Shown here: in pieces, positions 1 to 35,579 of the stretch
Layout: every line of letters begins with the position of its first letter
How positions within the stretch are numbered: position 1 is the stretch's first letter
Source of the DNA: a virus
Taxonomy: Duplodnaviria; Caudoviricetes
DNA: 35,579 nt
Virus record (IMG/VR): IMGVR_UViG_3300043932_000058
Coordinates: 1-35,579 of that record
Strand: one strand, 5' to 3'
Notes under the pieces: model-generated
Databases searched by the model: none
Told to the model about the DNA's origin: nothing
What the model saw: only the letters and a program-made list of their open reading frames with translations
Translations under genes and position numbers: made by a program

Positions 1-81
1 CACTTCGGACTGACTGACAGGCGAGCAAAAACTACGGCTCGCGCACTAGCAATCCTGCTCGGAATGGAGGTGGGAGCATGA
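1..81 (+). CDS. 3' part of a small Cys/His-rich hypothetical protein that starts at 35448 and crosses the window junction
   Basis: Frame 1 is open from base 1 (HFGLTDRRAKTTARALAILLGMEVGA*). It ends in TGA 79-81, which overlaps the ATG at 78. Confidence 0.75.
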   Translation, partial: HFGLTDRRAKTTARALAILLGMEVGA

Positions 82-263
82 ACCGAAACAAGCGAACCAT
101 TTTCCTCGTCGTCTCAATACTCCGGGAAGCTATCGTGCCGCTCGTCGCCTACGAAAACTCTTTCAAAGCCGAACGTAAAGCCCGCGAGCTGGACGAAAAC
201 CGACTCGCTGGGGACAAGGCACAGTACGTCGTCCACTCGATCGAGCTGGTGGAGGAGAAATGA
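78..263 (+). CDS. hypothetical protein
   Basis: GGAGG RBS upstream; ATGA overlaps with both neighbouring genes. Confidence 0.7.
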   Translation: MNRNKRTIFLVVSILREAIVPLVAYENSFKAERKARELDENRLAGDKAQYVVHSIELVEEK

Positions 264-1291
264 ATACCACATACGCAGGCTGGGGCCACAGAATGCCCGA
301 CTATCAACTCATGGCTCCCTTTCCATATTTTGGCGGGAAAAGGAATGCTGCTGCGACCGTCTGGGAGGCGCTGGGGGACGTTGGAGGATACATCGAACCC
401 TTCGCTGGATCTGCTGCCGTCTTGCTGGGCAGGCCACCATTTGAGGGGCCGCGCGTCGAGACCATTAACGACACGGACGGCTGGCTGGTCAACGCCTGGC
501 GAGCTATCCGAGCCGATCCAGAGGGAGTGGTCCAGGAAGCCTTTGGGCCCGTCTCGGAGGTGGATCTGCACGCTCGAGCGGCCTGGCTGGCAGAGCGCCG
601 CACGCCTGAGCTTATCTCATGGCTCGAAGGCGATCCTGAGCGGTACGACGCGAAGGCAGCGGGCTGGTGGCTATATGTGTCAGCATGCTCTATCGGTGGC
701 GATGCATTCCGCGGCGGACCCTGGCACGTAGTCGATGGACACCTAGTGAAAACCGAGTGGAGTCCCCACGGAATAAACCGAAGTATTCCGCATGTTGGCG
801 GGACTGAGCGCGGCGTCCTCCGCCGCCAGCCTGAGAGTATGGGTGACAGTGAGGGGGCTCGCGCCCTCGCTTACATGCGGCAGTTGCAGGCGCGACTGCT
901 GCGCGTTCGGATCACAGTTGGCGACTGGAAGCGCGTGCTCTCACCCTCCGTTGTAAAGCTAAGTGTGGGACCGGGCAACGTGGGAATCTTCCTCGACCCC
1001 CCATATTCCACGAGCGCCGAGGTTTATGTCGGCACCAAAAATGCGAGCATTTCTGATGACGTGCTCGACTGGTGCCTGAAAGCGGATCCGGATCTGCGGA
1101 TCGTCCTCGCCGGGTATGAGTCCGACAATGACGCATTGCTGGATGTGGGCTGGCGGAAGGTCGAATCGATCGGCGGGCAGGGCAGTGGTTTCAGCAAAAA
1201 AGGTGACGCAGGCAGACGTGAGCGATTGTGGATGAGTCCTAGCTGCCTCGACCCCGAGGGCATGCTCCCGCTTTTTGGAGGCGGACTATGA
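260..1291 (+). CDS. DNA adenine methyltransferase (Dam/D12-like)
   Basis: Contains PFPYFGGK, YIEPFAGSAAV (SAM-binding), ETINDTDG and FLDPPY (catalytic motif IV). The real start may be the ATG at 293. Confidence 0.9.
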   Translation: MNTTYAGWGHRMPDYQLMAPFPYFGGKRNAAATVWEALGDVGGYIEPFAGSAAVLLGRPPFEGPRVETINDTDGWLVNAWRAIRADPEGVVQEAFGPVSEVDLHARAAWLAERRTPELISWLEGDPERYDAKAAGWWLYVSACSIGGDAFRGGPWHVVDGHLVKTEWSPHGINRSIPHVGGTERGVLRRQPESMGDSEGARALAYMRQLQARLLRVRITVGDWKRVLSPSVVKLSVGPGNVGIFLDPPYSTSAEVYVGTKNASISDDVLDWCLKADPDLRIVLAGYESDNDALLDVGWRKVESIGGQGSGFSKKGDAGRRERLWMSPSCLDPEGMLPLFGGGL

Positions 1292-1461
1292 CACTGGTCG
1301 ATCATTACACGCATCACGACGGGCGACGGATCGAGCTGTGGAAGGCCGACCGGTATTTCCTCGTCCGGATCATCCCGGTGCGAGGGACGCCGGTACAGCA
1401 CCCCTACACGAGCGAGCGCCGTGCCCGTGAGGCTTTCGACGCTGCCGTGAGGGGGTGCTGA
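1288..1461 (+). CDS. small hypothetical protein (57 aa, not in the ORF track)
   Basis: MTLVDHYTHHDGRRIELWK...AAVRGC*; GGAGG RBS; ATGA overlap with the methylase stop; fills the gap to RusA. Confidence 0.65.
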   Translation: MTLVDHYTHHDGRRIELWKADRYFLVRIIPVRGTPVQHPYTSERRAREAFDAAVRGC

Positions 1462-1463
1462 GG

Positions 1464-1850
1464 GTGAGTCACCATATCATTATCCCGGTGGCGAAAACGG
1501 ACTGGCTTTTGCAGAATCATCGCGTCCACTACCAGGTCGCGGCGAGGAAGAAAAAGCAAATCAGGCATGACGCTGCGATCTATGCGCGGCGTGACCTGAG
1601 TCCATGCGTCGGGCCAGTCGCGATCTATGCGCGAGCCTACGTGCGAGGCGGCGTGCTCCCGGATGCTGACGCTATCGCACCCATGGTCAAAGCCGCGATA
1701 GATGGCCTGGTAGACGCCGGAATCATCCCAAACGACGACGGGGAAAACGTCTACCTCGTCGGGTATGGCAGGCCCGCGCGTGACCGGACACTCAAACCCG
1801 GCATGCACGCATTGATGCTCGTCGTCACCGACCAATACGTGCCGTTTTAG
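1464..1850 (+). CDS. rusA: RusA-like Holliday junction resolvase
   Basis: PDADAIAPMVKAAIDGLVDAGIIPNDD matches the RusA D-x-D..K...D.L..AG...DD pattern, and the gene sits in the replication module. Confidence 0.8.
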   Translation: MSHHIIIPVAKTDWLLQNHRVHYQVAARKKKQIRHDAAIYARRDLSPCVGPVAIYARAYVRGGVLPDADAIAPMVKAAIDGLVDAGIIPNDDGENVYLVGYGRPARDRTLKPGMHALMLVVTDQYVPF

Positions 1851-1871
1851 ACAGCAGGAAGGAGGAAGAAG

Positions 1872-2777
1872 ATGGCACGACAATACGCGAAAGTGCTCTT
1901 GACCATCTGGAATGATCCAGACTTCAAAAGCTTATCCATTAACGCCCAATGGCTATATTTCACGATGCTCACATACCCGACACTCAATTCGTGCGGCGTA
2001 CTGGAATGGCGTGAAGCGAAACTCGCGAAAATGGCGAACGGTATCGATGTTGCGACCCTGCGCGCCGCCGCCTGGGAACTTGGAGAGAGGCGCCTAATCG
2101 CGGTTGATCCCGACACAGAAGAGGCGCTCGTGCGATCGTTCGTGCGCCACGACGGGGCCTTGAAGAGCCCTAATCTTGTCAAAGCGATGGTCCGTGAGCA
2201 TGGCGCTATCGCGTCGCAAAAAATCATGGCTCTCGTCTCTCGGGAAGTCCGTAGAGCCATCTCGGAACATCCCGAATACAGTGGTGCACGGCTTGCCGAA
2301 CCGATCGTGAAACAGTTCCCGGAACCCTTCCAATTAGGTTCCGATTTTGTTCCCGATTGGTTCCATTTAGGTTCCGTTTTAGATCCCCTCAAAAATGGGG
2401 AACCCTTCCAATTAGGTTCCATTTCGGTTCCCCTATCCCTTAACCCTCAACCCTTATCTAAAGATAAGAGGGGGGAACCGGAGCAAGCTCCGGACCCCGC
2501 CCCCAGGCGAACCAGATTCCCTGACGGATGGACCCCGAAAGACTCGCATCGAGTCAAAGCTCAAGAGCTCAACCTCGACCTGGATTGGGAAGCCCGACAC
2601 TTCGAAGACAACGCCATCGCTAAAGGCGTCATGTACGTGGATTGGGATCGAGCGTTCTTCTCCTGGATGACAAAAAGCGTCGAATTCGGGCGCACACGCC
2701 GGAGCACCTCCCGAGAAGAACTTGCCTGGGATCGAGTCCCAACCGTGACTCCGGGGAAGCACCTCGATGATGACTGA
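1872..2777 (+). CDS. phage replication initiator (replisome organizer type)
   Basis: N-terminal IWNDPDFKSLS..AQWLY motif, an internal low-complexity iteron region, a C-terminal DWDRAFFSWM motif, and DnaB directly downstream. Confidence 0.75.
   Translation: MARQYAKVLLTIWNDPDFKSLSINAQWLYFTMLTYPTLNSCGVLEWREAKLAKMANGIDVATLRAAAWELGERRLIAVDPDTEEALVRSFVRHDGALKSPNLVKAMVREHGAIASQKIMALVSREVRRAISEHPEYSGARLAEPIVKQFPEPFQLGSDFVPDWFHLGSVLDPLKNGEPFQLGSISVPLSLNPQPLSKDKRGEPEQAPDPAPRRTRFPDGWTPKDSHRVKAQELNLDLDWEARHFEDNAIAKGVMYVDWDRAFFSWMTKSVEFGRTRRSTSREELAWDRVPTVTPGKHLDDD
2321..2431 (+). repeat. iteron cluster / probable replication origin inside the initiator gene
   Basis: 22-bp direct repeat GGAACCCTTCCAATTAGGTTCC at 2321-2342 and 2399-2420. 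TTCC cores recur every 11 bp at 2328, 2339, 2350, 2361, 2372 and again at 2406, 2417, 2428. Confidence 0.75.
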
Positions 2778-4074
2778 GAATCTGGAATGGAGCCTTGATA
2801 GGCAAATCGTCGGGCTGGCGTTGTCTGGGCCACGGAATCTTGCCGACGTGCGCACGGTCCGAGCCGAGTGGTTTGATGATCCGCTTGCCGCTGAGGTGTG
2901 GGGCGTAATTCAGCGCCTCGACCGGGAGGGGACGCCTGTAGATCCGCAAATCGTGTTCGGGCGTGCCTCGGAAATCAATGAGCTCCATAGGTCTCACCTG
3001 ACGCTGGTTTGGCTTTTCGACTGCGTGCAGGCAGCGCCGAATGGTTTCGTTGGTGAGCATTACGCGGCGCAGCTCAAGGACCGTTACTGGAGGCGCGTCC
3101 TTGCGGGGACGCTCACGCGCTCATTGCAGCTGCTAGACGGCTCCGGCGATATTCGGCAGGTCCGCCTCGAAGTGATGGCGACGCTCGACAAGTTGGATTT
3201 ACAGGCGTCGTCTGAGCAGTCTTTTGACGATGTGCTCGAAGAGGCAATGTCCTCGTTCAACCAGGTCACGCCGTATGTCCCGACGCCATGGGATGGGTTG
3301 AATGATGTGATTCGGGGTTGGCGGCCGGGTGGGCTTTACGTGGTCGGTGCGCGCCCTGGCGTCGGCAAATCGCTTGTTCTGATGCAGGCGGCAATGGGTA
3401 TTACTTCTCGCGGCCCAGTGTTGTTTGAATCGCTGGAAATGAGTCCATCAGAGGTGATGACCAGGATTATTGCCAACGAGTCGGGGGTGGCTCTCAATCG
3501 ACTCAAGGGGCGGCGTGAGGATGGTACTGGTGGCCCGTCGGCGGAGGATTGGCGCCGCCTTCGCGAGGTGGCTAAAGGCATGCGCGGGACGCCGCTGCAT
3601 ATTCGTGGGAAAGGCGTTCGCACACCACTTGATGTGCGGGAACATGCTCGGGATGTGAAGGCGAAAGGCGGGCTTGCGGGCATTGTCGTGGACTATTTGC
3701 AAATCATGTCCGGTTCCTCGAGACGCCAGGATAGTCGCGCCAGTGAGATCGCGGAGTACACGCGACAGTTGAAGCTCATGGCGATGGAATTTGAGTGTCC
3801 GGTGATCATTGCTTCGCAGCTCAATCGTGAATCCGTGAAGGAAGGGAAGGCTCCTACGCTTTCGGCGTTGCGGGAATCTGGGTCTATCGAGCAGGACGCA
3901 GACGTGGTTTTGCTCCTGAACACGAATGAGGCTGACGCTACATGGGACCCGAATGGTGATGTTCCGATCAAGGCGATGGTGGCGAAGAACCGGCAGGGTC
4001 CGATCGCGAAGTTCGAGCTGATCAGGTCGGGTAAGAACGCGAAAATTTACGACAACTATATGGCTGGAAATTAG
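2767..4074 (+). CDS. dnaB: DnaB-like replicative helicase
   Basis: Motifs GARPGVGKS (Walker A), SLEM, VVDYLQ, SQLNR, LRESGSIEQDAD and AKNRQGP. Confidence 0.95.
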   Translation: MMTENLEWSLDRQIVGLALSGPRNLADVRTVRAEWFDDPLAAEVWGVIQRLDREGTPVDPQIVFGRASEINELHRSHLTLVWLFDCVQAAPNGFVGEHYAAQLKDRYWRRVLAGTLTRSLQLLDGSGDIRQVRLEVMATLDKLDLQASSEQSFDDVLEEAMSSFNQVTPYVPTPWDGLNDVIRGWRPGGLYVVGARPGVGKSLVLMQAAMGITSRGPVLFESLEMSPSEVMTRIIANESGVALNRLKGRREDGTGGPSAEDWRRLREVAKGMRGTPLHIRGKGVRTPLDVREHARDVKAKGGLAGIVVDYLQIMSGSSRRQDSRASEIAEYTRQLKLMAMEFECPVIIASQLNRESVKEGKAPTLSALRESGSIEQDADVVLLLNTNEADATWDPNGDVPIKAMVAKNRQGPIAKFELIRSGKNAKIYDNYMAGN

Positions 4075-4092
4075 AGAAAGTGGAGAATCGAA

Positions 4093-4581
4093 ATGGCGAA
4101 TGATGTGCAAATTGCGTTTGTGGGGACGCTGGGTGGCGATCCGGAAATCAAGTACGGGCAGGATGGGAGCCCGCGTTGCCGGTTGAGAATCGCAGCGAAC
4201 CCGAGCCGGTACGACAAGCAGGCGTCGGCGTGGACGGAACTGGGTGTGACCCAGTGGTATTCCGCCACGGCATTCGGTGAAGATGCTGAGCTGTGGGCGG
4301 ATAACCTGCGGAAAGGCCAGCGGGTTCGCGTTGAGGGCCTGCTCGTGTTCCGGGAGTGGCAGGCGCAGGACGGGACGATGCGGCTCGAGTACGAGATCCG
4401 CAATCCGCGTATCACGTTGCCTTTGCCCAGAAACGCCTCAAATCGTTCGCAGGATGGATTCTCAGGGCCTCAAAGCGGCGGGATAGGTAACCATGCCAGC
4501 GCGGCATACAACGCGCCACAGGGCGGCACAGCGAACGATCCGTGGGGCACCCGCAGCGCAATCAGCGACCCACCATTCTAA
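4093..4581 (+). CDS. ssb: single-stranded DNA-binding protein
   Basis: OB-fold pattern (GTLGGDPE...LRKGQRVRVEG) with an actinobacterial-type C-terminal tail DPW...DPPF. Confidence 0.92.
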   Translation: MANDVQIAFVGTLGGDPEIKYGQDGSPRCRLRIAANPSRYDKQASAWTELGVTQWYSATAFGEDAELWADNLRKGQRVRVEGLLVFREWQAQDGTMRLEYEIRNPRITLPLPRNASNRSQDGFSGPQSGGIGNHASAAYNAPQGGTANDPWGTRSAISDPPF

Positions 4582-4647
4582 TGGGCCAGCCAAGCAACAC
4601 AGGCAATTTCAAAAGCAAACTATCCCGAACCCTATGGAGGTACCACC

Positions 4648-5004
4648 ATGGACACCAACCACCCAGAAACAAGAGTCTCAGTCGAAGAAAACGCTCAAGA
4701 TTTGGACGTGAGCGCACCAGACGCCGCCTATGAGCGCGAAACCACCGTCAACATGTCCGACGGCGATCCACTAGTCCGAATCTGGACCATGCAACGCACC
4801 GTCCTCACGAAACTCCGGAAAAAGTCTGAAATATTCACGGAAACAGGCAACGGACACCACGGAACGTTCGAGTGGGCCACGTTCACATGCCCACGCAGCC
4901 GCTTCAACCTCGGTGCAGCCGCGCGTCCCCCGCGTCAGCTGACCGATGAGCAGCGTGCCGAAATGGCGGAACGTGCCCGCCGGCGGTTTGGGAGCCAATC
5001 GTGA
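4648..5004 (+). CDS. hypothetical protein
   Basis: GGAGG RBS; C-terminal LTDEQRAEMAERARRRF motif resembling other small phage proteins. Confidence 0.7.
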   Translation: MDTNHPETRVSVEENAQDLDVSAPDAAYERETTVNMSDGDPLVRIWTMQRTVLTKLRKKSEIFTETGNGHHGTFEWATFTCPRSRFNLGAAARPPRQLTDEQRAEMAERARRRFGSQS

Positions 5005-5075
5005 AAATCTATATTTCCGGCCCGATGACCGGCCTGTATCGCTTCGCAGCTAAAACTAAACGTTCGTGCGCTTGA
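5001..5075 (+). pseudogene. truncated N-terminus of a DUF4406-like protein
   Basis: GTGA-coupled start gives MKIYISGPMTG, which I recognise as the DUF4406-type N-terminal motif. The frame stops after 24 codons in AT-rich sequence. Confidence 0.6.
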
Positions 5076-5142
5076 CACAATGTAACTCAACCTTTTTTGA
5101 TAGACTGAGCCGTAGGTTTTCTTGCGGCGGGAAGGCTCAACA

Positions 5143-5490
5143 ATGAGCGAACATCATAGCATAAGCGCCGAGGCCGTAGAAGCAGCGGCGAAAGCACTAC
5201 TAGACCGCGTGAGGCAAAGCATGGGCAGGCGTCCGATACCACTTTCCGAAGCGGCAGGGAAAGACGAGTTGCTCAGACGGTCAGAAGCCGCCCTCGCCGC
5301 CGCTGAGCCGTATCTACGCAAGAAGTGGGCGGAGGAACTGGTGGAAATGATCAGGGAGAGCAATCTCGGTGCTCCGCTCTACATCTACCCAGACGGCACA
5401 GCACGTATAGCTAGTGGGCCAGAGATGCGGGCAGAGCTTTGCAAATTCATTTTGGAAGGAGCCGGGGAAAATGAGCAACCTTCCGCCTAA
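5143..5490 (+). CDS. hypothetical protein
   Basis: GGAAGG RBS before ATG 5143; TGATAGACT extended -10-like element at 5098-5106. Confidence 0.65.
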   Translation: MSEHHSISAEAVEAAAKALLDRVRQSMGRRPIPLSEAAGKDELLRRSEAALAAAEPYLRKKWAEELVEMIRESNLGAPLYIYPDGTARIASGPEMRAELCKFILEGAGENEQPSA

Positions 5491-5683
5491 CGATCCCCGC
5501 CACGGAACCATCAACGGCTACTCCACCCTCGGTTGTCGTTGCGATCGGTGCCGTGCGGCGGGCACCAAAGCCGCCAGAAGGAGACGCCTACGCGAGCTCG
5601 ACCACATCCGAGAGTTGGAAGAAGAAAACGAGTACCTCAGGATGCGGCTGGCGCAGGCCCTACGCGACAAGCAGGAGGACTGA
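5471..5683 (+). CDS. small Cys-rich protein (HGT..GY..GCRC..CR type)
   Basis: RHGTINGYSTLGCRCDRCRAA motif, common in actinobacteriophages, followed by a coiled-coil-like tail. Confidence 0.75.
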   Translation: MSNLPPNDPRHGTINGYSTLGCRCDRCRAAGTKAARRRRLRELDHIRELEEENEYLRMRLAQALRDKQED

Positions 5684-6375
5684 TGAGTGAGGCGCGCGTA
5701 TGCCCGATCACGGGTGAGCCTTTGCCGTTGACTGATCCAGGGAGGATCGTCTCACAGACTGCATGCAATCGTCTCCGCGGCGCCACGAATGATTTGGCTG
5801 GGCTGATGGAGACGATCGATGAGATGATCGCTGGAGCCGGACGCAAACCAGCCGTTGGTGGCAGTCACGTATCCGGGCCGCGCGCGCCACTCAACCTCGG
5901 ACTCCTCGACGCCGTGAGCGATTGGCGAGACACCATCGACCTGTGGGCCGCCGAACTCCTCGCCTATGTCAGGCCAGGAGTACGCTACCGGCCCGGCGAC
6001 TGGCGCGCCGCTGAGGCGATCTTCCAGCAGTACGCCAACCAGTGCAGTCACTGGACGCAAACCTGGGGAGGCGTCGTGCAGGACACCGGGGCCATGTGTA
6101 TCGACGAAACCATTGACGCCATTCGACACCTCGACCAGATAGCCAACCCACGCGAAACATTGACGCAAGAACTCACCCGCGACGAAGCAATAGACAAGCT
6201 AGCCGACGTCACACTCACAATCCGATCAGCATGCGAAACCATCCGACTCTTGACCGGGCGAGAGCTTCCAACCTCGACTGTCCGATCATGGGAACACCGC
6301 GGCAAAATCGTTGGGCAAGGATCACCGAAACGCTACCCAATCAGCCAACTAATCCAACTCGCCAACAACACTTGA
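5683..6375 (+). CDS. DNA-binding protein with C-terminal MerR-like HTH (possible late regulator)
   Basis: GGAGG RBS and TGATG coupling; C-terminal LTIRSACE...LPTSTVRSWEHRGKI...RYPISQL; last gene of the early block before packaging. Confidence 0.65.
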   Translation: MSEARVCPITGEPLPLTDPGRIVSQTACNRLRGATNDLAGLMETIDEMIAGAGRKPAVGGSHVSGPRAPLNLGLLDAVSDWRDTIDLWAAELLAYVRPGVRYRPGDWRAAEAIFQQYANQCSHWTQTWGGVVQDTGAMCIDETIDAIRHLDQIANPRETLTQELTRDEAIDKLADVTLTIRSACETIRLLTGRELPTSTVRSWEHRGKIVGQGSPKRYPISQLIQLANNT

Positions 6376-6403
6376 CAAAGTGCAACGCCGCATGTGGTAC
6401 ACT
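6372..6403 (+). promoter_or_regulatory. sigma-A-like promoter with a long spacer
   Basis: TTGACA (6372-6377), a 20-nt spacer, then TACACT (6398-6403) preceded by TGTGG (extended -10). Confidence 0.55.
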
Positions 6404-6495
6404 ACGTGTAAGCGCGATCCGTATGAAGGTCGCGCGCACGCGTTTAATGCTGAAAAAACTCGCCGAAAAGCCCGCGAATCCCATACACTAGACAC

Positions 6496-7038
6496 ATGGG
6501 AACCCACAGCAAAGTCGGCGCTTTGCTCGCCGCACTCACAATCACCGCCACCATGACCGCCTGCTCAACCTCCGACAACGGAGAAATCGTCAAAAACGAC
6601 ACGACGGTCACCACAACCACAACCACACCGGCAGCCAAAGCAACAACCAAAGCTGCAACCAACCCAGTATTCGGCGACTCATACGCCTGGGACGACGGCC
6701 TCAAAATCACCGTATCCGCGCCCACCGAAGTCACACCCAGCAAATACGCCGCCGGAGTCACCGCCGGATGGACCAACCTCGCATGGACCATCACCATCGA
6801 AAACGGCACCAGCGAAAACTATGACCCATCCATGATCTACATCACCGTCGCGGCAGGCGGGCAAGAAGGCACCGAAATCTACGACACCGACTGGACTGGC
6901 GCGCCGACCTCGACAATACTCCCAGGCAACACACTCTCGTGGACAGTCGCCTACTCGGTCGCCGATGCGGCCAGCGTGCAGCTATCCGTAGAAGACGTAC
7001 TCGCCATGGACAAGAACGAAGTAATCTTCACCAACTAA
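6496..7038 (+). CDS. lipoprotein (moron), Ig-like/DUF4352-like domain
   Basis: Hydrophobic signal peptide ending in lipobox-like MTA-C, Thr-rich linker, beta-rich domain; has its own terminator. Confidence 0.8.
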   Translation: MGTHSKVGALLAALTITATMTACSTSDNGEIVKNDTTVTTTTTTPAAKATTKAATNPVFGDSYAWDDGLKITVSAPTEVTPSKYAAGVTAGWTNLAWTITIENGTSENYDPSMIYITVAAGGQEGTEIYDTDWTGAPTSTILPGNTLSWTVAYSVADAASVQLSVEDVLAMDKNEVIFTN

Positions 7039-7050
7039 ACCGAACCAACA

Positions 7051-7084
7051 AGAAAAGCCCTCAGCGCATGCCGAGGGCTTTTCT
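7051..7084. terminator. intrinsic terminator (bidirectional-type)
   Basis: AGAAAAGCCCTC-N10-GAGGGCTTTTCT inverted repeat after the lipoprotein stop. Confidence 0.85.
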
Positions 7085-7095
7085 CATGCGCGGAG

Positions 7096-7419
7096 GTGAG
7101 CCACATGTCTAAAGAACGCGTCAGCTCACGCCACATGAACAATCTGCGCACACGGTTCTATGAGGAAGGTAAGCGCCTCGACGAAGCAGGCGATCCCGCC
7201 GCCGATTGCTGGATCTGCAAAAAACGAATCGACTACACTGTCGGGCCAGGAACAACAGACTCATCTCACGAGCTAGACCACTACTATCCCGTCAGCCTCT
7301 ATCCCGACCTACAAGAGGACCCCGCGAACTTTCGACACGCACACCGCAAATGCAACCGCGAACGAGGCAACGGACAACCCAACGCAGACCTCGGCCAACT
7401 CGTCCCCGAATGGTGGTGA
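7096..7419 (+). CDS. HNH endonuclease (terminase-associated)
   Basis: CWIC...ELDHYYPVS...NFRHAHRKCNRERG; immediately upstream of the terminase genes. Confidence 0.9.
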   Translation: MSHMSKERVSSRHMNNLRTRFYEEGKRLDEAGDPAADCWICKKRIDYTVGPGTTDSSHELDHYYPVSLYPDLQEDPANFRHAHRKCNRERGNGQPNADLGQLVPEWW

Positions 7420-7540
7420 CCATGGGGGTAGGGGCGGTAAAATCTGGCGACCGCCCGCCCTGGATACCTCCCGTGCGGCCTCGCTTCCTCTCTCCCCGGG
7501 GTTTTTGGTGGGGGTCGCGCGCGCGAGGAAGGAGCTGGTG

Positions 7541-7897
7541 ATGGCTAAGTTTGACGATGATTCAGTTGAGGCTGCGTTAGATCGCGCATTGAGGAGTGCG
7601 AAGCATTTGCGGGCGCGTGATGCTGCAGCTGTTGCTGTGGCGAGGTCGTTGGCCCGGAAGATCGACGCGTGGGACGTGATTGTTGATTGGGCTCTTGAAG
7701 ATGTTGTGGAGTCTGGTGGTAGGGCTCGACCGGCGGTTCCTCAGAATGACAATGTATCGGCGGCAACGTTCTTGAAGGCGTTGCAGGCTTTGGGGCTGGT
7801 TCCGCCGAATGAGAAGCAGAAGACCGGGCCGGAGTCGCAGGCGTCGGAGTCTCAGCAGGCTTTGAATGAGATGAGGGCTAAACTGCGGGCCTTGTAG
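7541..7897 (+). CDS. terS: terminase small subunit
   Basis: Position between HNH and TerL; AAVAVARSLARKID...FLKALQALGLVP pattern; GAAGGAG RBS. Confidence 0.75.
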   Translation: MAKFDDDSVEAALDRALRSAKHLRARDAAAVAVARSLARKIDAWDVIVDWALEDVVESGGRARPAVPQNDNVSAATFLKALQALGLVPPNEKQKTGPESQASESQQALNEMRAKLRAL

Positions 7898-7902
7898 GGG
7901 GT

Positions 7903-9438
7903 GTGATGGCTTCGAAGATCACGCATGGTTTTACGGAGCCGAGGATTTTCACGAAGCCTTTGCGGGAGTTGACGCGTGAGACGTCGCGTGGTTTTGAGGC
8001 GATCCGGTTTGCGGAGAAGGTACTCAATGTTCGGCTTTTCCCGTGGCAGAAGTGGTTGTTTATTCATCTTTTGGAGTTGAATCCGGACGGGACGCTGCGG
8101 TTTCGTAAAGCGCTTGTAATTGTTGCTCGTCAGAATGGTAAAACGTTGATCGCTGCGGTCCTCGCGGCGTTCTTTTTGTATGTAGATTCGGTACGTTGGC
8201 CGGAATATATAAAGCCACGTGATTTTGTGATCGTGGGTGCGGCGCAGAAGCTTGATATTGCGATGAAACCATGGACGCAGGTGCGCCAGTGGGGTGGGCC
8301 GGATGATCCGCGTATTGGTATTGCTCATGATCGCGTCCCGATCTTGCAGGCAGTCACTCGGATGCCTCGCACGGCGAATGGTGAAACCGAGCTTGTTACC
8401 ACGGAGGGCGCGGTCTACAGGCCCAGAACGTTTGAGGGTGCGCGTGGATATTCGTCTGCGCGGCTGATTTTGGACGAGCTACGCGAACAACATGATTATG
8501 TGGGCTGGTCGGCGATCGAAAAATCGGCAACCGCCATGTTTGATTCGCTGTTGTTGGCGTTTTCGAATGCTGGCACCGCGAAATCGGAGGTTTTGCGGGA
8601 TGTGCGTACGATCGCGCACGAATCGGTGGATAAGCGGAATGCGCAGTGGTTTATCGCGGAGTGGTCTGCGGACGAGGATGCAGATTTGGATGATCCACGG
8701 GCGTTCGCGCAGGCAAATCCGTCGGCGGGCTATCTGCCTGCCATGACGATTGACGGGCTGATGCAGACCGCTGCGGAGGCGAAAAACAAGAATATTGAAC
8801 GGATTGAGGTTCTTTGCCAGTGGGTTTCCGCGCAAATCGAGCCATATATTGATGTTTCGGAGTGGAAGGCTGGGTTCGTCTCCCCATTTGAGGTGAGTAT
8901 TCCGCGCGGTTCGCGCACCGTGTGGGGTGTGGACGTGAGTTTTGACCGGCGTTGGACGTGGATTTCGGCGGCGGTTTTCCTGGATGATGGGCGGCCGTTC
9001 GTTCAACTGCGTGAGCGACACAAGTCGATGTTTAAGGCGGTGGATCGGCTGGCGGAGCTTGCTGCCGAGTCTGGTTCTAGCGAGGTTGCGTTACAGTCGC
9101 GTGGGTCCGCCTCGATGGAGCTTGTTCAACCGCTGCGGGAGAAGGGCTTGACGGTTCACGAGATCGATGGTGGGCATATTGGGCTCGCTACGGGGCGTTT
9201 CCGGGACCGCGTGCGGTCTGGGGAGCTTGCACATACTGAGCAGCCGTTGATTGATCTCGGTATCGAGGGTGGCATCGTGAAACGGATCGCTGAAAACGAG
9301 GCGTGGGATCGGTACCGATCGGTCGTTGACGTGGCGGGCGTCGTCTCTGAAACGGTAGCCCTCTACGGGCTGGAGGTACTAACACCAGGCGATGAGGTTT
9401 ATTCCGCCTATCAGGATTATGACGTGATGACTTTTTAG
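7903..9438 (+). CDS. terL: terminase large subunit
   Basis: LFPWQKW adenine-binding motif, VARQNGKT Walker A, LILDE Walker B, QANPS, and GVDVS nuclease motif. Confidence 0.95.
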   Translation: MMASKITHGFTEPRIFTKPLRELTRETSRGFEAIRFAEKVLNVRLFPWQKWLFIHLLELNPDGTLRFRKALVIVARQNGKTLIAAVLAAFFLYVDSVRWPEYIKPRDFVIVGAAQKLDIAMKPWTQVRQWGGPDDPRIGIAHDRVPILQAVTRMPRTANGETELVTTEGAVYRPRTFEGARGYSSARLILDELREQHDYVGWSAIEKSATAMFDSLLLAFSNAGTAKSEVLRDVRTIAHESVDKRNAQWFIAEWSADEDADLDDPRAFAQANPSAGYLPAMTIDGLMQTAAEAKNKNIERIEVLCQWVSAQIEPYIDVSEWKAGFVSPFEVSIPRGSRTVWGVDVSFDRRWTWISAAVFLDDGRPFVQLRERHKSMFKAVDRLAELAAESGSSEVALQSRGSASMELVQPLREKGLTVHEIDGGHIGLATGRFRDRVRSGELAHTEQPLIDLGIEGGIVKRIAENEAWDRYRSVVDVAGVVSETVALYGLEVLTPGDEVYSAYQDYDVMTF

Positions 9439-9443
9439 GGGGC

Positions 9444-9647
9444 GTGATGCGCGGATTCAAGGCGTACGTGGGGCAGACAATTATTGTTTCTACCGCGTCT
9501 TTCGATGTGAAGGGGCGTCTCTCGGCTGCTGGTGGCGGTATTTTGACTCTCCGTGACGCGATCGCCATCTCAGATATGGGGTCAAACCCGGTTGATGGCG
9601 TCCTCTTGGTCCCTGAGGGGCAGATCAGATATGTGCAGGTGGTGTGA
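9444..9647 (+). CDS. small hypothetical protein between terminase and portal
   Basis: 67 aa, translationally coupled to the portal; beta-rich, ends in IRYVQVV. Confidence 0.7.
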   Translation: MMRGFKAYVGQTIIVSTASFDVKGRLSAAGGGILTLRDAIAISDMGSNPVDGVLLVPEGQIRYVQVV

Positions 9648-10906
9648 TGGCTGTTTTCACGTCACTTGGAAAGTTGAATGACTGGGCTTCGGCGAACAAT
9701 ATCGAGGTTGTTGATCCTGGGCAGCCGTTGTTGTCGTGGGACCCGGATAAGCCGGAGAAGGCGTACCGTCAGCCGCCGGTTTTTACGGTGGTTGATTTTA
9801 TTGCCCGTCATATTTCCGCGTTGCCGTTGAAGGTTTATCGTCGCACTGGTGATGATGCGCGGGAGCGTGTGCGCGACTCCGAATTGGCGAATTTGATTGC
9901 CACACCAACCGGTGGGGCACTTCCGCCGATACGTTTTTGGTACAGCCTGATCGCCGACGGATTACTATCTGATCGAATGCTGGCGATCGTAGAAACGAAA
10001 AAAGGCGGTGGTTATGCGCTACAGCGTGTTCCGCCACGGTATTGGCAGTTGATTTCCGGCAATTTTGACGTGATCGCAGGAGTTCATATCGTCACCGGCG
10101 ATGGCGAAGGTTGGGATCTATCAACCGTCGATGACTCAATGATTTTGGATGTAGGTTACGCATTCGCCGGGGTGAAAGGGACTCCGAAGGCGCGTATTTT
10201 GAAGCGCGTCCTGCAGGAATATCAGGACTCGCTTGATTATCGCGAGCAGGTAAACAAAAAGACTGCACGTTCACCGTTTTTCGTTCTGAGGGATAAGCCG
10301 TGGCCGGATAAGGAATCGCGAGAACGATTCCAACGTGGGTTGCATGAGTTTGCTGGCGGTGGTTCATCTGCCGGGTCGGGGATGCTCCTCGAAGACGGTA
10401 TGAACGTCGGCAAGCTCGATATGTTCAAGCCGATCGATGTGGCTGATCTTGATGCGCGCGACAAAGTGAAAATCGATGTGGCGAACGCTTTCGGTATTCC
10501 CGCCGAAATTATCGGTTTCCGTGAAGGCAATTTCTCGAATCTTGATGCGTTCCAGCATGCGTTGTACGGGACGTATCTTCGACCGTACATTGTTGCTTTT
10601 GAGCAGGCGCTCAACGCTGGGCTACGCAAATTTGCGGGACCTGGTGAGTATGTCGAGTTCGATTTGGATGCGCAGATGCGTGGCAATCCGGAGACCCAGT
10701 ACGCCTCAATGTCCACCGCGACAGGGAGGCCTTTCATGACGACGAACGAGATTCGTGCGCGCATGAATCTCCCACCGGTAGAGGGCGGGGATGGTTTAGT
10801 TACGCCTTTGAACGTGCTGATTGGCGGGCAAACAAGTCCTCAAGATGGACAAACCGCCGGTCGAGGTGGCGGAGATTTGGCGAGTGTGGAAAGTGAGGAG
10901 GAGTAA
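9644..10906 (+). CDS. portal protein (HK97 family)
   Basis: VDFIARHISALPLKVYR, LLEDGM, DVANAFGIP, TTNEIRARMNLPPVEGGD. Confidence 0.95.
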   Translation: MMAVFTSLGKLNDWASANNIEVVDPGQPLLSWDPDKPEKAYRQPPVFTVVDFIARHISALPLKVYRRTGDDARERVRDSELANLIATPTGGALPPIRFWYSLIADGLLSDRMLAIVETKKGGGYALQRVPPRYWQLISGNFDVIAGVHIVTGDGEGWDLSTVDDSMILDVGYAFAGVKGTPKARILKRVLQEYQDSLDYREQVNKKTARSPFFVLRDKPWPDKESRERFQRGLHEFAGGGSSAGSGMLLEDGMNVGKLDMFKPIDVADLDARDKVKIDVANAFGIPAEIIGFREGNFSNLDAFQHALYGTYLRPYIVAFEQALNAGLRKFAGPGEYVEFDLDAQMRGNPETQYASMSTATGRPFMTTNEIRARMNLPPVEGGDGLVTPLNVLIGGQTSPQDGQTAGRGGGDLASVESEEE

Positions 10907-10908
10907 GC

Positions 10909-11625
10909 GTGGCGGAAATAAACCTTATAGCCGGTCCCCCACATGGTGGGAAAACTACATATGCGCGTGAGCATCACCAATCCGGCGAGTCGGATGGGAA
11001 GGCAGCTCGCGGCTCGCGGGTTTTCCGGAAAACGTTTGCGGCTGATGTGAAGGCGACCGAATCCGATGATGGCTCGACAACCTTTGAAGGATACGCGGCG
11101 GTTTTCGGAAATATTGATTTGGGTGGCGACAAGATTATCAAAGGCGCGTTTGCTGAAACGCTCCAGAAACGCTACCCAAACGATGGCGCTGGAATTCCCG
11201 TGTATTGGAACCACAACACTGATGACCCGTTCGCGAATATTGGGATGACCGCTAAGGCTATTGAGGATGATCACGGCCTAAAAGTCACGGTTCTGGTGGA
11301 CACTTCGACCGATTACGGGAAGCAGGTCGCGAAACTCCTCAAAGAAGGTCGCGTTACTCAAATGTCTTTCGCGTTCGATGTAAAAGATGGTGCGTTCGTC
11401 GATTCGGAGGATGATGGCTCGTTTTATGAGCTGCGCAAACTTGACCTTTTCGAAGTGAGTGTCGTCCCGATTGGGATGAATCAGGAAACGGAAATCACGT
11501 CCGTGAAGGCCGTCAAGGAGCAGGAGCGGGAGAAGGCTCCCGAACCTGATGAGAAAGACTCTGGTGAGCAAACCGTTGCCCACCTTGAAACCGCTGCCCG
11601 GCGGCTCCGGGCCATGGACCTCTGA
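10909..11625 (+). CDS. prohead (capsid maturation) protease, HK97 family
   Basis: FEGYAAVFGNIDLGGD, WNHN, MSFAF, LFEVSVVPIGMN; carries an unusual N-terminal P-loop-like extension. Confidence 0.93.
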   Translation: MAEINLIAGPPHGGKTTYAREHHQSGESDGKAARGSRVFRKTFAADVKATESDDGSTTFEGYAAVFGNIDLGGDKIIKGAFAETLQKRYPNDGAGIPVYWNHNTDDPFANIGMTAKAIEDDHGLKVTVLVDTSTDYGKQVAKLLKEGRVTQMSFAFDVKDGAFVDSEDDGSFYELRKLDLFEVSVVPIGMNQETEITSVKAVKEQEREKAPEPDEKDSGEQTVAHLETAARRLRAMDL

Positions 11626-11639
11626 GGAGGAGGACAAAA

Positions 11640-12890
11640 ATGGCGAAAACCATTAATGAAACCCTGGCCGAGCATAAGGCGGCGGCCAAGGCGATTGTAG
11701 ATAAGGCGACAGCCGAGGGCCGTGACATGACGGAAGCTGAAATGAAAGCGTTCGATGAGGCTATCGCGGAATATGACAAGGCCAAAGATCGCTACGAGAA
11801 AGCCGCCGCGGTCACCGCGAAGTTGGAAAGTCTCGGGCCGATCGATCTTGGTGAGGCTGATGATGATGTGGAGGTGAAGGCTGCCACGCTCGGTGAGCGT
11901 TTCACGAAGGGTGCGGGATATCAGGACCTTCAACAGATGGCTAAAGACCTCGGTGGGCTGGGACGTAATGCGAATATCAACATTAGGCCTACGCGAGTCG
12001 GCTCTCTCAAAGAGTTCATGGCGGCCCGCAAAGGTGCCGCGCTAACGACTGATCTTTCGCACGCGCAAAACATTCGCTTGCCGATGATTGATCAGGTTGA
12101 TCGCCCAGCCTTGACGCTACTTGACCTGATTTCGCGTGGCACGACTCGTGGCGCGTTCGAATACCTCCAAATTCTTGCGATCACACGCAATACGGCGATC
12201 GTCCCTGAGAATACTGGTGATGATGTGACGGACACGATCAAACCAGAGTCGTCTTTCACGACCGCGCTGGCAGATGCGAAGGTTTACGACTACGCCGACG
12301 GCTACACGGTTACGAATCAGCTGCTCCAGGACGATCAGGCGTTGGCGTCATTCCTGAACTCGGAGTTCCGGTATAGCTTCGACACGATTTTGGCGGACAA
12401 GCTGCTCAACGGGTCAGGGACAAACGGCGAACCGAAGGGCTTGCTGAACACGACCGGCGTGCAAGCGAAGTCATGGACCGCTGGAACGAAGGAAGCGCTC
12501 TCGCTGATCGAGGCGATTCGGCAGTCTAAGACACTGTTGAAGCGTGCGTCGAATCGTTCGGTACTCATTTCTCCGGAGGATGCGGAGAAGATCGACCTGC
12601 TGCGCGACGGTAACGATCGGTTCTACGGCAACGGCCCGTTCAGCATGGGACCGAATACTCTGTGGGGGATGCCTGTTGTTGAGTCCGAACAGTTGTCTGC
12701 TGGGCAAACGATCGTGGGTGATTTCCGTCAGATCGCGCTCCTGGATCGTTCGGGACTGTCTGTGCAGGCGTTCAACCAGCATAAGGATTATGCGGCCCGC
12801 AACCTCACGTATGTGCGTGCTGAGTTGCGTGCAGCGCAAGCGATTTGGCGTCCGGCGCACTTCGTAGTCCTTGAGAAGAGCGCGGCCTAA
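11640..12890 (+). CDS. major capsid protein (HK97 fold, N-terminal delta domain)
   Basis: Coiled-coil N-terminus; LLNGSGTNGEPKGLL; TLWGMPVVES...IVGDF; GAGGAGGAGG RBS. Confidence 0.95.
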   Translation: MAKTINETLAEHKAAAKAIVDKATAEGRDMTEAEMKAFDEAIAEYDKAKDRYEKAAAVTAKLESLGPIDLGEADDDVEVKAATLGERFTKGAGYQDLQQMAKDLGGLGRNANINIRPTRVGSLKEFMAARKGAALTTDLSHAQNIRLPMIDQVDRPALTLLDLISRGTTRGAFEYLQILAITRNTAIVPENTGDDVTDTIKPESSFTTALADAKVYDYADGYTVTNQLLQDDQALASFLNSEFRYSFDTILADKLLNGSGTNGEPKGLLNTTGVQAKSWTAGTKEALSLIEAIRQSKTLLKRASNRSVLISPEDAEKIDLLRDGNDRFYGNGPFSMGPNTLWGMPVVESEQLSAGQTIVGDFRQIALLDRSGLSVQAFNQHKDYAARNLTYVRAELRAAQAIWRPAHFVVLEKSAA

Positions 12891-12892
12891 TC

Positions 12893-13063
12893 ATGGTAAT
12901 GAAAATTGTCTCCGGAATTCGTTTCCGTGAGGAGGATTTGGAGCGCCTCGCGCCGGTTCTAACCAAGGCGCTCCGCCCATCCACCACCTCGACGGAAAAC
13001 AAGTCCAGAAAAACCACCGTGAAGAAGACTGCGGCGAAGGCTACGACTAGCGCCGCCGAATGA
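12893..13063 (+). CDS. small basic protein after the capsid gene (56 aa, not in the ORF track)
   Basis: MVMKIVSGIRFREED...KKTAAKATTSAAE* fills the gap between the capsid and adaptor genes. Confidence 0.65.
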   Translation: MVMKIVSGIRFREEDLERLAPVLTKALRPSTTSTENKSRKTTVKKTAAKATTSAAE

Positions 13064-13070
13064 TCGGAGG

Positions 13071-13595
13071 TTGGCTATGCCTGCTGACGATATTGTTTCG
13101 GCGACCACTATGCTTGATTCGCAGTGGTGGATTCGTGCGGCCCAGTCGGCTGTGCGGCGCTATTGCGGCTGGCATGTCGCCCCATCTATCACTGAGACGG
13201 TGAGAGTGGACGCATACGGTGGGCAGGTTTTGTATCTGCCGTCTAAGCATGTGACTGCGATTGCGTCTATCTCGGTGGACGGTGAGGCTGTGGCCGAGTT
13301 TGATTGGTCGGAGGCCGGTACTGTCGTGCTCCGGTCTGGGTCGTGGCCGGATCGTCCGGGCGCGGTGCAGGTTGATTTGACGCATGGTTGGCCGGTCGAT
13401 GATGTGCCTGAGGTTGCGGCGTTGATTCTCGCGGTTGGGAAGCGTGCCCGCACACAGCCTGGCGTGATCGCGTCACAGTCAGTCAATGGGGCGAGCGTTT
13501 CGTATCAGAGTGCGGGTGGTGCGCCATTATCGGTGCCGCTACTCTCGATTGAGAAGGAAATGCTCGCCCCATATCGGCTGAATTGGGGGCCGTAA
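13071..13595 (+). CDS. head-to-tail adaptor
   Basis: AVRRYCGWHVAP...VDLTHGW...LAPYRL pattern and gene position. Confidence 0.85.
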   Translation: MAMPADDIVSATTMLDSQWWIRAAQSAVRRYCGWHVAPSITETVRVDAYGGQVLYLPSKHVTAIASISVDGEAVAEFDWSEAGTVVLRSGSWPDRPGAVQVDLTHGWPVDDVPEVAALILAVGKRARTQPGVIASQSVNGASVSYQSAGGAPLSVPLLSIEKEMLAPYRLNWGP

Positions 13596-13981
13596 TGGCT
13601 ACAGTCGATGATTTCCTGGTGGGTGACGGTTTCGGATTCTCGCACGTTTCCACATTTACGCGGCGGCGTGCAGGTCAGAAAACGAATCCGTACGATCCGG
13701 ATGAGACGGTCGAGGATTGGGATAACGCCGAAGAACTCGGGTTTGAGGGCTATTGGGCGTCGCAGTCGTCGCTGGAACAGTCTGATGCGGTGCGTGCACA
13801 GATCGTCACCACGAAGCAGATCGTGATTACTGAACCGGATTTTGATATTCGGGCTGGTGATCGCGTTGTTGCTCCCGGCGGTGGCACTTATCGTGTGACC
13901 GGCTTCCCTGGGGCGGACATGAATCCGTTTACGGGGTGGCAGCCTACGCTGGTTGTCAATGTTGAGGAGGCGACGGGCTGA
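13595..13981 (+). CDS. head-to-tail stopper
   Basis: NPY...EDW...DIRAGDRV...NPFTGWQP; TAATG coupling; gene position. Confidence 0.75.
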   Translation: MATVDDFLVGDGFGFSHVSTFTRRRAGQKTNPYDPDETVEDWDNAEELGFEGYWASQSSLEQSDAVRAQIVTTKQIVITEPDFDIRAGDRVVAPGGGTYRVTGFPGADMNPFTGWQPTLVVNVEEATG

Positions 13982-14265
13982 TGGCTGATGTTTCGATCGA
14001 CTTCAACCAGGCGTATTTCAACACGATTTTGCGATCCGCCGGTGTGGAGAGTCTGTGCCGGGAGAAGGCTGCTGCGGCGCTGGCTGTAGCGCAGGCGAAT
14101 GCTCCAGTGAAAACAGGGGCGTATAGGCGTGGGTTGCGGGTCGTGCGTGCTGAACGAAAGTATCGTACGGCGTGGCTTGTTGAGGGCACTGATCCGAAAA
14201 CGTTGCTTGTGGAGTCTCGTACGGGGAATCTTGCTCGGGCGTTGAAGGCGGTGCGTGGGAAATGA
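13981..14265 (+). CDS. HK97 gp10-like tail completion/neck protein
   Basis: APVKTGAYRRGL motif; LVESRTGNLARAL. Confidence 0.8.
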   Translation: MADVSIDFNQAYFNTILRSAGVESLCREKAAAALAVAQANAPVKTGAYRRGLRVVRAERKYRTAWLVEGTDPKTLLVESRTGNLARALKAVRGK

Positions 14266-14690
14266 TTTTGCCGCCTGATATGGAGCTGTTTCTTACTAGC
14301 TATGTGCGGACTGTCTTGGCGAACCTGGGGCAGTCGGTGCGGGTGACGAATGTTGAACCGTCGTTTACTGGATCGAATCCGTTGGCGTTGCCGCTCACGA
14401 AGCCGTTTGTGGTTGTTCGTGACGATTCGGGTGCGCGTGGTGAGATTCTAACGTTTGAGCGTTCGATTGGGTTCGCCATTTTGGCGGGCTCGAAGGCTGA
14501 CATGCAGGCTGCGAATGATCTCGCGCGGCTCACGTTCGGGATAGTGACTGATTCGGCGATTATTGATGCTGAGGGGTCACCTATCGCGTCTATCGAAGAC
14601 ACGAATGGGCCGTATGCGGTTGCCGATGATCTTGATGTGGCGCGTCGCTATTTCACTGTGGATTACATGGTTGTTGGCTCTCTGAGCTGA
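14262..14690 (+). CDS. tail terminator protein
   Basis: PFVVVRDDSG motif; lies immediately before the major tail gene. Confidence 0.7.
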   Translation: MILPPDMELFLTSYVRTVLANLGQSVRVTNVEPSFTGSNPLALPLTKPFVVVRDDSGARGEILTFERSIGFAILAGSKADMQAANDLARLTFGIVTDSAIIDAEGSPIASIEDTNGPYAVADDLDVARRYFTVDYMVVGSLS

Positions 14691-14716
14691 CTTTTTATAT
14701 AGAACTATTAAATTGT

Positions 14717-14740
14717 GCCGTCCTTTGGGGCGGCTTTTCC
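14717..14740 (+). terminator. terminator-like hairpin before the major tail gene
   Basis: GCCGTCC-TTTG-GGGCGGC followed by TTTTCCTTTT. Confidence 0.5.
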
Positions 14741-14756
14741 TTTTAAGGAGGAAATT

Positions 14757-15353
14757 ATGGCTGCCGATTCGCAAGGAAATGACATTGAGGCGGTGGGTAT
14801 CCCGATCGGTGGGATGGTCGCGTTCGCTCCATATGCGGAGGAAAACGTGATCGCCGACGCGGACATGGGGGCAAAGCCGATCACTTTGCCGACAGGGTTC
14901 AAGCTGCTCGGACTCGTGAAATCGGATGGTGCGCCACAACATGCGCGTGAGAGTGACGACGCGACCGAGTTTTGGCAAAAAGGCTATTCGATGCCCGGCG
15001 ATGGCACTCGATCCATCCAAGTGAATCTCGCCGAGAACACGGATACGGTCCTGCAACTCACTGAGGGTAAAGTGCCGGACACGAATGGCGTGATCTACGT
15101 CGATTCCAGTTTGCCGGATGCTCGCGTGATCTTATTCCTGGCTACCAAGTACAAGAACGGTACTGAGGATCGCTACAACGGCGTCGCGCAGGTGACGGCC
15201 ATTGAGCCTGATCAGGATGAGCGCGGGTCGGTGAAGGGCACGTCGGTGACTCTCGAATGGCGTGAGGATGAGCTTTTTGCTGATGCCGACGGCAAGCTGC
15301 ATCCGTTTAAGTTTTGGCATGGGACTCCGACGGCTGCCACAACCGGTGCCTAA
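14757..15353 (+). CDS. major tail protein
   Basis: AAGGAGG RBS before ATG 14757; FKLLGLVKSDG motif; position before the chaperones. Confidence 0.85.
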   Translation: MAADSQGNDIEAVGIPIGGMVAFAPYAEENVIADADMGAKPITLPTGFKLLGLVKSDGAPQHARESDDATEFWQKGYSMPGDGTRSIQVNLAENTDTVLQLTEGKVPDTNGVIYVDSSLPDARVILFLATKYKNGTEDRYNGVAQVTAIEPDQDERGSVKGTSVTLEWREDELFADADGKLHPFKFWHGTPTAATTGA

Positions 15354-15360
15354 CTATGAC

Positions 15361-15439
15361 TGGCTGCGCGGCGTGTTTTCTATCGGGTCGCGCCGTGCAG
15401 CTACTCAATCACCTACCCGATAGATAACCCGATAGGAGA
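15361..15439 (+). promoter_or_regulatory. hairpin whose loop is complementary to two downstream repeats, one covering the chaperone RBS
   Basis: 15-bp stem 15361-15375/15389-15403 with 3 G-U pairs; loop TTTTCTATCGGGT; ACCCGATAG copies at 15415 and 15427. Confidence 0.6.
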
Positions 15440-15445
15440 ACAGAA

Positions 15446-15853
15446 ATGGCAACAAAAAAGGGTCTCGTGTGGGACTCGGACGAGATTGATCCGGCGCTTT
15501 TCGACACGTGGGATGAAGCGAAAGAGGAAGCCGCAATCGCCGAGGCCGCCGAAGCGATGGATGTCAAATACATCATCATTGAGGGGCGGATTTTTGCGGG
15601 ACGTTTCCCTGACGGCACCGTGGTAAAGGCTCCATTGACTGTCACACTCGATCAGATCGATGCAGTATCGCAGGTCTCGGATAGCGAAGTCGATCAGGTG
15701 AAAGAGCTTTTTAAAATGATCGGCGACGACGAGGCCGTTGCCGCATTCGAGAAGCAAAACATTGCCTCGACAATCATTTACGCCGTGAAATTCTTTGACG
15801 CACTCAAGCGGGTCACGAATAGCGCACTGGGAAAATTGGGCCTCGCGAACTGA
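15446..15853 (+). CDS. tail assembly chaperone (G-like)
   Basis: Lies between the major tail and tape measure genes; slippery G GGA AAA at 15829-15835. Confidence 0.85.
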   Translation: MATKKGLVWDSDEIDPALFDTWDEAKEEAAIAEAAEAMDVKYIIIEGRIFAGRFPDGTVVKAPLTVTLDQIDAVSQVSDSEVDQVKELFKMIGDDEAVAAFEKQNIASTIIYAVKFFDALKRVTNSALGKLGLAN

Positions 15854-16188
15854 TCTCACTCTGGGGTGAATATCGGGTTGCGTTCACGGCAACATTCCGC
15901 GAAAAATACCACGTCTCACCTCACGAGATCGGCAAAACCTTGCCGTGGAGTGAGGCGTGCGACCTGCTGGAAGACGCGCTCAGCGACACAGCTACGCCGA
16001 TCGCTGCCGCGCTGGCCGGATGGAGGTACCCCGCCTCAATCCCTGATCTCGTGGCGATGGCCTCTCAGGTTGGGGAAGAAGGCAAATCTGTTCTGCCGTG
16101 GAATCATCCACCAGCTCCCCCATCTGAGGCGGAAATTAAGCAGGCGCACGACGAGTTACTAGGCGAAATTCGTTTCGCAAACAACTAA
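15829..16188 (+). CDS. -1 frameshift extension of the tail assembly chaperone (GT-like)
   Basis: The -1 frame after GGGAAAA is open (IGPRELISLWGEYRVAF...LPWSEA...IRFANN*) up to 16188. Confidence 0.85.
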   Translation, partial: GKIGPRELISLWGEYRVAFTATFREKYHVSPHEIGKTLPWSEACDLLEDALSDTATPIAAALAGWRYPASIPDLVAMASQVGEEGKSVLPWNHPPAPPSEAEIKQAHDELLGEIRFANN

Positions 16189-16210
16189 ATAGTCTCCGGG
16201 AGGTGGCGGT

Positions 16211-19200
16211 ATGAGTTCGCAAGTGGGTTCCGGCCATATCGCCATCTTCCCGGTCATGACCGGCATTAAGTCGAAGATCTCGAAAGAGTTCAAGTCGGCT
16301 GGTTCGGCGGCGAAATCACAATTTTCTTCGTCGCTCAAGGGTACTGGGACGAGCGCCGGACGGAATCTTGGTAGCGAGCTGAAAGGCGCGTTTTCTTCCT
16401 CGTCGAAGAATATCGCGACGGCCACACTCTCGACCTTGAAGAAGGATGTGGCGTCCGCGTCGTCGGCTCTCTCGGCTGCGCGGCTCAAGCAGCAGGATGA
16501 GGCGGGCAAGGTTCGCGTCGCCGAAGTGAAATTGCAAGAAGCCCTCGCTAAATATGGTGAGGGTTCCTCGCAGGCGGTAGCAGCGGAAGAACGCCTAGCG
16601 TCGGCCCGGCGGCGTAATCAAACCGCGATCGATAACGTGAAGAGCGCTACCGATCGGCTCAAAACGGCGCAAGATAACCTGAAAACTGCTACTGCAAACA
16701 CTGGTGCTGGCGCGGATTCCGCCAAGGCCCGATTCACTTCCTGGCTTGATACTGCCCGCGACAAGGCGAGCTCGGCGGCATCAACCGTAGAAGATCGCCT
16801 GGGTGAAGCGTTCACGTCGGTGACGAAGAAGGTTGGCGCGTTTTCTACCGCTGCGGTTTCCGCCCTCGCCGCGGTGGGGGCGGCGGCGGCGGTACAAGCA
16901 GTATCCATCACAAAACAAGCAGTTTCCGCGTATGCGACGTGGGAGCAGGCTGTTGGTGGCGTGGATACTCTTTTTAAAGACGCCTCGGCCACCGTGCAAA
17001 AGTATGCGGCAGACGCCTATAAGACTGCCGGGCTGTCCGCTAATGATTATATGGACACTGTCACGTCGTTTTCGGCGTCGCTGATTTCGTCTCTCGGTGG
17101 GGATACCGCTGCGGCTGCTGAGCTCGCCAATCAGGCGGTTATCGACATGTCGGATAACGCCAACAAAATGGGCACCGACATGTCCTCAATCCAGCAAACC
17201 TATCAGTCTTTGGCGCGCGGCAACTATGCGATGCTCGACAACTTGAAGCTTGGCTATGGCGGCACTAAGACTGAGCTGCAACGCCTGCTTTCCGACGCCG
17301 AAAAACTGACGGGGCAAAGCTACGATATTTCAAACTTCTCGGACGTTATCTCCGCGATCCACGCCGTACAAACCGAGTTGGGTATCACGGGGACCACTGC
17401 GGAAGAAGCCGCGCACACGATCGACGGTTCCGTCTCAGCAATGAAGTCGGCCTGGTCGAATTGGCTTGCCGAGTTGGGCAAAGATGATGCCGATCTTGAT
17501 GGGATGACGCAAAATCTTGTCGATAGTATCGTGACTGCCGCGAAGAATGTTTTGCCTCGCGTGAAGCAGGTTGTGCAGAGTCTCGTGAAGGCACTGCCTA
17601 GCCTCGTCTCGGGGCTTGTCGATCAGCTACCCGCACCATTCCAGGCGGCGATTGATAGGGTCGTATCTATCTTCGGTAGCTTGAAGGGCTTGTTGGCGCC
17701 GATTTTGGCGACTATCGCCACGATGGGTGCGGGCGGGCTAGGTTCACTTATTTCCCGTATTCCGGTGCTCGGGTCGTCGTTGGGCGGGTTGAGTGGCGTT
17801 TTTACGACGCTAGCAGGCCCTATTGGGCTTGTCCTCGGACTACTGACTGGGCTTGCAGCAGTGGACCCGGCGACTCTTATCGGTGGGTTTGATTCGCTTT
17901 CGAGCATGCTCACTGGCGTGATCTGGAATCTGATCCCGCAGGTAGTGGAGCAGTTTGGGCAGTTAGTGCCGGAAATCGTGACGCGCCTTGGGATGACTAT
18001 CCCAGCGCTGGTTGACGGTTTCGCTTCGATGGCGGATGCCGTCCTGCAGGCGCTTGTTGGGATTGCTCCCCAGATTATCGCCGTGGTGGCGCAGATCGTC
18101 CCCCAGATCATTCAAACGCTGCTGGCGATGGGTGACAATCTGCTCGGCTCGGCGCTGTTGCTTTTCCAATCACTGGTCACAGCGGTGATCCAAGTGGCCC
18201 CGCTCGTGATTCAAGCAATCGTGGACATGCTGCCGTCGATCGTGTCCACACTGACAACGCTTCTGCCGCAACTGCTCACGGCTGCGGTCCAATTTTTCAC
18301 CAGCATAGTGACCGGGTTGCTCCAGGTTCTACCAGTGCTTATCACGGCGCTCATGGGTGCGCTGCCGCAAATCGTGGCAACGCTGCTTTCAATGCTGCCG
18401 TCGCTGCTCCAGACAGCTATCCAGCTTTTCATGATGCTGGTACAAGCCGTGACCGATATTTTGCCTACGTTGCTCGCGACGATCGTTGGTATGCTGCCGT
18501 CGATCCTTAACGCGGTCATTTCGATGATCCCGAGCTTGCTTGCGGCAGCGGTGGAGCTGTTTATGCAGCTAGTGAACGCGATCCCGCAAGTTTTGGCGAA
18601 GCTTCTTTCGGCGATTATTGGGATGCTGCCATCGATTATTTCAACGGTGGTAGGTATGATCCCAACGTTGTTGGCGGCGGCGATACGGCTGTTTGGGGCG
18701 CTCGTCTCAGCCGTCCCGCAAACGATCCCGAAAATTGTGAGCGCAGTGGCCGGATTGGGGCCGAAGCTGGTAGCCGCCGTGGTGGGCATGGTTCCGTCGC
18801 TCGTGAGCGCTGGCGGGCAGCTCATGGCCGGCCTCGCGAAAGGTATCGGAAATGCTGTTGGGGCTGTGGTTTCGGCAGCGAAGAGCGCAGCTAGCAGTGT
18901 CCTGGGTTCGGTGAAAAGTGCTCTCGGCATCCATTCGCCGTCGCGGGTTTTCCGTGACCAGGTGGGTGTGCAGCTCATGCGTGGCGCGGCGGTTGGCGTC
19001 GATGATGAGGCGGGATCCTTTGTTTCGTCTGCGGTTGCTGCTGCGCGGGAAGCGTCGGCGAAAGCTCAGGCTGCTGTGGGGCGTGTGACCGCGAAAATTA
19101 GCCCCTCTGTCTCCGCGGGCATCTCTTCCGTTTCTTCTTCGTCTGCCGCGTCTGTGGTGTCGGCGTCTGTTTCGTCTTCGGATGTGGAGGCGATGGCTGA

Positions 19201-19297
19201 ACGGATCGCGGAGCGGACGGCGAATGCGCTTTATCAGGCGATGACGGGATCGAGTAGGTCGTTGAGTCTGCAATCTAAGGCGGGTGTGGTGATCTGA
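16211..19297 (+). CDS. tape measure protein
   Basis: 1028 aa, Ala/Ser-rich; NYAMLDNLKLGYGGTKTE motif; amphipathic repeats; C-terminal LGIHSPSRVF. Confidence 0.95.
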   Translation: MSSQVGSGHIAIFPVMTGIKSKISKEFKSAGSAAKSQFSSSLKGTGTSAGRNLGSELKGAFSSSSKNIATATLSTLKKDVASASSALSAARLKQQDEAGKVRVAEVKLQEALAKYGEGSSQAVAAEERLASARRRNQTAIDNVKSATDRLKTAQDNLKTATANTGAGADSAKARFTSWLDTARDKASSAASTVEDRLGEAFTSVTKKVGAFSTAAVSALAAVGAAAAVQAVSITKQAVSAYATWEQAVGGVDTLFKDASATVQKYAADAYKTAGLSANDYMDTVTSFSASLISSLGGDTAAAAELANQAVIDMSDNANKMGTDMSSIQQTYQSLARGNYAMLDNLKLGYGGTKTELQRLLSDAEKLTGQSYDISNFSDVISAIHAVQTELGITGTTAEEAAHTIDGSVSAMKSAWSNWLAELGKDDADLDGMTQNLVDSIVTAAKNVLPRVKQVVQSLVKALPSLVSGLVDQLPAPFQAAIDRVVSIFGSLKGLLAPILATIATMGAGGLGSLISRIPVLGSSLGGLSGVFTTLAGPIGLVLGLLTGLAAVDPATLIGGFDSLSSMLTGVIWNLIPQVVEQFGQLVPEIVTRLGMTIPALVDGFASMADAVLQALVGIAPQIIAVVAQIVPQIIQTLLAMGDNLLGSALLLFQSLVTAVIQVAPLVIQAIVDMLPSIVSTLTTLLPQLLTAAVQFFTSIVTGLLQVLPVLITALMGALPQIVATLLSMLPSLLQTAIQLFMMLVQAVTDILPTLLATIVGMLPSILNAVISMIPSLLAAAVELFMQLVNAIPQVLAKLLSAIIGMLPSIISTVVGMIPTLLAAAIRLFGALVSAVPQTIPKIVSAVAGLGPKLVAAVVGMVPSLVSAGGQLMAGLAKGIGNAVGAVVSAAKSAASSVLGSVKSALGIHSPSRVFRDQVGVQLMRGAAVGVDDEAGSFVSSAVAAAREASAKAQAAVGRVTAKISPSVSAGISSVSSSSAASVVSASVSSSDVEAMAERIAERTANALYQAMTGSSRSLSLQSKAGVVI

Positions 19298-20970
19298 TGA
19301 CTACTTGGGGTGCGACGGTAACGGTCGGTTCTGGGACGTCGGCGCGTATCGGGCTTGATATTCAGAATGCCGATAGCGGTAATCCGGTCCGTGCAGTGCT
19401 GCGTTTGCAGGTGACTGCCGGGTATTTTTCCACAGGCTATGGATCGTGGTCTATCGGCGGGTCGATGGCCGATTCCGGGTCGATCAGCGGCACATACGGC
19501 GTGGGCACTTACACGCTGGGGTATGTGGATAAGACTGTGACCCGTAAGTACGGCAGTGCGTATGGCGGTTACAACACCGCGTCTGCGTCGATCTTGGGCC
19601 ACGGTTTGTCGGTGGGTAAGGTTTCATGGTCCGTCCCGGCGCTGCCGTACGTTGCGCCGTCTGCGCCGTCGAATTTGAAGGCGACGCGCAATTCCGATTC
19701 TAAAGCGACGCTAACGTGGACAAACCATCCATCTACTGCGGGTCCGTATAGTTCGCTCACGATGCAGCGGCAGAAGGATGGCAGCTCTTGGGCGACGGTC
19801 GCATCCTCAGTGTCGAAGTCTGCCACATCGTGGGCGGATACCACTATTTCTGCTGGTCACAGGTACAATTATCGGATTCGTGCGAATGGGCCAGGCGGAT
19901 CGTCTGGCTGGCATAGAGTATCGTACCAGTCGGATATTTCGACGACGCCTGTCGCGCCTACGAGCGTTACGGCAGTCAAAAGCGAGTCTGGGGATATTAC
20001 TACCGCCGCAACCTACAGCGGGTACACGTGGGGCGTCACTTATGATGTGGCTGACGCACCGAATGGTGGGGATAAAGTAGTTCTCGCGACCGGGCTATCA
20101 ACCCTGTCGTATGTACATGCCTCGCCAGATAATACGAAAACGCATCAGTATTTTTGGCGTGCGGTTGCCGCGGAGCCGGGGGCGTCGTCTCCTGATCCGA
20201 CGCTGACAGGCCCATGGTCTGCCGGGTCTGGTGTGGTGCAGCTTTTGGCGCCGCCTAATCCGCCGCTCGTCGTGATCGGCGACGGCACTGGGACGCTTGA
20301 TCGCGACCAAGACATTACTGTCTCTGTCACTCATCAGAGCGTGGATACGACGGCGCAGACTGCTGCTGAGGTTCGGTGGCGTCTCGATGGTGGTGATTGG
20401 GTTACAGTCACTCTCACGACACAGACGACTGCTTCTATCGCGGCGCCTGGTACGTCTGGGTTGCTGGAAGTGCAGGCCCGCACGAAAGGCGCCTACGGCG
20501 AATTTGGGGACTGGTCGGGGACGGTTTCGGCGTCGCTTGTAGCCCGCCCAACGGTCGCACTATCCACTCCCACGGGGACGATTGAGACGTCTCGCGCCGC
20601 CTGGGAGTTCACCTATTACAACGCCGACGGTTCGGCGCAGGCAGCATGGCAGGCGCGTCTCTATCAGGGTTCTACGCTCCTGGAAACCGCGACCGGCACC
20701 ACTGAAACGGGGGGAACGTTCGCGACCGCCCTGTCCGACGGTACAGACTATCGGATCACGGCGCGGGTCCGTGCAGGAAACGGCCTCTGGTCGGATACGG
20801 ACGAAACCGAGTTTACGACCGATTTCCCGCCACCTGCTGTCGCTGAGGTGACCGCCATCTGGGATCGGGAGCGTGGCGTGAATCAAATCAGCTTCACGGT
20901 GGATACGTCCTCGATCCCGCTAGTGGTCATGCGGGACACGTCTACCGGCAATCTTGTCTACACAGTCTAG
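19297..20970 (+). CDS. minor tail protein with fibronectin type III-like domains
   Basis: PSAPSNLKAT...LTW...YNYRIRANGPGGSS and further PxxP..Y..RA repeats; follows the tape measure gene. Confidence 0.8.
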   Translation: MTTWGATVTVGSGTSARIGLDIQNADSGNPVRAVLRLQVTAGYFSTGYGSWSIGGSMADSGSISGTYGVGTYTLGYVDKTVTRKYGSAYGGYNTASASILGHGLSVGKVSWSVPALPYVAPSAPSNLKATRNSDSKATLTWTNHPSTAGPYSSLTMQRQKDGSSWATVASSVSKSATSWADTTISAGHRYNYRIRANGPGGSSGWHRVSYQSDISTTPVAPTSVTAVKSESGDITTAATYSGYTWGVTYDVADAPNGGDKVVLATGLSTLSYVHASPDNTKTHQYFWRAVAAEPGASSPDPTLTGPWSAGSGVVQLLAPPNPPLVVIGDGTGTLDRDQDITVSVTHQSVDTTAQTAAEVRWRLDGGDWVTVTLTTQTTASIAAPGTSGLLEVQARTKGAYGEFGDWSGTVSASLVARPTVALSTPTGTIETSRAAWEFTYYNADGSAQAAWQARLYQGSTLLETATGTTETGGTFATALSDGTDYRITARVRAGNGLWSDTDETEFTTDFPPPAVAEVTAIWDRERGVNQISFTVDTSSIPLVVMRDTSTGNLVYTV

Positions 20971-20980
20971 GGAGTAGAGC

Positions 20981-22600
20981 ATGGCATACGAGGATAATCA
21001 GATTATCGTCACGAAAGACCTGCTGGACGCGGCTACTACCAGTGCGAACGCGTACGCCGATAGTGGTGATGCGGCGACGTTGGCGGCAGCGAAAGATTAT
21101 GTGGACCGGCGTTCTGCCCTGATTTGGGATGAGGATGCGGGCGAGTACACCACGGATTCACTGCGGGTGATGCTCGGCTCGCGTGCTGACGGCCTGGCCT
21201 ACGGGGTGAGCATCCCAAAAGGCAGCGCGACGGCGTGCACGAAGCTGGGCGCTAATGCCGGTATCGCGGTGCCAACGCCGGGCGTGATCGGGACTCCGGC
21301 GGTTGATCCATACACTTTGCGGGGGCCGTTCTTCTACATGGAGGTCAACGCGACCGTGGACGCGGATGGGTTCCCGCATGTGACTGGAATCCGTGGAGAC
21401 GGCCGGTTTGCGCGGGACGGCTCGAACGGCGACGTGTGGATCCTGACGCCAGTGCTTTATTGGTCATGGGTTGAGACTGACGTCGATGTGCAGATTTTCG
21501 TGTCGGACACTCAGCTTTCTGGGATGGAGCCGCAACCTAAAGCTAAACTACCTGACGGGAATCTGCGCCCGTTCATGTTGTTCGCGAAATATCCTCTCAG
21601 TGTGGACTCGTCCGGCATCGCGCGGTCAATCTCTGGGACTCCTATCGCGGCCCGCACCGTCTCCCACGACTCGCTGATCACGATCTGCAAGACTGCCACC
21701 ACTGGCTATGCAGGCAAATCGTATGCGGATGACTGGTATGTGAAAATCATGTTCCTGCTCAAATACGCGACAAAGAACTCGCAGTCCGTTTTCGCGGGCG
21801 TCACCAACTATAATTTCCAGGTCGCACCTGCTGTCGCTGAGTCCGGCACCACGCGGATCATCATCCCCACCACGACCGCAAACAACATCCCGATCGGCGC
21901 AGGCGTAATGCTCGGCAAGAACGATTCCGGATCAACCGACCGTAACACCACGGGCATGTATAACGTTTTCGATACCGCCCGCGTCGTATCCAAAGAAGCC
22001 TACGACTCGTCCAATACGGCGATCTCAGTAGATGCGGCGGCATTCTCCACCGCAACCACCTACATGCTCTCCACCGCGTCGTGGCCCACCGGTGGCTGTG
22101 ACGCGGTAGAAGGCGACGGCAGCCCATACAATCCATTCTCGGGCCGCGAGCCGTTCACAATCCAAGGAATCGAAATCGGGCACGGCATGGACGAGATCCT
22201 CGGCGACGTGATCCTCAAGAGCGACGGGTCGACGGGCTGGCAGATCTACATCAACCCGGACTCGAAGAACGAGGCTACCAGCGTCACCTCGACGTATGTC
22301 GCCTCCGGAAAATATCTACCGCCGGCCGACGCCGACGCGACGATCTGGACGCTATATCCATCCAATGCAGCGGGTCTGCTCTACGGGCAGGGGATGGGAG
22401 GCTCGTCCTCCACGGGCCTCGGTGACGCCAGTTATGTCCACGGCACGTCTGTCTCGGGTACGCGGCAGTGGCGTTCTCTGGGCAGCCTGTGGAACTCCTC
22501 GTTCGCTGGCCTCTGGTGCGTCGACGGGCGCTACACGCTCTCCGACACGCGGTGGAACATTGGCTCCCGCCTCTCTGCGATCGGTCGGTCGCAGGGGTGA
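20981..22600 (+). CDS. putative receptor-binding tail protein with C-terminal C-type-lectin-like, DGR variable-region-type end
   Basis: FLLKYATKNSQSVFAG, GIEIGHGMDEILGD, and C-terminal LGSLWNSSFAGLWCVDGRYTLSDTRWNIGSRLS resemble DGR target proteins. Confidence 0.75.
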   Translation: MAYEDNQIIVTKDLLDAATTSANAYADSGDAATLAAAKDYVDRRSALIWDEDAGEYTTDSLRVMLGSRADGLAYGVSIPKGSATACTKLGANAGIAVPTPGVIGTPAVDPYTLRGPFFYMEVNATVDADGFPHVTGIRGDGRFARDGSNGDVWILTPVLYWSWVETDVDVQIFVSDTQLSGMEPQPKAKLPDGNLRPFMLFAKYPLSVDSSGIARSISGTPIAARTVSHDSLITICKTATTGYAGKSYADDWYVKIMFLLKYATKNSQSVFAGVTNYNFQVAPAVAESGTTRIIIPTTTANNIPIGAGVMLGKNDSGSTDRNTTGMYNVFDTARVVSKEAYDSSNTAISVDAAAFSTATTYMLSTASWPTGGCDAVEGDGSPYNPFSGREPFTIQGIEIGHGMDEILGDVILKSDGSTGWQIYINPDSKNEATSVTSTYVASGKYLPPADADATIWTLYPSNAAGLLYGQGMGGSSSTGLGDASYVHGTSVSGTRQWRSLGSLWNSSFAGLWCVDGRYTLSDTRWNIGSRLSAIGRSQG

Positions 22601-22633
22601 GCGCCAAGGGCGCGAGGTGGCGGAAGCCACCTC
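22601..22633 (+). other. tandem GC-rich hairpins downstream of the putative variable region
   Basis: GCGCC-AAG-GGCGC (22601-22613) and GAGGTGGC-GGAA-GCCACCTC (22614-22633); no U-tract follows. Confidence 0.7.
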
Positions 22634-22647
22634 TATGAAATCATGAG

Positions 22648-22884
22648 GGATTCGTGACGCGGCCTGGACGGACCACTATCCGGGCCTCGATTTTCCTGCG
22701 CGCTAGGAAAGCATTCCGTAGGTTTGCGCGGCATCCGAGCCTCACGCTCGCTCGGCGCGTCCGCTCCTATTGGGGCTGGGTAACGCATGCGGATTCCAGG
22801 AGATTTATAGCCCGCGCGCACCTGGTTGAGGTGCAGCGATCAGCGCGGGCTCTCGTATCCATCTCAGAAAGGCGGATCTCATGA
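22648..22884 (+). pseudogene. C-terminal remnant of a DGR-type reverse transcriptase
   Basis: GFVTRPGRTTIRASIFLRARKAFRR...RSYWGWVTHADS resembles RT motif 7 plus the thumb SYxGxxxHxxS motif. There is no YxDD and an in-frame stop sits at 22636-22638. Confidence 0.75.
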
Positions 22885-23207
22885 TCCATACGAAATCTGC
22901 AACGCCGCTGGAAAAGGTAATGGTTGAACCGTCCGCCAGTGGCGGCTGTCATGTCTGGCTGCGAAAAAATATCACCGAGTCTGTCGAAACGTTCGACGGC
23001 GTTGAAACCACTGTCTATGAGGCGGATGAGCTGTACTACTACTCCGCCGAGGTGGTGACCGCCGCTGAGGTTGAGGCCGATTTTTCCTCACTGTGGACAC
23101 TCCACCAGGACGACGGGCTGACGGACACTGAGCGCGCGCAGGCGAGGATTGCCGAGCTGGAGAGCGCGCTGGTCGAGCTGGCTGACCTCATAGGGGGTGC
23201 AGAGTAA
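22881..23207 (+). CDS. hypothetical tail-fibre-associated protein
   Basis: GAAAGG RBS; ATGA overlap; VWLRKNI...VYEADE; C-terminal LESALVELADL. Confidence 0.7.
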   Translation: MIHTKSATPLEKVMVEPSASGGCHVWLRKNITESVETFDGVETTVYEADELYYYSAEVVTAAEVEADFSSLWTLHQDDGLTDTERAQARIAELESALVELADLIGGAE

Positions 23208-23317
23208 TGGCGAAAATCTATGCACGTCTCGTCGCTGCTGGTACACGTACGCTGGAGTCCATCCCAGAAAGGTGGCGCGCCGAAGTCGAGGCGCTGCTAG
23301 GTGAGGGAGCGTCCTGA
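23207..23317 (+). CDS. CD1375/XkdX-like small protein (36 aa, not in the ORF track)
   Basis: MAKIYARLVAAGTRTLESIPERWRAEVEALLGEGAS*; coupled to both neighbours (TAATG, TGATG). Confidence 0.8.
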   Translation: MAKIYARLVAAGTRTLESIPERWRAEVEALLGEGAS

Positions 23318-23991
23318 TGGCGTCAAACATTCAGATTGTGGACGGGCACCCGTATTTTGTGGAAGGTGCGGATGACGCGTTTATTTCGCACGCTCTGACA
23401 GGTGACCTGGTGTGGGAGCCGACGAGCGATGCCGCGGTTACGCCAGAGACGGTGGATGTTTTCTGGTGGAATGCTGAGGCTGGCGAGTGGCAGGCGGTCG
23501 TGGAGGATGTGGATCTGGGTGCTGCTGTCACGCATACGACGCCGTATCTTGCGGAGAACCGCTATAAGGCTGTTACACACACGTCGCTGCCGTCGTCTGC
23601 TGAGGGGCCGGAGCTGGTGCAGGCCGTAAACGAACAAATCTGGCACTATATCAACAGTGGTGATGGTTTTGGTGATGTGGTGCGCGCGGCAGGCAATCCA
23701 GCACGCGAAGAATCTCCGATGCTCGCAAAAGAAGTCGTGCAGCCATCCGGCGCTACATGGCCGATGGTTTTGCGGGGCAAGGCCCGGTCGAATCAGATCA
23801 CCCAAGATTTGCGGATCACGCCGGACGCGTCGCAAGAACCGGAATGGCGTGATCTTGCCTATAAGGATTCGAGTATTTGTTTACGCACTCCGATCCGGCG
23901 AGTGATCGGCGAACTCACCTCCTTGAAGTTTTCAGATGGTGGGCAGGGTGTCTATGATGTTTCCCTGACAGTGCAGCAGACGGGAGTCTGA
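23317..23991 (+). CDS. minor tail protein
   Basis: Coupled ORF within the tail module; beta-rich. Confidence 0.7.
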   Translation: MASNIQIVDGHPYFVEGADDAFISHALTGDLVWEPTSDAAVTPETVDVFWWNAEAGEWQAVVEDVDLGAAVTHTTPYLAENRYKAVTHTSLPSSAEGPELVQAVNEQIWHYINSGDGFGDVVRAAGNPAREESPMLAKEVVQPSGATWPMVLRGKARSNQITQDLRITPDASQEPEWRDLAYKDSSICLRTPIRRVIGELTSLKFSDGGQGVYDVSLTVQQTGV

Positions 23992-23992
23992 G

Positions 23993-25036
23993 ATGGGGTC
24001 GCATACTCTCACCTCGTGGGTGGATGTCCTCGACACTAGCGATAATTTCATGTACACACTCCCCGTCACCGCCGATGGAGTACGGATTGTCACTGGTGGG
24101 GATATCACGAAATCGACGGGGCAGACGGTGCGCGGGCAGGGTTCGATCGATTTGCGTGGCGAAATCGACCTGCTAAACGTCAGGTTTCGGCCGTGGCGCG
24201 AGGTTGATGGGGTTGCGTGGCCTCTCGGGATTTTCGTCCCAGAAACCCCGGACATTGACTGGTCAGGTCTCGGCGCGGCCCGGAGTGTGGGCCTGCTCGA
24301 CAAGCTCACGCTCCTGGATCGGGCGAAACGCATGGACGAATACTCACTGCCTGCGGGGACGGTTGTCACGTCGGCGATTCGTGACCTGATCGAGTGGACT
24401 GGCGAGGCCGCTACCGGTATCGAGGTCGGGACGGATGTGCTGCGGACGGCGATCTCATGGGATCGGGGCACGACGGTCCTCGCGATTATCAACGATCTTT
24501 TGGATGCGATCAACTGTTTTTCCCTGCACGTGGATTCCGCGGGGAGGTTTCAGGTTACGCCGTACGTTGCTCCTGCGAGTCGGCCTATCGTCGTCGAGTT
24601 TATCCATGGTGAGAACGCGCAGTTTATGGACGAGTGGACAGAGACGCGTGACCTTGCGAGTGTCCCGAACCACTTCGCGTGCTATACGGCTGGGGATGAT
24701 GAGACGCCAGGCCTGATGGCAGAAGCCTACAACGACGACCCGGACGATCCGCTTTCCACCGTGAATCGTGGGGTGGTGTCTGCCGATCCGGAGCAGATCG
24801 AGGCGACAGATCAAGCGGTACTGGATGCGTATGCGGCGCGGCGTCTGATCGAGGTGGGCGCGGTGACTCGCACGGTGGAGATCGAGCATGTGCCCATGAA
24901 TCTACAGCTCAACGACGCGGTGCACTTCGTCCATCCGCCGTCGGGGATTGATGGGCGGTTTGTGGTGACAAAAACGGTGGAGCCGATCGACGAGGTGGCT
25001 TTGCAGAAAACGACGCTGCGGGAGGTGGTGGGCTGA
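23993..25036 (+). CDS. minor tail / baseplate hub-like protein
   Basis: WPLGIF, LLDKLTLLD, IINDLLDAIN, VPN...AYNDDPDDPLSTVNRG; tail module position. Confidence 0.75.
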   Translation: MGSHTLTSWVDVLDTSDNFMYTLPVTADGVRIVTGGDITKSTGQTVRGQGSIDLRGEIDLLNVRFRPWREVDGVAWPLGIFVPETPDIDWSGLGAARSVGLLDKLTLLDRAKRMDEYSLPAGTVVTSAIRDLIEWTGEAATGIEVGTDVLRTAISWDRGTTVLAIINDLLDAINCFSLHVDSAGRFQVTPYVAPASRPIVVEFIHGENAQFMDEWTETRDLASVPNHFACYTAGDDETPGLMAEAYNDDPDDPLSTVNRGVVSADPEQIEATDQAVLDAYAARRLIEVGAVTRTVEIEHVPMNLQLNDAVHFVHPPSGIDGRFVVTKTVEPIDEVALQKTTLREVVG

Positions 25037-25536
25037 TGGCTTTCACGGACACAGTTTTGGAGTCGGCGCGGAAAATCGCGTTGGATGTGGTGCGGAAATA
25101 CTCCCCCACGTTCCAGTGGGCTGCGGTGACCTCGACTGATCCGCTACAAGTCAGGTATGACGGGCGGTCTGATCCTCTAGCGGTCTCGCCATCCACGCTG
25201 GTGGGTGGGCTCATGGTAGGGGATCGTGTCTATGTAGTCACCTATATGCGGCGTGCGGTCATCGTCGGGAAAGCGGGAGGCGTATCTCCAGCAATCTATC
25301 GAGTAGACGGCACGGAAATCACCGTGACTGGAGGCGGGAGCAACTACGTCGCGCAAACAATTTCTTTCAAAGATCGTGGATCGGTACCGGCCATATATCC
25401 CGGCTACTGCGCCGGTCCAAATTTTAAAGGTTACATATCGGTGCAGCAGATAGCCGCATCGTCGTGCGTGATCCGCGTATGGAATGCTGGGACTGCCGAC
25501 TGGACTGGGACGCCTACCATACTGCTCGTCTACTAG
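25036..25536 (+). CDS. minor tail protein (OB-fold-like N-terminus, divergent C-terminus)
   Basis: AAVTSTDPLQVRYDG...LMVGDRVYV N-terminal pattern; last gene of the tail module. Confidence 0.7.
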   Translation: MAFTDTVLESARKIALDVVRKYSPTFQWAAVTSTDPLQVRYDGRSDPLAVSPSTLVGGLMVGDRVYVVTYMRRAVIVGKAGGVSPAIYRVDGTEITVTGGGSNYVAQTISFKDRGSVPAIYPGYCAGPNFKGYISVQQIAASSCVIRVWNAGTADWTGTPTILLVY

Positions 25537-25556
25537 CCCCACCTCAACACAATCTC

Positions 25557-25581
25557 AAGCCCGCTCACTGCGGGCTTTTTT
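25557..25581 (+). terminator. intrinsic terminator after the tail module
   Basis: AAGCCCGC-TCACT-GCGGGCTTTTTT. Confidence 0.85.
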
Positions 25582-25605
25582 CATGCCCAAAAACGAGGAG
25601 GAAAA

Positions 25606-26469
25606 TTGAGTACATACTCAAGTTTGGCGACGAAAATCATGTCCACTACTAAACGTTCGTCGCGTGGTGGCGCGAAGATTCGGCGTGTGATCGTGCATCA
25701 CTGGGCTGGAACGTCGGGTGGTATCGAGCGCCTGGTGAACTCGAAGGACGCCGCGAGCGCGAACTATATCATTTTGAGTGACGGTGTGATTATCGGCTCG
25801 GTGCCGGAAGAATATCGCGCGTGGACGTCGGGATCGGCTGCGGCGGATAACCCGTCGATCACGGTCGAGGTGCAAAACTCGACGGGTGCGCCTAACTGGG
25901 AAGTCTCGGATGCGGCTATCGCGTCGCTGACCCGCCTGATCGCAGATGTGGCGAAGAGGTATGGTTTCACGCCGTCACGTGCCACAGTCCGGGGCCACCG
26001 GGAGTTTTACGCTACCGCCTGCCCAGGACCGTATCTGTATCCACGCCTGGCACAGATCGCCGCCAACGCTGCGGGAGGGGGAGCGCCTGCGCCCGCACCG
26101 GCTCCGGCTGCGACTCCCGCCGCCACATCCTCCGACACGTGGCCAGGATATGTGCTCAAGCTGGATGGCGATTTCGGCCCATACACGAAACGCGCATTGC
26201 AAACCTTGCTCGCGAAAATCGGCAAATACGATCGCGTAGTGGACGGCGACTTCGGTGTTCTATCGGTCAAGGCGATGCAAAACTGGCTCAAGGGCCTCGG
26301 CTACTACAGGCGTGTGGTGGATGGTCAGTGGGGGGCCTGGACTACGAAGGCGCTGCAAAACTTCCTGAAGTCGAAGGGTTTGTACACGCGGGTCGTGGAT
26401 GGCGATTTTGGTGCATGGACCGTCAAGGCGCTGCAAGCCTACCTCAATGACCAGCGGAAATACTTCTAG
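25606..26469 (+). CDS. endolysin: N-acetylmuramoyl-L-alanine amidase with C-terminal peptidoglycan-binding repeats
   Basis: VIVHHWAG, SANY, AWTSG, ITVE and GHREFYATACPG (Amidase_2 Zn ligands); Pro/Ala linker; four DGxF/WG..T/S.KA.Q repeats. Confidence 0.92.
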   Translation: MSTYSSLATKIMSTTKRSSRGGAKIRRVIVHHWAGTSGGIERLVNSKDAASANYIILSDGVIIGSVPEEYRAWTSGSAAADNPSITVEVQNSTGAPNWEVSDAAIASLTRLIADVAKRYGFTPSRATVRGHREFYATACPGPYLYPRLAQIAANAAGGGAPAPAPAPAATPAATSSDTWPGYVLKLDGDFGPYTKRALQTLLAKIGKYDRVVDGDFGVLSVKAMQNWLKGLGYYRRVVDGQWGAWTTKALQNFLKSKGLYTRVVDGDFGAWTVKALQAYLNDQRKYF

Positions 26470-26479
26470 GAGGCACCTC

Positions 26480-26761
26480 GTGAACACCACTGATTCAACT
26501 ATCCAACAGGTAGCCACCCGTATGATCCCGGAGAAGATCCGCTGGGGTATCCTCCTAGCGGTCTTTGTTCTCCAGTCGGTCACGGCCGCGCTTCTCGCCG
26601 CATATTCGGCGATCGGGGAAGACTCCCCCGTTTGGATCTCTTTCGCTGCGGCATTCCTACTCGCGATCTCCGCACCAGTCACTCTCCTAGCAGCCGTCAA
26701 CGTCACCAAAACACCCGCGGGCGTCGCTATGGGAGCCGCGACCTCTACCGACGCGGGGTGA
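26480..26761 (+). CDS. holin-like membrane protein (2 TM)
   Basis: AGGAGG RBS before GTG 26480; two hydrophobic segments; follows the endolysin. Confidence 0.7.
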   Translation: MNTTDSTIQQVATRMIPEKIRWGILLAVFVLQSVTAALLAAYSAIGEDSPVWISFAAAFLLAISAPVTLLAAVNVTKTPAGVAMGAATSTDAG

Positions 26762-26764
26762 CCT

Positions 26765-27034
26765 ATGGGCGGCATTGATACTGGTATCATCGTCGCGGCT
26801 ATCGCGGCAGTAGGAGGAGTCGTGGTGGCCTGGATAAAATGGCGCACCGACCACGAGGCAAACTCGATCGCCGTACTGAAGGTCCTGGTAGAAGAGCAAG
26901 GCGAACAGATCGACCGGCTGCAAGAACGCGTCGATCGACTCGAATCAGAACTACGTGGAGAGAAAGACTACACGGCGTCGCTTCGGGATCACATTTACAA
27001 GAGGCTTCCACCGCCGCCGCCCCCACATCCATAA
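26765..27034 (+). CDS. single-TM coiled-coil lysis-cassette membrane protein
   Basis: N-terminal TM, heptad coiled coil and poly-Pro C-terminus. Confidence 0.7.
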   Translation: MGGIDTGIIVAAIAAVGGVVVAWIKWRTDHEANSIAVLKVLVEEQGEQIDRLQERVDRLESELRGEKDYTASLRDHIYKRLPPPPPPHP

Positions 27035-27076
27035 AAACTTTCCCCGGTCGCCCTGATGGGTGGCCGGGGAGTTTTT
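27033..27076. terminator. bidirectional intrinsic terminator between the lysis cassette and the leftward accessory operon
   Basis: AAAAACT-T-TCCCCGGTCGCCC-TGAT-GGGTGGCCGGGGA-GTTTTT. Confidence 0.85.
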
Positions 27077-27163
27077 CTATCCCCGTCTGCACGGGGAACA
27101 TTCCTGCTGCACCGATATTTGGTTAACGTAATATCGGCTCATCCCCGTCTGCACGGGGAACAT
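27073..27163 (-). CRISPR. cas-less type I-E-like CRISPR mini-array (2 repeats, one 33-nt spacer)
   Basis: Minus strand reads ATGTTCCCCGTGCAGACGGGGATGAGCCG (27163-27135), spacer ATATTACGTTAACCAAATATCGGTGCAGCAGGA (27134-27102), then ATGTTCCCCGTGCAGACGGGGATagaaaa (27101-27073). The 29-nt repeat has a 7-bp stem and an ATGAGCCG handle, matching the I-E pattern GTGTTCCCCGC..GCGGGGATnAnCCG. Confidence 0.88.
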
Positions 27164-27176
27164 TGACTCGATGGTA

Positions 27177-27800
27177 TCACTCCTCCCTGGCTTGCGCACG
27201 GGTCTTCATTTGATAGATCGCGGAACGGTCAATCTTGTAGCGGCGGGCGAGCGTGGTGGCGGATTCGCCATCCGCGAGCGCCTGGAGGATCATACGGTCG
27301 CGTTTTTCGACGAGGGTAGCGGCGAGTCTGCGGGCGGCTTCTAGCGCTGCCTGGGTGGGGTCGAGGTTGGTGTGCCAGTCGTCGAGGGCGGCGAGCTCTT
27401 TCCGGTAGGAGGCTTGCATGATTTCGGCGGAGTTGGACCCTGGGTCTGTGCCCCTGTATTGGGTGGGGAGTCGGTGGCCGTGGTCGGTGCGGGCTTCCCA
27501 TGCGGGGGTGATCTGCCAGGCGCCGAGGTGGTAGGTGGCGCGGTGTGGGTGGCCTGAGGGGATGATCCTTTTCGGGTTCCGCTCGTCGGGCACTCCGGCA
27601 GTGACGAGGAGGATTGAGGGTTCTTCTTTCTTGTCGTCGGGGTCTCCTGGTTTTTTGTCTCCGTCGTGGAGGATGTCCCATACGATGATCCAGCCGTCTG
27701 TCTGCTGGGTGGTGCCGTCGGTGAGGTGGTAGAGGTTTTTGACGGGGTAGGCGGTGCCGGGCTGGTAGTCGAGGAGGCCGGCGGTGACGGTGTGCTCCAT
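27177..27800 (-). CDS. unknown N-terminal domain fused to a C-terminal HTH (Aca-like regulator candidate)
   Basis: AGAAAGGAA RBS before ATG 27800; C-terminal RDRMILQALADGESATTLARRYKIDRSAIYQMK is an HTH pattern. Confidence 0.75.
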   Translation of the reverse strand: MEHTVTAGLLDYQPGTAYPVKNLYHLTDGTTQQTDGWIIVWDILHDGDKKPGDPDDKKEEPSILLVTAGVPDERNPKRIIPSGHPHRATYHLGAWQITPAWEARTDHGHRLPTQYRGTDPGSNSAEIMQASYRKELAALDDWHTNLDPTQAALEAARRLAATLVEKRDRMILQALADGESATTLARRYKIDRSAIYQMKTRAQAREE

Positions 27801-27828
27801 GAGCGGGGTTCCTTTCTGGTGGTGTTGG

Positions 27829-28170
27829 TTAGGCTGCGAAATCGAAGCCGGTGACAACGTCGAGGTCGAGGCCGAGGATTTCGGCGGCCTGCTCGTCGTC
27901 CATGACGTCTCCGCCCATCGCGTTGGCGAAGCCGTCGCCGTCTGCGGTGCGGCCCCAAGAGGGTACGTGGTAGAGGCCCTGGGTCTCGTCTGCGTACTCG
28001 TAGAGGGCGCGGGCGATGCCTTCGCCTTGGTGGTCGGCGTCGACTTCGACGTTGAGGATGAGGCCGGAGGTGTGGGCTAGGAGGTATCCGACTTCTTCGC
28101 CGTCGATGATTGCGGCGTAGCGGGTGCTGTCGAGTCCGTCTGTGGTTTGGGTGGTGGTTGTGATTTCCAT
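27829..28170 (-). CDS. minimal GNAT-family acetyltransferase
   Basis: ILNVEVDADHQGEGIARALY is the GNAT motif A acetyl-CoA loop; AGAGGAAAAG RBS; 113 aa and very acidic. Confidence 0.8.
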   Translation of the reverse strand: MEITTTTQTTDGLDSTRYAAIIDGEEVGYLLAHTSGLILNVEVDADHQGEGIARALYEYADETQGLYHVPSWGRTADGDGFANAMGGDVMDDEQAAEILGLDLDVVTGFDFAA

Positions 28171-28195
28171 TTTCTTTTCCTCTCTGCCTTACACT

Positions 28196-28228
28196 GTCTA
28201 GTGTACTCGACACTAGACGAACATGCAA
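28196..28228 (-). promoter_or_regulatory. leftward sigma-A promoter overlapped by a palindromic operator
   Basis: Minus strand TTGCAT (28228-28223), N17, TACACT (28205-28200); perfect inverted repeat GTCTAGTGT-N5-ACACTAGAC at 28196-28218. Confidence 0.8.
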
Positions 28229-28311
28229 GAAGGAAGATGTAATTCACGCCACAAAAGATGTTTTCAGTTAGCCGCCGCATAGCCGACGCGATGCAATAGG
28301 AAGACGTGAGA

Positions 28312-28569
28312 TGCTAAAGACTTGCTAAAAAATCACCGCCGGATCCACGCGGCCACAGCGCCTCAATTCATAACGTGACCTGCGCAAACTCCTTGGTGCC
28401 CCGAACAGGATTCGAACCTGCGGCCTTCTGCTCCGGAGGCAGACGCTCTACAATTTCCGCGGTAGACTGGCCTCGGCAAACAGCCTGCTCACGTGGCAAA
28501 ACAGCCTAAACCCTTGTGCACAGCGGCGGCTATGCCTAGGCTACTAGTTGCTAAAAGAGTTGCTAAAAG
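28312..28569. repeat. putative integrase arm-type sites flanking the attP core
   Basis: TGCTAAA pairs at 28312 and 28323 on the left; TTGCTAAAAG at 28548 and 28560 on the right. Confidence 0.7.
28394..28450 (-). other. attP core: 3' portion of tRNA-Arg(CCG)
   Basis: Minus strand TAGAGCGTCTGCCTCCGGAGCAGAAGGCCGCAGGTTCGAATCCTGTTCGGGGCACCA has the anticodon arm (CCG), T-arm GGTTCGAATCC and CCA end. The 5' acceptor/D-arm half is missing, and the integrase is adjacent. Confidence 0.9.
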
Positions 28570-28581
28570 GATCGGGGAGGC

Positions 28582-29865
28582 ATGAAAGCTCGCACACGGA
28601 AGCCGAAACGCGGCCACAAAACCCTCTACGGCAAAGGGTCGTTCTACTATCGTGAGAAGGATAATCGGTGGGTGGGTGCATTTCTCGCCGGGCAAACCAG
28701 ATCCGGTAAGCCTCGCCGGATCGTCGTCACCGACCAGCGCGAAGATGAGGCGTGGCGAAAATACGTCGAGGCCCAAGAAAGGTGGATCAAGGAGGGGCCG
28801 CTGCCCGACGGCCTACAGGCCGGGCAGACCGTCAGCGGGTGGGCCACTCACTGGCTCGACTCCCGCAAAGGCGTCGTACGGCCAAAGACTCAAGCGCAGG
28901 ACAAGACGAACGTCAACAAATGGATCGTGCCCACCATCGGCTCCATCAAGCTCGAAAAACTCACCGCCGCCCACATGCGCAAGGTAGGGGATGCCGTGCT
29001 CACTGCCGGAAACTCACTCTCCGCCGCGAACTCCGCCCAGCGCACACTCAATAAATTGCTCCGTGACGCTGTAGCCGACGGATACCGCGTGCCAGAACGT
29101 ATCTTCGCTGCGTCCAAAATGTCGCGCGGATCATCAGAGCGTACCCGCATGTCCAAAGATGAGGTACGCAAAACGTTCTCCAAAGCATTCGAGCTTCACC
29201 CCGATGCCGTCCGATTCTTCATCGCAGTGCTCTACGGCTCGCGTCAATCCGAAGTTCTCGGCCTCACCTGGGATCGCGTAATCTTCTACGACGACGTGCC
29301 CGAAGGCTCAACGGTCGTGGGGGAGCTGAGATTGTCATTCCAGGTACAGCAGCTCCCGAAAGATCCGGACACAGGCAAGCCTGTAGCGAAGCGCGACGAT
29401 GAGATAATCCACCTCGTCGATTCCTGGTATCTCGTGCCCACGAAAACGGAGGCTGGGAAACGTACCGTGCCACTCGTCTCCCCGGTGGCGAAGGAACTCA
29501 AAGCGTGGAAAGCGAAATGTAAGGCCGCGAAATACAAGAACCCGCACAACCTCGTTTTCCCGCGCATAACCGGAATGTCCACCTACCTCGGCTATCCCCG
29601 CAATGCCAAGCAAGACGCGAAAGACTGGCGCACGATCCAAGACGCCGCCAACGTCCATAAGCCCGACGGATCATACTATCTACTCCACGAAGCTCGACAT
29701 TCGATGATCTCCATGCTCGCCGACGCGCGGGTGCCACGCCACATCATCGAGATGCTGGTAGGTCAGACAGAGCTAGTCGAATCCTACGTTCATGGCGAAA
29801 TGGAGACAGCCGCCCGCGCCATCACCGACGTTCTAGTACCACTACTGCCCGAAGGTGCGCGATAG
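28582..29865 (+). CDS. int: tyrosine integrase
   Basis: N-terminal arm-binding domain (GKGSFY..RWVG); catalytic R (YGSRQSEVLGLTWD), K (TKTEAGKR), HEARH and Y (ESYVH). Confidence 0.93.
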   Translation: MKARTRKPKRGHKTLYGKGSFYYREKDNRWVGAFLAGQTRSGKPRRIVVTDQREDEAWRKYVEAQERWIKEGPLPDGLQAGQTVSGWATHWLDSRKGVVRPKTQAQDKTNVNKWIVPTIGSIKLEKLTAAHMRKVGDAVLTAGNSLSAANSAQRTLNKLLRDAVADGYRVPERIFAASKMSRGSSERTRMSKDEVRKTFSKAFELHPDAVRFFIAVLYGSRQSEVLGLTWDRVIFYDDVPEGSTVVGELRLSFQVQQLPKDPDTGKPVAKRDDEIIHLVDSWYLVPTKTEAGKRTVPLVSPVAKELKAWKAKCKAAKYKNPHNLVFPRITGMSTYLGYPRNAKQDAKDWRTIQDAANVHKPDGSYYLLHEARHSMISMLADARVPRHIIEMLVGQTELVESYVHGEMETAARAITDVLVPLLPEGAR

Positions 29866-29867
29866 AG

Positions 29868-29915
29868 AAGGCCCAGACTCTCCGATTATCTGGAGAGTCT
29901 GGGCCTTTATTTCTT
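29868..29915. terminator. terminator between the convergent integrase and repressor genes
   Basis: 16-bp perfect stem AAGGCCCAGACTCTCC-N8-GGAGAGTCTGGGCCTT followed by TATTTCTT. Confidence 0.85.
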
Positions 29916-30148
29916 TACATCCTCCTCATTGCCGCTTGCAGTAAATCCTCTGGGCTTATTCCGAACACGTTCGCCGCATTTGCGACATCGTCCAAGGTGA
30001 AGTCGGCTCGGTATTTATATCTCTCGCCGACATATGGGTGGGTAACGCCAATCATGGTTGCGAACTCTCGGTTCGACCAACCGCGAACGGCCTGGCGACT
30101 CTTGATCTCATCCGCGACGGCCCTCGCCAGTGGGCCACCGGTGTTCAT
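29915..30148 (-). CDS. immunity repressor (XRE/Cro-C1 HTH)
   Basis: RGWSNREFATMIGVTHPYVGER...FTLDDV...FGISPEDLL; divergent from the Cro-like gene. The likely start is ATG 30148, with GTG 30187 as an alternative. Confidence 0.8.
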   Translation of the reverse strand: MNTGGPLARAVADEIKSRQAVRGWSNREFATMIGVTHPYVGERYKYRADFTLDDVANAANVFGISPEDLLQAAMRRM

Positions 30149-30167
30149 TTTCCTGGTCACAACATCA

Positions 30168-30253
30168 ATGGTAATAGTTTTTTCCACCGATGGAAACAGT
30201 TGCTACCAACGGTAATAGTTGTTACCATTGGCGCTATGGAAACAACTATTACC
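30168..30253. promoter_or_regulatory. lysis/lysogeny switch: four 16-bp operators and divergent promoters
   Basis: Operators GGTAATAGTTTTTTCC (30170), GGAAACAGTTGCTACC (30192), GGTAATAGTTGTTACC (30211) and GGAAACAACTATTACC (30238). Rightward promoter TTGCTA-N17-TACCAT (30200-30228); leftward TTTCCA-N17-TACCAT (30196-30168). Confidence 0.85.
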
Positions 30254-30469
30254 AGATTTGCGCAGAAGGTAGCCGAGAACCTCCGCGCTGAAATGGCTCG
30301 CAAGAATCTCGGAATCAACGAACTCGCCCAAGCTCTCCAGTGCTCCCGCCCAACCGCCCGTAGTCGATTCTATGGACGAAGCGCCCTAACACTCGGAGAG
30401 CTTTCCGCTGCCGCCACGTGGCTCGGCATCACCGTAGACGACCTGACCCACGAGAAGGTCGCGGCATGA
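30236..30469 (+). CDS. Cro-like XRE HTH protein (probably leaderless)
   Basis: NLRAEMARKNLGINELAQALQCSRPTARSR...LTLGEL; the ATG lies 7 nt after the -10 and there is no SD. Confidence 0.85.
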   Translation: METTITRFAQKVAENLRAEMARKNLGINELAQALQCSRPTARSRFYGRSALTLGELSAAATWLGITVDDLTHEKVAA

Positions 30470-30558
30470 GCGGGAAGCATATCGAATTAGGAGATGCTAC
30501 CCTCGCCCCCTTCTTCAAGGGCCTCAAGACGCTCCATGCGGAAGGTGGTGTGAAGTGA
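30466..30558 (+). CDS. 30-aa hypothetical peptide (not in the ORF track)
   Basis: MSGKHIELGDATLAPFFKGLKTLHAEGGVK*; ATGA and GTGA overlaps with both neighbours. Confidence 0.55.
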   Translation: MSGKHIELGDATLAPFFKGLKTLHAEGGVK

Positions 30559-31376
30559 CTGAGGTTGTCGAGAATCCACTCACCCACAGCGAGGCTGAGC
30601 GGATCACTGAACGAATTCGGCTCACGGTTGATTCCACCTCACGCAATCTTGCAAAGCTCGCCGAGCTGGTAGCAGAAGCGTTCTCCCGCCGCGCGGATCT
30701 CGCTATGGGCTATGGTTCGTGGGACGAGTATTCGCGGGCGGAGTTTGGGGAAAAGGCAAGTAACCTTGCGCCAGAGTTCCGCCGCCAGCTCGTCGGCATG
30801 CTGAGCGCAGAGGGTATGAGTACGCGGGCAATCGCGCCAGCGGTAGGCAAAGATCATTCAACTGTGGTTCGCGACCGCCAGGTGGTGCAGGATGCACCAC
30901 CTGCCCCGACCGATGGGGTAACGAAACGCGACCCCATCCCCGAAACACCTCCCGCCGGCTCAACTCTCGCCACCACCGATCGTGTGATCGTTGCCGAGCA
31001 ACGGCATGTGGATATGGATACCGGCGAGGTTATCGAACCTAAGCCGGAGCCGCGCAAAGTCACTGGACTGGACGGGAAGCAATACACGCAACCTAAGCCA
31101 CGTCCGAAACCGCACGTAATCGACACCGCCGAAGAAGCAGACCTGATAAACGCGAAAACCTCGGCGACGCGTATCGGCTCCGGGCTGATGACCCTCGAAA
31201 GTTTCACCGTCCCTGAACACCGCCACCGGGTACTCACCAGATGGTGGCCTAAGGGCAAAGAGTTTGTGCCTCCAGACGAGCGCGAACTCTTCCAACCGAA
31301 GGCACTGCGCGCCATCGCAGACGCCCTCAATCAACTCGCAAACGAAATGGAGGCACTAGAGCATGAACAACTCTAA
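30555..31376 (+). CDS. HTH-containing early protein
   Basis: LSAEGMSTRAIAPAVGKDHSTVVRD HTH; MGYGSWDEY motif; VTGLDGKQY motif. Confidence 0.7.
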   Translation: MTEVVENPLTHSEAERITERIRLTVDSTSRNLAKLAELVAEAFSRRADLAMGYGSWDEYSRAEFGEKASNLAPEFRRQLVGMLSAEGMSTRAIAPAVGKDHSTVVRDRQVVQDAPPAPTDGVTKRDPIPETPPAGSTLATTDRVIVAEQRHVDMDTGEVIEPKPEPRKVTGLDGKQYTQPKPRPKPHVIDTAEEADLINAKTSATRIGSGLMTLESFTVPEHRHRVLTRWWPKGKEFVPPDERELFQPKALRAIADALNQLANEMEALEHEQL

Positions 31377-31869
31377 AGACATGGTAGCGCAAATCTACCG
31401 AGAAACAGTATCGCAAGGCAGGGGCAACGCCGTCGCACGGCGAGACGCTTTCGAAGAAGCACTGGAGCGTATCGAGCATGAGGTAGCTCTCGGCAATATC
31501 GAGATCGACACTCGCGCCGCGATCATGGCAATGCTCGTCAAAGCTGACGAGTCGGACGGGACCCGCGCCGACACGGTAATCAAAGGGGCCGCACGTGGAG
31601 CCTACGAGCTCACCGAACTCGATTTGCAGTACGTGGTCACGCTCGGCGGCGGGATGCGCAAGACGTGGGAGTTCGTCACCGTCGATGACTTGGTGGTGAT
31701 GAATGAGATCCGCTTCCAAAACTATCGCGCCGCCGTCCTTTCTTACCGCGATTTCAAGGACAACATTTCGACGATTCGCCCGCTCATCCAGGTTTATGGG
31801 ACGTTCGGCGAAGCGTTCCGCGCCGGAGCTTTCCCTCCCGTCAATCTCTTCACAAAGAAGGCTGCCTGA
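31363..31869 (+). CDS. hypothetical protein
   Basis: GGAGG RBS; overlaps the upstream gene. Confidence 0.7.
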   Translation: MNNSKDMVAQIYRETVSQGRGNAVARRDAFEEALERIEHEVALGNIEIDTRAAIMAMLVKADESDGTRADTVIKGAARGAYELTELDLQYVVTLGGGMRKTWEFVTVDDLVVMNEIRFQNYRAAVLSYRDFKDNISTIRPLIQVYGTFGEAFRAGAFPPVNLFTKKAA

Positions 31870-31870
31870 T

Positions 31871-32083
31871 ATGTCGAAGATTCTTTACACGCCAGCTGAG
31901 GCTGCCGAGCAGGTCGGTGTGACCGAAGAGGATATCCGGCTCGCCATCAATCAGTCCGATGCCCCATCGCGGCAGGACAGGTTCAAGTACCCGCCGCTAC
32001 CAGCAAAAACGTTGAAACGTGGCAAGACAGCAATCCTCCACGATGACCTCGTGGAGTGGGCACGCCAACTACCAGACGCCTAA
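31871..32083 (+). CDS. excisionase-like winged-HTH protein
   Basis: ILYTPAEAAEQVGVTEEDIRLAI...LPAK...AILHDDLVEW. Confidence 0.7.
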   Translation: MSKILYTPAEAAEQVGVTEEDIRLAINQSDAPSRQDRFKYPPLPAKTLKRGKTAILHDDLVEWARQLPDA

Positions 32084-32092
32084 GGAGCCCCC

Positions 32093-32413
32093 GTGTACTC
32101 AAACGAAGCTGTACAGAAGTTAACCGATTCCCTGACGCGTCGAGCTGATCGTGCCTCCGAGGTTGTCGAAGAGCTCGACCGGCTAGATTCACCAAGTCTG
32201 CCTGCTGCCGAAGCGAAATCCCGTGAGGCGCAAGATGCCCTCGCCGTCGTCCAAGCGTGGGCTAAGAGGGAGGAACTTCCCGACCCTACTCCCGCGCCAA
32301 CCGAGATCGACAACCTCAAGGCCGAGAACTCCCGCCTCCGTGAGCTTCTGGGCCTGATCGATGGTCACGCTGGTGAGATTGTCAGCGCGCTCGCAGGGGA
32401 GGTGAGTGAGTGA
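32093..32413 (+). CDS. hypothetical coiled-coil protein
   Basis: AAGGAG RBS; open frame within the early operon. Confidence 0.7.
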   Translation: MYSNEAVQKLTDSLTRRADRASEVVEELDRLDSPSLPAAEAKSREAQDALAVVQAWAKREELPDPTPAPTEIDNLKAENSRLRELLGLIDGHAGEIVSALAGEVSE

Positions 32414-32595
32414 TGACCGCCTTCAAACAGGTTCTCTCCGGTTTTTGCGTCGCGCTCGCGTTTGCGCTGGCCTCAGTAGGGGTGTCGGCGATTCGTGACG
32501 GCGAGGCGCGTTTCGGTGCGTGGCTTGTCATCCTCGCACTAATCCTGACCGCCACGACCGCCTTCCAGGTGGGAGCAGGTGAGCGAGATGAGTAG
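32410..32595 (+). CDS. small membrane protein (2 TM)
   Basis: GGAGG RBS; two hydrophobic segments. Confidence 0.65.
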   Translation: MMTAFKQVLSGFCVALAFALASVGVSAIRDGEARFGAWLVILALILTATTAFQVGAGERDE

Positions 32596-32776
32596 CTGGA
32601 AACTTGTAGCATTCGGCTTCTTCGCGGCGATTATCGCCGTCGCATCCATCACCCTCGGCATCGCATCAATCCGCCTCGGACAGGCCGGATATGGCGCACT
32701 CGCGATCCTGATCGGCCTCAGCTGTGGCGCCGCTGCCGGTGTGATCATCAGCGAGGCGTGGGGAGGCAGACGGTGA
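32588..32776 (+). CDS. small membrane protein (2 TM)
   Basis: Overlapping start; two hydrophobic segments. Confidence 0.65.
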   Translation: MSSWKLVAFGFFAAIIAVASITLGIASIRLGQAGYGALAILIGLSCGAAAGVIISEAWGGRR

Positions 32777-33348
32777 TGGCGACACTCGATATTTCTCGTG
32801 AGCCGTGGATGGTGTCCGCGTCGTGTGCGCAGGTGGATCCGGAAATCTTTTTCCCGCCGTCGAATGGTTCGCCCGCCCCAGCGCTGGCGGTCTGTGCCGG
32901 ATGTCCGGTGCTTGCGCAGTGTCGTGAGTATGTGGATCGCGTTGAGGGCAAAATCGCTTCCAGGTTGATCTATGGCATTTTCGCTGGTGAGACGGCTATG
33001 CAGCGGTCTACTAGGCGACGTGCTGAGCGGCACATGCCAAAGCGGCGGTATACCAAGTGGTCGAAACCACAGTATTGCGTCCGGTGCGGTGTGCTCATGC
33101 GGCCTTGCTACATAAAGTTGGCCGATGCGCCTGGCACACTCCCATACGGCGCGCGTGGCATGTGCTCCCACTGTGCATACGGCACCACCAATCGCACATG
33201 GATTGACTGGTCGAAACCGCAGTATTGCGCCGGATGTCATGTCCGGATGCGGAAAAAACATGATCGCGCATCCGACTATCCGGACACGCGTCCATATGGC
33301 GCTCGCGGATTTTGCCAGCGATGTGCGCGGCGCGGAGGTGCCAAATGA
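32773..33348 (+). CDS. whiB: WhiB-family transcription factor with two extra C-terminal Cys4 repeats
   Basis: W...ASC...DPEIFFP...C..CPV..QC...GIFAG is the WhiB signature; tandem WSKPQYCxxC...PYGARGxCxxC units follow. Confidence 0.88.
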   Translation: MMATLDISREPWMVSASCAQVDPEIFFPPSNGSPAPALAVCAGCPVLAQCREYVDRVEGKIASRLIYGIFAGETAMQRSTRRRAERHMPKRRYTKWSKPQYCVRCGVLMRPCYIKLADAPGTLPYGARGMCSHCAYGTTNRTWIDWSKPQYCAGCHVRMRKKHDRASDYPDTRPYGARGFCQRCARRGGAK

Positions 33349-33560
33349 GCAGGCGTTTTGAAGGCTACGTAGGCGCGGCGGCTGCGGTTGATACGGATGG
33401 CCGGTATGTGCTCCTAGAGATCGGCGACGACCTGATCCCGCTCACCTGCGAGGACGCTGAGCGGCTCGCCAGGGATCTGACCCGAGCCGCCGATGACCCA
33501 CTCACTGACGAGGACCGACAGTACGAGACACAACGAGATTTGGAGGCGTGGGATGACTAA
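33345..33560 (+). CDS. hypothetical protein
   Basis: GGAGG RBS; ATGA overlap with whiB. Confidence 0.65.
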   Translation: MSRRFEGYVGAAAAVDTDGRYVLLEIGDDLIPLTCEDAERLARDLTRAADDPLTDEDRQYETQRDLEAWDD

Positions 33561-33828
33561 TTTCTATGTGACTTTCGGCCCGGATGACGCGGCTCACGGC
33601 CCGTCGTGGCTGGATCGTCACGGGTATGTGACCGTGACCGCGACGGACATTGAGGACGCGCGGAAGATCGCGACTAAATGGTTTTCGTACACGGAGCAAA
33701 CGCCGATGGGCGAAACTTTCTCCACCGGCTTCTGCGACATCACACCCCTCGTTCCTGAGCCGCGATTCTTCCCACTCGGCTGCATCGGGTACGCGAGCCG
33801 GGACGAGCTACGGAGGGCTGAGAGGTGA
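33553..33828 (+). CDS. hypothetical protein
   Basis: GGAGG RBS; MTNFYVTFG...GYVTVTATDIEDAR. Confidence 0.7.
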   Translation: MTNFYVTFGPDDAAHGPSWLDRHGYVTVTATDIEDARKIATKWFSYTEQTPMGETFSTGFCDITPLVPEPRFFPLGCIGYASRDELRRAER

Positions 33829-34664
33829 GCGAAACATTCGACATTGGGCTACACCCAGGTATCCCGAACGCGGTCTACCAGCGCGGGCTTGCAACCCCGC
33901 GCCCGTTATCATCAACGCTCGCCAAGAATCTCCTGCGCAGACTTCCAGAGGAAGTTCTGTGGGAACTCGAGCATCACGAGACGAAGCAAGCGTACGATTT
34001 CGGGACCGCCGTCCATGAGCTGATCCTCCAGGGAGGATTACAGACAGTCCAGGAGCTTGACTTCGATTCTTTCCGAACAAAAGAGGCTCGTGCCGCGCGA
34101 GACGAGGCGCGTGAAGCCGGACTGACTCCCATGCTCACGTCAAGCCTCACCGCTGCGCGTGAAATGGCTGCGGTCGTGCGTAAAAAACCCGAGAACGCCG
34201 CGCTACTCGCCACGGGTGGTGACGCGGAAATCAGTGCCCTCGTGGAATACGACGGAATCACAATGCAGACCAGATACGACTATCTGCGGCTACCGGACGA
34301 AACGCATGAGGGTTTCATCTTGGATCTGAAAACCGTTGAAGGATCAGCCCACCCGCGCGGCTTCGTGAGGAACGCGGCCTCATACGGGTATCACATCCAG
34401 GCCGCGATGTATCAGACGGTCTTGGAGCTTCTTGGGTATCCGCGACTGCCATTCATCTGGCTGGTGGCATCGAAAACGCCGCCATATGCCTCCACGCTGA
34501 TCCAGGCATCCCAAGTGGATTTGGAGGTGGGTCGCGAAATGCTCGCCGCTGCCATCGTCCAGTGGAAGAAGGTTCTCGCGGGAGAGGTTTCCACCACCGG
34601 TATTACACAGTCGCAATTCCCTACATGGATTCAATACGAAATCGAGGATTTGACCAATGAGTGA
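33825..34664 (+). CDS. RecE/exonuclease VIII-like PD-(D/E)XK nuclease (DUF3799-like)
   Basis: LSST, FGTAVHELIL, AEIS, RYDYL, ILDLKT and YGYHIQAAMY. Confidence 0.88.
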   Translation: MSETFDIGLHPGIPNAVYQRGLATPRPLSSTLAKNLLRRLPEEVLWELEHHETKQAYDFGTAVHELILQGGLQTVQELDFDSFRTKEARAARDEAREAGLTPMLTSSLTAAREMAAVVRKKPENAALLATGGDAEISALVEYDGITMQTRYDYLRLPDETHEGFILDLKTVEGSAHPRGFVRNAASYGYHIQAAMYQTVLELLGYPRLPFIWLVASKTPPYASTLIQASQVDLEVGREMLAAAIVQWKKVLAGEVSTTGITQSQFPTWIQYEIEDLTNE

Positions 34665-35448
34665 AATTGTCCGCCGGGAAACCGGGAACGTCCAGCCAGC
34701 GTCACAGGCGACGCTCACCGAGCAGGCGCGCGCAGTCGCAGAAGTGCAAGCCGCCGTCACTGTCGCCCAGCAGGTGCGACGCGACCAAGGCCGGGCAGAA
34801 GCCGAAATGAAAGCCACCTGCGGGCGGCTCTCGGTCGCGAACAAGGCGTTCTACACCGTCCCCAACCGTGGCAGTGGGCCAACGGTACATCTCATGCGTG
34901 AACTCGCCCGGATTTGGGGAAACATCGACTACGGGGTGCGGGAACTACGCCGAGACGACCACGAGGGAATATCAGAAATCCAAGCATATGCGTGGGATCA
35001 AGAGACGAACGTCCGTTCCACGCGGAGCTTCATTGTCCCTCACGAGAGAATGGCGCGGAAATCCAGACAGAAGCTTACTGACTTGGGGGACATCTACCTC
35101 AACAACCAGAATGTTGGCGCGCGCGCGGTTCGCGAATGTATCGCGACCGTGCTCCCCAGTTGGTTTACGGATGAGGCGCAGGCGATTTGTCACGCGACAT
35201 TGCAACACGGTGATGGGACACCGCTTGCTGATCGTGTAGGCAAAATGCTCGCCGCATTCAAAACACATTCCGTCACGCAGGCGATGATCGAGGCGCGGCT
35301 CAAGCGTCCCCGTACTGCCTGGACGGCTGGTGATCTTGCTGAGCTGACAACGATTTTCCAGAGTCTGGAGCGCCACGAAATCACGGTGGAGGAAGCTTTC
35401 CCTCAGGCCGTGACCGTTGATGAGCTGACAGGCGATGTGAGCGAGTGA
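34657..35448 (+). CDS. putative single-strand annealing/recombination partner of the RecE-like nuclease
   Basis: Overlaps the nuclease gene; ARAVAEVQAAV...GPTVHLMRELARIWGNI. The function is inferred from position only. Confidence 0.55.
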   Translation: MSEIVRRETGNVQPASQATLTEQARAVAEVQAAVTVAQQVRRDQGRAEAEMKATCGRLSVANKAFYTVPNRGSGPTVHLMRELARIWGNIDYGVRELRRDDHEGISEIQAYAWDQETNVRSTRSFIVPHERMARKSRQKLTDLGDIYLNNQNVGARAVRECIATVLPSWFTDEAQAICHATLQHGDGTPLADRVGKMLAAFKTHSVTQAMIEARLKRPRTAWTAGDLAELTTIFQSLERHEITVEEAFPQAVTVDELTGDVSE

Positions 35449-35579
35449 TGAACACGCGTAACAACGTCATAACCGCCATCGGAGAGGTGTTGAACGAGGA
35501 GGGTTTCACCTGCTGGGGAGGCTCACACGAGCCGGGGCATTACAAGGACTGCGAGCGATGCCATCGCGTGTGCGATCGT
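35448..35579 (+). CDS. 5' part of the junction-spanning Cys/His-rich hypothetical protein (70 aa in total)
   Basis: ATG coupled to the upstream stop (TGATG); exactly 44 codons to the last base, continuing in frame into base 1. Confidence 0.75.
   Translation, partial: MNTRNNVITAIGEVLNEEGFTCWGGSHEPGHYKDCERCHRVCDR

Follow-up and report, generated by a model that had tools for sequence, protein, structure and literature searches.

A modular phage operon with a GNAT-fold protein, an X-HTH protein and a type I-E-like mini-array as a candidate counter to host CRISPR

The acrIF24-Cracr loci place a phage mini-array with a seed-limited guide beside an HTH-fused gene, and the available part of that source reports type I-E examples of Cracrs and Actinomycetota targets (10.1101/2024.10.29.618823). 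The Racrs, repeat mimics located beside acr-like genes, are solitary repeat units, and type I-E Racrs exist according to the excerpt available (PMC10651486). The inter-virus mini-arrays carry one spacer, host-like repeats and no cas genes, again as given in a partial text (PMC11656645). Small phage enzymes have also been described as anti-CRISPR proteins (Acr): the acetyltransferases AcrVA5-8 act on Cas12a (V-A) and the ADP-ribosyltransferase (ART) AcrIF11 acts on Cas8f (I-F), and no enzymatic I-E inhibitor is given in the available sections of these sources (PMC13131331, PMC13728456).

The window analysed here is the whole 35,579-nt stretch of record IMGVR_UViG_3300043932_000058 (Caudoviricetes), a temperate siphovirus-like record in which terminase, portal, capsid, amidase, integrase and WhiB were found. 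The cassette is read from the minus strand and has the lysis genes on one side and attP on the other. Its promoter-like element (28200..28228, minus strand) consists of a -35 box TTGCAT (28228-28223) and a -10 box TACACT (28205-28200) separated by 17 nt. The -10 box is overlapped by a predicted operator (28196..28218), a perfect inverted repeat with 9-bp arms and a 5-nt loop, just as the first-pass annotation had described. The loci L001 and L041 show the same promoter arrangement and conserve the operator arms, and TACACT is found again 5' of many GNAT relatives. A generic sigma-70 scan left the cassette promoter uncalled. When the 70 nt upstream are shuffled with dinucleotides preserved, a repeat of the operator type arises in 7 of 1000 trials, and the whole window holds only three distinct 9-bp inverted-repeat sites of this kind. 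A 9-bp inverted repeat at 29875-29900, in the interval of the integrase and repressor-like genes, is a probable terminator or operator.

Downstream of the promoter, gene 1 (27829..28170, minus strand) encodes P0001, an acidic 113-residue GNAT-fold protein assigned by a Pfam Acetyltransf_1 match at the cut-off, by its model and by its relatives. Gene 2 (27177..27800, minus strand) encodes P0002, a 207-residue X-HTH protein composed of a beta-rich X domain (about residues 10-145), a helix and an HTH domain. A small acidic gene, followed by an HTH gene and with an inverted repeat on the promoter, is the arrangement of acr-aca operons, and no PDB sequence match or NCBIfam match connects P0001 or P0002 to validated Acr or Aca proteins. 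The array follows on the minus strand, with a type I-E-like repeat 1 (27135..27163; 7-bp hairpin and 8-nt handle) that starts 13 nt past the last stop codon, an AT-rich 33-nt spacer (27102..27134) that folds back on the handle and seed, and a repeat 2 (27079..27101) truncated just after its hairpin. Repeat 2 is abutted by the hairpin (27040-27071) of an intrinsic terminator-like element (27033..27076) at the boundary between the cassette and the lysis genes; the scan called the plus strand only, and since a T-run after the stem is also present on the minus strand the terminator is probably bidirectional. The sequence, the shuffles and the open reading frames thus place every element where the first-pass annotation had put it, array and terminator included. 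Its remark that no cas gene is recognised in the genome agrees with the absence of any cas family among the 47 window proteins scanned in Pfam, a scan that leaves some small ORFs outside. A D12-class adenine methyltransferase gene at 260-1291 is likely a further counter-defence gene of the phage.

The two repeats share 24 identical nt with a period of 62, and even a 16-nt direct repeat occurs in 0 of 300 shuffles. Repeat 1 is identical to repeats of the host family at 26 of 29 positions, and two differences in the stem form one compensated pair. As in type I-E mini-arrays, the repeat is host-like and carries a Cas6e hairpin and an 8-nt handle, and similar arrays are linked to Cse1. In type I-E systems Cas6e cuts at the repeat hairpins. 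Cleavage at both hairpins of the cassette would yield one 62-nt RNA.

The X-HTH protein belongs to a rare family. A profile run against 1.84 billion representatives retrieved 25 matches, of which about nine span X, a domain marked by the motif Y-x-x-x-DP-x-SNS and found alone or fused to two kinds of HTH. For four X relatives the longest contig is as long as that of four GNAT relatives, a circumstantial hint that the two genes are linked. X was not found in the INPHARED phages, in four host-genus genomes or in 201 family genomes, where one HTH-only match was obtained; the genome and metagenome scans took the GNAT alignment as query. The structure searches used the full-length X-HTH model, with X not separated from the HTH, and gave no BFVD match at E<=0.001; the PDB rows are mostly HTH, and X has no clear fold match among them. 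Faint structural resemblances (7bye_B, Z 5.2, rmsd 4.2, 95 residues; CptN 4rmo_A, Z 5.0; PemK in the Atlas, TM 0.46/0.51) would suit an RNase of the MazF/ToxN kind that the repeat RNA keeps in check, as in type III toxin-antitoxin systems, with the CRISPR resemblance secondary. This explanation is very improbable: the fold scores do not rise above background, X is also found by itself or together with a different HTH, and the repeats correspond to host I-E repeats, also in their 61-62 period. In the RNA runs X19 and X21 short contigs of the X-HTH gene occur with small shares, uninformative on strand or level, and no RNA contig covers the array. An 84-residue protein, P0130, combines the start of P0125, which the first gene in the sister phage encodes, with the HTH tail of X-HTH and is apparently a deletion variant that keeps the repressor only.

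The cassette is conserved and modular. A I-E mini-array ends all four distinct X-HTH loci with DNA (the window, L001, L063 and L067), which represent only two lineages. L067, whose X-HTH protein is 33% identical, keeps the order GNAT, X-HTH and array. Only about 3.9 kb of the sister phage G003 (L001) can be aligned with the window, yet the two share the promoter, the operator arms, the X-HTH protein (94%) and an identical spacer, whereas the first gene differs. This gene (L001:4572-4976) encodes P0125, an acidic member of a 134-residue family with no Pfam or PHROG match. Its look-alikes in the Atlas include Arr-type ADP-ribosyltransferases (score 0.95; 16 of 30 matches), which is a lead only. 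Acetyl transfer and ADP-ribosyl transfer are both given as known Acr chemistries in the available text of PMC13131331. With a GNAT in the window and an ART look-alike in L001, the first-gene slot appears to hold small acidic proteins of two modification chemistries. Arr-type look-alikes related to P0125 are seen in this slot in L001, L072 and L020, and in L072 the P0125 relative lies directly upstream of a GNAT relative.

In the sludge runs, contigs with the array have a greater depth than the phage and are joined to other upstream DNA, so that several elements probably share the array. Contigs of runs X1 and X4 (window 27040-27182) also suggest a single-repeat variant, an array joined to another upstream gene, and an abundant element with the shared terminator and without the cassette.

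The first gene of the window itself encodes a protein with a pI of 4.05 and a GNAT-fold model of pLDDT 94, whose best structural matches are generic GNATs (Z 9.2, rmsd 3.9, 97 residues). The acetyl-CoA motif (Q/R-x-x-G-x-A) reads QGEGIA in P0001, and G51 and A53 are invariant in 61 sequences. Among 156 candidates, 153 are relatives of P0001, and the two named ones come from Actinomyces and Schaalia. A parallel with AcrVA5 had been drawn in the first-pass annotation; P0001 shows no special closeness to that protein, which is missing from its best 50 structural matches and was not matched in the sequence search either.

For the GNAT neighbourhoods, 75 loci were fetched, of which 58 are distinct, 49 with at least 1.2 kb downstream and nine short. 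A same-strand HTH gene lies within 1.5 kb in 29 of the 49, a count that misses other HTH types because the profile was built from X-HTH tails, and none has such a gene on the opposite strand. A I-E hairpin lies downstream in only two of the 49, L067 (array) and L062 (a single hairpin at the contig end); L063, one of the nine short loci, also bears an array. Consequently the GNAT may target another defence, and it is the X-HTH protein with which the array travels. The expected synteny of GNAT, HTH and repeat was thus recovered in L067 and L063, while the proposed pairing of the GNAT with the array was not borne out, the GNAT being swapped out in L001 and seldom followed by a repeat hairpin.

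These observations bear on the idea of a general slot for anti-defence or host takeover, in which the GNAT has a non-CRISPR target and only X-HTH and the array concern CRISPR. The GNAT family is widely distributed among elements of actinobacteria, most of which have no array, its fold is that of generic GNATs and it is replaceable. On the other hand, GNAT relatives have Cas8e neighbours in L011 and L015 and an Aca2/YdiL-like neighbour in L061, and the distant L067 keeps the complete gene order, so that a general slot is judged quite unlikely. The Cse1/Cas8e genes that adjoin GNAT-HTH operons in these two viral contigs (L011:4735-6108 and L015:1608-3479) are themselves candidate dominant-negative Cascade decoys.

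The attP core (28393..28450, minus strand) corresponds to the 3' part of a tRNA-Arg and was used to identify the likely host genus. It matches the tRNA-Arg of G395 at 58 of 58 positions and those of G317 and G371, of the same genus, at 55 of 55. The host family is likely Actinomycetaceae, as inferred from the named GNAT relatives. Arrays with similar repeats occur in 19 of 251 genomes of the family. The G317 locus has the order cas3-cse1-cse2-cas7-cas5-cas6e-cas1-cas2, with cas3 split into two ORFs, and cse1 is unmatched in G395. An orphan I-E array in G395 (G395:C8:90877-93628) is interrupted and flanked by insertion-sequence-like genes. One of the 667 host spacers, from G395, matches the sister phage G003 at 30 of 32 positions with the PAM AAT. 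Upstream of cas3, G317 also carries a mini-array (L116, G317:C9:456235-456330) that matches its own cas3 promoter (target near 456454-456468) with the PAM AAT; over the 15 nt of this match, positions 6 and 12 alone are mismatched. Such a 15-nt match with few mismatches is the pattern described for CreR in the part of the source available (10.1101/2023.03.03.530964). The host-genus handle reads ATGATCC and that of the phage ATGAGCC; the phage repeat agrees with that of G395 at 24 of 29 positions, and its exact form is missing from 301 genomes. The attP core was expected to lead to a host with the same repeat: it gives a genus with type I-E, and a locus with an identical repeat was not found.

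The comparison of spacers indicates which part of the guide is maintained. Between L063 and the window, repeat 1 is the same and the first 11 of 11 spacer nt are identical, whereas the remaining 22 nt agree at 4 of 22. Repeat 2 of L063 differs with its stem intact, the terminator is a different one and the 33-nt register is kept. As in Cracrs, the seed is conserved and the non-seed varies, in one variant pair whose spacers are non-independent and in which L063 could be a recombinant. Seed-only conservation is noted for viral regulatory mini-arrays in the available text of 10.1101/2023.03.03.530964. In both spacers the distal part forms pairs with the seed, and the register differs between them. 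The three phage spacers fold at z -2.2 to -2.5 (p 0.02-0.03 each against shuffles), and a z of -2 is reached by 4.4% of 250 host spacers. All three are 33 nt long, and 625 of the 667 host spacers have 32 nt. The length, the self-folding and the sharing of the seed only favour a non-cutting guide, Cracr- or Racr-like. A prophage (L081:3430-3565) also has a Cracr-like array: its HTH-like gene is followed by I-E repeats, three in number and degenerate, with a single very short spacer and a terminator.

The targets looked for include one in the phage itself. Spacer positions 17-31 match 15 nt exactly (25435..25449, plus strand) in the tail-end gene of the window (25036-25536), with the seed side unmatched. 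The match is in frame (ISVQQ in both), its expected number is 0.0007, and none of 100 shuffles reaches it. It is an argument for an inter-phage weapon, in which host Cascade-Cas3 cuts the tail-gene allele of a rival phage and the proteins either shield the carrier or are unrelated passengers. The complete repeat-spacer-hairpin unit, the many related phages that co-occur in the same sludge runs and the established role of viral mini-arrays, as presented in the excerpt of PMC11656645, point in the same direction. However, no protospacer was found: the scans of viral contigs gave only the sister-phage array and one unrelated 18-nt match, and INPHARED gave only 17-20-nt chance matches. The predicted peptide is present in 0 of 4 tail homologues. 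Neither the L063 nor the L067 spacer is matched significantly in the window phage or the sister phage, which leaves L063 unexplained, and a cutting spacer is not expected to show seed-only conservation or fold-back. The weapon is a somewhat unlikely explanation.

Neither did a regulatory target emerge. No PAM-plus-seed match lies at a cas promoter: among 338 family genomes, each standing for one species, 33 contain a total of 55 matches, and the 30 loci inspected have no cas neighbour. The G317 cas locus contains no such match, and no host mini-array with the phage seed was recognized among 10 inspected of 14 matches. Several candidates were set aside. An AAG-plus-seed site in the 23S rRNA, to which many of the 55 matches belong, is one conserved site counted repeatedly and unmatched in the four host-genus genomes, and was attributed to chance. 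A 9-nt seed match with an AA PAM inside the cse1 of L108 is at about chance level, the 18-nt spacer match in L078 has an unrelated context, and the L063 spacer matches the tail-tube gene of G003 or the tail gene of the window no better than shuffles.

The best explanation, given about an even chance, is a modular operon that counters the host type I-E system with a protein-modifying enzyme and a non-cutting guide RNA and that is predicted to be self-repressed by its HTH protein. After entry, the promoter would produce one transcript. The GNAT, or the ART-like protein in the sister phage, would modify a protein of the host's defences, for which a Cascade subunit is the most likely candidate. 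The host Cas6e would cut both hairpins and free the single RNA, which may load Cascade without licensing Cas3 and act by titration (Racr-like) or through a short promoter match (Cracr-like). Loading without Cas3 is suggested by the conservation of only the 11-nt seed and by the distal part that folds back onto it. The X domain may resemble in its action the inhibitor half of AcrIF24. Subsequently, the X-HTH protein would bind the inverted repeat and shut off the operon, like Aca proteins. The match of spacer positions 17-31 to the tail gene is unexplained by this mechanism; it would be compatible with a non-cutting guide if the spacer came from a tail gene and was put to new use as a decoy. 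The first-pass annotation had already proposed that the cassette is an anti-CRISPR that combines enzyme and RNA. The synteny, the acr-aca-like architecture and a I-E host genus that targets the phage group speak for that proposal, whereas the tie between GNAT and array was not supported and an identical host repeat was not found. In an extended and unlikely version, the interchangeable acetyl- and ADP-ribosyltransferases would be the first enzymatic type I-E anti-CRISPRs, and X would spare Cascade that carries the 33-nt fold-back guide from inhibition, making it a repressor programmed by the phage at a time when host-guided Cascade is out of action.

The locus offers three new candidate families of type I-E anti-CRISPR for Actinobacteria (GNAT, ART-like and X), and the guides of the window and L063 form a natural variant pair in which the seed stands isolated. 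Should the enzymes prove to modify Cascade, they would serve as enzymatic off-switches for the type I-E tools with which actinomycetes are engineered; a guide that proved to repress a promoter would extend Cracr biology to a new protein partner.

Compared with the described systems, the cassette resembles AcrVA5-8 and AcrIF11 in its small phage GNAT and ART-like proteins, the published enzymes acting on other CRISPR types (PMC13131331, PMC13728456, in the sections available). With the inter-virus mini-arrays (PMC11656645, as excerpted) it shares the single spacer, the lack of cas genes and the host-like repeats; unlike them, it has an acr-aca-like operon setting, and neither an exactly matching host repeat nor a full protospacer was found. 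It shares with the Racrs (PMC10651486, in part) a repeat mimic beside acr-like genes, and is not classed as one because its two hairpins and spacer are not solitary, although run X4 hints at a single-repeat variant. With the acrIF24-Cracr loci (10.1101/2024.10.29.618823) it shares the mini-array beside an HTH-fused gene and the seed-limited guide, and its host genus has a CreR-like array. Unlike Cracrs, it has a full-length spacer (33 nt) that is not shortened; no matching host CreR or cas-promoter target was found, and for want of a target it is not classed among them. Its partner proteins are unrelated to AcrIF24, and the available text of that preprint mentions neither GNAT nor HTH. The combination had been flagged as possibly new, and it is undescribed in the literature searched; the supplementary candidate table of the Cracr preprint, which includes Actinomycetota, could list the element. 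The architecture of the cassette parallels that of the acrIF24-Cracr loci, and its proteins are new.

Follow-up and report, generated by a model that had tools for sequence, protein, structure and literature searches.

A cas-less type I-E mini-array in a temperate actinobacterial phage as a candidate RNA anti-CRISPR

Introduction

The element described here is compared first with the Cracr RNAs of Liu et al. (10.1101/2024.10.29.618823), such as the CracrIE array of a Salmonella prophage. As presented in the sections of the preprint drawn on here, that array and ours are both phage-borne, cas-less and of type I-E; both have the order repeat, spacer, degenerate repeat and terminator, and both occur in single- and multi-spacer forms. 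Repeat-like and spacer-like sequence together with a terminator, on a mobile element and outside a CRISPR-cas locus, are found here as in Cracrs, and Cracr candidates have been reported against loci of Actinomycetota. There are also differences. Cracrs are defined by at least nine PAM-proximal bases in common with a host CreR/CreA, or by a match to a cas or creT promoter next to a PAM, whereas the present element is likened to them from its anatomy and context. The arrays of the preprint match different CreRs and have spacers of 21–24 nt, whereas the spacers here share one seed and the spacer of our phage is 33 nt long. Linkage to an acr locus was shown there for acrIF24, an HTH-bearing Acr; here there is an acr-like layout, with an uncharacterised GNAT protein and an HTH fusion as neighbours.

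Three other kinds of element are relevant. The regulatory mini-arrays of Shmakov et al. (10.1101/2023.03.03.530964) were found by their likeness to host mini-arrays, and the viral cases in the part of that report used here are of types I-B and I-F1, whereas the present element is of type I-E and is known from phage DNA alone. Interviral mini-CRISPR arrays, as in SPV1 and SPV2 (PMC6858448; PMC7099407), have one or two spacers and no cas genes, as here, and also have in common with our locus a temperate carrier, the absence in phages of a host-type leader, and a likeness to nearby genes. The spacers of SPV1 and SPV2 are described as matching rival viruses at 100%, whereas the matching part of the present spacer is confined to its PAM-distal 15 nt. 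Finally, Racrs (PMC10651486) mimic the host repeat within an acr-like locus, as here, and are described as solitary repeats; our phage has two repeats and a full-length spacer, a mini-array by the pipeline of that paper, and a solitary form occurs in one low-depth contig. A degenerate distal repeat and an absent leader are features of mini-arrays already described (PMC7099407, 10.1101/2023.03.03.530964, PMC6858448), and with its class likewise known, the locus is a useful example rather than a surprise.

Results

The phage, its likely host and its relatives

The window analysed here is the entire virus record IMGVR_UViG_3300043932_000058, of 35,579 bases. Annotated in it are the head and tail genes of a siphovirus together with an endolysin, an integrase, repressors and a WhiB, and the virus is a temperate actinobacterial phage. 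Its probable attachment site and integrase are adjacent:

28405..28460, minus strand: tRNA-Arg(CCG) fragment, likely attP, adjoining the integrase
28582-29865: integrase, beside the tRNA-Arg fragment

All five runs that contain at least half of the locus are bioreactor sludge metagenomes. The sister-array contigs discussed below were drawn from four (X1, X6, X10 and X14) of the 24 runs with matches to the locus. Among viral contigs, the sole relative found was IMGVR_UViG_3300043958_000061 (G002), which has in common with the window only a cassette (26481-27817), a promoter (28164-28218) and a few early genes, and whose first repeat and spacer match the window's exactly.

Because the named homologues of the phage's GNAT gene come from Actinomyces howellii and a Schaalia sp., the host is likely a member of the Actinomycetaceae. 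A scan of 185,579 genomes for the repeat gave nine loci, namely one Deinococcus array and eight single REP-like matches, none of them actinobacterial. An exact scan of metagenomes for the 23-nt repeat gave no loci, and a second metagenome repeat scan gave four, two of them with arrays of a different repeat. Plasmid searches yielded nothing beyond distant integrases and weak similarities to gammaproteobacterial records. One high-GC contig, L014 (1-9088), has an I-E operon with cas2, cas3, cas8e, cas11, cas7, cas5 and cas6e-like ORFs, named by inspection, beside an array; it was rejected as the host, its repeat differing from the phage repeat at both ends. The same is true of a second high-GC metagenome array, L017 (1-500), and both L014 and L017 have the stem-loop in common with the phage.

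Anatomy of the mini-array

The whole unit, from repeat through terminator, occupies 27163-27033 on the minus strand and is cas-less. Its parts are:

27135..27163, minus strand: proximal full type I-E repeat, 29 nt, with a 6-bp stem and a 4-nt loop (from sequence and folding)
27102..27134, minus strand: spacer, 33 nt
27121..27134, minus strand: spacer bases 1–14, PAM-proximal, the predicted targeting part (seed); unchanged in the sister spacer
27102..27120, minus strand: spacer bases 15–33, PAM-distal; 7 of the 19 differ in a sister contig
27079..27101, minus strand: distal repeat, its first 23 nt identical to the proximal repeat, truncated at the predicted cut site
27033..27078, both strands: bidirectional intrinsic terminator at the boundary between lysis cassette and array

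An earlier reading of the DNA, made from the sequence only, had described two repeats identical over 23 nt, and all of its coordinates hold. The 21-nt repeat core occurs twice in the window, the repeats being 62 nt apart, and in none of 100 shuffles; no further copy in the window exceeds 18/29. The proximal repeat has 26/29 nt in common with a long array from a Cse1-encoding Deinococcus genome bin, which argues that it is of type I-E. Rfam gave only sub-threshold CRISPR-DR28 matches.

The predicted Cas6e cut in the proximal repeat follows base 21 (27143) and would give a 5′ handle of 8 nt. Cuts at both stem bases would yield a unit of 8 + 33 + 21 nt, the dimensions given for the E. coli crRNA (8-nt handle, 32–33-nt spacer and 21-nt hairpin; PMC4288178), in agreement with the proposal that the array retains the anatomy of a processable crRNA. 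For an actinobacterial I-E system, an AAG PAM and 32-bp spacers are on record (PMC4762764).

The distal repeat was also said to decay at the expected Cas6e cut site. This point is strengthened by the relatives: the distal repeat of G002 (on L001) is identical for 21 nt, the match ending exactly after the stem, and contigs of X10 and X14 have a junction of the same kind. In the window, the distal copy passes into the A-tract of the terminator. The terminator hairpin (27040-27071) has z-scores of -4.5 and -6.7 on the two strands; the terminator sequence varies between relatives, and the hairpin is kept in G002.

An acr-like operon that ends in the array

The array closes a minus-strand unit whose order is a palindrome-covered promoter, a GNAT gene, an HTH gene and the array:

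28196..28228, minus strand: operon promoter, TTGCAT, 17 nt, TACACT (hexamers 28228-28200)
28196-28218: palindrome with 9-bp arms, overlapping the operon promoter
27829..28170, minus strand: 113-aa GNAT-fold acetyltransferase, candidate anti-defence protein (Pfam, model and fold search)
27177..27800, minus strand: 207-aa protein with a beta-rich N-terminal part and a C-terminal HTH, candidate Aca or Acr-Aca fusion
27171..27179, minus strand: extended -10-like motif, its TGA being the stop codon of the HTH gene; putative start near 27164-27163

A promoter lying over an inverted repeat and an HTH gene in last position are features of the acr-aca layout as outlined in PMC8633003 and PMC9001735, and both are found here. 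Neither protein was tied to a known Acr or Aca by searches of PADLOC, PDB sequences, folds or the Atlas; a negative there rules nothing out, and the likeness is therefore one of layout only.

The GNAT assignment is based on a Pfam match (E 4e-5), a confident model (pLDDT 92) and a fold search (best Z 9.2, rmsd 3.9, 99 aligned). The family has 153 matches, the named ones being in Actinomyces, Schaalia and siphoviruses, and AcrVA5 is cited as a precedent for an acetyltransferase acting as an Acr (PMC7556299). A homologue that is 36% identical (L043 2968-3273; OR148987.1) adjoins an endolysin in a saliva phage. The model of the 207-aa protein is poor (pLDDT 49), and within this low-confidence model the HTH part resembles a generic HTH (best Z 7.4, rmsd 1.4, 45 aligned). 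In G002, behind the same promoter, a 134-aa acidic protein (L012 2572-2976) replaces the GNAT protein as first gene, a position that makes it a candidate anti-CRISPR. A weak relative of the acidic protein is gp31 of Gordonia phage Finkle (32%, E 7e-5).

A possible promoter of the array itself

The sequence-only reading proposed that the array has no leader and that TGATACCAT, at 27179-27171 and 7 nt upstream of the repeat, could serve as its own promoter. The motif is where it was said to be. Since its TGA is the stop codon of the 207-aa ORF (27800-27177), the gap between gene and repeat is only 13 nt, and there is no room for a leader. A TGA directly followed by TAnnnT is rarer than chance in this genome (9 of 1,145 TGAs), and 2.4% of sites have a TAnnnT 5–9 nt upstream. 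In X6 record 16, the array module is preceded by other sequence, which joins it at 27182, 3 nt upstream of the TGA, with TGA and motif kept; there may be a third gene that shares this stop codon and the array.

No terminator-like hairpin was detected on the minus strand between the operon promoter, 1 kb upstream, and the array, which counts against the need for a separate promoter. A sigma-70 scan recovered neither the operon promoter nor the extended -10. The contigs from three metatranscriptome runs are short and fall on the 207-aa gene, with the array covered by none of them; such contigs cannot show start, strand or level, may include DNA, and come from runs picked by this stretch. Overall, an internal promoter is plausible and unproven, at about even odds.

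Sister arrays

X14 record 9, of 3,987 nt, runs through the entire array without a break. Its spacer differs from that of the window at positions 15, 16, 17, 28, 29, 31 and 32 and at none of positions 1–14; bases 18–27 are likewise unchanged. Sparing of the seed by seven changes has P = 0.012 if they are independent and P = 0.19 if they represent three clustered events, and with one fully read sister spacer and clustered changes, the contrast between a fixed PAM-proximal and a changed PAM-distal part is modest. The expectation that related phages would vary the spacer and keep the repeats is borne out for the PAM-distal part and fails for bases 1–14.

Repeat 1 of the same record differs at position 4, which is outside the stem, and at position 16, where a U-A pair becomes U-G. 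Six of its 15 differences were not located by position and presumably lie towards either end of the stretch. A change at repeat position 13 in relatives, placed from contig ends, would fall in the loop. The repeat changes of readable position (4, 16 and 13) all spare the base pairs.

Other contigs depart from the one-spacer form. X6 record 12 maps to 27121-27140 and then to 27079-27150, which gives the window spacer, a full repeat and a second spacer whose first 14 nt are those of the first. X1 record 2 agrees with this structure, with six unaligned bases where the handle would continue. For the terminal-repeat contigs of X1 and X6, the alignment ends at 27102, where the X14 spacer starts differing. 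The simplest model, judging from contig ends, is a sister layout of repeat, spacer A, repeat, spacer B and truncated repeat, in which the added unit resembles a duplicate more than a fresh acquisition. Contig depth in X6 is 250 over the inner unit against 86–93 at the ends, a hint of more than two units, depth not being copy number. In X14 record 10, 62 nt are skipped and the repeat stands alone, at a depth of 3.5 against 129.5; this solitary repeat, the one place where the Racr form is found, could reflect either a genuine deletion or an artefact of the library. The one-spacer form is not merely an assembly collapse, because X10 record 8 spans it in 151 nt. One spacer is, however, only one state of a series that includes contigs with a second spacer or with a repeat alone, and the earlier claim that the array is kept for exactly one crRNA is not supported, given the full inner repeat and second spacer of the sister contigs.

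These data bear on the possibility that the RNA is a pure decoy, as in Racrs, which would only soak up Cas6e, Cas7 or Cascade, with a targetless spacer conserved for a hairpin with the handle. Spacer bases 16–23 can in fact pair with the handle and spacer bases 1–5 to form a 9-bp hairpin of -10.4 kcal/mol, a stability equalled by 19 of 500 shuffled spacers. The acr-like operon context, the low-depth repeat-alone contig (X14 record 10) and the existence of I-E Racrs, as reported in PMC10651486, would also suit a decoy. Racrs, however, are solitary repeats, whereas here a second intact hairpin 33 nt away would yield a normal crRNA. Furthermore, bases 6–14, most of which belong to the hairpin loop, are unchanged, whereas the paired bases 16 and 17 are changed in the sister; with two paired bases changing while loop bases do not, structure is an unlikely reason for the conservation. 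We therefore consider a pure decoy quite unlikely.

A match to the phage's own tail region

The PAM-distal half of the spacer has an exact counterpart in the phage itself:

25435..25449, plus strand: 15 nt identical to spacer bases 17–31, inside a tail-region gene (25036-25536)

The triplet upstream of this site is TCC, and the seed half has no match there. The match is probably not due to chance, because 15 nt was reached by none of 2,000 shuffled spacers and by 4 of 2,000 unrelated 33-mers, a chance of about 0.002 or less. It raises the possibility that the spacer is an anti-phage guide taken from a related phage. The spacer is of canonical length, and the 15-nt identity is in frame (ISVQQ in both) and 1.7 kb from the array; mini-array spacers against nearby genes of related viruses, with the carrier's own locus altered, are reported in PMC6858448. 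G002 also fits: it shares the spacer, its virion genes are unrelated, and no match there exceeds 12 nt.

Several observations are difficult to reconcile with such an origin. The PAM-proximal 16 nt of the spacer match the tail gene at only 5 positions. In the sister spacer, four of the 15 matching bases are altered and the frame is interrupted by a stop; only three of its seven changes fall on third codon positions. YYVNQ, the peptide of the spacer, is present in none of the seven tail-gene homologues, of 156, that align over the domain, and the P-x-F-K-G that precedes the motif persists as far as a relative of 44% identity. Four viral scans gave no protospacer; the back-translated one returned 20 matches, of which the best besides the array reached 23/33. 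In sum, an anti-phage guide is possible but on the whole rather unlikely.

The tail gene (25036-25536) has no relative in the viral contigs or in G002. Two of its four close homologues share the first ~80 residues (90–96%) and have a different C-terminal domain; such a swappable C-terminal half is as expected for a receptor-binding module.

Searches for a target of the seed

A search of 2.9 million viral contigs for a protospacer, using the exact spacer and two wobble patterns, returned only G002's own array, and blastn of phage records returned none; close relatives may be missing from these viral collections. Seed matches of more than nine positions were absent from the six loci scanned, including L014. 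The seed motif is also absent from the supplements of PMC10651486 and PMC10120712, and Table S2 of the Cracr preprint may list the element or its target.

The seed itself is promoter-like. Its G+C content is 4/14, and it has three -10-like TAnnnT hexamers over both strands. In post-hoc tests, 2.2% of phage 14-mers are equally AT-rich, and three TAnnnT are found in 0.1% of all phage 14-mers and in 1.6% of the equally AT-rich ones.

Two other scenarios were considered together: (i) that the guide serves self-regulation by acting on DNA of the phage itself; and (ii) that the array is a neutral relic, a captured array fragment in decay. The partial match to the phage's own tail gene could be cited for the first, and the gain and loss of array units between relatives for the second. 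However, a seed run of more than eight positions is found nowhere in the window, and G002 has one seed run of 12, which falls within coding sequence and is not immediately preceded by AAG. The stems remain intact, and repeat 1 and the spacer are identical in two phages that otherwise share little. Both scenarios appear very improbable. A seed likeness of 11/14 in G002 (L021, about 8586-8600) was set aside as chance, being in a coding region and one base off AAG.

Discussion

We suggest that the mini-array is an RNA anti-CRISPR of the Cracr type, directed against a promoter of the host, a reading to which we assign about an even chance and in which the promoter target is a prediction. It is favoured by the seed kept in the sister, the second spacer that shares it, its promoter-like composition, the acr-like context and the absence of a protospacer from the viral contigs scanned. 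A kept seed with diverged non-seed sequence is the pattern of regulatory viral mini-arrays in the account of 10.1101/2023.03.03.530964, and multi-spacer I-E Cracr arrays as well as an array of three repeats whose two spacers are largely identical have been described (10.1101/2024.10.29.618823, 10.1101/2023.03.03.530964).

A possible mechanism is as follows. Transcription of the array would start at the operon promoter and might start at the internal -10 as well, and host Cas6e would cut the transcript at both stem bases. The resulting CRISPR-like RNA would be loaded into host Cascade, where the first 14 guide bases would bind a host promoter without cutting, the pairing being too short to trigger Cas3. 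The predicted target is a cas promoter or the promoter of a Cas-guarded toxin. Immunity would be lowered and Cascade would be occupied as well, and the GNAT and HTH proteins would also have an anti-CRISPR role.

Several points count against this Cracr-type reading, among them the modest seed contrast and the absence of a known Acr or Aca among the protein matches. The 15-nt match to the phage's own tail gene is not predicted for a promoter-derived guide and is unexplained; that the distal spacer half arose by recombination with phage DNA is a guess. The hairpin between handle and spacer could hinder loading. In addition, the spacer is of full length, in contrast to the short spacers of the tested I-E Cracr.

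A more elaborate version would make the array a copy-number dial. Through repeat recombination it would exist as a repeat alone, acting as a decoy, as one guide, or as at least two seed-identical guides, with one seed directed against an Actinomycetaceae cas promoter and with distal halves that drift or are overwritten by phage DNA; the GNAT and HTH-fusion proteins would be new I-E anti-CRISPRs. We regard this full combination as doubtful.

If the Cracr-type reading is true, this phage of a digester-sludge host, likely one of the Actinomycetaceae, carries an RNA anti-CRISPR of type I-E, and the two adjoining uncharacterised proteins (the GNAT and the 207-aa protein) become anti-CRISPR candidates. 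The sister spacers that share the seed would then be a natural readout of the guide bases that matter, about 14, of use in predicting the host target.

Other features of the phage genome

A DNA methyltransferase of the phage (260-1291) is a possible further anti-defence gene. In the tail region, a 76-aa ORF (22654-22884) has a weak match to a reverse-transcriptase family (E 5e-4), which probably reflects a shared small domain. There are also two perfect palindromes: one with 11-bp arms (30879-30903) lies within an HTH gene (30555-31376), and the other, with 16-bp arms (29868-29907), lies between the integrase and a repressor and is likely a terminator.
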